NCBI GenBank assembly: GCA_913058275.1 | Contig: CAJXQP010000001.1 | Location: 4,901-68,900, forward strand | DNA length: 64,000 nucleotides | Reading direction: 5' to 3' | Source of the DNA: an uncultured Gammaproteobacteria bacterium | GTDB taxonomy: Bacteria > Pseudomonadota > Gammaproteobacteria > Pseudomonadales > Pseudohongiellaceae | Part shown: positions 1-64,000 of the stretch, one piece after another | Layout: every line of letters begins with the position of its first letter | Numbering within the stretch: position 1 is the stretch's first letter | Notes under the pieces: generated by a model | Databases searched by the model: none | What the model was told of the DNA's origin: nothing | The model's input: the letters and a program-made list of their open reading frames with translations, nothing else | Made by a program: the position numbers and the translations under genes

Positions 1-1
1 A

Positions 2-655
2 ATCATCGGCCGGTACGACATGTTAGACATGGAGAAAATTCTGCAGCTGCAGCCCGACTTAGTCGTTGCCTGGCAGACAGGAAATCCGCGCGCCGCTGTC
101 AATCGACTCCGCGAGTTGGGTCTTACGGTCTACATCGCGGAGCCTAAAAGGCTAGAGTCGATCCCTAGCCATATTCGAAGACTGGCAACATTGGCTGGTA
201 CCGAAACTCTCGCGGCAAAGGTAATCGAAGAGTTCGACACCAATCTGGCGACTCTTTCGGAAAAGTATAGAACTAAGACGCCTGTTAGAACTTTCTACCA
301 AGTATGGGATAAGCCATTGATCAGTGCCGGTGGCAACGAGCTTATCAATGACATTATCGAGTTATGTGGCGGTGTGAATATATTCGCCGACATCGAACTA
401 GTGGCGCCGAAGGTAAGTGTGGAGTCTGTGTTGATTAGAAACCCGCAGGCGGTCGTAGCCAGCGGTATGGACATCGAACGCCCTGAATGGTTAGACGAGT
501 GGCTCAAGTGGGAACAGCTCAGCGCCGTTAGCACCAACTCGCTATTCTTCGTGCCACCCGAACTGTTGCAGCGACATACGCCGCGCGCATTAATAGGTGC
601 GCAGCGCATGTGTGAACAGATTGATATGACTAGAGAGAAATCAGGAAATAACTAA
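2..655 (+). CDS. btuF: Periplasmic cobalamin-binding protein BtuF, C-terminal part (5' end outside window)
   Basis: The frame is open from the window edge. The translation (LQPDLVVAWQTGNP ... CGGVNIF ... PRALIGAQRMCEQI) is colinear with E. coli BtuF as I recall it. Confidence 0.75.
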   Translation: MIGRYDMLDMEKILQLQPDLVVAWQTGNPRAAVNRLRELGLTVYIAEPKRLESIPSHIRRLATLAGTETLAAKVIEEFDTNLATLSEKYRTKTPVRTFYQVWDKPLISAGGNELINDIIELCGGVNIFADIELVAPKVSVESVLIRNPQAVVASGMDIERPEWLDEWLKWEQLSAVSTNSLFFVPPELLQRHTPRALIGAQRMCEQIDMTREKSGNN

Positions 656-1320
656 CCGGCCTCATACTCCGCCGCATTGTGAAATAGCAGGCTCGCGCCG
701 ACTCCCGATCCTTCTTCAGAGACAGCTGCAACTGAAAGAGCAATCCGGCTGAATGATGCAAAGGGTATATGCAATGGATAGCTGCGATTGAGCGGCATAC
801 CCAGCACGGCAGGGAGTACAACACGCAGCACACCCCCGTGTGTTACGACTAATACATGACTCCCATCAGGAAGAGCGGCCAGTTCACTCCACGCCTGAAG
901 CACTCGGTCCTTGAATGAAAGAAACGCCTCTCCATTGGGGGGATGCAACTTAGACACGTCCTTGCGAAACTCTTTGAACTGTGGACCCGCCACTTCTCTC
1001 CAGTCTTTGAGCAACATGCCATCCCAATCACCATAATCTATTTCCTGCCACTGCTTGGCTACACGCAATTCAAGTGTAGTAACGTCCGCGAGATGCTCGG
1101 CGAAAACTCGGCAGCGCTGCAGTGGTGAGGATATTAGATGGGTCCAGTTCGGCGTCGAAGGGGACAATTTCCGCTGCCTGGTCAGTGCAGTGGCTTTTTG
1201 CATTTGCAACCAACCCAATTCACTCAACGGGTGGTCGATTCTGCCTCGAAGCACGTCACCACCGACCGGCTCTCCATGACGGAGAAAATCAACAGTGATC
1301 TTTTTTTTCGAGGGAGGCAC
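652..1320 (-). CDS. Histidine phosphatase family protein (phosphoglycerate-mutase fold; possibly alpha-ribazole phosphatase CobC-like)
   Basis: RHGE motif near the N-terminus (DFLRHGEPVGG) and a second His motif (VVTHGGVLR). It converges on btuF with a 4-bp overlap of the stop codons. Confidence 0.7.
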   Translation of the reverse strand: MPPSKKKITVDFLRHGEPVGGDVLRGRIDHPLSELGWLQMQKATALTRQRKLSPSTPNWTHLISSPLQRCRVFAEHLADVTTLELRVAKQWQEIDYGDWDGMLLKDWREVAGPQFKEFRKDVSKLHPPNGEAFLSFKDRVLQAWSELAALPDGSHVLVVTHGGVLRVVLPAVLGMPLNRSYPLHIPFASFSRIALSVAAVSEEGSGVGASLLFHNAAEYEAG

Positions 1321-1323
1321 GGG

Positions 1324-1938
1324 CTAGGCAGGCTTGTTGTGACCTAATTTGTCGAACTTCACGGCCAAGTAACTCTCGTTATGAGGGTTAGCGCCAGTGT
1401 GTATTGGAACGGTCTCGGTGACATCGATACCCATCTCGGTAAGAGCATCTACCTTTCTGGGATTATTCGTCATGATTCGCAGACTCGAAATGTCGAAATG
1501 ATCCAACATGGGCTTGCAGATTTCATACCCTCGGCTATCAGCCTCGAAGCCCAGCTGAACATTCGCCTCTACCGTATCAGCCCCGGCATCTTGCAACGCA
1601 TAGGCTTTAATCTTGTTCAGCAAACCGATGCCACGCCCTTCCTGGCGCAAATAAAGGATAATGCCCCTGCCTTCGGTTGCTACTTTTTCCATCGCGTATT
1701 GCAGCTGCGGACCGCAATCACAGCGTAGACTGAACAGACAGTCGCCGGTCAAACATTCAGAGTGAACTCGGCACAGCACCGGCTGGTCTGAACTTAGATC
1801 ACCGAAGGCCAAAGCCACATGTTCTTTGCCGTCAGACTGGTCTTCGAAGCCATGAATTGTGAATTCCCCCCACTGAGTGGGCAAAATTGCCGATGCTACA
1901 AATGAAACTGTCAAAAAAAATTCCTCTAATTCCGTCAA
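1324..1938 (-). CDS. ribA: GTP cyclohydrolase II
   Basis: [10 protein letters not shown]...SLRCDCG zinc/catalytic cysteine motif and the [14 protein letters not shown] motif. 204 aa. Confidence 0.9.
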
Positions 1939-1941
1939 GCC

Positions 1942-2421
1942 TTAGCCTATTAGCACAACCAGGGCCTGCATACACAGAGCGGCCATTATACCCGCTAATA
2001 CATCATCAAGCATGATTCCAAGCCCCCCAGCTAACTCTTTATCTGCCCATTTAATGGGCCAGGGCTTAAAAATATCCAGCAGGCGAAACAAGACAAAGCC
2101 CAGAAGCACCCAAAATAGGCCGCTTGGCGCCATAAACATGGTAACCCAATAGCCCACAAACTCGTCCCAGACTATGCCGCCATGATCATGAACACCCAGA
2201 TCTTCTGACGTCTTACCGCAAATCCAGATGCCAAAAACGAAACTAAGCAGTATCAATCCAGCATAGATGACTGGCTGCATACTCGGCAGCACAAGATAGA
2301 TAAGCACTGCAACGACGGTACCCACAGTGCCTGGAGCTTTAGGGGAAAGACCCGCCCCGAAGCCAAAGGCCAACAGGTGTATCGGGTTAGCTAATATCGC
2401 TTTGTTTGAGTTCATAGTCAC
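1942..2421 (-). CDS. pgpA: Phosphatidylglycerophosphatase A
   Basis: 159-aa membrane protein with GTVGT and WDEFVG motifs. It sits in the conserved position after thiL. Confidence 0.85.
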   Translation of the reverse strand: MTMNSNKAILANPIHLLAFGFGAGLSPKAPGTVGTVVAVLIYLVLPSMQPVIYAGLILLSFVFGIWICGKTSEDLGVHDHGGIVWDEFVGYWVTMFMAPSGLFWVLLGFVLFRLLDIFKPWPIKWADKELAGGLGIMLDDVLAGIMAALCMQALVVLIG

Positions 2422-2441
2422 TCTAGTCTACTACCATGAGT

Positions 2442-3470
2442 TTAAGCCGTGGCACTGAAATGTTGAAAAGCCTGAGCGTTGAGCTCGACTGGGGAGCCAT
2501 CCGCGTCTAAATACTCGATTCCCTTACCCGCTTTGATGTCGCCAATACAGGTAACACTGACCCCTAAATCGTTAGCGATAGAATCCAGCTCGGCACAGTC
2601 TTTTTCGGCGACAGTGAAGCATAACTCATAGTCATCGCCGCCAAATAGGGCCGCTAGCAATCTATTCTCTGGGCTAACGCAACACAGGGCAGATTTGGAA
2701 TAGGGTATCGCTTCCAATCTAATGTTGCCGGCCACTTCGCTCTGATCGAGGATATGTTGCAGATCTCCCTGCAGTCCGTCGGATATATCGATAGCGCTTG
2801 AAAATAATTTCCCGGCTGCTGAAGAAAGCCCAATCTGTGGCTGCGGTTTGAAGTAGGCGTCCTCAAAGAACTGCCTACATTCCGAACTAGGCTCGCTAAC
2901 GGCGAAGGTAAATTCACTGCCCAGATGTGAGTCTAAGCCCAAAGCAAGCAGTGCTATGGCACCATCACCGAGCTCGCCGCTGACGTAAATTCTGTCGCCC
3001 ACATTTGCACCACTTCTTCGAGTTGCTCGCTTTTTTTCTACTAAACCTTGTACTTGAATACTAATACTCATTGGGCCTGAGCTCGTATCGCCACCGACCA
3101 AAGGACAATTGTATTGTCTTGCTAGATGTTCGAGGCCGCCACTAAAGCTGGCTAGCCACTTTTCATCGCTATGTGGGAGGACTAATCCTAGCGTAAAGCA
3201 GTAAGGCTCCGCACCCATGGCCGCGAGATCACTTAAGTTTACCGCGAGCGCCCGATTGGCAATCAAGGAAGGATCGGCGCCTAGTGGAAAGTGTATACCG
3301 GATATCAGCACATCCATCGACATCGCCAAATGCTTGTCCGGTGGAACCTCGATGAGAGCGGCATCATCGCCGATGCCTAATTCGATTCCTTCACGCGGGA
3401 AAGATAGATTGGGTGTCACGAGAAAGCGACGAATGATTTCAAATTCTGAATGGCTGCTTGGCTTTTGCAT
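2442..3470 (-). CDS. thiL: Thiamine-monophosphate kinase
   Basis: AIR-synthase-like fold motifs (GIGDDAA, DISDGL) in the conserved nusB-thiL-pgpA order. Confidence 0.85.
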   Translation of the reverse strand: MQKPSSHSEFEIIRRFLVTPNLSFPREGIELGIGDDAALIEVPPDKHLAMSMDVLISGIHFPLGADPSLIANRALAVNLSDLAAMGAEPYCFTLGLVLPHSDEKWLASFSGGLEHLARQYNCPLVGGDTSSGPMSISIQVQGLVEKKRATRRSGANVGDRIYVSGELGDGAIALLALGLDSHLGSEFTFAVSEPSSECRQFFEDAYFKPQPQIGLSSAAGKLFSSAIDISDGLQGDLQHILDQSEVAGNIRLEAIPYSKSALCCVSPENRLLAALFGGDDYELCFTVAEKDCAELDSIANDLGVSVTCIGDIKAGKGIEYLDADGSPVELNAQAFQHFSATA

Positions 3471-3542
3471 GACGTCCAGTACCGGCGCTTAATCTACAAC
3501 CGCCATGAATGAGAAGACGATCGCTTCTAAATGAAATACTAG

Positions 3543-4046
3543 CTACTTCTTAGCTGCCAATTCCACGGGGCGAAGAGTCTTAGCTAATTTATCCAATACA
3601 CCATTGATGTATTTATGCCCGTCAGTCGCGCCAAAGGTTTTAGCCAACTCAACACACTCATTGATAACCACACGATAAGGAATATCTATGCGATTCGCCA
3701 ATTCGAATGTACCAAGATACAACAGTGCTCTTTCTACCGGGTCCAATGATTTCAACTCACGGTCCAACAAGGGAGCAATGCGTTTATCTAGGGCTTCCTG
3801 CTGCTTGGGAATCTCCAGAAAGACTTCCGAGAAATATTCCCAATCAATCTTGCCGCCGTTCTGCTCATGAAATTGTGCTTCGATCTCCAGAGGCTCGGAT
3901 TTGCTGATATGCCACTGATAGAGGGCCTGCACGATTAGTGTGCGGGCCTTTCGCCGCTGCGCTAGTGGAATCTTAACCTTAGTTTGCGGCTTCTTCTTTT
4001 TGGGGGCCGAAGGTTTCGCTTTCGATTCGGCCTTAGTGGGCGCCAC
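3543..4046 (-). CDS. nusB: Transcription antitermination factor NusB with a Lys-rich N-terminal extension
   Basis: RRKARTLIVQALYQW core motif. The GTG start directly abuts the ribH TAA stop (TAAGTG). No alternative start codon exists before the conserved core. Confidence 0.85.
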   Translation of the reverse strand: MAPTKAESKAKPSAPKKKKPQTKVKIPLAQRRKARTLIVQALYQWHISKSEPLEIEAQFHEQNGGKIDWEYFSEVFLEIPKQQEALDKRIAPLLDRELKSLDPVERALLYLGTFELANRIDIPYRVVINECVELAKTFGATDGHKYINGVLDKLAKTLRPVELAAKK

Positions 4047-4520
4047 TTATTTCTCCAGCTGCCTTAGAAGACTAACCATCTCTACTGCAGTAATTGCAGC
4101 CTCAGCGCCTTTGTTGCCCGCTTTCGTACCGGCACGTTCTATCGCCTGCTCAATACTGTCAACTGTAAGCACCCCAAATGCTACCGGCTTGCCGCTGTCG
4201 AGACTAACCTGACTCAAACCTTTCACACATTCACCAGCCACGTATTCGAAGTGCGGAGTACCGCCACGAATTACCGCACCCAGAGCGATCACGGCATCGC
4301 AATCTTCGCCGCTTGCTATTTTCTTCACGGCCAATGGTAATTCGAAAGCACCCGGCACCTTAACAATGCTGATGTCTTTGTCCATGACACCGTGCTTGCG
4401 CAGCACATCTATAGCGCCTTCGAGCAGATGATCCACGATGAAGCTATTGAATCGCGCCACAGCAATAACGTATCTCGCTACCGCGTTGTTGTAATTACCT
4501 TCTATTGTCTTTATACCCAT
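4047..4520 (-). CDS. ribH: 6,7-dimethyl-8-ribityllumazine synthase
   Basis: 157 aa with VPGAFELP and GTPHFEYV motifs. Confidence 0.9.
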
Positions 4521-4579
4521 TGTCTTTTCCTACACTCTTTTTCTATGACTCATTCCGGCGTGAAACTTTCTCGCCGCGT

Positions 4580-5692
4580 CTATTTCTCGAATTCAACGAA
4601 CTCAACTACTTCTAGATCAAATCCTGAGATCGCATTAAATTTCGCTGGGAAGCTCAACAAACGCATCTTGCTGACGCCCAGATCCCTAAGTATCTGCGAG
4701 CCAGTCCCGATGGTGAGATCGCTACCGCTGCGATTAGTCGAAGCGCGCTCAGACCCATCGTTCAAAACATTTGCAATATTCTGCCCAAGATCTTGACCAT
4801 AATCTTCGCCGGATAATAACACAGCCACACCCCTACCCTCTTCGGCGATTTTCTTCAAGGCATCGCTGAAAGACCAGCTGGTGCGGCTAGAATTGTGCAC
4901 ATCACAGATGTCGCGCAGCGTATTTGGTATATGGACTCGTACCAACTGAGGATCATCAGAGTCGATTGTTCCCATAGTAAAGGCTAGATGCAGGCTGCCA
5001 CTAATAGAGTCCTTGTAAGAGTGCACGTCGAATTCGCCGTACTTCGTCTCCATCTTGTTGCTGGAAACCTTGGTAACAGTATGTTCGTTCGCAATTCGAT
5101 AATGGATAAGGTCGACGATAGTGCCAATCTTGATGCCATGTTTCTCTGCGAATTTCTCAAGATCTGGACGCCTCGCCATCGAGCCGTCTTCATTCATGAT
5201 TTCAACGATTGCGGCGGCCGGTGAATACCCAGCCAGCCTGGTAAGGTCGCATCCAGCTTCAGTATGACCTGCTCTGCGCAGTACGCCGCCAGGCTGCGCC
5301 ATAATTGGGAATATATGTCCTGGTTGCACAATATCTGCAGCGACACTGTCGCGTCCAACGGCTGCTTGAATAGTGCGGGCTCTATCGCCTGCAGAAATTC
5401 CCGTGGTTACTCCGGTAGCCGCCTCGATAGAGACAGTGAAGTTTGTGTTATAGGGAGTATTGTTCTCATTCACCATTAGAGGCAGCTTCAGATGCTCGCA
5501 GCGCTCATGAGTGAGAGTAAGGCAGATTAAGCCGCGCGCATTGGTCGCCATGAAGTTAATGTCTTCAGTACGCACTCGCTCGGCAGCAATAATGAGATCA
5601 CCTTCGTTCTCTCTATCTTCATCGTCCATCAATATCACCATCTTTCCCTGGCGAATATCGTCGATGATCTCTTCTATAGAATTCAACTTCAT
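4580..5692 (-). CDS. ribB: 3,4-dihydroxy-2-butanone-4-phosphate synthase fused to a degenerate GTP-cyclohydrolase-II-like domain (RibBX type)
   Basis: The N-terminal half has DHBP synthase motifs ([15 protein letters not shown]). The C-terminal half aligns with GCH II but lacks the Cys cluster that ribA has ([15 protein letters not shown] instead of [10 protein letters not shown]...CDCG). Confidence 0.85.
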
Positions 5693-5751
5693 AATTTCTT
5701 CAAACTCATTTTAAATTGTGTAAAAAAAACAATCTTTGCCTTGCGCCTGTT

Positions 5752-6411
5752 TTAGCCAAAGCCATGTTCTGCCAAAAATTCTTTACTCACACCTTCTTCA
5801 CTGGCATCAGACCCCTGCAACAGTCTCTCGAGATAACGAGCGATAAGATCAACTTCCAGATTCACGCTCTGACCCACTTTGTAGTCGCCAATTATCGTTT
5901 CTGTCTGAGTGTGAGGAATAACGTTGACGGTGAATTTTTGACCACTTACTTCATTCACAGTCAGACTAGTGCCATCGATACAGATAGAACCCTTGCCGGC
6001 GATATACTTCGCTATTTCTTTTGGAGCTTCATAGACTAAACGCCTGCTTGCACCGTCTGCGGACGATTCAATTAAACTGCCCACACCATCCACATGACCG
6101 CTAACTATGTGGCCGCCGAGACGGCCACTAGCTAGCATGGCCTTCTCTAAATTTACGGGCGTGCCGTCCTTGAATTCCCCGAGAGCAGTACAGCGCATGG
6201 ATTCGTTAGAAACATCAGCACCGAAGAAGTTTTCCTGTAACTCGACAACTGTTAGACAGCAGCCATTCACGGCGATACTGTCACCGAGAACAACATCGCT
6301 TAGATCGAGTTTCCCACTATCTACGGTGAGACGCCAGTCAGTACCTAACTGTTGTAATTTGGCTACTGAGCCAATCGCCTCAATAATTCCGGTAAACATT
6401 ATATTCTTCAC
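5752..6411 (-). CDS. ribE: Riboflavin synthase (alpha chain)
   Basis: MFTGIIE start and an internal duplicated lumazine-binding repeat (GDSIAVNGCCLTV / GSICIDGTSLTV). Confidence 0.9.
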   Translation of the reverse strand: MKNIMFTGIIEAIGSVAKLQQLGTDWRLTVDSGKLDLSDVVLGDSIAVNGCCLTVVELQENFFGADVSNESMRCTALGEFKDGTPVNLEKAMLASGRLGGHIVSGHVDGVGSLIESSADGASRRLVYEAPKEIAKYIAGKGSICIDGTSLTVNEVSGQKFTVNVIPHTQTETIIGDYKVGQSVNLEVDLIARYLERLLQGSDASEEGVSKEFLAEHGFG

Positions 6412-6442
6412 TTATACGAATTAGTTTTCTGGGGGCTTAAAT

Positions 6443-7609
6443 TCAGACCGGCTTCAGTACGACGCGAATATCGCAATCTATCTGCTGCAGATCGGTAATC
6501 TCAAAATTCAAGCTATCCGACATTGACTCTATGCCCGCTATATTAAGCAAAGAGCGGGCATCGCTACCAAGTAGTTTTGGCGCAATATAGACGATTAATT
6601 CATCTACCAAGCCCGCCTTTATAAACGCTGTACTTAGCGTGGCGCCCGCCTCTACCAGCACTTCGGTACAGGCAAAATCGGAGGCCAGCGATTCTAGCAC
6701 ACTATGCAGACTTACTCTCTTGCCACTCGCCGCTGCTTGTACGTATTCCACATTCGATGCAAGGTTTTTAGCTGTGCCAGGCGTGTCGATGGAGAATACC
6801 TTTACCTCACCCGGCAATGAGAGGATTTTGGCTTCAGTGGGAGTACGCAGATGACTGTCGAGAATTACTCGTAGAGGTTGTTTTGAAAGAGCTTTCTCGT
6901 TACGAGCGAGGTCCTCTTGAGCAAGATTTAGATCACCGATGCGGACATTCAGAGAGGGGTCGTCGGCTAATACGGTTTCTATTCCTGTAATCACCGCACT
7001 ACTTTCTGCCCGCAGCCTCTGCACATCACTTCGTGATTGCTGCCCGCTTATCCACTTGCTCTCGCCATTCGCCAGAGCGGTTCGGCCATCCAAACTCATA
7101 GCTAGCTTACAGCGAACATAAGGAATGCCCTGCTCTCGTCTCTTGAAATAACCGGGAGTTACTGCGCGCGCCAAGGAATCGAAATCGGTTAGTTGGGTTA
7201 CGGGGATCCCAGCAGCAATTAGTTTCTCAACGCCTTTACCGGCAACCTCCACATTTGGGTCGATACAGGCGATTACAACTTGCGAGACTCCTGCCTTGAT
7301 CAACGCGTCGCTACAAGGGCCCGTGCGACCTGTATGGGAGCAGGGCTCTAAACTAACGAAGGCGATCGAAGATTTTGCCCTATCACCTGCCTGCTCCAAT
7401 GCCATCACTTCGGCATGGGCTTCACCTAGAGCCACGTGCCAACCTTCGCCTACGATCTCTTGATTAATAACAAGAACGCAACCAACTCTAGGGTTCGGCG
7501 ACGTATTGATGGCATTGCCGGCCAGATCTATTGCTCTGCGCATATAGACTGGCCAGTCAAGAATTTCTGGTTGTAGTTTATCGTTGCTGATTTTTTTCAT
7601 GGTTTTCAT
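6443..7609 (-). CDS. ribD: Bifunctional diaminohydroxyphosphoribosylaminopyrimidine deaminase / 5-amino-6-(5-phosphoribosylamino)uracil reductase
   Basis: Deaminase zinc motif HAEVMAL...PCSHTGRTGPC followed by a reductase domain. 388 aa. Confidence 0.9.
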   Translation of the reverse strand: MKTMKKISNDKLQPEILDWPVYMRRAIDLAGNAINTSPNPRVGCVLVINQEIVGEGWHVALGEAHAEVMALEQAGDRAKSSIAFVSLEPCSHTGRTGPCSDALIKAGVSQVVIACIDPNVEVAGKGVEKLIAAGIPVTQLTDFDSLARAVTPGYFKRREQGIPYVRCKLAMSLDGRTALANGESKWISGQQSRSDVQRLRAESSAVITGIETVLADDPSLNVRIGDLNLAQEDLARNEKALSKQPLRVILDSHLRTPTEAKILSLPGEVKVFSIDTPGTAKNLASNVEYVQAAASGKRVSLHSVLESLASDFACTEVLVEAGATLSTAFIKAGLVDELIVYIAPKLLGSDARSLLNIAGIESMSDSLNFEITDLQQIDCDIRVVLKPV

Positions 7610-7699
7610 GAACGAGGCTTTGTTTTACAGAAACCGGGTTTTTCGAGAAAGCGGCTTTGAGGCAGCCGCCAATACCGAGACTGGAAAAATGCTCTGAAC

Positions 7700-8161
7700 T
7701 TACTTGGAGTTGTCTTCGGAGAGGCGGTCAATTTCCGCTCGAAATTCATCAAGGTCTTTGAAGCTTCGGTAGACCGAGGCAAATCTAACGAAGGCCACTT
7801 CATCTAGAACGCGAAGCTCTTTCATCACCTGCTCGCCGACCGCTCTAGATTGTATCTCTCGTTCTCCGCTAGAGCGTAGACTTGCCTTAATGCGCGTAAT
7901 CGCCTCTTCCACCTTCTCGATACTTACTGGACGCTTCTCCAACGCCTTGGTTAGGCCTGCCATCAACTTGTCTTCGTTGAACGGTTCTCGTATGCCATCC
8001 GTCTTGATGATTCTCGGCATCACTAATTCGGCAGATTCGTAGGTGGTAAATCTCTCTTCGCAGGTGATGCACTCGCGTCTACGGCGGACGTTATTGCCCT
8101 CGGCCACTAACCGAGAATCTATTACTTTGGTATCAATCGCGCCACAAAAAGGACAATGCAT
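7700..8161 (-). CDS. nrdR: Transcriptional repressor NrdR
   Basis: Zinc ribbon MHCPFC...CITC followed by an ATP-cone. 153 aa. Confidence 0.9.
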
Positions 8162-8251
8162 AAAAACTACTCATTCAACTAATATTCTAATAATGTAGTA
8201 AGGGACTATTTCGATCGACTCGTCTAAGGAGTCAGCTATCACTCACTACGT

Positions 8252-9505
8252 TTACTGATACACAGGAAAGCGTGCGCAGAGCTCAATTACCTTCTGCTTT
8301 ACTTCGGCTATCACCGCTTCATTTTCGATATCATCGAGAATATCACACATCCAAGCAGTTAGATCGGCAACCTCAGCCTCACCGAACCCTCGCGTGGTGA
8401 TTGCAGGCGAGCCTAGGCGCAGGCCGCTTGTTACGAATGGCGACCTCGGGTCGTTTGGAACGGCGTTCTTGTTGACCGTAATATTCGCTCGTCCCAAAGC
8501 CGCATCGGCATCTTTACCAGTAACATCTTGTTTGATTAAGCTGAGAAGAAATAGATGGTCGTCCGTACCGCCGGACACAATATCGAAGCCTCTATCGATA
8601 AATCCCTTCGCCATAGTTCTTGCGTTAGCGACTACCTGCGCCTGATACGTCTTGAAGTCTTCACTCATTGCCTCTTTGAAGCACACCGCCTTCGCTGCAA
8701 TAACATGCATCAATGGCCCGCCCTGACTCTCTGGGAAGACCGCAAAGTTAAACTTCTTCTCCAGATCAGGATTCGCTTTAGCGAGAATGATTCCACCGCG
8801 TGGCCCGCGCAGGGTCTTATGGGTAGTAGACGTAGTGACATCGGCGATGTTTACCGGGCTTGGATAGACGCCGGCAGCGATCAATCCCGCCACGTGAGCC
8901 ATGTCGACCATTAAATAGGCGCCAATGCTGTCCGCAATATCGCGGAATTTCTGCCAGTCGACGACACGAGAGTAAGCGGAGAAACCCGCCACAATCATCT
9001 TCGGCTTATGTTCCTGAGCCAGTGCATTTACCTGCTCGTAGTCGATCTCGCCGGTTTCGCTATGCAGGCCATATTGCACAGCATTGTAGATTCTTCCCGA
9101 GAAGCTCACGCTGGCACCATGAGTAAGGTGGCCACCATCTGCCAAGCTCATGCCCAATACAGTTTCGCCAGGCTTCAGCAGCGCCATGTACACAGCTGCA
9201 TTTGCCTGCGAGCCTGAGTGTGGTTGTACGTTTGCATAATCTGCCCCGAACAATTCCTTCGCTCTATGAATAGCCAAGTTCTCAATAATATCAACGTGCT
9301 CACAACCACCGTAGTAACGCTTGCCGGGGTAACCCTCGGCATACTTATTGGTAAGCACTGAACCCTGCGCCTCCATAACCAGCGGGCTCGTGTGATTCTC
9401 GGACGCAATTAGCTCGATGTGTTGCTCTTGGCGAGTTCTCTCTTTTTCAATGGCCGCGCTAATTTCTGGGTCAAATTCTGAAAGACTAGTGTCGCTCTTA
9501 AACAT
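8252..9505 (-). CDS. glyA: Serine hydroxymethyltransferase
   Basis: 417 aa with the [18 protein letters not shown]-lysine motif. Confidence 0.95.
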
Positions 9506-9875
9506 CTGCTACTCCGAAGGGTTACTGATAATAAGGGTTATGCTTAAATGTGGATTCTTGCCCCGGTTTGCGCCAGATTCGCTTTCGCGGTTTTGCTCAC
9601 AGATCAGGATTTTTGAAGGCGCTATTCTACATGATGAGCTTTCTTTGAGCATTAATATTCTTAGTATTCTGACTGTATTGAGGTACGTGAATGGGCAGAA
9701 CAGTGCACTATTGTTGTGCCATAATAACGACTGATCAGGGCAAGCAGTGTTGCAGCCTCGCCAGCAGTAAAATTGAGTCCGCAGACGATATCCGCGTCAG
9801 CCTCAATCCGCTGCATTGAAGGCATAATTTACAGAAACGTTAAATTTACGACCGTTATTCTTAGGAAACAGCTCA

Positions 9876-11546
9876 ATGGCACAATTTGTTTACACCATGC
9901 ATCAGGTCAGCAAGATCGTCCCGCCGAAACGACAAATTCTAAAAGACATCTCATTGTCTTTTTTCCCTGGGGCAAAGATTGGCGTATTGGGCCTGAATGG
10001 CTCCGGCAAATCGACGCTGCTGCGAATCATGGCCGGTGTAGACAAGGAATTTAACGGAGAGGCACGCGCGCAGTCTGATATCAATATCGGCTACCTACCG
10101 CAGGAGCCGCAACTGGATGAGGATCTGGATGTGCGCGGCAACGTGCAGCAAGGCGTACAGGAGATCATCGGACTCGTAGAGGCGTTCAACGCAATAAGCG
10201 ATAAATTCGCTGAGCCCATGAGCGATGATGAGATGACCGAACTTCTGGAGCAACAAGGCGAGTTACAGACCAAGATCGATACCTGCGATGGCTGGGAGAT
10301 TGAGCGGGTCTTAGAGCGAGCCGCAGATGCTCTGCGCCTGCCGCCATGGGACGCCGAAGTAGGAAAATTGTCCGGAGGAGAGCGACGCCGTGTAGCCCTG
10401 TGCAGGCTGCTACTCAGCAAGCCAGACATGTTGCTGCTCGATGAGCCCACCAACCATCTAGATGCTGAAAGTGTCGGCTGGCTAGAACGCTTCCTGCAGG
10501 ACTATCCAGGTACAGTGGTTGCGATCACTCACGATCGCTATTTTCTCGATAATGCCGCAGGTTGGATTCTCGAATTGGACCGCGGCCATGGCATCCCCTA
10601 CGAAGGCAACTACACTAACTGGCTTGAAACGAAAGAGCAGCGACTGGAGTCCGAAGCTAAGAAAGAAGCCGCCCACGAACGCACTATAAAATCTGAACTG
10701 GAATGGGTGCGAGCGAACCCTAAGGGAAGACAGTCTAAGAGCAAGGCCCGTATCGCGCGCTTCGAGGAACTGAATTCACAAGATTTCCAAAAACGTAATG
10801 AGACGTCTGAATTGTATATCCCTCCTGGCAATCGATTGGGGGATAAAGTCATCGAGGTGAAAGACCTCTGTAAGGGCTTCGCTGACAAGAGCCTGATCGA
10901 GAATCTGAGCTTCTCGGTACCCAAGGGAAGCATCATCGGTATCATCGGTGGTAATGGCGCTGGTAAGACAACATTCTTGCGTATGCTCGTTGGAACAGAA
11001 CAACCCGATAGCGGTTCGATAGAATTAGGAGAGACTGTCGATCTTGCCTATGTCGATCAAAGCCGCGACGAACTCGTTGGAGAGAACACCGTCTGGCAGG
11101 AAATTTCTGATGGACAAGAGCAATTGCAAATAGGCAGGTATGAGGTCTCCTCCAGAGCCTACGCTAGCCGCTTCAACTTCAAGGGCGGCGATCAGCAGAA
11201 ATTTGTAAAAGACTTATCAGGCGGTGAACGCAACCGCTTGCATATGGCTAAGTTGCTCAAGCGCGGCGGCAATGTTCTTCTGTTGGACGAACCCACTAAC
11301 GATCTGGATGTTGAGACTCTGCGCGCCCTCGAAGAAGGCCTGCTCGCCTATCCAGGTTGCGTCATTGTGGTCTCGCACGATCGCTGGTTTCTTGACCGTA
11401 TCTGCACTCACATTCTCGCGTTCGAGGGTGAAAGCGAAGTCACATGGCACGAGGGTAACTACACGGACTATGAGGCGGAACGCAGAAAACGCACCGGCGA
11501 CTCCAACGAACCGACACGTGTTAAGTACAAGAAGTTAAACGGCTAG
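9876..11546 (+). CDS. ettA: Energy-dependent translational throttle protein EttA (ABC-F ATPase)
   Basis: The N-terminus MAQFVYTMHQVSKIVPPKRQILKDISLSFFPGAKIGVLGLNGSGKSTLL is nearly identical to E. coli EttA. Two ABC cassettes. Confidence 0.95.
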   Translation: MAQFVYTMHQVSKIVPPKRQILKDISLSFFPGAKIGVLGLNGSGKSTLLRIMAGVDKEFNGEARAQSDINIGYLPQEPQLDEDLDVRGNVQQGVQEIIGLVEAFNAISDKFAEPMSDDEMTELLEQQGELQTKIDTCDGWEIERVLERAADALRLPPWDAEVGKLSGGERRRVALCRLLLSKPDMLLLDEPTNHLDAESVGWLERFLQDYPGTVVAITHDRYFLDNAAGWILELDRGHGIPYEGNYTNWLETKEQRLESEAKKEAAHERTIKSELEWVRANPKGRQSKSKARIARFEELNSQDFQKRNETSELYIPPGNRLGDKVIEVKDLCKGFADKSLIENLSFSVPKGSIIGIIGGNGAGKTTFLRMLVGTEQPDSGSIELGETVDLAYVDQSRDELVGENTVWQEISDGQEQLQIGRYEVSSRAYASRFNFKGGDQQKFVKDLSGGERNRLHMAKLLKRGGNVLLLDEPTNDLDVETLRALEEGLLAYPGCVIVVSHDRWFLDRICTHILAFEGESEVTWHEGNYTDYEAERRKRTGDSNEPTRVKYKKLNG

Positions 11547-11572
11547 CTTGGGGAAGGGCTTAGTCGCAAGAA

Positions 11573-12286
11573 CTAAAGCCCCAGTTCGTCTCGCATTTTC
11601 GCAAAACGTGCCTTCGCGTCATCCTTGCGCAGTGGGCGCGGGATCTTGTCGGGAAGAGGCGTAGCTACAACCGTTTCTAGCTGCTCACCACTTATCACGC
11701 GCCGGCACAGAAGCTGGTAGTGATAGTCGAACAAAGGAAAGGAGGCCGATTCAGACTCGGAAGCCAGAACAAACCAGCCCGCGCCCTGCCCAGCTAGATA
11801 CACCGCCTCGTGACTCCATGGATAATCGCGCTTAGGAGATGGCGCTCCACAGGCTTCAATATAGGCCTGTCGCGGCGACGGCAATCCAAATAAATCTAAT
11901 CCCTGCTCACAGGCTTTCACCAAGGCTGCTATCGACGGCAGATAATCCTGTGTTCGAATTACCTGCTTTGCCGCATGCACGATCTGTAATGGAGAGTACT
12001 GCTCGAGAGTACCAAGCCAATACTTTTTGGCAATGATTTGGCTTTCCACATCGTTGAAGGCTTTGTGGAATTGATTGTGATAGGCGAACTCAAATTCTGC
12101 GAAGATCTGATTTATCGCATCGACACGGTCGAGCTTGGCGTCGTCGTTAAATTCGCCAGTGGGTTCCGCAACACCTTCGCTAACAACCGCAGCGGATCTA
12201 CTCCGCCCAGCTTCTGTCAGCGATTCGCTGGAATCTTTCTTTAACTCTTTGCTGGCTTGATCCAACAAGGGATTGATTTTCTGCAT
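11573..12286 (-). CDS. Phage lambda P-like (replication protein P family) protein, chromosomal
   Basis: The 237-aa ORF resembles the lambda P family in its central region (INQIFAEFEFAYHNQFHKAF...KKYWLGTL). Its only plausible start (ATG 12286) lies 89 nt inside the upstream gene. Confidence 0.55.
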   Translation of the reverse strand: MQKINPLLDQASKELKKDSSESLTEAGRSRSAAVVSEGVAEPTGEFNDDAKLDRVDAINQIFAEFEFAYHNQFHKAFNDVESQIIAKKYWLGTLEQYSPLQIVHAAKQVIRTQDYLPSIAALVKACEQGLDLFGLPSPRQAYIEACGAPSPKRDYPWSHEAVYLAGQGAGWFVLASESESASFPLFDYHYQLLCRRVISGEQLETVVATPLPDKIPRPLRKDDAKARFAKMRDELGL

Positions 12287-13373
12287 AGCCTACATCTGCA
12301 CCTTCAGTTTGTTTCAGCTGGCGCGCCCAGTCTTGTTTGATGAATTGGAGAAATACCGTGTTCCAAGATGACTTTACCTGCTGACTGTCTTTCCAATACA
12401 TAACGAACTCGGGAATCTTACTCCGAGCATACTCTTCATCGATCTCCGCCAACTGCAATATTTCGAAGCAGTCATTGCTAGGCAGCCAATTTACCTGAAT
12501 TGCTTTCGGCGTATCATCGTAGCCAAATGATGCCGAAAACTTAGCCCACTGTCTGCGTATGTGCTCAAGGAACTTCGTATTCCAAGCACCATTAACCATG
12601 CCCCGCTCGCGCCAGTAGAGCACAAACTCAGGGATAGCATCTTCTATAAAGCTGCTGTTAATGTCAGAAATCTCGAGGATGCCAACCGCATCCTCGCTAG
12701 GACGCCATGTGGCGGACATCTCAGTGGCTAGCTCAAAAGCCCCCTTGCGAGTTTGTTCGTTACGCCATTCCTTTAACACGTGCTTATAGAATGCGTTTCC
12801 CCAAGAAAAACGCGCTTGAGCACGGTCACGCCAATAGCTAACGAACTCGGGGATAAGGGCATTCACAAATTCTTCTGGCACATTGTGCTGCTGGCATTTC
12901 TTGATCCAATCCAGACTCGGCTGCCAATTCGGCTCTATCAACGAGGCACTGCCGCTACTGGGAATCGAGGGTGTTGGATTCTTAGCTGCAACTCGAGACA
13001 CTTCAGGCTGCATGCTAGGCGCAGACTGAATCCTCGCAAAATTGTTGTCTGCAGACTCGTTACTGGGATCGTCTATTGCATAGAAGCTAGTGCGTGACTC
13101 TGCAATTTGGTCGACAACTATGAGCCCCAAATTTTGTAAGCTGTTCTGTACTCGGCGAATGTCCACAGCGCCCCAGAAAGGAAAGGCAGTCTGAAAATCG
13201 CTGTCGCTAAGCACGGCCCATTCGAGGCTCGGGTTCGAAGCACGCCGACAGATTTCCTTACCGTGGATTAGCTCGGCCAACACTTGCAGCATGACCGCCT
13301 CCTCCAAGCCTATGGTCGCCGCTAGGGTCGGCGATATAATCAAGGGTCGTTCTGGCAGCAGTGAAGATTTCAT
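12198..13373 (-). CDS. DnaT-domain protein: N-terminal wHTH-like region plus three tandem DnaT-like repeats
   Basis: Three ~55-aa repeats with a ~73-aa period: W.PS...PEF(V)(S/L/M)YW(R/K)(D/E)...(S/A)W(G/N)..F...(L/I)...W. Confidence 0.65.
   Translation of the reverse strand: MKSSLLPERPLIISPTLAATIGLEEAVMLQVLAELIHGKEICRRASNPSLEWAVLSDSDFQTAFPFWGAVDIRRVQNSLQNLGLIVVDQIAESRTSFYAIDDPSNESADNNFARIQSAPSMQPEVSRVAAKNPTPSIPSSGSASLIEPNWQPSLDWIKKCQQHNVPEEFVNALIPEFVSYWRDRAQARFSWGNAFYKHVLKEWRNEQTRKGAFELATEMSATWRPSEDAVGILEISDINSSFIEDAIPEFVLYWRERGMVNGAWNTKFLEHIRRQWAKFSASFGYDDTPKAIQVNWLPSNDCFEILQLAEIDEEYARSKIPEFVMYWKDSQQVKSSWNTVFLQFIKQDWARQLKQTEGADVGYAENQSLVGSSQQRVKERFQRIADRSWAE
12321..12926 (-). repeat. Three tandem intragenic repeats encoding DnaT-like modules (about aa 150-205, 223-277, 296-351)
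   Basis: Aligning the translated repeats directly shows IPEFVSYWRDR.. / IPEFVLYWRER.. / IPEFVMYWKDS.. with conserved W positions. Confidence 0.8.
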
Positions 13374-13579
13374 TTAGCGTTGAATCGGTTGTTGTGCTAA
13401 GAGTTAGATACTCTTGACTAGGTGTTAAGAACTAGACGAAAAGAGATAAGTTTGTGTAGCTGCAGTAGAAGTTGATTTACTGATTCGATGCTAACACAGG
13501 ATGTTTTGTGAACACACCGAACAGTGTTCACAGAATCAATTTTTGCCTTTGCAATTTCTTAGCTGTTAACCTACGCACA

Positions 13580-14458
13580 ATGTATCAACAGCTTATTAAA
13601 GATTTTATCCAGCGCGAGCGTCTCCCAACCACTTATTTGCCGGATGCGACGCTGTGCTTCTTGCCGCTGCTTCACGATATAGAAGCCAAGCTTCAATCGA
13701 GCCGGCAAGGTCCACTGCTAATCGGCATCAACGGCGCCCAAGGAACGGGGAAATCTACGCTGGCGAAATTACTGAGCTCCCTGCTTACGAGCAACGGTCG
13801 GCGCTCGGCCAACCTCTCTATCGATGACTTCTACTATTCCAAGGCAAAACGGCAGGAATTGGCGGACGAAATTCATCCGCTATTACGATCACGCGGCGTG
13901 CCCGGCACCCACGATGTAGATCTCGCGCTGCACTTGCTGGAACAACTCGCCGAGGCAGGCCCAAGGCAGAAAATCACTCTTCCGAGATTTGACAAGTCTG
14001 TCGATGACTGCTGCCCCCTTGATGCCCGCGAACAACTACGCGGGCCAGTAGAGGTTATCATTCTCGAAGGCTGGTTCGTCGGGGTAAAGCCACAACCAAA
14101 GGATAAGCTCACCTCGGCCATCAATGAACTAGAAAGCAAAGAGGACAGCGACGCTCGCTGGCGCACCTACGTCAATCAACAACTGGCAGGGAGCTACCAA
14201 TCTGTATTCGAACAAATCCACATGTTGCTGATGTTACAAGCACCCGGATTCGAACAAGTCTTAGAATGGCGTAGCATGCAAGAAGAGAAGCTGCGAGCGA
14301 TTGCTGCGAAGGATGCTAGCGGGCTGATGGACCGCCAGGCCATCGAACGATTCATTCAGCATTTTGAACGCCTAACGCGGCACTGCTTGCTGACACTTCC
14401 CGATTCGGCAGACCGGGTTTTTCGGCTCGATGCGGAGCATCGCATCCACCTTTGTTAA
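13580..14458 (+). CDS. P-loop kinase (D-glycerate 3-kinase / uridine-kinase-like fold)
   Basis: Walker A motif GINGAQGTGKST. I trimmed the start to ATG 13580 (MYQQLIKDF) because the upstream 24 codons look non-coding. Confidence 0.55.
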   Translation: MYQQLIKDFIQRERLPTTYLPDATLCFLPLLHDIEAKLQSSRQGPLLIGINGAQGTGKSTLAKLLSSLLTSNGRRSANLSIDDFYYSKAKRQELADEIHPLLRSRGVPGTHDVDLALHLLEQLAEAGPRQKITLPRFDKSVDDCCPLDAREQLRGPVEVIILEGWFVGVKPQPKDKLTSAINELESKEDSDARWRTYVNQQLAGSYQSVFEQIHMLLMLQAPGFEQVLEWRSMQEEKLRAIAAKDASGLMDRQAIERFIQHFERLTRHCLLTLPDSADRVFRLDAEHRIHLC

Positions 14459-14476
14459 ATTCAAGATAACCCTAAG

Positions 14477-15544
14477 CTAGGTCGACTCGACCATCTCCGA
14501 TTTAGGAGCCTTACTCTCCTTACTCGCGAACAAGGGCTGCACCCAAACTCGCGCGAGTAATGCGCACAACAACACAGCAGCTAACTGCCTCCACAGCGGG
14601 AAACTCTCGCCGTGCGCCATCATCGAAATCTGCAGCTCCCAGCCGTAGAAAGCATAGAGTTGGTTCAGCATAAGCCCACACGCTATTGCAGTCACGATCA
14701 CGCCTATCATATAGGCGATTAGTGAACGCATACCTAACTGCTCCTTAATCACACCCATGGTTGCTATATTCGTGGCGGGGCCGGTCAGCATAAACACCAA
14801 AGCGGCGCCGGGTGAGATGCCAGCGAAGAGCAAGCCTGCGGCGACGGGAGTCGAGGCTGTTGCACAGATATACATAGGTAGGCCTACGATTACCATGACG
14901 ATCATGGCCAGCAAACCATCTCCCCACTGCAGGAAGAACGATTGCGGCACGACAGCGGTAATGATGGTTGCCGCCACCAAGCCGATTACCAGCCATTTCG
15001 CCGTATCGGAAATCATCCGGCCATAGCCGTATTGCAACGCGCTGATCAATTTCTTGCCTAGGCTGGGTTCTGTCTCAAGCTGTTCTTTTTTCTCACTGTG
15101 GCAGCAACTGCTTTCGGCCTTAACTGGTTCTGCTACCTCGTCCTCTTTGTCGAAGCTATTCACCAACACTCCGGCAATGATCGCGCTAGTCAGCGCTGCA
15201 ACAGGCCTCGCTATCGCAAATACTGGACCGAGGACCGCATAAGAAAAAGAGATCGAATCAACACCTGTTTCTGGAGTAGCCACTAAAAAAGAAGATGTGG
15301 CACCTTTTGATGCTCCTGCTTTGCGCACAGCCAACGCAGTAGGAATCACTCCACAGGAACACAGCGGCAAAGGCGCTCCAATAAGCGCGCCCTTTACGAT
15401 GGAGACGAAGCCCGGCTTTGCCAACTGCTTGTGCACCCACTCGCTAGGAATAACCTGCGAGATTATCCCCGCCAACAAATAACCGATGAGCAGCCAAGGC
15501 GCACTCTCGACAAGCAAATTCCAAAAAATCGTCAGTAAGCTCAT
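14477..15544 (-). CDS. Cysteine-motif permease (predicted metal efflux permease, ArsP/SO_0444-like family)
   Basis: Polytopic membrane protein with an LPLCSCGVIP motif and a central Cys/His loop (SSCCHSEKKE). It lies 26 bp downstream of zntR on the same strand. Confidence 0.65.
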   Translation of the reverse strand: MSLLTIFWNLLVESAPWLLIGYLLAGIISQVIPSEWVHKQLAKPGFVSIVKGALIGAPLPLCSCGVIPTALAVRKAGASKGATSSFLVATPETGVDSISFSYAVLGPVFAIARPVAALTSAIIAGVLVNSFDKEDEVAEPVKAESSCCHSEKKEQLETEPSLGKKLISALQYGYGRMISDTAKWLVIGLVAATIITAVVPQSFFLQWGDGLLAMIVMVIVGLPMYICATASTPVAAGLLFAGISPGAALVFMLTGPATNIATMGVIKEQLGMRSLIAYMIGVIVTAIACGLMLNQLYAFYGWELQISMMAHGESFPLWRQLAAVLLCALLARVWVQPLFASKESKAPKSEMVEST

Positions 15545-15570
15545 TTGATTAACCTCGCTTCGTTATTGTC

Positions 15571-15981
15571 TTATCTAGGTAGCCCCGCATCGAGGGCCTC
15601 CATGATCGAGCAGTGGGTTGCATTCTCGGGGCCACCGCAGCAGCTGGCCAACAGCAGCTCTAGTGTCTGTTGCATAGATTGCAACTCTGCCAATTTGGCG
15701 TTTACCTCAAGCAGCTTCTTCTGGGTGATGTCAGTAACGTCCTGACAGCTGTGGCTGCGCTTATCCACTCGTATGGAGAGCAGCTGGCCGATATCCGCTA
15801 GAGAGAACCCGGTATTGCGCGCCGTCTTTACGAACTGCACACGACGCACGTCAGAATCGGTATAGAAGCGATAACCCGCCTCACTTCGATTGCTGGCATT
15901 AATCAGGCCGTGCTTCTCGTAATAGCGCAGGGTGTGGGCTGAAAGCCCCGTCTGCTGAGAGAGTTCACTAATTTTCAACAT
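15571..15981 (-). CDS. zntR: MerR-family Zn(II)/Cd(II)-responsive regulator ZntR
   Basis: HTH (ELSQQTGLSAHTLRYYEKHGLI) and metal ligands placed as in E. coli ZntR (HSCQ ... ELQSMQ ... SCCGGPENATHCSIMEAL). Confidence 0.8.
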   Translation of the reverse strand: MLKISELSQQTGLSAHTLRYYEKHGLINASNRSEAGYRFYTDSDVRRVQFVKTARNTGFSLADIGQLLSIRVDKRSHSCQDVTDITQKKLLEVNAKLAELQSMQQTLELLLASCCGGPENATHCSIMEALDAGLPR

Positions 15982-16026
15982 GTTCTCGATCCCAAAATCT
16001 ACGCCAATTGGCTAAAACTTGGTACA

Positions 16027-16057
16027 AGTATAACCTTAGAGCTGACTCTAAGGTCAA
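16027..16057 (-). promoter_or_regulatory. MerR-type promoter/operator: -35 TTGACC, 19-bp spacer with a perfect 9-bp dyad, -10 TATACT
   Basis: The minus strand reads TTGACC-TTAGAGTCAGCTCTAAGGT-TATACT. The dyad ACCTTAGAG(ctga)CTCTAAGGT spans 16033-16054. The -10 lies about 45 nt upstream of the zntR ATG. Confidence 0.8.
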
Positions 16058-16119
16058 TAGTTGATTTACTACAAATGGCTTTGCAGGCGCAGAACCTAGC
16101 TATGCACTCTGCGATAATT

Positions 16120-16785
16120 TTAACTGAGAGTACGACCTATCCAGTCAGCTATATCCACGATCTGCGGGGGACACAGGGAATGCTCCATGGGATAGCTGTT
16201 GTATTCTGGCTCGAATCCTAGGTTTTTCAGTGTAGCTACGCTCTTCTGCCCTAGTGCCTCGGCAACTACCGGGTCCATGCTGCCGTGGCAGACCAATATC
16301 GGCATACCGCTTTGGATGGGATTTACCTTGATGCTGTCCGCTGTCGCGAAATAGGTTGATAGAGCCATTATTCCCGCCAAGGGCTTTGGATAGGTCAATC
16401 CGGCTTCGAAGGAAACTGCCCCGCCCTGCGAGAAGCCAGCAACGATGATGCGGCTGCTGTCGACACCGCGCTCGATCTCTCTATCGATAAGCGCATGCAC
16501 GCTGGCTGCTGATTGCTGTAGCTGCTCTTCATCGACGTGTCGATCGATATTCATTTCCTTAATATCGTACCAAGCAGGCATTACGAAGCCATTGTTGATA
16601 GATACCGGGATTGATGGCGCATGAGGGAAAATAAAACGTATCCCAAAACTGTCAGGCAGGTTTAATTGCGGCACGAGCGGCGCAAAGTCACTTCCATCCG
16701 CACCAAGACCGTGCAACCAAATAATTGATGCATTCACAGCCGCACCATTCGGCGAGTCCGTCTCAATTGCAGGTAGTAATTCCAT
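16120..16785 (-). CDS. Carboxylesterase / phospholipase family alpha/beta hydrolase
   Basis: GFSQGG nucleophile elbow, WLHGLGADG, CHGSMDPVV. I trimmed the start to ATG 16785 (MELLPAIE), which gives a typical ~220-aa protein. Confidence 0.75.
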   Translation of the reverse strand: MELLPAIETDSPNGAAVNASIIWLHGLGADGSDFAPLVPQLNLPDSFGIRFIFPHAPSIPVSINNGFVMPAWYDIKEMNIDRHVDEEQLQQSAASVHALIDREIERGVDSSRIIVAGFSQGGAVSFEAGLTYPKPLAGIMALSTYFATADSIKVNPIQSGMPILVCHGSMDPVVAEALGQKSVATLKNLGFEPEYNSYPMEHSLCPPQIVDIADWIGRTLS

Positions 16786-16992
16786 AGCGCTTCTTCCCCG
16801 TTTTAATGTCATCCTGATTACACACCAGCACCTTATCTCAGGCGTTGGGCAAATCGAGTTTATAGCAGGCACAGTATCGACTCGCAACTCATGAATTGCG
16901 ATTTTCATCTTCGGGTTTCTGTGTTTTACTCATTGCCAATCGGTAGTGCAGACCAGATACACAATAATAGTTTACATTTGCGTTGGAATAAA

Positions 16993-18255
16993 ATGACGAA
17001 AATATCAGAACAGAAAAATAGCTTTGCCAAGTCTAGGAGTGTTCCAGTTTCCTTACTGGCAGCCTTCTTGTTGTTTTCAGCTTTTGCTTCAGGCCCATTC
17101 GCTTTCGCGCAGGAACAGAGCGACCCACGTTGGGTTACTACTTGGAGTACTTCGCCAAGCACTCTGCCCGGAAACGATAACCCCGACGATAGTCCGCAAA
17201 ATCAAACACTGCGTTTAATCGTCCACAGCAGCGTAGGTGGCGAAAGCGTGCGCATTCGTCTAAGCAATGCCCATGGCAATGAAGCGATACAAATTGGCGC
17301 TGCTAGCATTGCATTGCAATCTGAGGGAAGTTCAATCCAGTCAGGTACTAATAAGCCGCTGCAATTCGCGGGCCAGTCCTCTGTCTCTATACCCAAAGGT
17401 GCAGTTGTTTTTAGCGATCCACTCAACTATGACCTGCCCGAGATGACAAACCTGAGCATTAGTCTCTATCTTCCGCAGGGCAACGGATTTCTAACTGCGC
17501 ATGCGCTTTCGAATCAAACCAACTATATGTCGGAGGGCTCAGATCAGACTAACTCTGTGAACTTCACCGACCAAACGGAAACTGCGGCCTGGCCTTTACT
17601 TACTGCCATCGACGTAATTAATAGCAATTCGATTTCTGCAATCGCCGTAGTAGGAGATTCCATCACCGATGGCTGGGGATCTACCGCGAGCGCCAACCAG
17701 CGTTGGCCTAACCAATTCACAAGAAGACTCTTCGCAGACAGTGGCTCCAAAAAGTATGCCGTGGTGAACGCAGGCATAAGCGGCAATAGAGTAACGACTC
17801 AGGGCAACTCGCTCTTCGGGCAGAACCTACAGGCTCGCTTCGAACGCGATGTACTAGCGCTAAGCAACGTGACTCATATGGTCCTCATGGAGGGCATCAA
17901 CGACATAGGCATGTCTCCCAGCGGGAGTTTAATATCAGCTGCACAAGTCATCGGTGGCTATCGGCAGATCATAGCCCGCGCTCACGCCCAAGGAATAGAA
18001 GTTATAGGGGCTACCCTCACTCCCTATGAAGGCGCGGCCTACTTCACGCCCAAAGGAGAACTCGTAAGACAGGAGATCAATGACTTCATTCGCAGCGGCG
18101 GGGAGTTCGACGGCGTTATCGATTTTGAGAAGGCCGTACAGGACCCCGCGAACCCTAGTCGAATCCTTCCCGAATTTACCGAAGACAATTTGCACCCCAA
18201 CGATGCCGGCTATGCAGCGATGGCTAATATCGTCGAGCTCGATCTATTCGATTAA
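16993..18255 (+). CDS. Exported SGNH/GDSL hydrolase with an N-terminal beta-rich domain
   Basis: Signal peptide after ATG 16993 (..LLAAFLLFSAFASGPFAFA), GDS block VVGDSITDGWGS, and C-terminal DNLHPNDAGY (DxxH). Confidence 0.75.
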   Translation: MTKISEQKNSFAKSRSVPVSLLAAFLLFSAFASGPFAFAQEQSDPRWVTTWSTSPSTLPGNDNPDDSPQNQTLRLIVHSSVGGESVRIRLSNAHGNEAIQIGAASIALQSEGSSIQSGTNKPLQFAGQSSVSIPKGAVVFSDPLNYDLPEMTNLSISLYLPQGNGFLTAHALSNQTNYMSEGSDQTNSVNFTDQTETAAWPLLTAIDVINSNSISAIAVVGDSITDGWGSTASANQRWPNQFTRRLFADSGSKKYAVVNAGISGNRVTTQGNSLFGQNLQARFERDVLALSNVTHMVLMEGINDIGMSPSGSLISAAQVIGGYRQIIARAHAQGIEVIGATLTPYEGAAYFTPKGELVRQEINDFIRSGGEFDGVIDFEKAVQDPANPSRILPEFTEDNLHPNDAGYAAMANIVELDLFD

Positions 18256-18310
18256 ATGGTTGGGAATAGAGCTTATTTAAAAACCAAGCACTAATTAAAA
18301 AAGATAAACA

Positions 18311-20880
18311 ATGAGCGATACACTATCCAATAAATTCGAAGAACTGATTGGCCTAAACTACCAACTCTATAACGGCCTTTTTCTCACTCTGCCACTCGAT
18401 GCCGTGGAAAAAACTGGATTGCTGTTACCCTTGTTAGATGCCGTCTGCCAGCAAGGCCTAATCGACGGCAAGAACCCAGACGTAATAGTCGAAGAATTTT
18501 TCGAACTGCACAAACCACATTTTACTGCTACTGATAAGAACAACTTTCTATTCAAAATCATTCAATACGTCGAACGGCAAGTAGTTCTAGTTGACGCACT
18601 CGAAGACGCGGCCTATCGCAAGATGCATCAGGTCGACAAGCTTAAAATTTTACAAACTGTGGCTGAGAACGTCGAAACGAACAATCTAAGTGAAGAATTT
18701 TCGAAGACACTTCAAAAATTCGGCATACGCGTAACACTGACCGCACATCCCACACAATTCTATCCAGGTCCGGTACTCGCAATCATCAATGATTTAACAC
18801 GTGCTATTGCACGCAATGATAATTCTGAGGTGAGAAACCTTCTACAGCAACTAGGGAACACGCCATTTTCGAGGAAAACCAAACCGTCTCCCTATGACGA
18901 GGCCGTACTGCTTAGCTGGTATCTAGGCAACATATTCTATCCAGTAATGGGACAGATAGTTGACTCGTTCGCCGGCCGCTATGAACGCGCGGTGCTTGAG
19001 AATCAGAAACTCATGACAATCGGTTTTTGGCCCGGCGGTGATCGCGATGGAAATCCATTTGTAAATATCGACACGACTCGTCGCGTCGCGTCGAAGCTAC
19101 GCTATAGCATCGCGAGTTGCTATCACCGCGAGGTTCGCGAACTTAAAAGGCGCCTCACCTTTAAGGGAACCTACGAAATTCTTGATGAACTCGAGAAGCA
19201 ACTGCACGACGAAATATCCGAGAGCAAGCCTGTCTACACGCTGGACGCCCAAGCACTGATCGGAAAGCTTAATGAGATAGAGACTATCCTGCTAGAGCAG
19301 AATCAGGGCCTTTTCGTGGACAAGCTATGTTCATTCAGACGCAAGGTTACCCTCTTCGGTTTCTATTTCGCGAGTCTCGATATTCGTCAGGACAGTCGCG
19401 TAATTTCTCGCGCACTCGACGCCGTCATTGAAGAGAATTCGTCACTTTTTAGCGGTTTGAATGATCTTAGTGAGGCAGAGCAAGTAGACAAATTACTGAA
19501 CATCTCCGGAAGTGTCGAACTCCCTTCGAGCGATGATGAAGTAGTGCTGGACACGGTGGGTTCGTTTTCTCTTATCGATGAAATTCAAACCCTTAACGGG
19601 GAGCAAGGATGCCATCGCTATATTATTAGCAACTGCCATGGACCGATTGATATGGCCCGGGCGTATGCCTTTTTCCAGCTTTGTGGCTGGCAGGACAAAC
19701 CCCTAAGCGTAGACATCGTGCCCCTATTCGAATCAATTAACGATCTGAATCGCGCTGGCGAGTCCATGCGCAGTATCTATGCGAACCCTGACTATAAGCA
19801 GCACCTCGTCAATCGTGGCAATCGACAAACCATTATGCTGGAATTCTCCGATGGCACAAAAGATGGCGGCTACCTCATGGCGAACTGGGCCATCTATAAG
19901 GCAAAGGAGAATCTAACTGCTGCGTCCAGGGAAGCGGGCATCGAAGTCATATTCTTCGATGGTCGCGGCGGCCCATCGGCTCGCGGCGGCGGCAACGCTT
20001 ATCTATTCTACGCTGCGCTTGGCAAGAAAATTGAAAGCAACGAAATTCAGATGACTGTGCAGGGGCAGACCATAAGCTCTAACTATGGAGTGAAGCCCGC
20101 AGCAAAGCACAACTTGAGCCTGCTGCTCTTGCCGGCTTGGAAAACAATCTCTATGACCGTGCCGAGAGAGAGCTGAACGATGAGCAGAGCAGCCTGATCG
20201 AGTCGCTATCCACTACGAGCCTTAGAAAGTACGAGTCTTTGAAGCAACACAAGCTGTTCCTGCCTTATCTGGAAGAGATGAGTACACTGCACTACTACAA
20301 CATGACAAACATTGGCAGCCGGCCCGCGAAGAGGGGTGATAATTCCCAGTTGAAATTTGAGGATCTTCGAGCGATACCTTTCGTAGGAGCCTGGGCGCAG
20401 CTTAAACAGAACGTGCCTGGCTACTACGGCCTCGGCACCGCGTTAGCGGAGCAAGAGAACGCGGGGCAGCTCGACAGCTGCATCCAACTCTACAAAGACT
20501 CGGGCTTCTTTCGTGCATTGATCGCCAACGGTATGCAGAATCTCGCCAAGACCAACTTCCATTTAACCCGTTATATGGAGGAAGACGAACGCTTCGGCGA
20601 TTTTTGGAAGATGATTCATGCTGAGCATGAACTAACCCATGAGATGATTTTGAAGGTGGCAGAACAAGACTTCCTGTTGCAGGATAATCCTCGAGCGAGG
20701 CTGAGCATCGAGCTACGCGAGCGAATCGTTCTGCCATTGCTGGTGACTCAGCAGTTTGCCTTGATGAAGATCAACGAACTCAGAAGTATCGATGAAGACG
20801 ACCCTCGTATCGAAGACTTCGAGAAGATGGTCGTGCGTTCATTGTATGGCAACATTAATGCATCGAGAAACTCTGCGTAG
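18311..20880 (+). pseudogene. ppc: Phosphoenolpyruvate carboxylase interrupted by a single frameshift near 20116
   Basis: ORFs 18311-20176 and 20137-20880 together give a colinear PEPC (TAHPTQ, FDGRGGPSARGGG, C-terminal ..YGNINASRNSA). The reading ..AAKHNL then switches frame to EPAALAGLENNLYDR. Confidence 0.85.
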
Positions 20881-20910
20881 TCAATACTGCACAGAGTCTG
20901 CCCGCATTCA

Positions 20911-21858
20911 CTACCTGCTCTTCTGCATCTCCAGCCAAGAGCGCAACATCGTAGTGACAAACTGAATATCACCGGTGTTCTGTGAGTTGTGGCCAATCCC
21001 CGGCAGCGTCACCAGAGTGAAGTCACGCCCCATGGATTCCCAAGTATCATTGAGCGACTCGTTAACATAGGCACCGTCGTCCAGGCCATGAAACTCCAGC
21101 ACAGGAACGTCAAGAGGTACGATTGGTGATTCGTCCACCATCCAGGGTGGCTTGGGATAGTAGGCGCGATAGTAGTTCAGCATCGCCTCGTAGTCTGACC
21201 GTTGGTAAGCACCCAGATAACGTTCATACCAAACCGTACCCTCATGACTGCGTGAACGTCGTTCCGCGTCCATGCCGCCGAGATCTCCGTCGCTATTGGT
21301 AAATCTTGCTATGTAGGCACTACGTTCTTTCTGCTCATTGTTAAGCGCCATCTCGCGTTTGCGTGATCGAGGGTGAGGTCGGTTAAAGATTACTAAATTC
21401 TCGGTCTTGCTTGGGTAGGCCTCGGCGAAGGACCAAGCAATTATGCCTCCCCAATCGTGGCCGACAATAGTGGCCTTCTGCTCATCAAGGTCATCCATGA
21501 CCGCCACCACATCAGCCGTCAAATGTGGTAACTCATAGTTCTCCACTCCCTGCGGCTTGTCGCTACGGTTATACCCACGTAGCGAGATTGCAACAACCTG
21601 ATAGTCATCCGCCAGCGCCGCCATCTGATAGCGCCAGTCATACCATTGATTCGGGAAACCGTGAATGAAGACCAGCAGCGGGCCTTCACCTAGGCTCACA
21701 TAGTGAATGCTGACGCCGTCGTTGTTGGCGTAGTTGTGCTCCACAAGATCATAGAGATCGTCGGCATCGACCTGAGCATGGGCTTGGACTGTCAGTAGCA
21801 TCGACAAAATAAAAGGCATAACAGCAAGCTTTGACACGGGCATTCTCCCAGTAAACAC
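20911..21858 (-). CDS. Exported alpha/beta hydrolase (epoxide-hydrolase-like)
   Basis: Signal peptide, an HGFPNQWYDWRYQ motif typical of epoxide hydrolase/dehalogenase-like enzymes, and a GHDWGG nucleophile elbow. Confidence 0.75.
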   Translation of the reverse strand: MFTGRMPVSKLAVMPFILSMLLTVQAHAQVDADDLYDLVEHNYANNDGVSIHYVSLGEGPLLVFIHGFPNQWYDWRYQMAALADDYQVVAISLRGYNRSDKPQGVENYELPHLTADVVAVMDDLDEQKATIVGHDWGGIIAWSFAEAYPSKTENLVIFNRPHPRSRKREMALNNEQKERSAYIARFTNSDGDLGGMDAERRSRSHEGTVWYERYLGAYQRSDYEAMLNYYRAYYPKPPWMVDESPIVPLDVPVLEFHGLDDGAYVNESLNDTWESMGRDFTLVTLPGIGHNSQNTGDIQFVTTMLRSWLEMQKSR

Positions 21859-22014
21859 TCTCTAAGCAAGAATAGGCGTAGCTAAGCGCGGAGTCCAGAC
21901 ACAATTCAGAGTCGCTTGTTACTCCCCACGCGGCGCCGCTTTCCTTTGCAAGATCAGGCTAGACCCAATACCATGCGGGCCGAACAAACGCTCGCTCAAT
22001 ATCCGGAGAAATTC

Positions 22015-22566
22015 ATGAAATCCTTAGTCTCACTAAATTCACTAAAAATGGCTTTACTACTCTGTTTCTCGCTGACAGCTATTAGCCAAAGCAACTCACA
22101 GGACCAAGACAAACAGTTAGACGTAACCGAGGATCTGTTTAAGTGTCTAACTGAGATGACCAGATCATCGACTGGCGCCTTCTTCGTGGACAATATGCTG
22201 GGCGACATTGACGCTACTCTCGCGGTTGCAAATTCGGAAACCGGCGGAGAATATCCAGCGGGCTCGGTAATTTCCTTGGTTCCTAGCGAAGTGATGATTA
22301 AACACGACGCTGGCTGGAATGAGGCTACGAATGACTGGGAGTTTTTCGAGCTTACTGTATCCGCAGCTGGTTCCGAGATCGCTGTTCGTGGCACAACTGA
22401 AGTTGTGAACCAATTCGGCGGCAATTGCTTCGGCTGTCATATGCTAGCCACACCCGAATGGGACCTAATTTGCGGCACAGGTCATGGCTGCGCACCACTT
22501 CCGATCGACCGTGAGACAATCGCGAATATCCAGAACAGCGACCCACGCTGCATGAAAGAGGACTAA
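22015..22566 (+). CDS. Exported haem protein with a single C-terminal CxxCH (cytochrome P460-like)
   Basis: Signal peptide after ATG 22015 (MKSLVSLNSLKMALLLCFSLTAISQ). The GGNCFGCHM haem-binding motif lies near the C-terminus. Size and motif position recall the cytochrome P460 family. Confidence 0.5.
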   Translation: MKSLVSLNSLKMALLLCFSLTAISQSNSQDQDKQLDVTEDLFKCLTEMTRSSTGAFFVDNMLGDIDATLAVANSETGGEYPAGSVISLVPSEVMIKHDAGWNEATNDWEFFELTVSAAGSEIAVRGTTEVVNQFGGNCFGCHMLATPEWDLICGTGHGCAPLPIDRETIANIQNSDPRCMKED

Positions 22567-22754
22567 ACCGGCGCTCGGGCTATAATGCTGTCGGTTTCGA
22601 ACCAAGGAATCGGCAGTAAACTCAGCGCAACTCCCCGCGCGCACCAATTTGTAACACAATTCCTTTTGAAACCTGCCCCACAACCTGAAATACTCTAGCG
22701 CTCAATAAGAGCCAGTGCCCATAAAAGAATTTTCATAACTTAGGTAAGTTGCAT

Positions 22755-23783
22755 ATGTTCAATCTAAAACAACGAATAGTCCTATCACTTAGCGCTTTTT
22801 TGCTTAGCGCGGCTTCGATGCCCGCCCTGGCCCAGACCGATTGGCCTGAGGTGCCTCCGACTGAGGCGCCAGCACACTGGGGCGCTGTTTCGGCTAACTT
22901 CGAAGAGATCCCCTACCCCTACCCAGTGCACTTCCTGGAATTGAATCGCTTCCAGCAAGATATCCGCATGGCCTATATGGATGTGCCTCCAAGTGGGCGA
23001 GCAAACGGTCAGACAGTATTCATCCAACATGGGATGAATTTCTACTCCGAAGCCTATACACCCACTATCAAAGCTTTATCCGCCGCAGGTTTTCGGGTCC
23101 TAGCCGTGGATAGAATTGGATATGGCAAATCAACTAAGCCGATACTTCCCTACAGCTTCAATTTCGTAGCAGCGAACATGAAGTCGTTGTTAGATGAGCT
23201 GGAAATTGACGAAGTCGCAATCTTTGGGCACTCAATGGGTGGGATGACAGTGAGCCGTTTCGCGATGGTGTATCCAGACATCACGACTCACGTAGTTATG
23301 GTAAATCAGATCGGCCTAACCGATCAGCGCCAGAGTCGACCTTGGAGAGACCCTTTCGCTGGGGGAGGAACGACTACGTACCAGTCAATCCTGCGCGGTC
23401 ATCAGAATTATTTCCCACTACGTTGGCCACCAGAGCATCTGGAATTCGTGCGCCGACAATTTGGACAAACCATGAGTGGCGAATGGAATCGCGTAGCACA
23501 AGTTCGCAGGTTGCAGGGTCAGATGCTCTATGATGATCCAGTCGTCTATGATTGGCAGCATATTGCATCGAAGGCGCTAGTTATCGGTGGCGAGGAAGAT
23601 GGCCTAGTCGATGATTTTCCAACGCTCGCGCACAATGTGAATAACCAGCTACAAAACTCGACCATACTGCTCTATCCGGATGTAGGGCACGCTCCGCAGA
23701 TTGAAATACCCGATCTGTTCCACGCTGACCTGATTCGCTTCCTCAGGTCCGATCCGAACGCACCAGCCAGCGCATGGAAGTAA
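22755..23783 (+). CDS. Exported alpha/beta hydrolase
   Basis: Signal peptide (..SAASMPALAQ), HGMNF oxyanion region, GHSMGG nucleophile elbow, and a C-terminal GHAPQ histidine. Confidence 0.75.
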   Translation: MFNLKQRIVLSLSAFLLSAASMPALAQTDWPEVPPTEAPAHWGAVSANFEEIPYPYPVHFLELNRFQQDIRMAYMDVPPSGRANGQTVFIQHGMNFYSEAYTPTIKALSAAGFRVLAVDRIGYGKSTKPILPYSFNFVAANMKSLLDELEIDEVAIFGHSMGGMTVSRFAMVYPDITTHVVMVNQIGLTDQRQSRPWRDPFAGGGTTTYQSILRGHQNYFPLRWPPEHLEFVRRQFGQTMSGEWNRVAQVRRLQGQMLYDDPVVYDWQHIASKALVIGGEEDGLVDDFPTLAHNVNNQLQNSTILLYPDVGHAPQIEIPDLFHADLIRFLRSDPNAPASAWK

Positions 23784-23835
23784 TGCTGGAAACGGATAAG
23801 CAATTGTAAGAACTAAAAAAGAAGAATTAAAAAAA

Positions 23836-23868
23836 GCCCGCTGACCATTTGGTCAACGGGCTTTTTTT
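23836..23868. terminator. Bidirectional rho-independent terminator between convergent genes
   Basis: AAAAAAA-GCCCGCTGACC-attt-GGTCAACGGGC-TTTTTTT. The 11-bp stem has one mismatch and is flanked by an A-run and a T-run. Confidence 0.8.
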
Positions 23869-23935
23869 GTACTTTCTTTTACCTACCTTCTTCTACATAT
23901 CTGGCATTTCTGCCGCGTCGAAGGCTACCGCTAGA

Positions 23936-25960
23936 CTAGTGACCGTCGTCACCGCCGACTATCGCGCCAGGTAATGCCATAGCGGTAAGCCTCGGTCCAT
24001 TCTGCAGCATCACATACTGATGGCCATCATGTTGGTAGGTCATCATGCCGTAGCGACTGAGTTCAGTGGTCTCGATTCGCGCTAGCTCTTCGCCGGTACG
24101 CTTATCTATCGCGAACAAGTGTGGCGTGCCATCTCCAACCGCACCGGAATACATCAGCATGTTCTTAGTAACTACCATTGTCGCCTTGGAGCCGCTTCCC
24201 GTATTGCCTATATCGACGCCAGCAAGCAACGGATGATTAGCAATATTATCCGGCGTCTCTCCAACAGGCAGCGTGAACAAGGTATCACCCGTGTTCATGT
24301 CGATAGCCTGAATACGGCTATAAGGTGGCTTAGTTATGGGAATACCCTGAATACGGCCTGGCGAGGCAGAACGGACAACGGCGTAGTCGGCGAAGGTTGT
24401 CCCAGTCGGCGCGTTCCAACGCAGATCAGCCTCGGCACCCGGGCCAAGTACTCGCGCCGTACAACCGGTGCTTGAGGTTACATACAGAATGCCTAACTCA
24501 GGATCGGCTGCGGCAGGTCCATTGATGTTGGCTCCACCACCGCCGCCAGGGCACCACAGTGCGGCCGTCTTACCCAACGCGTTGTCATAATGTAGAGGCG
24601 GATTAAAAAGTGGTCCGATCTCGAATTCAGACACAGCCTCTATAGCAAGTCTGCGTAGCTCGGGCGTGAAGTCGACGAGATCATTGATAGAGATGCCCTG
24701 TAATTCAAATGGCTCGGGTTTCGCTGGGAAAGGCTGAGTCGGCGAGAGCTTCTCTCCCGGCACACGCGAGCTTGGTACGGGACGCTCGACCATCGGCCAC
24801 AACGGCTCTCCAGTCTCACGATTGAATGCATATACGAAACCCTGTTTCGTCGCCTGCGCGATTGCAGGTACGTCGCGGCCCTCGATAGTAACATCCAATA
24901 AAACCGGAGCAGTCGGTGTGTCATAGTTCCAGATGTCGTGGTGCACCATCTGATAATGCCATTCTCTCTCGCCAGTATCGGCATCAAGAGCAATCAAACT
25001 CGCGGAAAATAAATTGTCGCCGGGTCGGAAACCCCCGTAGAAATCTATAGTCGCGGAGTTAGTCGGAATATAGACAAGGTTCAAGTCCTGATCGGCAGAG
25101 AGTGGCGCCCAAGAGGACACATCACCAGTCCACTGCCAGGCATCATTTTCCCACGTCTCGTGGCCGTATTCGCCGGGGCGGGGAATCACATTGAACTTCC
25201 ACTTGAAGTCGCCCGTTGCTGCATCGTAGGCAAGAATGTCCCCTGGTATATTCTCGATTCGCGCCTGGTTATAGCCCTGCTCGGCTGAGTTTCCAACTAT
25301 GATCGTGCCATTGACTACGATCGGCGGGGAAGAGGAAGTGATATAGCCAGTCTCTAGGGGAATTCCTTCATAAGGATCGTAGGGGTGGCCTAAGTCGGCT
25401 AGTAGATCAACAACTCCCGTTGCCGGGAAGCCATCCACAGGAACCTGACCACCGAAGCCCTCCACAGGAGCACCGGTCTCAAGGTCCAATGCCGTGAGGA
25501 AGAACGCCGGCGAAGTGATGTAGACCACCTTGCGTCCGTCGACCTCGGCGATGGTGACGCCCTTACCGTAATCTTTACGCATGGAATATTCGTAGCGAGC
25601 AGTCTTCGGCTCGACATAAGTCCAAACCGTCTCACCACTCTTTGCGTCGATAGCAATCACGTAGCGACGCGGCCCTGCTACGGTAATAATTTTGCCATCG
25701 ACGTAGCTCGGTGTTGAGCGTCCGCTCGCCGCGTTGAAGCTTGCGCCATCCCAGACCCATGCCTCTTCTAATTCTTCGAAATTCTCTGGCGTGATTTCAT
25801 CAACACTCAGGTAACGGGTGTGTGCATAGTCACTGCCTAAGGTTAGCCATTCGACAGAATCCTGTGCCAAAGCAAGTGAACTGACACAAGCAATAAGCGA
25901 GGCAGTAATTCCCCCGAATACTTTCCGGTTTAGTTTAGATTCAGAAAAATAATTCATCAC
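23936..25960 (-). CDS. Exported PQQ-dependent dehydrogenase (quinoprotein beta-propeller)
   Basis: Signal peptide, an N-terminal [12 protein letters not shown] motif, and repeated W-containing propeller blades. 674 aa. Confidence 0.75.
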
Positions 25961-26139
25961 TTTGATACCTCATTCTTTTTAATTTTGTAGAGTTCTCATC
26001 GCTTGGGGAAATATCAGAATCGGTTCTCCCTGCCATTCGGTCAAAAACGAGCCCGTCTCACTCGCTCTCACTAAAGTAATGGATACAGTCAGTGCCTGCA
26101 AGCCATATATCCGAGAAAAACCCCTGTAAAATAGGGCCC

Positions 26140-26960
26140 TTACGGCAATACGCGCACTTCGTGCTGCGGGAACGGAATGGAAATATTTGCCTCACTCAGC
26201 GCATCTTTAATCACTTGATTCGAAGCAAGTCGGATCTTATGGAAGCTTTCGGCTTTCGCCCAAGCACGTACCGCGATATTGATTGAACTGTCGCCGAACT
26301 CATCGATGCCGATCTGAATAGCGCGCTCTTCGCTCAATCCATCAATCTCTGCTAGTTTCGCTGTAATGGCAGCTATAGCAGCATCGGTATCGCTGCCATA
26401 GGCGACGCCAATCGAGAGCTCCAAGATAGTGTTCGTATGTGAGTTGTGGAGAATCTCTCCAACTATATGTTTGTTAGTGATTAGGATCAATTCTTCATCC
26501 TCATTGCTCAACAATGTATAGGCAAGGTGAACTTCCTTCACTATGCCGAACACGCCCTCAATTCGAATTGTATCGCCCACCATAAATGGCCGATTGAAGA
26601 TGATGCTGAGTCCCGCTCCGTAGTTCAACAATAGGCCTTGCATCTCTAATCCAGCACCTAAGCCTAGGGCACCGACCGCTGCTAGGAAGGGAGTAACTTG
26701 TATGCCGAGTTTCGGCAATGCAATGAGAGCAGCACTGACAATGATGGCTATGCGGACGTTGCTGGAAAAGAATCGACTGAGGGTATATCCAGCAACTTCT
26801 TGCCGCACAGCGTCAGGACCAAATTGCTTACCCATCTGCCGACGAAGATTCCTATTACAAGAACTACAATCGCACCGAATATCTGGAAGCTGTAGGTGAC
26901 CATATAGGTCACGAACATGTTGTACAGGTCGGTCACTAAATCCAATTCGTCTCGTCCCAT
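26140..26960 (-). pseudogene. mscS: MscS-family mechanosensitive channel with one frameshift (about 26780-26790)
   Basis: ORF 26748-26960 encodes TM1 and the loop (..GRWVSNLVLTLCGKKLLDI). ORF 26140-26835 continues in another frame (TLSRFFSSNVRIAIIV...GAGLEMQG..RPFMVGD). Together they are colinear with E. coli MscS. Confidence 0.8.
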
Positions 26961-27060
26961 AATCTTTATTCTCTGTTGCCGATCAACTCGCGTATCATGT
27001 GGATCCCGTATTCTGCCACGTCAATACGTGCAGGCAAACAACAGGCTTCTCAATCTCCCC

Positions 27061-28050
27061 ATGAATTCCGATATCGACGAAAACTCAATACAGGGCGAAG
27101 GCGTGACGATGCTGATAAATCGCCTCCGCAAGAATCAACGCCTACTAGGAAAGTGGGCGCGACAGCAGAATATTGAGTGCTTTCGTGTATACGATCGCGA
27201 TCTGCCGGAATATGCGTTCGCTATCGACTGCTATGGCGAGTTCGTGCAGATGGCGGAGTATCAGGCCCCCTCCGAGATCATTGAGTCAAAAGTGAGTGCG
27301 AGACGAGAGCAGGCTATCGCGGCTGTTCAAGAAGTCTTCGGGCTAGCCCGGGAAAATATTGTGCTTAAGTCCCGTGAACGCCAGCGCGGCACACAGCAAT
27401 ATGAAGCCCAGGACCAGAGCAAATCATTCTTTGTCGTGAATGAGGGCCCTGCACGGCTGTGGATAAATTTGAAAGACTATCTGGATACCGGGTTATTTTT
27501 GGATCATCGACCCATTCGTCAATTCATTCGCGAGAACGCTAAAGGCAAAAGTTTTCTGAATTTATTCTGTTATACCGGGAGCGCCAGCGTGCAGGCCGCT
27601 TTAGGTGGTGCCACCTCCACATTGAGCATCGATCTATCCAACACCTATCTTGATTGGGCACGGCGAAATTTCCTTCTGAATAAGATAGGTGGCAAACAAC
27701 ACCGCCTGAAGAAGGCCGATTGCATCGACTATCTCAGCTCGAAATACGAAAAGTTTGATTTGATATTCCTCGACCCGCCTACTTTTTCAAATTCAAAGAG
27801 CAGTAACAATGTTTTGGATATTGAAAAGGATCATGGCACGCTGATCCGTAATGCCATGAACAAACTGAACAAAGACGGGCTGTTAATTTTCTCCACCAAT
27901 AAGCTCAACTTTAAACTAGACAGCGAAAGCCTAAAGAAGTTCGAGATTCGTGACTACACCAAATCTAGCCTCGGTAAAGATTTCCAGCGACAGAAAAAAA
28001 TCCATCAGACATGGCTTATCAGCCACAAATGGGAGCCTCCGGCATTCTAG
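27061..28050 (+). CDS. rlmK: Stand-alone RlmK-like 23S rRNA m7G methyltransferase (homologous to the C-terminal half of E. coli RlmKL)
   Basis: INRLRKNQRLLGKWARQQNIECFRVYDRDLPEY ... DYLDTGLFLDHR ... LNLFCYTGSASV ... FLDPPTFSNSK is colinear with the RlmK half of RlmKL. No THUMP/RlmL half lies upstream. Confidence 0.8.
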   Translation: MNSDIDENSIQGEGVTMLINRLRKNQRLLGKWARQQNIECFRVYDRDLPEYAFAIDCYGEFVQMAEYQAPSEIIESKVSARREQAIAAVQEVFGLARENIVLKSRERQRGTQQYEAQDQSKSFFVVNEGPARLWINLKDYLDTGLFLDHRPIRQFIRENAKGKSFLNLFCYTGSASVQAALGGATSTLSIDLSNTYLDWARRNFLLNKIGGKQHRLKKADCIDYLSSKYEKFDLIFLDPPTFSNSKSSNNVLDIEKDHGTLIRNAMNKLNKDGLLIFSTNKLNFKLDSESLKKFEIRDYTKSSLGKDFQRQKKIHQTWLISHKWEPPAF

Positions 28051-28094
28051 GTCTCAACTTGCACCGAGGCGGCTTGCGGCTTAACATCCATCTT

Positions 28095-28511
28095 ATGAAA
28101 ACTGCTATCAACATCACGCGCCTACTCTCTTTCACCCTCATAGGCCTTCTCCTGAGCCTGCAATCTACTACTGCTCTGGCGGCGGTGGACACCAATAACC
28201 CTCCGCTCGTCGGTTCTTGGGGTGGACCACTGGTAATTGGCGAGGATGATTTAGGTCTGATCTTCAACTTCTCCATGGCCGGCGGAGAATACTCCGCCAG
28301 TATAATCAGCGATGGGCTAGGCGTATATGGCATGCCAGCGGACAGGGTTAGGCTCAATGGCCGCTCGCTCACTGTTGTGATCCAGCGGTTAAATGTTGAG
28401 TTCACCGGCACCTTGCGATTCGACGAGGCGGGCGAGAAATTGCTGCGTATTGATGCGAACTGGTTTCAAGGAAGTGAGATGGTACCAGTGGTACTGCGGC
28501 CGGTTGAGTAA
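28095..28511 (+). CDS. Small exported protein of unknown function
   Basis: Signal peptide after ATG 28095 (MKTAINITRLLSFTLIGLLLSLQSTTALA). The mature part (G.W.G.L...L.LIF.F...G.Y.A...S...G....P...V.L.G..L...) recalls an accessory domain seen at the ends of some serine hydrolases. Confidence 0.4.
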   Translation: MKTAINITRLLSFTLIGLLLSLQSTTALAAVDTNNPPLVGSWGGPLVIGEDDLGLIFNFSMAGGEYSASIISDGLGVYGMPADRVRLNGRSLTVVIQRLNVEFTGTLRFDEAGEKLLRIDANWFQGSEMVPVVLRPVE

Positions 28512-28531
28512 TTGATTGAGAGGCTGGCCCT

Positions 28532-30433
28532 CTAGATATAACGACTCAAATTTCTGTTCGCTCGCCCTAGTCGTTCAGACAAGACTTTCACGATGTAGGT
28601 ATGCAGTGCGGCTGTAGATGCAGGAAATCTTCGTAACATCTCCTCCAACTTCTCTTTATCCAATCTAAACAGGCGGGCATCGCTTTCAATGCGCACACTG
28701 GCTGTTCGATTCTCACCAGTATAGATAGCCATCTCCCCTAAGATTGCGCCGGCTTTGTACTTACGTAATATTCGCTCAACCTGCCGAGGAATCTTAAGAA
28801 CAACTACCACGGTTCCAGAGCCGACAAAATACAGACTCTCTCCTTTATCGCCCTCTCTAAATAAGTATTCGCCCGCCGTTCTGTTTTCGACGACGAAGAA
28901 GTCAGACAACAATTTGACATCTACCTCTTCATAAGCGATTCGGCCGAGAACGTCCTGCAACTCGAGAATTTGTTCTTCGTCGTTCAGCTTTAAATCTTGA
29001 GGTATGCGTCGCTCACACCAATCGACCGCCGTATCCAGTTGTTCTTTGTAATGTCTTTCCAGTCGTTGATCGTCAAGGGTAAAGAAATCATGTTTAACCA
29101 ATTGCTTGATCGATTTTTTTTCGGCGCTACTAATCACGATATGAAAACCAATTCGATCACTGAGCTGCGCTAGTTTGGAGAACGTTACGGTCGCTGATGT
29201 GTCTAGCTGGCTGACGTGATGAAAGTCCAGCACTAGGAAATCGAATTTACTACCGTCTAGCTCCATGATTCGATTGCGGATGGACGTAATCAGTTTATCT
29301 GCCGTACCGAAGAAGATGAATCCCTGAAGCACCATGATAAGTACACGATATCCCTCTTTATTCAACAACTCCCGCGTTTCGAGATCGCGATCTACATTGC
29401 TCGCGTGGTCGCCACCATTGGTTTCGACCTTAATCACGCTGAGTTTCGAGTAGTTCACTACGAACAAAATAATGGCAACGAAGAATCCGAACGTAACTCC
29501 TTGCAGGATGTCTGAGAAGATGATGACAACGAGGATAAGTATGACTACGACATAGTCAGATAGAGGTAATTCATCGCGCGCCTTCCACACCCAGTCAATA
29601 AGAAATCCCAAACCAACATAGATGAGCAATCCACCGAGAAGAAATGCCGGCACCAATTCCATAAACTCGGTGCCCGCTAGAATTGCGGCTGCTACCAAGA
29701 GAGAATTGACGATGCCCATCAGCCTGTATTTGCCGCCTAGTCTATCCACCAACGCGGTATCCGATGCGTCATGCACACCAGAAAATCCTCCCAGCATCCC
29801 ATTCACCACATTGGCATAACCCATAACTTCTAGCTCATGGTCGGGATTCAAATCTTTCTTAGCAAGAAGCTCGATACCAGAGACATCGAGCAAGAGCATC
29901 ATAGAACAGAGTAGTGCAACGACTACGATGCCACCGAGTTGTTCCCAGATAGCTATCCACTTCACTTCCTGCAGATACTCCCAATGGAAAACCGGGACCG
30001 GCGTGCCCGCGGATTCGATGATAGGTAGGAGGCCATTTTCAGCAGCCTGTTCGCGGCTGATTCCACCCATCGCCAACACCCCATAGAACAAGAGAACTCA
30101 CAACAACAAGATCCCTGGCACCGAGAGACGGTTGTCACGGAACATCTTGCCTATGATTAGACATAGCGCTAGCACGACCGCCGGCGTCACCAGTTGAATG
30201 AATTGGGGATCAGTAATAGAGCTTAGGTCGTCGTCGCGACCACTGGCTACAGTGATACCACCCTGTATGAAGATGTAGCCAATGCCAGCAAAGAATCCAC
30301 CGGTGACTGGATAGGGAATGTAGCGAACCAGATTGCCGAGCTGAGGCTACCTAAGAGCAACAGAAATAGGCCTGCAAAAGTCGTCGTAACCATGATCCCC
30401 ACTATACGGCCCTCTAAGGCAGTGTAAACTGCC
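28532..30433 (-). pseudogene. SulP-family anion transporter with STAS and cyclic-nucleotide-binding domains: 5'-truncated, one frameshift, one in-frame TGA
   Basis: The 519-aa ORF holds the distal TMs, a STAS-like region and a cNMP-binding domain (FREGDKGESLYFVGSG...GEMAIY). Upstream homology continues (..GRIVGIMVTTTFAGLFLLLLGSL / LGNLVRYIPYPVTGGFFAGIGYIFIQGG..). It is broken by a 1-nt frameshift near 30341 and by TGA at 30098-30100. The first ~100 aa of a normal SulP are missing. Confidence 0.8.
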
Positions 30434-30757
30434 TATGTTTTCGCAGACTCTGCCCTGTTTTGTCATCGAAAAGAGCGCTCGTGCGTTAGTAATGGAGTAA
30501 ATTGAACAAACTTAAAGGCCAGTTTTCGAAATGAGAGTGATTTGATCGATCTGGGACAGACTTCAAGGAAAGTGAGACTCAAAGAGATAAACTAGAACAG
30601 TCGCCTGTCTTTGATAGTATCTCTACATTATAATTCTTGAATTCGGAATTCTTGGTCTCGGCATAGCTACCGGCGACCGGCCCTCACAAGGAATGTTGAA
30701 TATGGCACTTTCACCCCATCCTGTTTTTCTAGCCCAGCTTCGACCAGAGGGAATCTC

Positions 30758-31408
30758 ATGAACACATTTCTCTATACGCACGCGAAACACTTCGCTACCG
30801 TTCTTACTTGCTCCCTATGTCTGTTCGCTTTTTCTTCTGCGTCTGCGACCACAATCCTAGGAATGAATATCGACAAGGTCGCAGCAGATGCGGAGTTCGT
30901 TTTCGAAGGCTCCGTGATAAATAGCGAGACTCGCCAGGATAGCAACAGCGGCATCATCAGCACCTATGTCACCTTCCTAATTAACGACATCATTAAGGGC
31001 GACTATTCCGGTGAATCGGTAGAACTCAAATTCATGGGCGGCGCATTCAATGGTCAAATCGTGCAAGTCAGCGGCATGCGTATTCCAGAAATGGCTGAAC
31101 AGGGAATCTATTTCGTCGAGTCCATGTCGCGTGATCTAATCAATCCCCTCATCGGTTGGTCACAAGGCCATTTCATCATCGTAGATGACAACGGTACGCG
31201 CAGGATCAGTACCGCTGACAATCAGCCCGTGCTAGATGTGGAGGCAGTATCGTCTATACCTAGCAGCATCAAGAAGCCATTATCGATTGCGGAGGGCAAC
31301 ACCGATATCGCAGCCGGCGTCATGACCCAAACCAGTTCGATCATGGCCGAGCGCGCACTGACTGTTGAGGAATTCAAGTCGCGTATTACCGATCTGTTAG
31401 CAAACTAG
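30758..31408 (+). CDS. Exported protein of unknown function, 10 bp upstream of the metalloprotease gene
   Basis: Signal peptide (..CSLCLFAFSSASA). I recognise no family. Confidence 0.5.
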   Translation: MNTFLYTHAKHFATVLTCSLCLFAFSSASATTILGMNIDKVAADAEFVFEGSVINSETRQDSNSGIISTYVTFLINDIIKGDYSGESVELKFMGGAFNGQIVQVSGMRIPEMAEQGIYFVESMSRDLINPLIGWSQGHFIIVDDNGTRRISTADNQPVLDVEAVSSIPSSIKKPLSIAEGNTDIAAGVMTQTSSIMAERALTVEEFKSRITDLLAN

Positions 31409-31418
31409 GGAATCACTG

Positions 31419-32834
31419 TTGAGAATCTCCGCCCTACTGCTAATCACTCTGCTGAGCATCAATTCTAGTCACGCGTTCGAGGTTTCAGAGAATTTCTGGG
31501 AAAATGGACAGGCCGTCTTTCATGTCGGTATTAGCGGAAGCTCTCCAACCGGTGGAACATGGAACGATGCCTTCAAGCGATCGATGTCTGCCTGGAGCGA
31601 TGTTAGCTCCTTTGAATTTGTGGCAGTTGATGACTACCTAGACCCCTGCATAGATCGTGGGGAAGGGCTATTTGGCGACGGCTCGACTGGTATCGATTTT
31701 AGCGCGTCTGTTTGTGGCAGTGAATTTGGCGCAAACATATTGGCAGTTACACTCAGCGCCGGTATCTGCCAAAACCTGCAATGTACCGGCGGCTTTCTCA
31801 TCACTGATGGCGATATCCTGTTCAATAGCTCTGAGGCTTGGGATGTTTATAGCGGATCGTTGCGCTTCGATGGAGATAGCGAATTTGAACGCGTAGCTCT
31901 GCATGAACTAGGCCATGCATTAGGGCTCAACCACTCGAGCGCAAATTCCGCAATCATGCGCGCATTCGTATCCGACACAGACTCATTACAAAGTGACGAC
32001 ATCGCGGGCATTGCTTCTATCTACGGCGAAAACGAGATGGCGCAGGAGATTACTCTTGCGAACATCTACGGCGTTACTCTCGTGGCTCCCGACAACGCGA
32101 CAATATCAGGATCTAACTCCAGCAATAATCTCAGTGGCACACTAAGCAGCAGCGACAATCAACTAGATGGCAAGTCACTCGATCTGTATCAATACACCTT
32201 CGAAAATGACTCTTTGATAGATATCCAACTTGATTCACAATCATTCGACCCGTTCCTCTATCTTGTTAGAGTCTCTGCAACGCAGTCGGCACTGCCCAGC
32301 TTCACTTTCACCGATGACAACTCTGGGTCAGGTAACAACGCGAGAATCAATCGTAGCATCCAGGCGGGAACTTACTGGCTCGGAGTAAGCAGCGCGAGCA
32401 ACGCCGCTCAAGGCAGTTACGACGTATCCATCATATCGAACACGAGCAATCCATCTACTTCTTTCGAAACATTCACTTCAGTATATGGTGTGGACGTGCT
32501 GATAAATCCTAACCCAGATATTAGTGGCAGCCTTGGATCGACTGATTTCATATTTAACAATAGGTTTTTAGATCTTGTGCAGATTGAGGTGACGGCAGCG
32601 TCTACCGTGAGAATAGACCTTAATTCTTCGGCTTTCGATGCAAGCCTGTTGCTTGTTGATATCGTAAGTAATGAGGTAGGCAACTTAGCACTACAGAATG
32701 ATAACAACGGCAGTGGCACGAATTCTCGACTCGAGACCACACTTTCGCCAGGCACTTATTGGCTAGGCGTAACCAGCTTCAGTTCCGGTGAATCTGGCAG
32801 CTACGACATCGCGATCACACTCGTTCTTCCCTAG
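31419..32834 (+). CDS. Secreted matrixin-like (M10 metzincin) zinc protease with two C-terminal pre-peptidase (PPC)-like domains
   Basis: HELGHALGLNHS zinc motif followed by an AIM Met-turn. It has a signal peptide but no cysteine-switch propeptide. Two ~125-aa repeats end in GTYWLGVSSASNAAQGSYDVSI and GTYWLGVTSFSSGESGSYDIAI. TTG start. Confidence 0.8.
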   Translation: MRISALLLITLLSINSSHAFEVSENFWENGQAVFHVGISGSSPTGGTWNDAFKRSMSAWSDVSSFEFVAVDDYLDPCIDRGEGLFGDGSTGIDFSASVCGSEFGANILAVTLSAGICQNLQCTGGFLITDGDILFNSSEAWDVYSGSLRFDGDSEFERVALHELGHALGLNHSSANSAIMRAFVSDTDSLQSDDIAGIASIYGENEMAQEITLANIYGVTLVAPDNATISGSNSSNNLSGTLSSSDNQLDGKSLDLYQYTFENDSLIDIQLDSQSFDPFLYLVRVSATQSALPSFTFTDDNSGSGNNARINRSIQAGTYWLGVSSASNAAQGSYDVSIISNTSNPSTSFETFTSVYGVDVLINPNPDISGSLGSTDFIFNNRFLDLVQIEVTAASTVRIDLNSSAFDASLLLVDIVSNEVGNLALQNDNNGSGTNSRLETTLSPGTYWLGVTSFSSGESGSYDIAITLVLP

Positions 32835-32875
32835 CCACCTTCCTATTTACTTTCCTAGCTACTTCTCTAGATTGC

Positions 32876-34282
32876 TCAATCCACCGCCATGCGCACCATG
32901 GCGACGCGCTTAGGCACCTGTCCCACGGGGATCTGCGCGATGGCTTCCATTTTAATAGCATCTACAGCGTAGGTAACATTGTCACCCGCAGCACCGATAT
33001 ACGCCCGTTTGCCATCAGGCGTAAACGTGATCCACTCTGGGTGCTGACCTACGAAAACACGGCCAATCTCTTCCAGATCAGGAAGAGAATGGATATAGAC
33101 GTGACTATAAACCTTGCTTGTCGACCAGAGCATCGTGCCGTCTGGGGATACTGCCAAACCATGTGCAGGCGCACCCTGTAAACCATCCAGATGAGCCTCC
33201 TCACCCGGCACTGCGGGATGCTCTACGCGCGCAACCTCCTTCCTACTCGCGAAATCGACGACCGCGAAGCCGTGAAAACCAGAGAGCTGCACAAATATAT
33301 TCTTGGTTGAGCCGTCGGCGTTCGTATCGAACGTCATGGGCCGGATTCCAGAGCTCATCTCTAGCTCCCAAACCAATTCATCCGTGCTGGTATCGATGAC
33401 GTTGATGGTACGAGTTTGAATCGAACCAGCTACAGCGTAACGGCTATCTGGCGTCACATAGACGTTGTGAATGGCACCATTCACTGGCAATGTCTTCACG
33501 TTTGTCATGCTGGCCACATCGATAATATCCACTGACCCCGGCATCTCCATGATTGCCACGTAGACTTTACTGCCGTCGCTGGTTACACCCAAATTGTTCG
33601 GCCTACCGCTAAGCGGTATCCGTCTCTTAACGCGCAGAGTTCTAGCATCAACTATATCCAGAGAGTGCATAACTTCATTCGTGATATAGATCTGCGAGCC
33701 ATCGGGTGCACCGACCACACCGTGGGGAATTTCTATATCAGATATATGACCAACCACTTGGTTCGTCTCTGGGTCGATAATCGTTGAATCATCTCCTGCC
33801 GCATTCGTTTGAATAATCCGAATTGCTACACTGGAGGGCTCTCGCCTTGTTTTAGCTCCAGCTACCCAGTCGGCCATGATGCGCCACTCAGGGTCGAACT
33901 GGCTATCAAAGTGTTTGCCACCGCCATGAAAGGGGTCGCCACCTGCATCATAGGCCAGGGGGTGTGTTAGGAACCGGCTTCGCAGCGGATCTTCGCCGGC
34001 TAGGCTAAAACTGCTGGCCGAATCAAAATTCATTCGCGACTGCTCGTCGGTCCAAAATAGCTGGTGGTCTTCTAGAGGCTGTATTCTAAAACCACTACTG
34101 CGCGTATGACACTGAATGCAGCGAACGTTGCCTTCACGCTTGGAGAGGAAGATCGGTTGCACTTCGTTCTTAAAGTAGTCGAAATCCAGCTGCACATCCT
34201 GTGCGAAGAGAATGTTGGAGCAGAACAATGTGAATAGGCTGAAGAGCTGAACACTCGTTCTCAATCTGGTGTTGGGATTCAT
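32876..34282 (-). CDS. Exported protein: N-terminal CxxCH (c-type haem) module fused to a YVTN-type beta-propeller
   Basis: Signal peptide, then FKNEVQPIFLSKREGNVRCIQCH (a planctomycete-type cytochrome-c-like motif), then about seven propeller repeats (..SPDG/TPDG/TSDGSKVYV..). Confidence 0.6.
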   Translation of the reverse strand: MNPNTRLRTSVQLFSLFTLFCSNILFAQDVQLDFDYFKNEVQPIFLSKREGNVRCIQCHTRSSGFRIQPLEDHQLFWTDEQSRMNFDSASSFSLAGEDPLRSRFLTHPLAYDAGGDPFHGGGKHFDSQFDPEWRIMADWVAGAKTRREPSSVAIRIIQTNAAGDDSTIIDPETNQVVGHISDIEIPHGVVGAPDGSQIYITNEVMHSLDIVDARTLRVKRRIPLSGRPNNLGVTSDGSKVYVAIMEMPGSVDIIDVASMTNVKTLPVNGAIHNVYVTPDSRYAVAGSIQTRTINVIDTSTDELVWELEMSSGIRPMTFDTNADGSTKNIFVQLSGFHGFAVVDFASRKEVARVEHPAVPGEEAHLDGLQGAPAHGLAVSPDGTMLWSTSKVYSHVYIHSLPDLEEIGRVFVGQHPEWITFTPDGKRAYIGAAGDNVTYAVDAIKMEAIAQIPVGQVPKRVAMVRMAVD

Positions 34283-34330
34283 AGCGTGGCCTCGATGTTT
34301 TTAGTATAGAACAATAACACTTATTTCTAG

Positions 34331-36205
34331 CTACTCTAGCAGTTGCACCGCTCCTGCGCTAGGCAACGAGACGCCAAAAACCTTCAGGTAGAGACGCCTT
34401 TCTTCGACAGCCATTCGAAACTCGGAAGACATATAGTGACTACCGGTGGCCGCTTCTGCATCCGGGGGCAGCAAGTTGAGGACAATCGGTTCATTGAGCT
34501 CGCCGTCGCCATTCGAATCAACTACCAGCGTAACCGCTGTAATTGCTTGCCCTTGTGCTTGCTCTCCCGCCAGCCCTTTACTGACGTGGTATTCAAATAG
34601 ATTCGTAACCCTGCTGTATTCGAAGCGCGCCTCAACACGCAGCGACCCTCGACTGAAGACAAGCTCAAAGCTCTGCGAAGCCGGCGCGAGCCCTGACTCT
34701 AGAGCGGGTGTTGTTGAGGGAGCACGCCTACTACTCATTGCCGCTTCATAGGTCTGCGCGATAGCCAACAATTCAGCATCTTGCAAGAACCCGCCCAAGA
34801 GTTCCAAACCCACCGGCAAGCCATTGCTAGTAAACCCTGCAGGCATCGAGAGGGCTGGCAAACCAGAGTTCGCACTAAGGCTGCAATTGCTACCCGGCTG
34901 CGAGTCGCCTGTGAACACCTGTGTGCGCTTGATCGTTGGGTAGGCGATCGCATTCAGGCCCTGCTCACTCATCACCGCCTCTATAGCAGCACGCAGCTGG
35001 GATCTAACCGCTATCGCCATTCGATAGGCTGGCTCGTCGAGTTCCGATGCGTTCGATCGGCTAAGCACACCATCGACTGCCTCATGATAGAGACCCTTGC
35101 TGACAATGAAATTCAGATTCAGGCCGTCGTCCAGGGAAAACGTGTCCAGATAGTTATTTATATCCGGCTTAAACTCGTGCCCGATTAATCCCGAGCGTCG
35201 AATTAGATCCTCCACGTCGGGTATCTCAATATCGACAATCTCGGCACCCTGTAGCTCGTACCAATCGAGAACGTCTTCTATTGCTGTGTTCACTGCGCCA
35301 TCAGAACCCTCGAAATACTCTTGTAGTTTACCTATGCGCAGATCCGCCAGATTCGCAGAATGCAGTCTATCCATAAATGCCGGGACAGCCGCTGTTCTCA
35401 TTATCTGTGTAGCCTCGTCTCGGGAATCATAGCCGGAAACAATATCGAGAATAATAGCGAGGTCTTGCGCACTGCGCGCTAACGGGCCTGCTACATCCTG
35501 AGTATGAGAAAGCGGAAGAATGCCGTAGATGCTAGAAAGCCCCTTGCTGGGCCGCAGTCCAAATAGATTATTAAATGCGGACGGTATGCGAATCGAACCA
35601 CAGGTATCCGAGCCGAATCCAGCCGCGGCAAAACTAGCCGCTACGGCAGCACCGGTGCCACCGCTCGAGCCGCCGGGAACGCGCCTGGGATCATAAGGAT
35701 TACGTGTCTGCCCTACTAAGGAACCGATACTCGTGATGCCATAGGCATACTCATGCAAGTTCGTCTTCGCCAGAATGATGGCTCCTGCGAGCAGCAGTTT
35801 ATCCACCTGCGCCGCATTCTCGCTGGGAATGAAATTCGCTAACGCCACAGAGCCTCCAGTTGTCGGCATATGATCCGTGTTGTAGTTGTCCTTAACTACG
35901 ATGGGCACGCCATGCAGAGGGCCACGCGAACCCGTTCTCTCTCGCTCCGTATCGAGTGCTTGCGCTTGAGCCAGCGCCTGCGGATTTACGCGTACTATAC
36001 TATTGAGTTTTGGTCCTTGCTTATCATAGGCCTGTATCCGATCTAGGTACTGCTGAACTAATTGCATCGAACTCACTTGGCCTCCATCCAGGGCGTCCCG
36101 AATCTCGGTAATACTCGCCTCGAATACGTCGAACTGCGGCTGCGCCACAACCGTAAGGGGAGCCAGCAAGCACAGTGAAAACAGGAAAGTACGAGAACGA
36201 GTCAT
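34331..36205 (-). CDS. Exported amidase-signature enzyme with an extra ~130-aa C-terminal domain
   Basis: GGSSGG and GSDTCGSIRIPS amidase-signature motifs. Signal peptide after ATG 36205 (MTRSRTFLFSLCLLAPLTVVAQ). Confidence 0.8.
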   Translation of the reverse strand: MTRSRTFLFSLCLLAPLTVVAQPQFDVFEASITEIRDALDGGQVSSMQLVQQYLDRIQAYDKQGPKLNSIVRVNPQALAQAQALDTERERTGSRGPLHGVPIVVKDNYNTDHMPTTGGSVALANFIPSENAAQVDKLLLAGAIILAKTNLHEYAYGITSIGSLVGQTRNPYDPRRVPGGSSGGTGAAVAASFAAAGFGSDTCGSIRIPSAFNNLFGLRPSKGLSSIYGILPLSHTQDVAGPLARSAQDLAIILDIVSGYDSRDEATQIMRTAAVPAFMDRLHSANLADLRIGKLQEYFEGSDGAVNTAIEDVLDWYELQGAEIVDIEIPDVEDLIRRSGLIGHEFKPDINNYLDTFSLDDGLNLNFIVSKGLYHEAVDGVLSRSNASELDEPAYRMAIAVRSQLRAAIEAVMSEQGLNAIAYPTIKRTQVFTGDSQPGSNCSLSANSGLPALSMPAGFTSNGLPVGLELLGGFLQDAELLAIAQTYEAAMSSRRAPSTTPALESGLAPASQSFELVFSRGSLRVEARFEYSRVTNLFEYHVSKGLAGEQAQGQAITAVTLVVDSNGDGELNEPIVLNLLPPDAEAATGSHYMSSEFRMAVEERRLYLKVFGVSLPSAGAVQLLE

Positions 36206-36678
36206 GATGCGCACCGATAGTAGGATAAGAAAGAACAAGTGAAGAAAGTGTATGTGAATGAAGAGTAGATAACCACAGCCTGTCTTTTACACAACCTTTA
36301 TGCTCCGAGAGATGACTACCCTAGTTCGCGACGATCTTTAACCGTGATTGCAACATGAGAGCAGCCATGTTGTTGCCAAGAGTAAGCGTTAGACTTTAAA
36401 TCTGGCTCCAGCGCCTAAGAAGATTCGTCTGAGATCGCTGGTCGTAGCCGCCCCATCGGCAAATTGCCCAACCACCATGAGTGCGTCCACAACCTTGAGG
36501 TTTTGATCATTTAGCAATTTTGGGGACACGCAGAGACATAACTCTCCCCCAGTTCGGAAGCAACTATCTAGCCCCTGTGTGGGCCGCTACAGGCTCACCC
36601 CTCTCAGCTTTTTTAGCACTTTCGCCGACTGGCGGGTGAGTGTCAATAGTGCTCGTTCTTATGGGCGGGCAACAAAAA

Positions 36679-36710
36679 GGCCGCTGTGATGACTTAGCAT
36701 CATAGCGGCC
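36679..36710 (-). terminator. Rho-independent terminator after the ridA-like gene
   Basis: 13-bp stem GGCCGCTGTGATG/CATCATAGCGGCC with one mismatch and a 6-nt loop. On the minus strand it is followed by TTTTTGTTG. Confidence 0.6.
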
Positions 36711-36752
36711 TTTCAATATTCCTATGTATTCTTTCGCCTTAGCGAAAAACTT

Positions 36753-37241
36753 TTAGTCAGGCATTCGCGCAGCACGAATCTCGATCTCAATTAGCCAACC
36801 GGGGACAACCAAGCCAGCAATCTCTACGAAAGAACGAACTGGCTTCATTGCATTTTTCTCGCTACCAAAGAACTGCTGATAACCAGCATTAAAACCGGCG
36901 AAGTCCAATTCTCCATCGTCACCGGATACGGCGAATGCGCGTACCTGTACGATGTCTTCTAAAGACCAGCCCTGCGCCTCTAGCGTTTCTTGGAATCGGC
37001 CAAATGTGTCGATTGTCTGCTGCTCCATATCACCCCACGTGCCGTCAGCTTGTTGCTGCGCACCGGAACCGCTGAGGTATAAGGTCTCGGCACCAGCTGG
37101 AATCATAATATTATTGAAGAAGTTTCTTCCCTCGCCAGTACGTACAATTTCTGCGGCGCTTGAAACGGCAGCAATGCCCAGGACAACGGCAAGTGATGCT
37201 GCTATGGAAATCGCAGTGAGTGGCTTCTTAAATTTAATCAT
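36753..37241 (-). CDS. Exported RidA/YjgF-family protein
   Basis: Sec signal peptide (MIKFKKPLTAISIAASLAVVLGIAAVSSAAE) and a C-terminal RidA core with the conserved Arg (..PVRSFVEIAGL..GWLIEIEI). Confidence 0.75.
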   Translation of the reverse strand: MIKFKKPLTAISIAASLAVVLGIAAVSSAAEIVRTGEGRNFFNNIMIPAGAETLYLSGSGAQQQADGTWGDMEQQTIDTFGRFQETLEAQGWSLEDIVQVRAFAVSGDDGELDFAGFNAGYQQFFGSEKNAMKPVRSFVEIAGLVVPGWLIEIEIRAARMPD

Positions 37242-37281
37242 TATTTTTTGTTCCTCTATTCTTAATAAAACTAAAGCGTAC

Positions 37282-38670
37282 TTATGATTTTTGTAATTCT
37301 ACCTCAGGCCTAGTCGCCTCTCTGGCAGCGTCCTTATCACCTAGTATGCGGGTAGTGATCATTCCTGTTGTTATCGCTCCATTCACATTCAATGCAGTAC
37401 GCGCCATATCTATCAAAGGCTCGATAGAAATTAACAGTGCGGCAATCACTACTGGAAATCCCATTGCGGGTAAGACTACCAATGCCGCATTAGTCGCACC
37501 ACCGCCGACGCCTGCGATACCGAATGAACCTATCGCGATAATTACTAGCAGACTAACTATGAAATTGAGATCAATGTCTACACCCATCGTAGGCGCGACC
37601 ATCACCGCGAGCATCGCTGGGTAGATTCCCGCGCAGCCATTCTGCCCTATAGTCGAACCGAACGAAGCGGCGATGTTAGCAATCGGTGCGGGCACATTGA
37701 GTTCTTCTATCTGTGCACGAATTGTCAGAGGAATAGTTGCAGCAGAACTGCGCGTGACGAATGCAAACGTGAGAACCGGCCACACTTTTTGGAAATAAGT
37801 TTTAATGTTCGCGCCCAAGCCAATAATGATCACAGCGTGTACCGTGAACATTAGGGCGATAGCTACATAAGATGCGATCACAAAGCTGATCAAGTTCATG
37901 ATGGCTTGGCCATCGGATGTCGCTATCACGCGAGTCATCAGCGCCAAAACACCGTAAGGCGTCAGCGCCATAACAAGCTTAACGAGGCGCATAATTATCG
38001 CCTGTAATGTGTCAACTGCGCTACGGATTCGCGAGCCTTGCTCGGCATTGTCTTCGGCAACCAACAATGCAGCGACACCAAAAATCAAACCGAAGACCAC
38101 AACACCAATGATAGACATGCTGCGCTGACCAGCAAGGTCGGAGAAGATGTTGGTGGGTACGAAACTAACGAGGAGCTCGGCAAGACTCAGATCGGCAACA
38201 CTACCCTGTCTTGCTTGCAATACTTCTGCACGTGCCATCTCTGCGGCACCGCCGGCCAGATCGCCCGCATTCAATTGAAATAATGTGGCCATCAAGATGC
38301 CGATTAGCGCAGCGATAACCGTAGTGACGATCAACGTTCCGACTACTGTGCCACCAATCTTGCCCAGCGACTTGATCTCATCCACCTTTAGTACGGCAGC
38401 AATCATAGTAATCAGAATAAGCGGCATAATCATCATGCGCAGCAAGCCGACGTAGCCGTTCGCGATTACATTTGTCCACTCGAGTGTGGCATCCATGACC
38501 ACAGGATTCCCAGCGAACGCAAACTGCAGATACAGTCCGAACACAGTGCCGCCAACGAGGCCCATGAACACACGTCGGGAAAGCGTAAACGCCTCATTCT
38601 TAGCGAACTGGTAAAGCAGGCTCACTAAGGCCGTGAAGAGGATCAGGTTTACTATCGCGATAATGGGCAT
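37282..38670 (-). CDS. Dicarboxylate/amino-acid:cation symporter (DAACS family)
   Basis: 462-aa polytopic protein with family motifs (..TRSSAATIP.., ..GVGGGATNAALVVL..). Confidence 0.8.
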   Translation of the reverse strand: MPIIAIVNLILFTALVSLLYQFAKNEAFTLSRRVFMGLVGGTVFGLYLQFAFAGNPVVMDATLEWTNVIANGYVGLLRMMIMPLILITMIAAVLKVDEIKSLGKIGGTVVGTLIVTTVIAALIGILMATLFQLNAGDLAGGAAEMARAEVLQARQGSVADLSLAELLVSFVPTNIFSDLAGQRSMSIIGVVVFGLIFGVAALLVAEDNAEQGSRIRSAVDTLQAIIMRLVKLVMALTPYGVLALMTRVIATSDGQAIMNLISFVIASYVAIALMFTVHAVIIIGLGANIKTYFQKVWPVLTFAFVTRSSAATIPLTIRAQIEELNVPAPIANIAASFGSTIGQNGCAGIYPAMLAVMVAPTMGVDIDLNFIVSLLVIIAIGSFGIAGVGGGATNAALVVLPAMGFPVVIAALLISIEPLIDMARTALNVNGAITTGMITTRILGDKDAAREATRPEVELQKS

Positions 38671-38701
38671 ATGTCAGCTCCTTTGGATGGCAGCGCCTAG
38701 T

Positions 38702-39322
38702 CTAACGGGAAAGCGTGTTGATGTAACTCACTACATTGAGGATGCCAGCCTCATTACGCAGAGTGCTCACCATGGTGCGCATCTGTGCCCCATAGGTATC
38801 ATTCGGGTGCGCGCCTCTGTACCCAGCTAGGAAGTTCTTTAGCTGAGTGACGAGATACCAGTCATTCTGTCCGACCAAGGCGGGTGCGCCAAGGCTCTCA
38901 TTGCCCGTCGCGTTTGCCCCATGACAGACAGCACAACCGCCATACAAGCCTCGACCGCGTAGTGGATCACCGCCCTGTATTGTTGCTTGTGCAGGCATGT
39001 AATCCCAGCTGGATATCCAATCGATGATGTCATCGATCGATTCATCGGTTAGTTTCGTCGCCATGGGGCGCATGGCGATACCTTCTCTATCTTCAGCGTG
39101 CACACCACGGATATCGGCGCGGAAGTTTTCCAATTGTCGCCTCAGGTACCAAGGTTCCATTCCAGCAAGTCGAGGAGCCTGCACGCCTTCGTTGCCGCGG
39201 CCGTCTGTGCCATGACAAGTTGTGCAATAGCGATCGTCGAATGGTTCGCGCTCCGATTCCGCCGCGCTGGCGCCTCCAATACAAACCATGCAAAGACCGA
39301 ATGCCAGAAATGCCTTCAACAT
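38702..39322 (-). CDS. Periplasmic dihaem c-type cytochrome (c4-like)
   Basis: Signal peptide and two CxxCH motifs (CTTCHG, CAVCHG). Each is followed by a candidate distal Met segment (MRPM, MRTM). Confidence 0.8.
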   Translation of the reverse strand: MLKAFLAFGLCMVCIGGASAAESEREPFDDRYCTTCHGTDGRGNEGVQAPRLAGMEPWYLRRQLENFRADIRGVHAEDREGIAMRPMATKLTDESIDDIIDWISSWDYMPAQATIQGGDPLRGRGLYGGCAVCHGANATGNESLGAPALVGQNDWYLVTQLKNFLAGYRGAHPNDTYGAQMRTMVSTLRNEAGILNVVSYINTLSR

Positions 39323-39349
39323 ACTTTTATTTCTCCAAATCTTGATTAG

Positions 39350-40951
39350 CTACGCCATCAACCGCTGATTCAAATCAGCCATCGCCCACTGCGCCGACAT
39401 CACCGCACTCTCTTGCCATGCTGAATGCATGCTTACCTGATCACCGATCATATAGTGGCGACCGTTAACTGGCTGCTGTAGCGCGCGGTACAACTCTTCT
39501 TCCTCATGGGTCCAGCCGTTACGATCACGCTGCCATCGCGCAGAACAGCCAAGCATATGATTCATGCGATGCCAGGCGATAGTGATAGGTTTCTCAACCT
39601 GATTACGGTAGTTAGGGTGAATCTTCTCGCCATCAGTGAGGTGAGCCTCGATACGCTGTTCATGAGTCATGGCGGTGTGTAGCTCGCCGTCGCCGTAGTC
39701 GTAGGCCCCCAGCATTATGCCCTTGTGCTTGTGCATGCCAGCGCTCGGATACCAGATCTGTTTACTAGGATTATTCATCCAACTGATACCGCCGTAGATA
39801 TCTTCTTTCTCCCAGAAGCGCTCCTTTGCTTGGAAGGCAGCCTTATACGCTGTTCCGCGACGAATATACTTAAGCGCATCCACATATTGAGTTGGGAAAT
39901 TGTTGGTGATACCAGTCATGATATGACTCGGTATGCAATTGAAGCAGAAATCAGCCTGCAGTAAATGGCGCGTGCCATCCTGATCGTAAGCAATGTCGAT
40001 TCCGTCATCTTTGACTTCGACAGCATTCACCATCGAACGATAGTGAATCTGATGACCTACATGATTGGTGAACCCTTCGATGATCTTGTCCATACCACCC
40101 GCGGCCTGAAACAGCATAGGCCCAGTATCGCCCTCGTTAGCATTCAAGAACTGGCGGCCCATCTGCGTTTTCAAAAGGTCCCTCATGGCAATGATATCTT
40201 TCTGAGCACCGTGCTCTAAGAATCCACCAGACGCATAGCCTGCACGTAAACTCCCCTTATAGAGATTGTCCTCGTTGAGGTCCCCGAAAGAGCGAATCAA
40301 GCTCATCAGAGTTTCCGCTTCTGGGTCGGTAAAGGGCTGGTCCATTTCTCCGGCAGAGAGTGACTTCGCCAATAATTCCGCCAGAAACCCTCGCGTATGA
40401 GTTGTGTAGTCGATATTGCGGATCGGCTTTCCATCAAGTAACGCTGGATCTTGTAAATAGGACGTCTTGTTCTCGTTGATGAATACTTCGAGATCGATCT
40501 CCAGTTCTTTGCAATAGGCCAGCAGGTTTCTGTGAGTACTTGGAATACGCGCCGCACCAGCGTTGAAGTACATGTGCGGCTCGTCGTCGAATTCACAATA
40601 TTGGCGGTTGCCAATTTCATCGATCAAGTCACCGTGGCGTACGGTAAAAATTCTGCCACCCGGTCGATGCGAGGATTCCAATATCGTGCACTCGTAGCCA
40701 ACCTTGCTGAGCTCATAGGCAACGGTGAGACCCGACAGACCTGCACCTAGGATGGCAACTTTACGATTCGCCGGATTAGCTCCGCGCAGATCCAAGGTGG
40801 CTGCCTGCGCTGTATGCGGAAGCAGACCCAGTGCCGAGCCTGCTTTAAGAGCTGCCGCGGTTCCGCCGGCGGCACCCAATAAATTTAGAAACTCTCTACG
40901 TGTAACTTGTTTGGACACGCCTACCTCCAGAGATGGTATCGATCTGGACAT
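39350..40951 (-). CDS. Tat-exported FAD-dependent amine-oxidase-family flavoprotein
   Basis: Twin-arginine signal (QVTRREFLNLLGAAGGTAAALKAGSALG...AQA) and the dinucleotide fold KVAILGAGLSGLTVAYEL...ILESSHRPGGR typical of the MAO/LAAO family. Confidence 0.8.
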   Translation of the reverse strand: MSRSIPSLEVGVSKQVTRREFLNLLGAAGGTAAALKAGSALGLLPHTAQAATLDLRGANPANRKVAILGAGLSGLTVAYELSKVGYECTILESSHRPGGRIFTVRHGDLIDEIGNRQYCEFDDEPHMYFNAGAARIPSTHRNLLAYCKELEIDLEVFINENKTSYLQDPALLDGKPIRNIDYTTHTRGFLAELLAKSLSAGEMDQPFTDPEAETLMSLIRSFGDLNEDNLYKGSLRAGYASGGFLEHGAQKDIIAMRDLLKTQMGRQFLNANEGDTGPMLFQAAGGMDKIIEGFTNHVGHQIHYRSMVNAVEVKDDGIDIAYDQDGTRHLLQADFCFNCIPSHIMTGITNNFPTQYVDALKYIRRGTAYKAAFQAKERFWEKEDIYGGISWMNNPSKQIWYPSAGMHKHKGIMLGAYDYGDGELHTAMTHEQRIEAHLTDGEKIHPNYRNQVEKPITIAWHRMNHMLGCSARWQRDRNGWTHEEEELYRALQQPVNGRHYMIGDQVSMHSAWQESAVMSAQWAMADLNQRLMA

Positions 40952-41299
40952 TCACTTGATGGCCGTCAGATCGCGTTAAATAAATAAAGATGTTCGACAA
41001 TGCAGCATTGTCATAAAATAAACACCTTTGTAGCTCAAATCAACGCACCATTTCAGATTCGTGAATGAATGCCACGATACACTGATTACTCGGGACGTCC
41101 AGCGAAAGCACGAACCACCCTAAGGCGGCTATCCTCGGTCAGATTCTTAAGTATAATCAAGAGAGGCTGATAGAGATTTGGATTCCTGCTGTGTTGGGTC
41201 GTAGTCCAGATATTCAAATAAATCTACAAATAAATTTTCAAAGTTATTAGCTCTATTTACAAAATTGAATATTCCTTAAATTCAAACCCGGAAACTTTC

Positions 41300-41614
41300 A
41301 TGCCCTTATCTGATTACTACCCTGATCTAATCTGTAATCTCCCAAAGTTCAGCGGCCGATTCGATGCGAGGAAATTGTCCGCTGAGAATTATGACGTACT
41401 ATTTGCTACCTACCCTGCCGGCACCCTCATCGAACCGCACCGACACGACACAGACAATGTTGGCGTAATTACTAAAGGAGAACTGCTGCTAACTGTGGAC
41501 GGCGCAACGACAACTATCTCGACTGGTCAGTGGTACCACGTTCCAGCTAACAAAGAACACAGCGCCGAATTTCGAGAAGATACCTGCGAGATTGAATTCT
41601 GGTTCACTGAATAA
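41300..41614 (+). CDS. Small cupin-domain protein
   Basis: 104 aa with PAGTLIEPHRHD...G.WYHVPANKEH cupin motifs. Confidence 0.6.
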   Translation: MPLSDYYPDLICNLPKFSGRFDARKLSAENYDVLFATYPAGTLIEPHRHDTDNVGVITKGELLLTVDGATTTISTGQWYHVPANKEHSAEFREDTCEIEFWFTE

Positions 41615-41675
41615 TAAGCCTGCTTTTTTAACTCTGCAGCTAGCCGGCAACTCGCTCACTAACTAAGCGTTGATG

Positions 41676-42582
41676 TCATGGATTAAGAAGTGCAGTAAGC
41701 ACAGAAGGCAGAGTCGGGTACTCCAACTGAATGCCAAGATCGGCTAGCTTATGTGAAGTAACTCGCGAGCTGCCTAGTAGCAGCGCCTCCCCCATTTCGC
41801 CGAAAAGCAACTTCACCATGAAACCTGGCAACGGCATAAAGTGAGGCCGATGCAGGGATTGCCCAAGATGTTCGCTGAAATCTAGATTACTAATAGGATG
41901 CTGGGCAACGAGGTTGATCGGTCCACTTTCGAGATTATTACTAATTAGCTTGTGGATAATTGCATAACGTCAGCGATGCTAATCCAACTCATACCCTGTA
42001 GCCCACTCCCAACGCGCTCGCCTAAGCCCAGCGTAAAGGGCCGCAGTAGTTTCTTAAGCACACCACCGAGTGGGCTAACACAATCCCGAATCTAAGATGA
42101 ATAGTATTGATGCCAGCTGCCACAGCGGAAGCCGTCGCTTCTTCTCAAGCCTGCGCTACTTCTGCCAAAAAATTGCTGCCAACAGGGCTTTTTTCATCGA
42201 CGTCGAATTCGCCAGTTTCACCGTAAAAGCCAATCGCTGATGCTGAAAGAAAGCTTCGAGGCTTGTTATCTGACTTCGCCAGCGCTGCAGCCAAAGCATG
42301 TGTCAATCGCTGCCTGCTATCCAGAATTTCGCGCTTCCTACCCTCGCTCCAGCGCTTGTCGGCAATACTGGGGCCTGCCAAGTTTATGACCGCTAATAGC
42401 GGGATTGACGGATCCATATGCACTCGGCCGGCAGCGCCATCAAAGTAGAACAGCGCGTCGCTGGAATGCCGACTTAGTTGATGGTCCGCGAAGCCACAGT
42501 GTGAGAGGTACTCAACCAGCGCACTACCTATCATTCCCGAGGCACCGGTAATCAGTATGTTATTGCTTTGGGTTTGTGACAT
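41676..42582 (-). pseudogene. YfcH-type (TIGR01777-like) NAD-dependent epimerase, decayed: one nonsense codon and two frameshifts
   Basis: The intact N-terminus (ILITGASGMIGSAL) stops at TGA 42145-42147, where Trp is expected (..AQA*EEA). Homology continues in other frames (GGVLKKLLRPFTLGLGERVGSG..MSWISIADV, then ..LESGPINLVAQHPISN..HRPHFMPLPGFMVKLLFGEMGEALLLGS..). The shifts lie near 42066-42076 and 41964-41966. Confidence 0.8.
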
Positions 42583-42840
42583 GGAGTTATTTCCTGCTCT
42601 TCATCTAATAACCTAGGGTTACACTCATCTGTACCAACAAGATCACCCTGCTCTACTAAAGACAGGCAGTATGTTCATTTACGTTCACCACGGCTAAAAA
42701 CTGTTGTTCAATTTTACCGGTTCGGTATATATCCAAAAAAACTGAATAGAGGTAACGGGCGTATTATTGTCTTTCCTTCCTTTAAAAAAGACGTCTAGAG
42801 GGAAGTAGCTCAATTTATTGTCCACGAAACAGGAAATATA

Positions 42841-43569
42841 ATGACAAGAGCGATCGTAGTAGGAGCCAATAGCAGTATTGCCCAGTGTGTTGTCGAACAA
42901 CTATTGAGTGGTCGCGTGGTCGAGCACGTTACCGCGATAAGCAGAAGCACAAACTCGCACCTGCAAGAAAAATTTGGTTCCAGGCTGCGGTGGGTATGCT
43001 GCGACTATTCTGAAGAAGCGATAAAAGAAGTGTGCGCCAATCTGCGCTCACCAGAGAACGACTTTTCTCACGTTTTTATTTGCAATGGCCTGCTGCACAC
43101 AGAACAGATAGCACCCGAGAAACGTCTCAAGGATATCAACGCAGAAAAGCTCCAAACGCTCTTCCACGCCAATACCATTGTGCCGATGCTCTGGCTCGCC
43201 AACCTCGCTCCGCTACTGAGAAGTAAGAACGATTGCACGGTCGCCGTATTCAGTGCGCGTGTCGGGAGTATCGAAGATAATCGATCTGGTGGTTGGTATG
43301 CCTATCGAGCGTCAAAGTCGGCACTGAATATGCTTATAAAGACGGCTGGCATCGAATACCAGCGCTGCGCTCCCAATGTAAAGCTGATTGCGTTTCATCC
43401 TGGAACAACAGACACGCAACTCTCAAAGCCTTTTCAAGCGAATGTACCAGAAGGAAAGTTGTTCACGCCGAATTTTGTTGCGAGCTCCTTGGTTGGAATT
43501 ATGAAAAACCTAAATAGAGAAAGCGGCGCGGAGTTTCTAGACTGGGCGGGGAAGCCTATAACTTGGTAA
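42841..43569 (+). CDS. Short-chain dehydrogenase/reductase (SDR) family protein
   Basis: An N-terminal Rossmann-type start (IVVGANSSIA, not a canonical glycine-rich motif) and the YRASK catalytic motif. 242 aa. Confidence 0.75.
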   Translation: MTRAIVVGANSSIAQCVVEQLLSGRVVEHVTAISRSTNSHLQEKFGSRLRWVCCDYSEEAIKEVCANLRSPENDFSHVFICNGLLHTEQIAPEKRLKDINAEKLQTLFHANTIVPMLWLANLAPLLRSKNDCTVAVFSARVGSIEDNRSGGWYAYRASKSALNMLIKTAGIEYQRCAPNVKLIAFHPGTTDTQLSKPFQANVPEGKLFTPNFVASSLVGIMKNLNRESGAEFLDWAGKPITW

Positions 43570-43661
43570 CGGAACGCCTAAATTTGAGACATTATCCAGC
43601 ACGACACGACAATGGCCAAACCAAGGCTCTGGTTTCTTAATGCAAAATAGCTGGAGTAAAC

Positions 43662-44147
43662 TTAAGGCGCCAAGCTCGATCTAGCTTGTGTACCCCAATG
43701 ACCATCAACCTTCGTCACTATATACAACGACTCGTAGGTGAAGAGAACTTCGTTGTCGCTGTTGAAACGTTGAAATACCGTAGCGATGTGCACTTTCTCC
43801 GATGAAACCAAGACTACATCTCGCGTTAGCCAATGAGAATGATCCCATCCTGATCTCGGTAGAGTTTCAAACGCAAGTGTTTGAGCGAACTCTTCTGCAC
43901 TATCCCAAACAGTTACGCTGCCACTTGCGAATCGAACATGAGGATAGTTCAGCGACGCGGCCCATGCTTCAGGATCTCTAGCATTAAAGCCCAGCATGAA
44001 TGCATCCATCGCTCCCATTGCCCCGGCAACTGCTTCTTCTTCCTCCGCGGAATTTTGTGCTACTGCACTGATGCTTAGAACAATGAGTGCAACTAAGACG
44101 CAGAGTTGTTGAAAAAAACGGCTGCTAATACTGGAGAAATAATTCAC
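43662..44147 (-). CDS. Exported NTF2-like (SnoaL/DUF4440-like) protein
   Basis: Signal peptide. The ~130-aa mature domain has the size and pattern of the NTF2-like fold. Family assignment is tentative. Confidence 0.45.
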   Translation of the reverse strand: MNYFSSISSRFFQQLCVLVALIVLSISAVAQNSAEEEEAVAGAMGAMDAFMLGFNARDPEAWAASLNYPHVRFASGSVTVWDSAEEFAQTLAFETLPRSGWDHSHWLTRDVVLVSSEKVHIATVFQRFNSDNEVLFTYESLYIVTKVDGHWGTQARSSLAP

Positions 44148-44263
44148 GGTGCCACCTTCTATTCAATAGTAGTTAGCCCAGAATAGCAGGAATAGTAATT
44201 GAGAAGAAGACTGTCCATTTTCATCCAGGTCGGTCTAGGAAAAGGCAGTTCTGTACACCCATT

Positions 44264-44914
44264 CTAAGCAGGCAGATGGCCAACCTTCACCCATAGCAAG
44301 GTCTCTTCTTCAACATAGGGCGTGTGTGTGCTCATGTGCGGGCCGCGTATCCAAGTGCCGGCGGGATAGCGCCCATGCTCATCGATGAACTCACCGCTGA
44401 TGACAAAAATTTCTTCGCCACCCATATGTACATGTCTATGAAATTGTTCTCCCTTCGGCCAATGTACTAGGGCGATCGATTCGGTTTCGAACTGATGCAG
44501 GGGCAACACTTTTAGAATTCCCTGGCCTGGCAGCCACCTCGCCTTACCGGTATCGATACACACATGGCTATCGTCGTCCTCTGCGAACTGATGTAGCTTG
44601 ATCAATATTTCACACCCGTGGTTACTAAAAGGAGAATGTCTAAAACCCTCTGGGTTTCTAAAGTAAGTTCCCGCACCATAGTCGCTGATCTCGTCGGAAA
44701 AGGTGCCAGATAGCACTAATATTTCTTCGCCAAGTGGGTGGCCATGCTCAGAGAGTTTCGCTCTGGGGTCGTAGCGCACAACGCTAGTCGCATGCCCCTG
44801 TTCTGCATCTTCGCGAGCAAGAGGCTTGCGCCACACATCAGGCTTCGGACTCGCCACCCATTCCTGGGAGTTGCTATCGACAACAACTCTCTTGCTGAAT
44901 TCCATGTTTATCAT
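44264..44914 (-). CDS. Bicupin protein (ChrR-like cupin domains)
   Basis: Two cupin units (..HGHPLGEEILVLSGTF.. and ..HVHMGGEEIFVISGEF..). Confidence 0.6.
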   Translation of the reverse strand: MINMEFSKRVVVDSNSQEWVASPKPDVWRKPLAREDAEQGHATSVVRYDPRAKLSEHGHPLGEEILVLSGTFSDEISDYGAGTYFRNPEGFRHSPFSNHGCEILIKLHQFAEDDDSHVCIDTGKARWLPGQGILKVLPLHQFETESIALVHWPKGEQFHRHVHMGGEEIFVISGEFIDEHGRYPAGTWIRGPHMSTHTPYVEEETLLWVKVGHLPA

Positions 44915-44950
44915 TTGCTAACTCGACTTTGTTCGTGAAAGTAAGTCTAT

Positions 44951-45718
44951 CTAGAAATCATCGAAAGCTATTTCAGCATAGCTGCCATTGATGGCGTACT
45001 CGCGCGATTGTAGGTAAATACCTTTTACAAACAGATAGGCATCTCCTATTATCAGATCATCGAATGACAGGTAATCTGCGCGCCTATCGGTACTCTTTGT
45101 TGCCAGCAGACTATTTCTAGATGACACATGATCGATCGACTCAATAGGGTCAGCCACGGTATCTACGCTAAAGCCCAGCGCATCGCGTGCTGTGCTAGGC
45201 CCAATAATTGGCAGCACGAGATAGGGCCCAGAACCTACGCCCCAGTGCGCGAGAGTCTTACCGAAATCCTGTCTATTCTTATGGAGATTAAAAGCTGGCC
45301 CGGCAACGTCAAACAAACCCGCAACACCCACTGTGCTATTTACTGCAAAGCGTCCAAAGTCTTTTGCCGCCTGAGTAAATTTCAGTTGCAGAAGATCGTT
45401 TACACCGACACGTACGTCATCTAGGTTGTTAAAGAAATTTCTAACGCCTGTCTTCGCTACCTTAGGGGTAAAATTGTCATAGCCACTCGCCAAGGGCTTC
45501 AAAACCGCGTGATCCAAAGCGACATTAAAACCAAAGGTGACCCGGTTGACCTTTTCGAACGGATCATACTCGGTAGCGGCATAGGCTGACGAGCAAGTCA
45601 GCAGCAGGAATAAAAAAATTGCCATAGCCATGTCCAACGGTTGCGACAATCGCTGCGATGACAATTCAAGAAGAGCTTGAAACCTTGGAGTAGCTGCGTG
45701 TCTGTGCTTAGTAGTCAT
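44951..45718 (-). CDS. mlaA: MlaA/VacJ-family outer-membrane lipoprotein
   Basis: DPFEKVNRVTFGFN and GPYLVLPIIGPSTARD motifs. The start is uncertain (ATG 45718, or a later one before the signal sequence). Confidence 0.8.
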   Translation of the reverse strand: MTTKHRHAATPRFQALLELSSQRLSQPLDMAMAIFLFLLLTCSSAYAATEYDPFEKVNRVTFGFNVALDHAVLKPLASGYDNFTPKVAKTGVRNFFNNLDDVRVGVNDLLQLKFTQAAKDFGRFAVNSTVGVAGLFDVAGPAFNLHKNRQDFGKTLAHWGVGSGPYLVLPIIGPSTARDALGFSVDTVADPIESIDHVSSRNSLLATKSTDRRADYLSFDDLIIGDAYLFVKGIYLQSREYAINGSYAEIAFDDF

Positions 45719-45821
45719 AATTTTTTCCTCTAAATCAGCTGGTCCTTTAAACGTTACAGGCTCTTCCAATGTCTTTTGTTCCGGTCCGTTATGATTTATT
45801 ATTAGACCGGTCTATTATTAA

Positions 45822-46265
45822 TATCGCCAAAAAAAGGGACGCCCTGATGAGACGCGCGCAGAGAGTTATAGGCTCGACTCCGCGATGGCTACTATACTTT
45901 TAGTCGTCATAGTGACATTGGTATTTATTACTTCTATGGGCATCGTAGGTCTCGCTGTATTCGGCATTAACAGACGGCGCAAGCAGATCGGAACGCACCG
46001 TGCGCTGGGCGCCACCCAGGTCGAAATTCTGCGCCACTTCATGATAGAGAACTTCTTTATATCAGCCCTAGGAGTAACGTTAGGCGCAGTGTTTACGATT
46101 GGCTTCAGCATCATGCTTTCGTCATTGTTCGAATCGCCGACCATGGACTGGTATTACACGCCTATGGGTATGATAATTCTCACCCTCATCGGACAAATTG
46201 CGGTCCTCGGCCCGTCAGCTCGCGCCGCTCGAATCCAGCCTGCGATCGCTACACGCTCTATTTGA
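45822..46265 (+). pseudogene. 3' remnant of an FtsX/MacB-type ABC permease gene (last ~125 codons only)
   Basis: It encodes only the final TM helices of the FtsX domain (..NRRRKQIGTHRALGATQVEILRHFMIENFF...ARIQPAIATRSI). No room or coding signal exists for the ~280 upstream residues before the divergent mlaA gene. Confidence 0.7.
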
Positions 46266-46297
46266 TTCTTGTAGTAGATCGAGCATCGCTATCTGCT

Positions 46298-46332
46298 AAG
46301 CTAGGCACTCCTTAAAAAAGAGTGCCTAGCTT
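46298..46332 (+). other. Perfect 13-bp hairpin ending at the base before the ATG of the next gene
   Basis: AAGCTAGGCACTC-cttaaaaaa-GAGTGCCTAGCTT, immediately followed by ATG 46333. No T-run follows on either strand. Confidence 0.7.
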
Positions 46333-46857
46333 ATGTTCCGATCTAAGTCACGACTGTATCTAATTGTAGCTACATGCCTCTTCGCCCTGCTAAACCTCCC
46401 CGCGCAGGCCGCCGAGGAGATTGGGTTGCTAAGCAATAGAATAGCCATAGCCGAAGCACTTACTCAATACCCCTATCGTTGGGATTCCAAAAGCACTCAA
46501 TCCTTCGCAGATCTGTTTACTGAAGACGCAGTGATGGAGAGGTGGCGAAAAGATGCTTTGATAGAAGGGTCTAGGCTGCAGGGAAAGGTCGCTATTTTCA
46601 GATACGCGAAAAATGCCCATACTGGTCGCCTCGCCGACCGGCAAACCCGACACCATTTCTCGAACCTTGTATTTCTGGAACTTTCTGAACGAAATGCCGT
46701 CACAGAAAACATGGCATTGATAACTCATCAAACCGTAGAAGACGCAGCCGCTCGAATCTCTAGCTCCGGCATCTATCGAATCAGTTGGGAAAAATCTTCA
46801 GACGAATGGAAGATTACCAAGCGAATTCTCTTCGTCGACAGCTCCCCCACGAATTAG
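46333..46857 (+). CDS. Exported SnoaL/NTF2-like protein
   Basis: Signal peptide (..LLNLPAQAAEE), a mature ~150-aa domain, and ...YRWD...F.ED motifs typical of SnoaL-like proteins. Confidence 0.5.
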   Translation: MFRSKSRLYLIVATCLFALLNLPAQAAEEIGLLSNRIAIAEALTQYPYRWDSKSTQSFADLFTEDAVMERWRKDALIEGSRLQGKVAIFRYAKNAHTGRLADRQTRHHFSNLVFLELSERNAVTENMALITHQTVEDAAARISSSGIYRISWEKSSDEWKITKRILFVDSSPTN

Positions 46858-46992
46858 ACGGATTAAGAAAAACGTCAAAAAATGCGATAGGGTCGGAAGA
46901 CTGACAAAGTCGCGCTATGATGGCGTGATAACCTATTTCTGCTAAAGCCGATGCTATTAGCTAACTCCTCCTAATTGTAAGATCACACAGCA

Positions 46993-47931
46993 ATGAAAAA
47001 ACAAATTCTATTTATTCTGAGCCTACTCTCAACCCTGCTACTAAGTAATGGCGCCAATGCCGCTGAGAATGGCTGGATCAGAGGGAGCTGCGAGAGCGGT
47101 TCTAGCGTCTATCGCTGGACAGATGGTAATCGCTACGATGGCCAGTGCCTCAACAATTTGTTCCAGGGTCAAGGCACGCTCACGCTAGTGAATGGCGATC
47201 GCTACGAAGGTCAGTTTCGAGATAACCAAAAGAACGGTCGCGGGGTGTATTTTTTCTCCAGTGGCGATCATTATGAAGGACAATTCGCTAACGGGCTTCG
47301 GCATGGCCAAGGCGTACTAAGTCGCGCTAACGGAGAGCGCTTCGTTGGTCGTTACCTAAACGGTAAGAAGACGGGTCGCGGTACATTTTATTTCCTGAAC
47401 GGCGATCGCTACGAGGGCAATTGGACGGAAGATCTCTTCGAAGGTCAGGGCTCCTACTATTCCGCCAACGGAAATAGCTTCGAGGGCCAGTGGCGCGCTG
47501 GGCAAAAGTTGCAGGGTACATTCCGTTGGGAAAATGGTAATCGCTACGAAGGGCAATTCCAATCAGACAAACGTAATGGCCAAGGCACATTCGATTGGCA
47601 AAATGGCAATAGCTACACTGGGCAATGGCGCGATGATCAGCAGCACGGTTGCGGTGAGAAAGAGTGGGCAAATGGCGAACGCTATGAGGGCCAGTGGCAG
47701 AACAACGATAAGAATGGTCAGGGCACGCTACATTTCGTGAATGGAAATCGCTTTAGCGGGGGGTTTCAAGACGACAGAATTAGCGGCCAAGGCACCTACT
47801 TTTTCGCCAATGGAGATCATTATGTCGGCCCTTGGCTACGCGGTGAGCGCGATGGTCGTGGCACCTACACCAATGCTAGCGGCAGTTCGCAGGCAATGGA
47901 GTTTCGTGGTGGACAGCGAATCAATAACTAA
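46993..47931 (+). CDS. Exported MORN-repeat protein
   Basis: Signal peptide followed by 11 tandem 23-aa units of the form (R/H/S)(Y/F)(E/V)GQ(F/W)...(K/R).G.G....NG(D/N/E). Confidence 0.85.
   Translation: MKKQILFILSLLSTLLLSNGANAAENGWIRGSCESGSSVYRWTDGNRYDGQCLNNLFQGQGTLTLVNGDRYEGQFRDNQKNGRGVYFFSSGDHYEGQFANGLRHGQGVLSRANGERFVGRYLNGKKTGRGTFYFLNGDRYEGNWTEDLFEGQGSYYSANGNSFEGQWRAGQKLQGTFRWENGNRYEGQFQSDKRNGQGTFDWQNGNSYTGQWRDDQQHGCGEKEWANGERYEGQWQNNDKNGQGTLHFVNGNRFSGGFQDDRISGQGTYFFANGDHYVGPWLRGERDGRGTYTNASGSSQAMEFRGGQRINN
47131..47889 (+). repeat. 11 tandem ~69-bp coding repeats (MORN units)
   Basis: The periodicity is visible in the translation and in recurring DNA words (aatggcgatcgctacga, ggtcagggc). 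Confidence 0.8.
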
Positions 47932-47951
47932 GGCCAATTTCACAGGGGTAC

Positions 47952-48713
47952 TCAGCTGCGAAGCTTATAACCTGTCTTAAATAGATAGTAGACCACGCCC
48001 AGACACGCAAACATAAAGATAAGAATACTCGCCAGACTCAACATCACGTTGACCTCAGAGATCTCGTAAAAACTCCAGCGTAGACCACTCACCAAGTACA
48101 ACACTGGATTAAAATGAGAGATCGTCTGCCACGGCTCCGGCAGCATATCCGTAGAATAGAAACTACCCCCAAGAAAAACCAGTGGCGTCACCAGTAACAT
48201 CGGCACTATCGAGAGCTTCTCGAAATTGTCTGCCCAAATTCCCAAAATAAATCCGAATAGACTGAATGATATTGCTGTAAGCAGGATGAATACCATCATC
48301 AGGATGGGGTGAGCAATCTGCAGGTCGATGAAGAAACTCGCCGTAATCAGAATGATTATGCCCAGTATAACGGCTTTGGAGGCGGCGGCACCGACATATC
48401 CCAACACCACCTCGAGAGTGGATACTGGTGCGGAAAGCATCTCATACACCGTACCAACGAATTTCGGGAAGTAGATACCAAACGAAGCATTCGAGATGCT
48501 ATGAGTCAGCAAGTTAAGCATGATCAACCCAGGCACGATAAATGCGCCATAACTAATTCCGCTTACCTGATCGATTCTTGAGCCGATTGCCGCTCCGAAG
48601 ACGATGAAATACAAAGATGTGGTGATAACCGGTGCGACAATACTCTGTACCAGGGTACGCTTGGTGCGTGCCATTTCGAATTTGTAGATCGCCATAATGC
48701 CGTAGATATTCAT
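47952..48713 (-). CDS. ABC-2 type transporter permease
   Basis: 253 aa with six predicted TM helices. Its start overlaps the ATPase stop by 4 bp (ATGA). Confidence 0.8.
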
Positions 48714-49654
48714 GACGACTCCTCAACTAGATTAACAAAAATTTCTTCCAGAGAACTCTGCGTCGTGTTCAAGTCACGAAACGCAATGCCGGCCAACTTA
48801 AGATCATCCATCAATGCGGTGATGCCAGTGCGATCTCCGGTCGTAGTAAAGGTATAAACTAGCTGCAACCCGTTCTCGCTAAGCTCAAGTTCGTAGTCGG
48901 CCATACTTTCGGGTAAAACGCTCAATGGATCACAGAGATCGAGGATCAACTGCTTCTTGCCAAGCTTCGCCATCAACTTGCTTTTATCTTCGATCAGAAT
49001 GATCTCGCCGTTGTTAATTACTCCAACTCGGTCCGCTATCTCTTCTGCCTCTTCGATATAGTGCGTGGTTAGAATGATCGTTACGCCTTCAGCTTTTAAC
49101 TCGCGCACGATCTCCCACATGTGTTTCCTAAGATTGACATCCACACCCGCTGTTGGCTCGTCGAGGAATAATACCGTCGGCTCATGGGAGAGCGCCTTTG
49201 CGATTAATACACGACGCTTCATGCCTCCGGACAAGGTCATGATCATATCGTCTTTCTTGTCCCACAAAGACAAGGAGCGAAGTACTTTCTCGATATGCCC
49301 CGCATTCGGTGGCTTACCAAACAAGCCGCGACTAAACGAGACAGTATTGAATACAGTCTCGAAGGAATCTGTGGTGAGCTCCTGAGGAACTAGGCCAATG
49401 ATCGAGCGAGTCTTGCGAAAGTCTTTAATGATGTCGTAGCCATCTACGCTCACTGTGCCAGAGCTAGGATTCACGATGCCACAGATGACTGAGATCAGAG
49501 TTGTCTTGCCAGCACCGTTCGGCCCGAGTAGCGCGACAATCTCCCCTTTCTCAATTTCGAGATTGATGTCTTTGAGTGCTTGAAAGCCGCCCGAATAGAA
49601 TTTATTCAAGCCTTTGATTCGCAAAATAGGATTTTCGTCAGAGTTCATGGGCAA
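48710..49654 (-). CDS. ABC transporter ATP-binding protein (ABC-2 exporter partner)
   Basis: Walker [10 protein letters not shown], signature LSGGMKRR, Walker B LFLDEPT. Confidence 0.9.
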
Positions 49655-49930
49655 AAGAGTATGAACACTGTCACAGGCAAATACAACCGACGTCTAAAAG
49701 GGACTATTCGGCATCGGCGCTTGGGGCGCTGCCTCAATCTGCTACTAAATCCGCAAGACAGCGGCAGGCTGTTATGGCGATATTGTCCATCGGCGTGCTA
49801 CTTTACCTGCTTATCGTATTTGCTACGGTATTGAGCAAGACATATCCAAACTGTGCTGCGACCATCGAGTAAATAGGGTGGTGGAAATGCTCCGAACGAA
49901 TAAGTCAGCTATCACTATGAGAAGACGCAA

Positions 49931-51280
49931 ATGAACCAATTAAGCAGCAAGTCCACGCACTCGAAATTTTTAGAGACGTTGAATGTAATAAAACTGAGAA
50001 GAACATATCTACTCTTATTGTCCGTATTCTTTTTCACGTTTTCTGGCTATGCGCAGGACACTGTTGAGCCCTCACTGAACACTGAAGAGCGTGAGCTCAC
50101 TTCTTGGCTGGATTCGCAGGAAGAAAACATGCTCGACATGCTCGAGCGGATCACCAACATCAATTCAGGAAGTCTCAACAAGCAGGGCGTCAATGAACTT
50201 GCTTCGATATTCAGCGAGGAGTTGCGGCAGCTAGGTTTTTCTCTCTCAACCCTCCCCGGAGAAGTCATCGAGATGCCGAGTTGCCCAGGCAGCGATTACA
50301 ATGTTGATGTTGCCGACCATATTCTTGCCAGCAAGAGTGGCAGTGGCTCAAAGCTATTAATGATGGGCCATCTGGATACGGTGTTTCCGCCGGGCAGCCC
50401 GTTCCAAGAATTTAGTCGCGAAGGTGACACCATGTATGGACCTGGCGTTTCCGACATGAAGGGCGGCTTGGTCGTGATGCTGTACGCACTCAAGGCGTTA
50501 AACGAGAACGGCGAGTTGGGTGATAAGTCTATTACCGTATTACTCAATAGCGACGAAGAAATGGGTTCACTCTCGTCGAGAAAGTATCTTGAAGAACAGG
50601 CACTACTGCACGACTGGGGCCTAGTGTATGAATCTTCTGGCAACAATCGACTTACGCGGGAACGAAAGGGATTGGGTCAGGCGCGTTTCGTCGTGCACGG
50701 CAGAGCCTCTCATGCGGGCGGTGCTCACGAACAAGGCAGGTCGGCGATCAAAGAGCTAGCCTACAAGATCGTGCAAATTGAGAACATAACCGACTATGAA
50801 ACCGGAGTGACCGTCAACGTGGGCGTGATCAGCGGCGGCGAAGCACGCAATACAATCGCCCCCTGTGCTGAAGCACTAATAGACCTGCGCTATCCAGAAT
50901 CACAGCAAGGCATTGATGCAGTCGCGCAGTTCGAAGAAATTTTCGGTAGCGTCTTTAGCTACCCAATAGATTCCGGAGAATTAACGACAGAAAGTTGGAC
51001 CAATCTACATCGCCCGGCAAAGATAGCCACACCTGAGTCGGACTATCTATTGAACAAGACCATCGCCATTGGCCGCCTGTTAGGACAGGAGCTAGGGATT
51101 GGTGATTCCGGCGGGGGCACCGATGGATCGCTTACCCAGGCAGTTGGGCTACCGACGCTGGATTCCCTAGGCAGCGCCGGCACCGGCGCCCATTCCAATA
51201 GGGAGCAGGGCCGCGTGAGTTCACTGGTCGAACGCGCAAAACTCAGCGCGGTACTTATCCGTAGACTGGCAGCAGAATAA
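49931..51280 (+). CDS. Exported M20-family metallopeptidase (carboxypeptidase G2-like)
   Basis: GHLDTVFP, DMKGG and NSDEEMGS metal-ligand motifs, with an N-terminal hydrophobic signal region. Confidence 0.8.
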   Translation: MNQLSSKSTHSKFLETLNVIKLRRTYLLLLSVFFFTFSGYAQDTVEPSLNTEERELTSWLDSQEENMLDMLERITNINSGSLNKQGVNELASIFSEELRQLGFSLSTLPGEVIEMPSCPGSDYNVDVADHILASKSGSGSKLLMMGHLDTVFPPGSPFQEFSREGDTMYGPGVSDMKGGLVVMLYALKALNENGELGDKSITVLLNSDEEMGSLSSRKYLEEQALLHDWGLVYESSGNNRLTRERKGLGQARFVVHGRASHAGGAHEQGRSAIKELAYKIVQIENITDYETGVTVNVGVISGGEARNTIAPCAEALIDLRYPESQQGIDAVAQFEEIFGSVFSYPIDSGELTTESWTNLHRPAKIATPESDYLLNKTIAIGRLLGQELGIGDSGGGTDGSLTQAVGLPTLDSLGSAGTGAHSNREQGRVSSLVERAKLSAVLIRRLAAE

Positions 51281-51381
51281 GTGTTTTCATGCTGTAGATC
51301 GAAGCCCAGTCCATGAACTGGGCTCCCAGTGCCGGTTAGATTCTTTTGACCCCTAAAAAATAATAACGCTGAGGACAGCGA

Positions 51382-52737
51382 ATGACTGCGAACACCGATA
51401 GTAGCTCCGAAAACACCTCGGAAGATTCAGCGTCCAACTTATCGCCAGAAAAAGTAGCTGCCGCCAAGGCCTACCAGAACCCTTATTACCGTTATCTAGT
51501 GTTAGGCATTCTCACCGCCGCCTACGTCTCCAATTTCGTAGACAGGCAGGTCATCAATGTTCTCGCGCAGTTCATCATCGACGACCTGCAGATTAGCGAT
51601 GGTCAATTCGGCATGCTATCCGGCCTCGCTTTCGCATTGATCTACACAACCCTCGGCATACCCATCGCGCGTTTGGCCGACATTAGCAACCGACGCAATA
51701 TCATCGCCATATCCATCACCATATGGAGCGTGATGACCGCTCTCTGTGGAGCGGCAAATAATTTCTTTCAGTTATTCATGGCTAGGTTTGGCGTCGGTGT
51801 TGGAGAAGCAGGCGGATCGCCTCCAGCTCACTCAATAGTCTCCGATATTTTCCCAGCGGAGCAACGGGCTACGGCTTTATCCATCTATTCTCTCGGAGTA
51901 TACGGCGGCATTCTGGTCGGCACGATCGGCGGCGCCTATCTCGTTCAATATTTCAATTGGCGTGTCGCTTTTGTAGTGGTCGCCATCCCTGGAATATTTC
52001 TTGCGCTACTCGTTAGATTCGTAATCAAGGAGCCACCTCGCGGCATGGCCGAATCGCGCAAAGACGTGGCGCCACCCGGCTTTCTGCGTGTACTGCATTT
52101 CCTTTGGGATAGAAAATCGTTTAGACATCTTTCTTTTGCCTGCGCACTACACGCCTTCGTAACCTATGGCATGGGCAACTTTATGCCGCTATTTCTCGGG
52201 CGCGTCCATGGCATGCCGATTCTAGATGTGGGTTGGTACTACGGTCTGATTGCGGGCATCGGTGGTTTGGCCGGCACCTTCTTTGGTGGTTGGATGTCAG
52301 ATCGAATGGCTAACAAGACCGGGGACAAGACTTGGTATATTTGGATACCCTTCATCTCAACGGTGTTGGCAATCCCTTTAGGATTGGTTACTTTTTTGCT
52401 GATGCCCAATGGGTATAGCGCAGCATTCTCTTACTTTCTGCCGGTATTTTGTGGTGGATGGTATCTAGCGCCCTGCATTGCTTCGACTCACTTCTTGGTT
52501 GGCATTCGCATGCGCGCCATGGCATCGGCGATCTTGCTGTTCATGTTGAATTTAATCGGCTTAGGACTGGGCCCGATGCTAACTGGCTTCATGAGCGATT
52601 ATTTCGAACCAACTTACGGCTCTGATTCGCTACGCTACGCGATGTCGGTCACGCTGATGGTGAATATCTGGTGCGCCTTCCACTATTGGAAAGCGACTCA
52701 CACGATTGCAGCAGATTTCGATAGGGCTCCAGATTAA
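51382..52737 (+). CDS. MFS transporter
   Basis: 451 aa with ~12 TMs and the loop motif (..IARLADISNRRNI..) between TM2 and TM3. Confidence 0.8.
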   Translation: MTANTDSSSENTSEDSASNLSPEKVAAAKAYQNPYYRYLVLGILTAAYVSNFVDRQVINVLAQFIIDDLQISDGQFGMLSGLAFALIYTTLGIPIARLADISNRRNIIAISITIWSVMTALCGAANNFFQLFMARFGVGVGEAGGSPPAHSIVSDIFPAEQRATALSIYSLGVYGGILVGTIGGAYLVQYFNWRVAFVVVAIPGIFLALLVRFVIKEPPRGMAESRKDVAPPGFLRVLHFLWDRKSFRHLSFACALHAFVTYGMGNFMPLFLGRVHGMPILDVGWYYGLIAGIGGLAGTFFGGWMSDRMANKTGDKTWYIWIPFISTVLAIPLGLVTFLLMPNGYSAAFSYFLPVFCGGWYLAPCIASTHFLVGIRMRAMASAILLFMLNLIGLGLGPMLTGFMSDYFEPTYGSDSLRYAMSVTLMVNIWCAFHYWKATHTIAADFDRAPD

Positions 52738-52757
52738 CTGGGGTATTACTAGAACGA

Positions 52758-54137
52758 CTAGATCGCCTCGAGAGCCTGGGTGATCTTGCTGACGCCGATT
52801 ACCTCGAGGCCTGGGATTTTGTTCTTCGGCGCATTCGCCTTTGGTACGATAGCTCTAGTGAAGCCATGCTTAGCAGCCTCCTGTAATCGCTCCTGTCCAC
52901 CCGGCACAGGTCGAATCTCACCCGCTAAGCCCACCTCCCCGAACACGACCAAATTCTTAGGTAGGGATTTATCCTGAAAGCTGGATACAATCGCGAGCAA
53001 CAATGCCAAATCGGCACTTGTCTCGGTCACTTTGACCCCGCCCACTACGTTAACGTAGACATCCTGATCCGCCATATACAATCCGCCATGACGGTGCAGC
53101 ACAGCTAACAGCATTGCTAGGCGATTCTGCTCAAGACCAACTGCAACACGACGCGGGTTGCCCAATTGACTGCCATCGACAAGAGCTTGAATCTCAACCA
53201 GCAGCGGGCGCGTGCCCTCCCACAACACCATGACTATCGAGCCCGGTGTGTCTTCTTCAGTTCTCGCCAAAAATATCGCTGAGGGATTCTTAACTTCTTT
53301 GAGCCCGGTCTCCGTCATGGCAAACACGCCTAGCTCGTTGACTGCACCGAAGCGGTTCTTCTGCCCACGTAGGATGCGATACTTACTGTCGTTGCCACCC
53401 TCCAACATGATGAAGCAATCGATCATATGCTCCAACACTTTGGGGCCCGCCAGATTGCCATCTTTCGTCACGTGACCAACCAGGAACAGAACCGTGTTGG
53501 TCTGCTTGGCATACTGAATAAGGTAAGCGGCGCACTCGCGCACTTGAGAGACGCTGCCTGGCGCCGACGCTACATCGCCGCTATGCATAACCTGAATCGA
53601 GTCCACAACCAACAGCTGTGGCTGATGCTCCTGCGCCGCTTTGCAGATCTGCTCAACATTGGTCTCGGCCAACATCTTTAAATTCTTCTCAGGCAAATTC
53701 AAACGCTTCGCTCGCATGCCAACCTGCTGCAAAGATTCCTCTCCAGTGACATACAGGGCTGGCTTTCCAGTATTTGCTAACAGGCACATTATTTGTAGTA
53801 AGAGCGTACTCTTGCCAGCGCCCGGATTGCCGCCAATTAGAATCGCCGACCCCGGCACGAGACCGCCACCAAGAACGCGATCCATCTCACTGATGCTGCT
53901 GCTAAAACGCGGGAGGGCCTCTAGGTCTATGTCGGAAAGATTTTGTACATTAGATTTAGCGCCGGAATAACCCTGTTTGCGGAAGTCGGCCTTGGTTGCC
54001 GGCGAGGTACTACTGCTATTGCCTAGGTTAATTTGCGATAGCGTATTCCATGCCTTACAGGAGGCACACTGTCCCTGCCATTGACCATGTTCAGTGCCAC
54101 AGTCTGTGCAGACGAATGCGATTTTGTTTTTAGACAT
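52758..54137 (-). CDS. radA: DNA repair protein RadA/Sms
   Basis: Zinc finger CTDCG..C..C, Walker A GNPGAGKST, KNRFG motif, and a Lon-like C-terminal domain. Confidence 0.95.
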   Translation of the reverse strand: MSKNKIAFVCTDCGTEHGQWQGQCASCKAWNTLSQINLGNSSSTSPATKADFRKQGYSGAKSNVQNLSDIDLEALPRFSSSISEMDRVLGGGLVPGSAILIGGNPGAGKSTLLLQIMCLLANTGKPALYVTGEESLQQVGMRAKRLNLPEKNLKMLAETNVEQICKAAQEHQPQLLVVDSIQVMHSGDVASAPGSVSQVRECAAYLIQYAKQTNTVLFLVGHVTKDGNLAGPKVLEHMIDCFIMLEGGNDSKYRILRGQKNRFGAVNELGVFAMTETGLKEVKNPSAIFLARTEEDTPGSIVMVLWEGTRPLLVEIQALVDGSQLGNPRRVAVGLEQNRLAMLLAVLHRHGGLYMADQDVYVNVVGGVKVTETSADLALLLAIVSSFQDKSLPKNLVVFGEVGLAGEIRPVPGGQERLQEAAKHGFTRAIVPKANAPKNKIPGLEVIGVSKITQALEAI

Positions 54138-54195
54138 ACTCTGTATTCAATTTTTTGTAGTTTGTTTTGTTACTAACTGGACGAAGGAAAACGCA

Positions 54196-55353
54196 TCACA
54201 GTCGTTCCTCAGTATAGACAAATTCAACTCGTTTAGTGACTTTGCAGAATAATTCATAAGAGATTGTATCGGCGTGCTGGGCTACCTCATCAGCCGGAAG
54301 CCCGTCTCCCCAAAGCACTACTTCATCGTCTAGCTGTACCGTATCGAGCCCTGTCAGGTCGATCGCTATCGTGTCCATAGACACTCGGCCTAGTAGGGCG
54401 GTGCGTTGTGCCCCGTCTTTGGTTTTTACAAGAACTGGCGTACCATTCTTCGCCGAGCGCGGATAACCATCAGCGTAACCTATAGAGACAATTCCCACTC
54501 GTGTGTCTTGCTTACAACGATGAGTCGCGCCATAGCCTATCGTGCCCCCGGCCTCGACTGTGTTGATGGCGAAGATCTTCGCGCAAAGCGTCATAACAGG
54601 CAGCAGCCCAATTTCCTGCGCAGTACGATTAGTAAAAGGCGATCCGCCATACAACATAAACCCGGGCCGCACGAATTGATGATGCGTTTGGGGAAGTGAC
54701 AATATGCCGGCCGAAGCGGCGAGGCTTGCCTGCACCGGCCCCTGAGTCGAGCTTGCGATCTGCTGTTTAAGCGAGTCGAACTCCGCTATCTGCCTTTGTG
54801 TGAGTTCCACCGCGGATTTACTCTCGGGATCGTCGGCGCTGGCGAGATGAGACATGAGTACGACCTCTGTATCAGGGTGCCTATGCAAGTCGCCATAGAC
54901 TCGCAAGGCCTGTTCTTTGTCGAAGCCGAGTCGATTCATACCGCTATTGAACTTCACCCAAACTCTGCCAACCCCTGAAAGGATTTCAGTCTGCAGATAT
55001 TTATCGATTTCCTCAAACTGGTACATCGAATGAATCATCGGCTCAATCTTGTGATTGAGGCAGAGATCCATTTCCGCTTTGTTGCGAAATCCAGAAAGTA
55101 GGAGGATTGGAGTACTGATACCGAGGGTACGCAGCTCCATGGCTTCTTCCATAGAGGCCACAGCAAGGGCTGCAAATTCCCTGTGCATCGCATTCAGTGC
55201 CAATGCCACTTTTTCGACGCCATGGCCGTACGCGTTCGCCTTTATCACAGGAACGACTTGTGATTCAGGACAATGAGCATTTACTTGCGAGAGGTTTTTC
55301 TTGAGCGCACGTAGGTCTATCGTAGCCCAAGCTCTAGGTGAGGAGTCAATCAT
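54196..55353 (-). CDS. alr: Alanine racemase
   Basis: PLP-lysine motif VIKANAYGHG. 385 aa. Confidence 0.9.
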   Translation of the reverse strand: MIDSSPRAWATIDLRALKKNLSQVNAHCPESQVVPVIKANAYGHGVEKVALALNAMHREFAALAVASMEEAMELRTLGISTPILLLSGFRNKAEMDLCLNHKIEPMIHSMYQFEEIDKYLQTEILSGVGRVWVKFNSGMNRLGFDKEQALRVYGDLHRHPDTEVVLMSHLASADDPESKSAVELTQRQIAEFDSLKQQIASSTQGPVQASLAASAGILSLPQTHHQFVRPGFMLYGGSPFTNRTAQEIGLLPVMTLCAKIFAINTVEAGGTIGYGATHRCKQDTRVGIVSIGYADGYPRSAKNGTPVLVKTKDGAQRTALLGRVSMDTIAIDLTGLDTVQLDDEVVLWGDGLPADEVAQHADTISYELFCKVTKRVEFVYTEERL

Positions 55354-55380
55354 GATCGATCCGGATAAGTGGCGGCGTGG

Positions 55381-56787
55381 CTATCCATGGGTGTAGCTGT
55401 CGTCGTACCTCGGTTGTGCATGATTCTCGAAGCGAGTGTACTTACCAACGAAGCTCAGTCTTACCGTGCCGATGGGGCCGTTACGGTGCTTACCGATAAT
55501 CACCTCGGCTACTCCCTTGTCCGGCGAGTCCTCGTTGTAGACTTCGTCTCGATAGATGAAGGAGATAATATCCGCGTCCTGCTCGATCGCACCCGATTCA
55601 CGCAAGTCCGACATTACTGGCCGTTTGTTTGGTCGTTGTTCGAGGCTACGATTGAGCTGCGACAACGCTATAACTGGACACTCGAACTCGCGCGCCAACA
55701 ACTTCAATGATCGTGATATCTCAGAGATCTCGCCGACGCGATTATCACCGAAGCCTTTGATTTGCATTAGCTGTAAATAGTCCACTACAACCATACCTAG
55801 GCTGCCATGCTCACGCACGATTCTACGTGCTCGCGCGCGCATCTCCATCGGGCTCAACGCAGCACTGTCGTCGATGAAAAGGGGTCGGTCTTTAAGTTTC
55901 GCCACGGCATTATTAAAGCCCGGCCAGTCTTCTTCAGTTAATTTTCCGGTACGCAGTTTCGTCTGATCAAGCTTGCCTATAGAAGAGAGCATACGAAAGA
56001 TCAGGCTCTGTGCCGGCATCTCGAGGCTGAAGACCAGTACTGGCTCATCAGTACTCATCACTGCATTCTCAACCAGATTCATGGCAAATGCCGTCTTACC
56101 CATCGAGGGTCTTCCGGCGACGATAACCAAATCCGATTTCTGCCAGCCGGAGGTCATCTCATCAAGATCGGTAAAGCCAGTGGACAGTCCCGTGAGGCTG
56201 CCATCTAAGCCCGCAAGTTCATCGATTCTATCCACGGCCTTGCTGAGCAAAGGATTGATCGGGACAGGGCCTTGATCCTGCGGCCGCTCATCCGCAATGC
56301 TAAAGACTTCTTGCTCAGCCTCGTCCAAGACGACCGCGGCCTTCTTTCCACCGGTGTTGTAGCCACTGTTGGCAATACCATTGGCGACACTGATCAGGCG
56401 GCGCAGGATTGCCCGCTCACGGATGATCTCGGCGTAGGCATGGATATTTGCCGTGCCTCTAGCATTGTCTGTCAACTCGCTAAGGTACTCAATGCCGCCA
56501 GCACTTTCTAATTCATTCAGGCTATTAAGGGATCCCATCAATGTCACGACATCGATAGGACTTCTGTCTTCGCTCTGCTGTGACATTACTCGGAAGATGA
56601 TCTGATGCTCAGGACGATAAAAATCCTCGGGAAGAAGCACATCTGCCAAATTGTCCCATTCCGTGTTATCCAGCATCAGACCACCCAATACTGCCTGTTC
56701 CGCATCAACCGAATGAGGAGGCACTTTCAATGCCGCTACATTACTAATTGCAAGATTCTGTGGACTATTGGGGCTATCGAATGACAT
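55381..56787 (-). CDS. dnaB: Replicative DNA helicase DnaB
   Basis: PPHSVDAEQAVLGG N-terminal motif and Walker A GRPSMGKT. 468 aa. Confidence 0.95.
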   Translation of the reverse strand: MSFDSPNSPQNLAISNVAALKVPPHSVDAEQAVLGGLMLDNTEWDNLADVLLPEDFYRPEHQIIFRVMSQQSEDRSPIDVVTLMGSLNSLNELESAGGIEYLSELTDNARGTANIHAYAEIIRERAILRRLISVANGIANSGYNTGGKKAAVVLDEAEQEVFSIADERPQDQGPVPINPLLSKAVDRIDELAGLDGSLTGLSTGFTDLDEMTSGWQKSDLVIVAGRPSMGKTAFAMNLVENAVMSTDEPVLVFSLEMPAQSLIFRMLSSIGKLDQTKLRTGKLTEEDWPGFNNAVAKLKDRPLFIDDSAALSPMEMRARARRIVREHGSLGMVVVDYLQLMQIKGFGDNRVGEISEISRSLKLLAREFECPVIALSQLNRSLEQRPNKRPVMSDLRESGAIEQDADIISFIYRDEVYNEDSPDKGVAEVIIGKHRNGPIGTVRLSFVGKYTRFENHAQPRYDDSYTHG

Positions 56788-56842
56788 CTTTTGCTTCTAC
56801 TTGTTCTGCTATTTGTACGTTTGATAATACTGGAATTTGGCC

Positions 56843-56876
56843 GAAAAAAAACACCATCTGAGCTAACAGATGATGT
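56843..56876 (-). terminator. Rho-independent terminator between rplI and dnaB
   Basis: The minus strand reads ACATCATCTG-ttagct-CAGATGGTGT (10 bp including one G-U) followed by TTTTTTTT. Confidence 0.75.
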
Positions 56877-56928
56877 TTTATGAAAACTAATTGGTCGAGG
56901 CCTAGAATCAGCCCATGATGACCCGGTC

Positions 56929-57489
56929 TTAGTCTTCCTTTGTCTCTTCTTCGGCTTGCTCAACTGCATCTGCTTCAGCGGCTTCGGCCTGTTCGATCTC
57001 TTCGATCATGCTTCCGTCTGCGCTGACGCCTGCAGCGGCATCAAGCCCCTGCACTGCAAGGTTGATAGTCGCTGTCACTGCGTAGCCAAGATCCAATACG
57101 ACCGCAAAGCTGCCTAGCTCGCGAATAACACCATTTGGCAGCAATACCTCTGCCTTAACGATATCGGACCCGCATTGCGCGTTCAAAGCATCCGCAATAT
57201 TCTGAGTACCAACAGAGCCGAATAGTTTGCCTTCATCACTCGCGTTAACCTGCATGCTAAGCGAGGTATCAGCAACGACAGCCTGGCGCTTCTGCGCGGC
57301 GGCCACGTTCGAATCGTGAGCAGCCATTAGCTCAGCTCTACGACCTTCAAAATCAGCTAGGTTCTGCTTTGACGCAGGTATAGCTTTTCCCTTAGGGAAC
57401 AGAAAATTGCGCGCAAATCCAGATTTCACTGTAGCGGTATCGCCGATTTCACCTAGGTTTGCCATTTTCTCAAGCAGGATAACGTTCAT
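56929..57489 (-). CDS. rplI: 50S ribosomal protein L9 with a ~35-aa acidic C-terminal extension
   Basis: MNVILLEKMANLGEIGD...ARNFLFPKGKA start. The tail reads ..EEIEQAEAAEADAVEQAEEETKED. Confidence 0.9.
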   Translation of the reverse strand: MNVILLEKMANLGEIGDTATVKSGFARNFLFPKGKAIPASKQNLADFEGRRAELMAAHDSNVAAAQKRQAVVADTSLSMQVNASDEGKLFGSVGTQNIADALNAQCGSDIVKAEVLLPNGVIRELGSFAVVLDLGYAVTATINLAVQGLDAAAGVSADGSMIEEIEQAEAAEADAVEQAEEETKED

Positions 57490-57546
57490 TGGTTCTTCCT
57501 CATCTCTAAATCTTTTCTGGCAATGATTGCCAGTACTTTATTCCGT

Positions 57547-58374
57547 TTACGCCGGCTTCTGCAGGCGCGTTCTAAAATCGTACCAGCTATCTAAAAGTGC
57601 AAGCAGCACGATCAAATTCGCTATTAATGGCAACACGATTAGTGCGTACAGCACAGCTAACCAGAGGCTCGATAACTTCTTCGCCGCCACCACCGCATGT
57701 ATTAGGGCAAGCCCTGAGAACATCAGCGGTAAAACCAAATACAGCATCCAAGCTTGCGGGATGAGTATTCCAAAATTTGCCAGCATCATTGAGCCGACTA
57801 GGATCAGCGCTACTTTTTGTTCTACCCGCAGTCCATGGAATTCTTTTTGAAATCCACCGGGATTGAACACTGCAGCCTGCATCCAGCGAGACAGCATTAG
57901 TAGGACTATGGAGAGAAACATATAGACCGCGCCCATAAAGCTGGTCAGAACATTTCTCAGCGCATCCAGTTGCTCGCCTTGTATGCCGTTTGCATCGAAG
58001 TAGGGCCGCATCTGCATAAAAGCAAAATCCAACACTGCCGGCTGCAACCGCAAATAAACCTCTACGCAAATGCCAATGGCAATTGCACCTAACAAGGTAA
58101 ATTCCCAAGACTCTGTAGCTCGCAGAAGCCCTGCCAATCCGGTAATTCCCAACAACATAATCAAGGGAACTGGATCGCCTGCTACGGCCCACCCACCAAT
58201 CGGTAAAATGGCCCAAACTAAAACTTGCGTGGCCTCGGTCAAACCTTTGCGTAATACGACTAAGCCAACTACTACCGGGCTTAAAAAATTTAAAATCGGT
58301 ATTAGGCCTAACAGCAGCACCGCCATTATGGCTTGCTTGCGTCCCTTCATTACGAATTCAGCAAGGCCGCGCAT
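57547..58374 (-). CDS. Polytopic inner-membrane protein of unknown function inside the rpsF-rpsR-rplI operon
   Basis: 275 aa and highly hydrophobic. A hypothetical membrane protein occupies the same position between rpsR and rplI in Pseudomonas (from memory). Confidence 0.6.
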   Translation of the reverse strand: MRGLAEFVMKGRKQAIMAVLLLGLIPILNFLSPVVVGLVVLRKGLTEATQVLVWAILPIGGWAVAGDPVPLIMLLGITGLAGLLRATESWEFTLLGAIAIGICVEVYLRLQPAVLDFAFMQMRPYFDANGIQGEQLDALRNVLTSFMGAVYMFLSIVLLMLSRWMQAAVFNPGGFQKEFHGLRVEQKVALILVGSMMLANFGILIPQAWMLYLVLPLMFSGLALIHAVVAAKKLSSLWLAVLYALIVLPLIANLIVLLALLDSWYDFRTRLQKPA

Positions 58375-58386
58375 ACTTATAACCTT

Positions 58387-58617
58387 TTAAACCTGATGAC
58401 TATCCGTGTAAGGAATCAACGCCAAGTAGCGCGCACGCTTAATTGCTGTTGAAAGCTGACGCTGATAGCGAGCCTTTGTGCCTGTGATTCTGCTAGGGAC
58501 AATCTTGCCCGTCTCAGAAACATACGCTTTCAAAGTTTCAAGATCTTTGTAATCTATTTGTACTGTGCCTTCTGCTGTGAATTTGCAGAATTTACGTCGT
58601 CTAAAATAACGAGCCAT
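58387..58617 (-). CDS. rpsR: 30S ribosomal protein S18
   Basis: [17 protein letters not shown]...ARYLALIPY. 76 aa. Confidence 0.95.
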
Positions 58618-58679
58618 AATTTTTATCCTGTCTATCTATCTCTATTCTTTCTAGGAAAGGGTTTGGAAGTTGCAGTAAC

Positions 58680-59198
58680 TTAGTCCTGCTTCTCTGCATC
58701 AGCTTCAGGTGCAGCCGCTTCTTCAGCTGGTGCTTCTTCAACAACAGGAGCCTCTTCAGCAGGAGCGGCAGCTTCTTCAGCTGCTTTTGCTGCGGCGGCT
58801 TTCGCTGCCGATGCGGCGGCGGCGTCATCTTCCATCTTGCGCTTCTGCTCGGCACGTTGCTTGCGCTCTTTACCTTCGCGCTCGCCCTTCAGAATAAAAG
58901 TTTCTTCCGTTACAGGCGCCTTTGTCTTAATAACAAGGTTACGAATAACCGCGTCATTAAAGCGAAATAGAGTAGTAAGTTCTTCCAAAGCTTCACCGTT
59001 ACACTCAATGTTCATGAGTACGTAGTGTGCTTTGTGAATCTTATTTATTGGGTAGGCGAGTTGGCGTCTGCCCCAGTCTTCCAATCGGTGAATCTGTCCA
59101 CCGCTATCGGCCATCAACTGAGTATAGCGCTCGATCATCCCTGAGACCTGTTCGGACTGGTCGGGATGCACCAAGAATACAATTTCATAGTGTCTCAT
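58680..59198 (-). CDS. rpsF: 30S ribosomal protein S6 with a long Ala/Glu/Pro-rich C-terminal tail
   Basis: [18 protein letters not shown] start. The ~60-aa low-complexity tail reads ..[42 protein letters not shown]. Confidence 0.9.
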
Positions 59199-59302
59199 AG
59201 AGACTCCTTCTGGGTTAATGCCTTCCTCAGCACTGATGTGCGCGGTAAGACAAGGAGTTATGTAGCTACGGAAACTAGTCCCGCAGATAAAAACGAGGGG
59301 GA

Positions 59303-59331
59303 ATTCTAGGGATTCTGAGTGGGGGATGCAA
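59303..59331 (-). promoter_or_regulatory. Candidate sigma-70 promoter of the rpsF operon
   Basis: The minus strand reads TTGCAT, a 17-nt spacer, TAGAAT, then a GC-rich discriminator (TCCCCCTCG). This would leave a ~95-nt leader before the rpsF ATG. Confidence 0.5.
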
Positions 59332-59434
59332 GCTTTACTCTTACTTAGAGGGGCTAAATCACGGTTAATAGGCCGTTTATTGCTATTTGATTGCGCGCCG
59401 GATGACTATTGCCTATTTATTACTTAACTCATAT

Positions 59435-60199
59435 TTAACTATTACTGCTAATTCGCTGCCTACGGGCCTCATACAGACAGACTCCCGTCGCCACTGATAC
59501 ATTTAGACTGCTTAGCGCGCCCGCCATAGGGATAGATATCAGAAAGTCGCAACTCTTGCGCGTTAGACGGCGTAGGCCACTGCCCTCCGAGCCCATGATC
59601 AACGCTATCGCACCGCTGAAATCCTGATCATAGACGGAGCTGTCAGCCTGATCGGCGGCTCCTACGAGCCAAATGCCCTCTTCCTTCAGCTTGTCCAGAC
59701 AACGAGCTAGGTTCGTCACCGTGGCGAGATTGACCGTTTCAGCAGCCCCGCAGGCCACCTTGCGTACTGTAGCGTTCAGGCTTGCGGAGTTATCTTTGGG
59801 AATAATCACGGCATCGACGCCTGCCGCGTCTGCGCTGCGTATGCAGGCCCCTAGGTTATGAGGATCGGTAACACCATCCAGTATCAGTAATAAAGGTGGA
59901 TGGTCTAGACCCTTCAGCAACTCGAACAGGCTATTTTCCGACAGAGTGCTGTTTTCGAATTCCGCGATGGCGGCGACACCCTGATGCACTCCCTCAAATT
60001 CTCTCTCGAAGGCTTTCTTGCTGAGCTCTTCTACCGTTACATTCCCGCCAGCCGCTAGCTGGCGAAGCTCATTGATGCGCTTGTCGTTTCTGCCAACCTG
60101 GATTAGTAGGCGGCTTACAGATTCGGGTCGCTGAACGAGTAGTTCGGAAACCGCATGTATGCCGATTACTTTTGCCTGATTGTCTTTTTCGTTCTTCAT
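59435..60199 (-). CDS. rlmB: 23S rRNA (guanosine-2'-O)-methyltransferase RlmB (SpoU family)
   Basis: SpoU motifs (LILDGVTDPHNLGA, ALIMGSEGSGLR) in the conserved position after rnr. Confidence 0.9.
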   Translation of the reverse strand: MKNEKDNQAKVIGIHAVSELLVQRPESVSRLLIQVGRNDKRINELRQLAAGGNVTVEELSKKAFEREFEGVHQGVAAIAEFENSTLSENSLFELLKGLDHPPLLLILDGVTDPHNLGACIRSADAAGVDAVIIPKDNSASLNATVRKVACGAAETVNLATVTNLARCLDKLKEEGIWLVGAADQADSSVYDQDFSGAIALIMGSEGSGLRRLTRKSCDFLISIPMAGALSSLNVSVATGVCLYEARRQRISSNS

Positions 60200-60255
60200 G
60201 GTGATCGTCGTTATTTTTGTTAAGACCGAGTTTACACTTTCGACTAAGCTAGCAG

Positions 60256-62793
60256 CTACGCTTTAGGCTTCGCGCTCGGTTTCTTTCTGCGACTAGACGA
60301 AGGTTTCTTTTTAGGCTTTCCAGATTCAGCACTGGTCTTCTTTCCAGGAGTCTTTGTCGCAGTAGACGCTCCCTTACCAGATTTAGACTCCACATTTGCT
60401 TGGCGCTTCTTGTGCTTCAATTTCTTAGAGGGCTTCGGCTTCTTCGAAGAATCTGTTTTCTTCTTGGCGTGATTTTCTTTCTTCGATTGCGGCTTTTTAG
60501 AGTCCGGTTTTTTGGCTTTCGACTTGCCGAATTTTTTAGCCGACTGCTTCAGGCCAACCATCTGCAGGTCGATCTTCTTTTCATCTAAATCAACGCGCAC
60601 AACTTTGACTTCAACGCTGTCACCCAGACGATAGGTCTTCTGGCTGCGCTCACCACTCAGACTATGATGCACTGGGTCGAAGTGGTAGTAGTCGTTGCTA
60701 AGCTCGCTAATATGCACCAAGCCTTCGACGTAAATTTCATTTAGCTCTACAAACAAACCAAAACTCGTCACCGAGGTAACAGTGCCAATGAACTCGTCTC
60801 CCACCCGGTCCTGCATGTATTCGCATTTCAGCGCATCGATGACGCTATAGCTCGCGGCATCAGCGCGACGCTCAGAAGTAGAACAGATCACGCCCAACTC
60901 GACCATCTGTTTTAAGTCGAATGGGTAAATTGCTTTCTTCGCAAGATCAGCCGCTCCGGGCTGCTTCTTAACATGAGCGCCGGGCTTGTTACGAACTAGG
61001 TAACGGATGGCACGATGCACCAACAAGTCTGGGTAACGACGAATGGGCGAAGTGAAGTGCGCATAGGCATCATAGCCCAAACCGAAATGCCCTAAATTAT
61101 CAGGCGAATAGACCGCCTGCATCAAGGAACGAATCAGCATCGTCTGCAATAAAATACGATCGGGGCGACCCGCCATCTGCTTCAGTACATACTGATAGTC
61201 CGCGGGCTCTGGCTTGTCTCCACCTGGTAGATGCAGATCCAGCTCCTTGAGGAACATGCGCAAATTATCTAGCTTCGCCGGATTCGGGCCTTCATGCACA
61301 CGGTACAGAGCGGGCAGCTTAGAGTTTTCCAAAAGGCGTGCCGCAGCGACGTTCGCGCACAGCATGCATTCTTCGATCAAGCGATGCGCGTCGTTGCGAA
61401 ACACCGGGACGATCTCTCGTATCTTCCTATCTTCACCGAATACGATGCGCGTTTCCGTCGTGTCGAAATCCATAGCGCCGCCACTATCTCTTACGGCTCT
61501 TAGCGCATGGAAAAGAGAATACAGATTCTCAAAGTGCTCAATGAGGGACTCATGACGCTTCTTAATAGTTGCCTGTATGCTCTTCTGAGCATCGTTCTCG
61601 GCAAGTTCCACGATATCGGAAACTTCGTTGTAGGTCATACGCCCATGAGAATGGATAACTGCTTCATAAAAACTGTAGTCAGTCATCTCACCACTTGCCG
61701 AGATCTCCATCTCGCACACCATCGTCAGTCTGTCGACTTTGGGCTTCAATGAGCAGAGGCCATTGGAAAGTTTTTCGGGCAACATGGGAATCACGTGACC
61801 TGGGAAATAGACAGAGGTCGCTCGCGTAATAGCTTCATCATCTAGCGCGCTGCCGATCTTCACGTAGTGTGAAACATCGGCGATCGCAACGAAGAGTGTC
61901 CAGCCGCCCTCTTTATGCTGACGAGCAAATACCGCATCATCGAAATCTTTCGCGTCTTCGCCATCGATGGTAACGAATGGGATGTCGCGCAAATCGGCGC
62001 GTCCCTGAAGATCAGCTTCGCCGACCTCTTCCGAAAAGCGATAGGTTTCTTTCTCTACGGCGGAAGGCCAGACATGGGGAATATCGTGACTGCGCACAGC
62101 TACTTCTATTTCTAGACCGGGAGTCGTGCTGTCGCCGAGAACCTCGACAATTTTCGCGACAGCCTTGCGTCGCTTGCTAGGATATTCGGTAATTTCTGCA
62201 ACGACGAACTGACCATCTTTTGCACTGCCCGCGTTCTGATCTGGAATCAGAATCTCATGGCTCACTCGCTTGCTATCAGGAACCAGAATGCCGAATCCAT
62301 CTTCACGATAGTAGCGACCTACTATCTGCTCGAAGCGGCGCTTAAGTATCTCGACTATCATGCCTTCGCGCCGGCCACGGTTATCAAAACCAGAATGCCG
62401 CGCAAGCACCTCATCGCCATCGAATAGCTTCTCCATCTCCCGCGTACCAAGGAACATATCCCCGGAACCGTCTTCAGGAATGAAGAAGCCATAGCCGTCT
62501 TTGTTACCCTGTATGCGACCCTTGAGCAGGTCCATATGCGCAGCCAAGCCGAATAGGCCCCGACGATTGCTGATGATCTGACCATCACGACTCATCGCGA
62601 TGAGTCGCCGACGTAGCGCCTCGATCTGCTCCTCGGAGGTTAATTTCATCTGCTCACACAGCGCCAGATGTCCGATTGGCTCACCGATCTGTTCTAACAG
62701 TTGAAGAATAAATTCCCGGCTGGGAATGGGATTAGTGTAATTTTCAGCCTCACGCTGCGCGTGGGGATCTTTAGATTTTGGAGTTTTAGACAT
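60256..62793 (-). CDS. rnr: Ribonuclease R
   Basis: Cold-shock-like, RNB (..TIDGEDAKDFDDAV..) and S1 domains plus a Lys-rich C-terminal tail. 845 aa. Confidence 0.95.
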   Translation of the reverse strand: MSKTPKSKDPHAQREAENYTNPIPSREFILQLLEQIGEPIGHLALCEQMKLTSEEQIEALRRRLIAMSRDGQIISNRRGLFGLAAHMDLLKGRIQGNKDGYGFFIPEDGSGDMFLGTREMEKLFDGDEVLARHSGFDNRGRREGMIVEILKRRFEQIVGRYYREDGFGILVPDSKRVSHEILIPDQNAGSAKDGQFVVAEITEYPSKRRKAVAKIVEVLGDSTTPGLEIEVAVRSHDIPHVWPSAVEKETYRFSEEVGEADLQGRADLRDIPFVTIDGEDAKDFDDAVFARQHKEGGWTLFVAIADVSHYVKIGSALDDEAITRATSVYFPGHVIPMLPEKLSNGLCSLKPKVDRLTMVCEMEISASGEMTDYSFYEAVIHSHGRMTYNEVSDIVELAENDAQKSIQATIKKRHESLIEHFENLYSLFHALRAVRDSGGAMDFDTTETRIVFGEDRKIREIVPVFRNDAHRLIEECMLCANVAAARLLENSKLPALYRVHEGPNPAKLDNLRMFLKELDLHLPGGDKPEPADYQYVLKQMAGRPDRILLQTMLIRSLMQAVYSPDNLGHFGLGYDAYAHFTSPIRRYPDLLVHRAIRYLVRNKPGAHVKKQPGAADLAKKAIYPFDLKQMVELGVICSTSERRADAASYSVIDALKCEYMQDRVGDEFIGTVTSVTSFGLFVELNEIYVEGLVHISELSNDYYHFDPVHHSLSGERSQKTYRLGDSVEVKVVRVDLDEKKIDLQMVGLKQSAKKFGKSKAKKPDSKKPQSKKENHAKKKTDSSKKPKPSKKLKHKKRQANVESKSGKGASTATKTPGKKTSAESGKPKKKPSSSRRKKPSAKPKA

Positions 62794-63062
62794 TAAGGAA
62801 GAATACTAGAATTAAGAAGGCGGCATTATACACCCAGCAATCTACAAAGTATGTGACAACAGTCACTAGGGACAGGGGAGCCCAGGGTGTTGACAGGCTC
62901 ACTAATGCGTAGCATTTTGGACGCCCGCCTTACAGGGCGCCCCGCAGGGGTTGAAATCGCTCTAAGGCTAACAATCAACTCCTCGCCATGCGCCATCACC
63001 TTTTTTATATCGAGCCTCTTTGTTCCGAGCAAATGAATTAGTCTGTACCCTTTTATCCCTGT

Positions 63063-63091
63063 GTTGACAGCTTCCATAGCTCTCGTTAGAG
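63063..63091 (+). promoter_or_regulatory. Candidate promoter of tRNA-Leu
   Basis: TTGACA, a 17-nt spacer, TAGAGT, then a GC-rich discriminator (TGCGCTCC). It lies about 40 nt upstream of the tRNA 5' end. Confidence 0.4.
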
Positions 63092-63133
63092 TTGCGCTCC
63101 GGTCAATTCAAGACCGCACCCATCTAAGAATAT

Positions 63134-63220
63134 GCCCAGGTGGTGGAATTGGTAGACACGCTAGCTTCAGGTGCTAGTGATCGCAAGGTCGTGGAGGTTC
63201 AAGTCCTCTCCTGGGCACCA
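63134..63220 (+). tRNA. tRNA-Leu (anticodon CAG), CCA encoded
   Basis: 7-bp acceptor stem GCCCAGG/CCTGGGC, anticodon arm CTAGC-ttCAGgt-GCTAG, long variable arm, T-arm GGAGGTTCAAGTCCTC, and 3' ACCA. 87 nt. Confidence 0.9.
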
Positions 63221-63294
63221 GTAACGCCCGCAGACCTGTAGGCCACTAGACATAGGCATTATCCCCAAGATAGACTGCACACAAATTGCACACA

Positions 63295-64000
63295 ATGTCT
63301 ATTTCAATGAAGATATCTAAACTATCCCTTAGGGGCAAAACGTACAGCTATCGCTCACGGATTCCTCAGCATCTGAAGGAGCGATTTGCCTCCAACGGTA
63401 ACGACCCAGAAAAGGTCCTACAGATTTCGCTGAAGACTCACGATCCATCCATAGCCTTAGCTAGGAAGAAAATTGTTGATGATTGGATTGCAAATGGGGG
63501 TGTGGGCATTGTGGACTTTGTACCGCCAAGACAGCACTACCTCGAGCAACTGGCGCTAGTACATCAACAGCCTATAGATAAGCCGGACGGCCCTAACCTT
63601 TGGGGGACTCCAAGCGCCAGTGATTGACCCTTCGATACTGGATGGGCTACAGCAGGGAATCATCGATCCTAAGACCCTCACAGCAGAGACACTAGCCGCT
63701 ATCGCCACCTCTCTCGCAGATGCCACAGGGCAACCAATCCCAGCCAAATACAAATACACACTGAGGGATGCGCTCGGAGACTTCCGTAAGCTCAGACGTG
63801 GCGAAATTCAAGAGAAAACCTTAGCCGCCTATGACCGAGCGGTGGCCCTGTATCTGGATGACAAATCTGACGTTGCGCTTGATACCATCCAAGCCCCAGA
63901 GGTGGCGCTCTGGATTGACGGCCTCAAAGCCAAGACAGCACACGCAACGAGAGTCGACCACACAAATAGACTAGCTAAGTTATTTACAACGGCACTTAAA
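63295..64000 (+). mobile_element. Tyrosine-recombinase (phage-type integrase) gene next to tRNA-Leu; apparently frameshifted; 3' end outside window
   Basis: The N-terminal ORF (MSISMKISKLSLRGKTYSYRSRIPQHLKERF.., an integrase N-terminal motif) stops at 63625-63627. A second frame is open from 63596 to the window end. It encodes a core-binding-like region (..YTLRDALGDFRKLRRGEIQEKTLAAYDRAVALYL...VALWIDGLK..). Confidence 0.65.

Follow-up and report, generated by a model that had tools for sequence, protein, structure and literature searches.

The lao-cccA-ridA cluster of Gluconacetobacter diazotrophicus PAL5 (GDI2456-2454) was described genetically in 2016. A lao::Tn5 mutant and cytochrome c maturation (ccm) mutants each lost around 95% of tryptophan-derived indoles, and the authors suggested a redox-assisting role for the cytochrome and imine hydrolysis for the Rid protein, in a cluster conserved in other bacteria (PMC5053998). 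Rid genes had been reported in 2015 to cluster with genes for FAD amine oxidases, and two Rid3 proteins, PSPTO_3006 and PFL_1385, deaminate imino acids generated by an L-amino-acid oxidase (LAAO) in vitro (PMC5619798). For flavin amine oxidases (FAOs), stopped-flow kinetics published in 2025 identified an adjacent cytochrome c (CytC) gene, with a Tat signal, as the strongest predictor of CytC-dependent dehydrogenases; where only the Tat signal was present, the FAOs were oxidases. In that study, which sampled NicA2-related clades and never mentions L-amino acids, the difference between oxidase and dehydrogenase was not readable from sequence (PMC12224317).

Here we analysed a locus within a 64,000-nucleotide stretch of DNA (the window) from a marine gammaproteobacterium. 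Its sequence and conservation point, with a probability of roughly 0.6, to an operon whose products form an L-amino-acid:cytochrome c oxidoreductase module in the periplasm, with Rid3 as the imino-acid hydrolase.

Locus layout and operon structure

The four genes of the locus lie on the minus strand, separated by gaps of 27, 31 and 40 bp, and were annotated with their flanks as follows:

40952..41299, no strand: AT-rich divergent intergenic/promoter region (348 bp) separating the operon from a conserved, divergently oriented cupin gene
39350..40951, minus strand: gene 1, Tat-signal flavoprotein of the L-amino-acid oxidase family (roLAAO clade), 533 aa; Pfam Amino_oxidase, 2.4e-31
38702..39322, minus strand: gene 2, Sec-signal dihaem c-type cytochrome, c4-like, 206 aa; Pfam Cytochrom_C, two matches
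37282..38670, minus strand: gene 3, predicted TcyP/YdjN-type cystine/S-sulfocysteine:cation symporter (DAACS family), 462 aa; Pfam SDF, 4e-93
36753..37241, minus strand: gene 4, Sec-signal Rid3-subfamily imine/enamine deaminase, 162 aa; Pfam Ribonuc_L-PSP, 6e-17
36674..36714, minus strand: predicted intrinsic terminator ending the operon, hairpin plus U5

An earlier, sequence-only reading of this DNA had described the same co-directional layout, with an AT-rich region upstream and a hairpin plus T-run downstream. The motifs that it quoted (twin-arginine signal, flavin fold, two CxxCH and PVRSFVEI) were all found, and profile-HMM searches matched the four proteins to the Pfam families listed above.

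The intergenic region has a GC content of about 0.40, compared with about 0.50 around it, and would reach down to 40919 if a GTG at 40918 is the true start of gene 1. No sigma-70 consensus site was found within 40952-41299, and across the whole region such sites were no more frequent than in shuffled sequence; the intergenic region also gave no Rfam family match. Downstream of gene 4, the hairpin GGCCGC...GCGGCC followed by T5, with its G+C core at 36679-36710, folds as RNA at -24 kcal/mol (z = -5.82), a stability equalled by none of 200 shuffles. A consensus terminator scanner did not pick up this terminator, possibly because of a mismatch inside the stem, and the internal sites that were scanned for were no more frequent than in shuffled sequence. 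A Shine-Dalgarno sequence is present for each of the four genes. Together, the 27-40 bp gaps, these ribosome-binding sequences, the single strong end terminator and the large clade that retains the arrangement suggest that the four genes are co-transcribed. The nearest sulfur-metabolism gene, a partial sulfate-permease-family/STAS gene at 28532-30091, lies about 6.7 kb downstream of the operon.

Predicted functions of the four proteins

Gene 1 carries the twin-arginine motif TRREFLNLL, followed by GAGLSG...ESSHRPGGR. Its translation probably starts at GTG 40918, giving a product of 522 aa, rather than at ATG 40951, because GGAGG stands 5 nt ahead of the GTG, orthologues begin MSKQVTRREFL and the ATG is without a Shine-Dalgarno sequence. 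Eighty orthologues share the segment V-[ST]-RREFLNLL, the S/T-RREFL Tat motif being invariant among them, and the RR motif persists in 105 of 117 distant family representatives; in Metabacillus the homologue is followed by genes for Rid, tatA and tatC. The product is accordingly annotated as a likely Tat substrate.

Among solved structures, gene 1 is closest to the Rhodococcus opacus LAAO (roLAAO; PDB 2jae), which the PDB lists as an L-amino acid oxidase; the match spans residues 54-531 (E 4.6e-74), and identity is about 31% when the family is aligned. Chains of the MAO type, namely monoamine oxidase A, LSD1 and putrescine oxidase, align only with the FAD motif of around 50 residues (residues ~63-115), and no NicA2 chain appears among the 60 PDB matches listed. 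Because the homology to LAAOs is full length whereas the MAO match is confined to the FAD motif, gene 1 would be an amino-acid enzyme and not an amine enzyme. The carboxylate-binding Arg135 and Tyr417, the N5 Lys370 and Trp512, which may contribute to an aromatic cage, are each kept in 105-115 of the 117 family representatives (50% clusters). Thus the earlier placement of gene 1 as a Tat-signal member of the flavin amine-oxidase superfamily holds, whereas its NicA2/MAO-type membership gives way to the roLAAO clade; of the substrates then offered, 'amine or amino acid', the retained Arg and Tyr favour the second and not the first.

Gene 2 contains the haem motifs C33TTCH and C130AVCH, each with MRxM downstream, and among PDB chains it matches cytochrome c4 best (1etp, E 9e-15). 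Its signal peptides vary in sequence, with n-h-c features ending in AxA kept in 79 orthologues. The best PDB matches of gene 4 are the Rid3 proteins PSPTO_3006 (3e-21) and PFL_1385 (4.5e-19), so that the subfamily is Rid3 and not RidA, as first read; the Sec signal and the imine-hydrolysis Arg noted at the time are both present. Within PVRSFVEI, R136 aligns with the catalytic Arg105 of E. coli RidA, and E154 aligns with Glu120. The signal peptide of gene 4 (...SSA/AEIV) likewise varies in sequence but keeps its n-h-c/AxA features in 66 orthologues; homologues in Alphaproteobacteria keep them too, as they do the Sec-signal features of the cytochrome. Both the cytochrome and the Rid protein are predicted to be exported through Sec, and by analogy the latter may hydrolyse imino acids in vivo.

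Gene 3 is 50% identical to E. coli K-12 TcyP (b1729) over its full length (408 bits, E 6e-144). Both contain TIGQNGCAG and IDM[AG]RTALNV. Where an aligned aspartate-transporter chain reads LDMARTTVNV, gene 3 keeps the Asp, the Arg and the Asn; the alpha-amino-binding Asp is retained. The two proteins give the same sub-threshold GltP/DctA NCBIfam pattern, to which gene 3 adds a weak SstT match. We infer that gene 3 is an amino-acid importer of the TcyP/YdjN type with a cystine-type specificity. The annotation of E. coli TcyP, cystine/sulfocysteine:cation symporter, names substrates in which a cysteine moiety is linked to an anionic group. The sequence-only reading had the symporter importing a keto or dicarboxylic acid, or the substrate; a keto-acid or dicarboxylate carrier is not supported, given the full-length identity to TcyP and the retained alpha-amino-binding Asp.

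Conservation and distribution

In all 79 Pseudohongiellaceae loci that could be assessed, the LAAO gene is directly followed by the cytochrome c gene. All four genes stand in the same order in 62 of the 76 related loci that allowed assessment, with LAAO identity as low as around 63%, which is more than chance would give; these loci form one large clade, in which TcyP is held between the cytochrome and Rid genes. An LAAO gene followed by cytochrome c also occurs in Microbulbifer, in Haliea and in a third MAG. More distant pairs, at 32-36% identity, were found in Sulfitobacter, Paracoccus, Ketogulonicigenium, Rhizobium, Dinoroseobacter and Deinococcus, with Tat-LAAO, cytochrome c and exported Rid recurring together in Alphaproteobacteria, a co-occurrence for which the first reading had proposed a survey across genomes. 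The Dinoroseobacter pair directly follows coxB-ctaD and a cytochrome c oxidase assembly gene. Neither the paralogous modules, which occur in the same genomes, nor the distant versions include TcyP; TonB-dependent receptors accompany some other versions.

Proposed mechanism and alternatives

In the proposed mechanism, the FAD enzyme would leave the cytoplasm folded through Tat and convert an L-alpha-amino acid to the 2-imino acid. Its reduced flavin would be re-oxidised by the Sec-exported dihaem c4-type cytochrome of the operon and not by O2, the cytochrome being the probable acceptor by analogy with CytC-dependent FAOs, and electrons would pass on to a terminal cytochrome c oxidase. The exported Rid3 would speed hydrolysis of the imino acid to the 2-oxo acid and ammonium in the periplasm. 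From the same compartment, the TcyP-type symporter would take in cystine or an S-substituted cysteine-type amino acid, not a keto acid, and this cargo may itself be the substrate pool, or it may be a sulfur amino acid imported in parallel. The core of the earlier proposal, a periplasmic dehydrogenase with its own cytochrome and an exported Rid that quenches the imine, is supported at the level of comparative evidence (pairing, signals and conservation).

It is unlikely, though worth weighing, that gene 1 is instead a true periplasmic L-amino-acid oxidase that turns O2 into H2O2, with the cytochrome acting elsewhere, TcyP serving an H2O2-scavenging cysteine/cystine shuttle and Rid limiting imino damage. 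The closest solved and characterised homologue, roLAAO, is an oxidase, and the N5 Lys, which is linked to O2 reactivity, is conserved; both observations count against a dehydrogenase. FAOs with only a Tat signal were likewise oxidases (PMC12224317), and cystine import is part of the periplasmic shuttle of E. coli, although that shuttle runs mainly through FliY-YecSC, with YdjN used for nutrient uptake (PMC4383340). Against an oxidase stand the adjacent cytochrome c in all 79 loci and across phyla, once beside cox genes, and the validation of CytC adjacency as a dehydrogenase predictor (PMC12224317). Moreover, dihaem cytochromes of the c4 type are not peroxidases.

We consider it similarly doubtful that the TcyP-containing version is a dedicated L-cystine or cysteine S-conjugate system, in which the enzyme would oxidise one amino end of cystine or of a related compound and TcyP would import cystine or the half-oxidised mixed disulfide, yielding sulfur, nitrogen and respiratory electrons. 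roLAAO-type enzymes have a broad substrate range, transporter specificity at 50% identity is uncertain and no further sulfur-metabolism gene adjoins the operon. These points temper what the TcyP-level similarity of gene 3, the cystine/sulfocysteine annotation of its E. coli counterpart and the fixed position of TcyP throughout its clade would otherwise suggest; the TcyP-less paralogues in the same genomes also hint at differing specificities.

A main role in converting tryptophan to indole-3-pyruvate for auxin (IAA), as in G. diazotrophicus, appears less plausible still. It is the sole genetic phenotype known for this cluster type (PMC5053998), but it was observed when tryptophan was supplied and could stem from an enzyme of broad range. 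Among free-living marine oligotrophs, moreover, the module is very widespread, and it is coupled to transporters for nutrients, TcyP in this operon and TonB-dependent receptors elsewhere. Finally, an amine dehydrogenase of the NicA2/Pnao type would share the superfamily fold, Tat signal and adjacent cytochrome c but is highly improbable given the full-length LAAO homology, the short MAO-type overlap, the absence of NicA2 from the 60 listed matches and the conserved carboxylate-binding residues.

Comparison with known systems

The G. diazotrophicus cluster resembles the window operon in having a Tat-signal roLAAO-like LAAO with a cytochrome c and then a Rid protein encoded after it, the homology being one that we infer through roLAAO and alphaproteobacterial plasmid loci; it differs in having three genes and no transporter, with IAA formation from tryptophan as its phenotype (PMC5053998). 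The alphaproteobacterial versions inspected encode a monohaem cytochrome, whereas that of the window is dihaem. NicA2/Pnao-CycN and the CytC-dependent amine dehydrogenases also belong to the FAO superfamily, bear a Tat signal and have, in the same operon, a cytochrome c exported through Sec (PMC12224317, PMC9396064). By comparison, the window enzyme belongs to an LAAO-type clade with carboxylate-binding Arg and Tyr and would act on an amino acid rather than an amine, and its cytochrome is c4-like and dihaem; Rid and a transporter were not considered in the work on those dehydrogenases.

roLAAO has the same FAD- and substrate-binding residues as gene 1 but is a true O2-using, H2O2-producing oxidase from an actinobacterium, and we know of no partner cytochrome for it. 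It too has a Tat signal (PMC5053998). The periplasmic LAO1 of Chlamydomonas, cited in the G. diazotrophicus paper (PMC5053998), also joins an extracytoplasmic LAAO, its catalytic subunit, to a Rid-like subunit. It is a eukaryotic O2-using oxidase for ammonium scavenging and is not known to have a cytochrome partner.

The Rid3 proteins PSPTO_3006 and PFL_1385 (PMC5619798; PDB 9bka, 9bkc) share the catalytic Arg with gene 4 and are its best PDB matches; gene 4 has, in addition, an evident Sec signal peptide, whereas export goes unmentioned in the two Rid papers searched. E. coli TcyP/YdjN and B. subtilis TcyP (PMC4383340) resemble gene 3 in full-length identity (50% for the E. coli protein) and signature motifs, but their genes belong to the cysteine regulon and, unlike gene 3, do not lie inside a redox operon. 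The sequence-only reading had held the four-part system to be undescribed, which was too strong in view of the 2016 lao-cccA-ridA report and the 2015 report on Rid clustering: the three-gene core is already described, and the one new part is the embedded TcyP-type importer.

Operon layout and transcription signals

The four genes lie co-directionally on the minus strand, where the sequence-only reading had placed them, and are separated by intergenic gaps of 27, 31 and 40 bp:

39350-40951, minus strand: flavoprotein ORF (533 aa), gene 1
38702-39322, minus strand: dihaem cytochrome ORF (206 aa), gene 2
37282-38670, minus strand: symporter ORF (462 aa), gene 3
36753-37241, minus strand: Rid ORF (162 aa), gene 4
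36674-36714, minus strand: terminator of the operon, from RNA folding

The AT-rich region and the hairpin noted earlier on either side of these genes also held up. The upstream region spans 348 bp with a GC content of about 0.40, compared with about 0.50 in its surroundings, and the downstream hairpin, with a G+C core at 36679-36710 followed by U5, folds at -24 kcal/mol (z = -5.8), a stability reached by 0 of 200 shuffles. A consensus scan for sigma-70 promoters and terminators returned nothing beyond what shuffled sequence yields and did not detect the real terminator, which folding confirmed instead; the same scan gave no excess of internal terminator-like sites within the operon over shuffled sequence. 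Every one of the four genes is preceded by a Shine-Dalgarno-like sequence, and the four are presumably co-transcribed. For gene 1, a good Shine-Dalgarno sequence (GGAGG) precedes the GTG at 40918 but not the ATG at 40951, and orthologues start MSKQVTRREFL, so the product is probably a protein of 522 aa starting at the GTG. An Rfam scan of 32-44 kb yielded zero family matches, indicating that the AT-rich region lacks a known riboswitch or leader, and the window contains no paralogues of the four operon genes elsewhere.

The flavoprotein resembles L-amino-acid oxidases

Gene 1 matches the Pfam Amino_oxidase family (PF01593) over residues 72-521 (E = 2.4e-31). We assessed residue conservation by aligning gene 1 with 117 full-length sequences, each representing a cluster at 50% identity; G69, G71, G74, E92, G98, G99 and R100 of the FAD motif GxGxxG...ExxxRxGGR are each kept in 108-116 of these 117 and R96 in 101. 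Among the 60 PDB matches listed, the only full-length one is the L-amino-acid oxidase (LAAO) of Rhodococcus opacus (roLAAO; 2jae), with residues 54-531 aligned to chain residues 3-485 at E = 4.6e-74; vertebrate LAAOs score about 1e-25 or weaker, and for MAO, LSD1 and putrescine oxidase the match is limited to the dinucleotide-binding motif of about 50 residues (approximately residues 63-115). In roLAAO, chain positions 83, 370 and 322 correspond to gene 1 residues R135, Y417 and K370, which are conserved in 115, 105 and 109 of the 117 representatives, respectively, with W512 present in 113. We take R135 to be the arginine that binds the substrate alpha-carboxylate in LAAOs, Y417 its partner tyrosine, and K370 presumably the lysine near flavin N5. 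Because of this full-length homology and the conserved carboxylate-binding residues, gene 1 is predicted to encode an L-amino-acid enzyme of the roLAAO clade. An AlphaFold2 model built from a 14-sequence alignment (mean pLDDT 49.5) was too poor for a fold search.

The sequence-only reading had described an MAO/LAAO-type flavoenzyme akin to NicA2. Its superfamily and FAD motif stand, and the clade is that of roLAAO, probably not that of NicA2 and MAO. LAAOs dominate the best 60 PDB matches, which include no chain of NicA2, Pnao or hydroxynicotine oxidase. On the full-length homology to LAAOs among these matches and the retention of R135 and Y417, we rejected a NicA2/MAO-type amine enzyme.

A cytochrome c4-like partner and a Rid3 protein

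The two CxxCH motifs reported for gene 2 were borne out as C33xxCH (CTTCH), with M84/M87, and C130xxCH (CAVCH), with M181/M184, where MRxM could supply the distal methionine in each case. The class I Cytochrom_C domain of Pfam occurs twice in the protein, and its closest PDB match is cytochrome c4 (1etp; E = 9e-15 over residues 31-201), pointing to a cytochrome c4-like dihaem class I protein.

For gene 4, PDB matches to the Rid3 proteins PSPTO_3006 (3e-21) and PFL_1385 (4.5e-19) far exceed that to Escherichia coli YjgF/RidA (5.5e-5). In the alignment, R136 corresponds to the catalytic Arg105 of RidA, and E154 to Glu120. Gene 4 is thus assigned by homology to the Rid3 subfamily, and RidA sensu stricto was rejected, with YjgF the far weaker match and the RidA models failed at 33.9 bits for TIGR00004 (cut-off 106) and 25 for PRK11401 (cut-off 222). 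Of the exported RidA with an imine-hydrolysis arginine that had been proposed, the arginine and the Sec-like N-terminus remain, and the subfamily changes. In vitro, PSPTO_3006 and PFL_1385, which have been assigned to Rid3, act as deaminases on iminoarginine and on imino acids produced by LAAO (PMC5619798).

A TcyP-type symporter

Gene 3 is 50% identical to TcyP/YdjN of E. coli K-12 (b1729, annotated as a cystine/sulfocysteine:cation symporter) over residues 2-459 (408 bits, E = 6e-144). The two share the segment TIGQNGCAG, which takes the place of TINMDGT in the aligned aspartate-transporter chain, and IDM[AG]RTALNV, in which the Asp, Arg and Asn of the aspartate-transporter segment LDMARTTVNV are retained. 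We take these residues to be equivalent to D394, R397 and N401 of GltPh, the aspartate presumably binding the substrate alpha-amino group. Family models for GltP (117 bits; cut-off 638) and DctA (97 bits; cut-off 513) were failed by gene 3, and SstT was also far below threshold. As a control, E. coli TcyP gave the same sub-threshold GltP/DctA pattern, without the weak additional SstT match of gene 3; the NCBIfam library has no TcyP model. A dicarboxylate or keto-acid importer, the role first suggested for this gene, was accordingly abandoned: the DctA and GltP models failed and TcyP matched over its full length. Since gene 3 resembles TcyP/YdjN, and import of L-cystine by YdjN has been demonstrated (PMC4383340), we predict that gene 3 imports a cystine-type amino acid.

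Export signals

We judged export by motif and conservation. The flavoprotein N-terminus, V-[ST]-RREFLNLL (VTRREFLNLL in the window) followed by a hydrophobic stretch and AxA (AQA in the window), has the form of a canonical Tat signal, in agreement with the twin-arginine signal (TRREFLNLL) read in gene 1. Neither R18 nor R19 varies in the LAAO alignment, and all 80 of the related loci described below carry the motif. Among the full-length distant representatives, 105 of 117 carry RR-x-hydrophobic-hydrophobic within their first 80 residues. The N-termini of the cytochrome (79 orthologues) and the Rid (66 orthologues) are free in sequence, yet all have a basic n-region and a hydrophobic core, with an AxA-type site immediately preceding the conserved mature start (AE.EREP... 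in the cytochrome, AEIVR/QEITR in the Rid). Such variation with kept features is the behaviour expected of functional Sec signal peptides, and upholds the signals proposed for genes 2 and 4. Alphaproteobacterial homologues have the same three signals on LAAO, cytochrome and Rid. Together these patterns suggest that the products of genes 1, 2 and 4 are exported. In one locus (L073), the Rid orthologue has a lipobox-like LLTAGC, a lipoprotein-type signal, in place of the plain Sec signal.

How far the arrangement is conserved

At E <= 1e-20, database relatives of the flavoprotein number 1779. The 80 loci recovered by a genome scan all belong to Pseudohongiella, Pseudohongiellaceae or OM182-type MAGs at 61-99% identity, and two of these loci (L001, 99%; L002, 98%) effectively represent the organism of the window. 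Because the scanned loci come from one family, distant taxa were sampled by other routes, including plasmid tblastn. For each locus, ORFs were called and searched with the window's proteins.

Gene arrangement downstream of the LAAO gene in the surveyed loci
Cytochrome directly downstream of LAAO: 79 of 79 loci with downstream DNA
Complete LAAO-CytC-TcyP-Rid order: 62 of 76 assessable loci
LAAO followed by CytC-TcyP only: 2 loci
LAAO followed by CytC-Rid, without TcyP: 6 loci
LAAO followed by CytC only: 6 loci

In a neighbour-joining tree, the four-gene form makes up one large clade with few losses. The CytC-Rid form and some CytC-only forms fall in an outgroup of paralogues, some of which share genomes with the four-gene form. 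A homologue search with the gene 4 Rid found, among the matches listed, close Pseudohongiellaceae relatives only.

The association of a Tat-LAAO, a cytochrome c (CytC) and a signal-bearing Rid, which the sequence-only reading had taken to form a unit, recurs in Pseudohongiellaceae and Alphaproteobacteria. Plasmid tblastn at 32-36% identity recovered a flavin amine-oxidoreductase (FAO) followed by a cytochrome c and then RidA in Sulfitobacter indolifex, Paracoccus marcusii and Ketogulonicigenium vulgare. In these three, as in Microbulbifer and Haliea, the triad lacks the transporter. At 32-36% identity as well, Rhizobium tropici has FAO followed by cytochrome c, and Deinococcus radiodurans has the reverse order; one further MAG outside the family has LAAO followed by CytC and nothing else of the module. 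At that identity too, on plasmid pDSHI02 of Dinoroseobacter shibae (L088, 1-6913), the pair directly follows co-oriented genes for a c-type cytochrome, coxB, ctaD and an oxidase assembly protein, a layout that suggests a dedicated terminal oxidase. A plasmid of Metabacillus dongyingensis (L092, 3842-7105) carries a LAAO homologue, a Rid family hydrolase, tatA and tatC without a cytochrome c, and is a Gram-positive version of the module. As the Tat-LAAO and cytochrome c pair is kept in distant taxa at 32-36% identity, it is ancient and widespread, with the Rid a frequent third member and the TcyP insertion a lineage-specific addition.

In Microbulbifer and Haliea the order is TonB-dependent receptor, LAAO, CytC, Rid, and two Pseudohongiella-type paralogous loci are arranged likewise. 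The receptor genes directly upstream of LAAO-CytC-Rid are:

L081, 5273-7897: TonB-dependent receptor
L084, 5267-7894: TonB-dependent receptor
L072, 5272-7863: TonB-dependent receptor
L078, 3-2621: TonB-dependent receptor

This pairing suggests a general link between the module and nutrient acquisition. A winged-helix regulator is encoded near the module in Microbulbifer and Haliea.

Neighbouring genes

The genes around the operon in the window include the following:

23936-25960, minus strand: PQQ-dependent alcohol/glucose-dehydrogenase-type propeller
31419-32834, plus strand: matrixin (M10) metalloprotease with a PPC domain
32876-34282, minus strand: exported fusion of an N-terminal CxxCH haem motif (RCIQCH) and a YVTN-type beta-propeller
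34331-36238, minus strand: exported amidase-signature enzyme
41300-41614, plus strand: 104-aa single-domain cupin
42145-42582, minus strand: 145-aa ORF that seems to comprise just the N-terminal NAD-binding portion of an epimerase-type protein (GASGMIGS)

The amidase, a homologue of the Stenotrophomonas periplasmic peptide amidase Pam (1m21/5ac3, E about 2e-74) extended at its C terminus by about 130 aa, is encoded some 0.5 kb downstream of the operon terminator; most related loci likewise have it downstream of the operon. It could be a source of substrates or ammonia in the compartment of the operon's enzymes. Directly after it, in many related loci as well, comes the haem-propeller fusion, which resembles hydrazine synthase beta and the propeller of a surface-layer protein. 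The cupin gene diverges from the operon and keeps its position in most Pseudohongiellaceae loci; its product, which has no DNA-binding domain, could be a small-molecule sensor or an enzyme. Taken with the amidase and the LAAO operon, the metalloprotease and the PQQ propeller, both putatively exported, suggest that genes for extracytoplasmic catabolic enzymes are concentrated in this region. The ORF at 42145-42582 may be a truncated or frameshifted gene.

A proposed periplasmic L-amino-acid:cytochrome c oxidoreductase

The best-supported reading, to which we assign a probability of roughly 0.6, is that the operon encodes a periplasmic L-amino-acid:cytochrome c oxidoreductase. The FAD enzyme, exported via Tat, would convert an amino acid to the 2-imino acid; the operon's cytochrome would re-oxidize the reduced flavin and then feed a terminal cytochrome c oxidase; and the exported Rid3 would hydrolyse the imino acid, giving the 2-oxo acid and ammonium. 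The analysis shows sequence, context and conservation; we infer export, the electron acceptor, the in vivo role of the Rid and co-transcription. The main outside support is stopped-flow work on 25 FAOs, which found that a Tat signal with an operonic Sec-CytC marks CytC-using dehydrogenases, the adjacent CytC being the stronger predictor and FAOs with a Tat signal alone being oxidases; that study, which sampled the NicA2-related clades 1-3, holds that oxidase and dehydrogenase cannot be told apart from sequence alone, and does not mention L-amino acids (PMC12224317). The lao and cytochrome c maturation mutants of Gluconacetobacter diazotrophicus described below lend a second line of support. 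For the present enzyme, genomic context argues against O2 as the acceptor with release of H2O2.

The TcyP-type importer could fit beside this oxidoreductase in more than one way. It might serve parallel uptake of the same substrate pool, or the system might act specifically on cystine or on conjugates of cysteine. Should the enzyme prove to be an oxidase, the importer could form part of a cysteine/cystine peroxide-scavenging shuttle.

We consider improbable a more far-reaching, two-part reading. In its first part, one amino end of L-cystine or a cysteine S-conjugate would be oxidized, with electrons passing through cytochrome c4 to the terminal oxidase, Rid3 would hydrolyse the imine, and TcyP would bring in the remaining cysteine-bearing product or cystine. 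In its second, the whole roLAAO clade, mostly Tat-exported and CytC-adjacent, would consist of L-amino-acid dehydrogenases, not oxidases. Were the cystine pathway real, cells of the abundant marine OM182/Pseudohongiella lineage would draw sulfur, nitrogen and energy from a single dissolved compound, with no H2O2 produced.

Significance and comparison with known systems

The LAAO clade comprises 330 clusters (50% identity) at E <= 1e-30, about 90% of them with a twin-arginine motif. If its CytC-adjacent enzymes are dehydrogenases as proposed for the operon, the Tat-FAO and CytC rule would extend to a fourth, large, amino-acid-acting clade, and the meaning of bacterial 'L-amino-acid oxidase' would be revised. 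Periplasmic amino-acid oxidation would then feed respiration and regenerate ammonium without H2O2, with a bearing on dissolved organic nitrogen turnover by common marine heterotrophs, among them Pseudohongiella/OM182, Microbulbifer, Haliea and roseobacters. It would also give the poorly understood Rid3 subfamily a physiological extracytoplasmic role, and offer a possible explanation of auxin loss in cytochrome c maturation mutants of Gluconacetobacter diazotrophicus. The operon provides a clean enzyme-cytochrome-Rid-transporter set.

In the literature searched, we found no biochemical proof for any LAAO-clade member as a cytochrome c user, no recognition that the associated Rid is exported, no description of a dihaem c4-type partner cytochrome or of an embedded TcyP, and nothing joining TcyP with L-amino acid oxidase. 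Searches on Tat-LAAO with cytochrome c as electron acceptor and on roLAAO residue names also returned nothing.

The initial statement that no described system with this combination was known was nevertheless too strong as regards the three-gene core. A 2015 report described RidA/Rid3 genes clustered with genes for FAD amine oxidases, and a lao-cccA-ridA cluster (Tat-LAAO, cytochrome c, RidA), for which the same division of labour was proposed, was reported in 2016 from G. diazotrophicus and is conserved in Caulobacter and Xanthomonas (PMC5053998). There, Tn5 insertions in lao abolish indole-3-acetic acid (IAA) production, and lao and cytochrome c maturation mutants make about 95% less indoles from tryptophan; the need for such a cluster in converting Trp to indole-3-pyruvate/IAA is a phenotype known solely from that study (PMC5053998). 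The rule that a Tat-FAO with a CytC is a dehydrogenase was established in 2021-2025 (PMC9396064, PMC12224317). Like the CytC-dependent FAO dehydrogenases, the operon combines a Tat signal with an adjacent, co-oriented Sec-CytC gene (27-bp gap), and with lao-cccA-ridA it shares the same co-oriented cluster of Tat-LAAO, cytochrome c and Rid.
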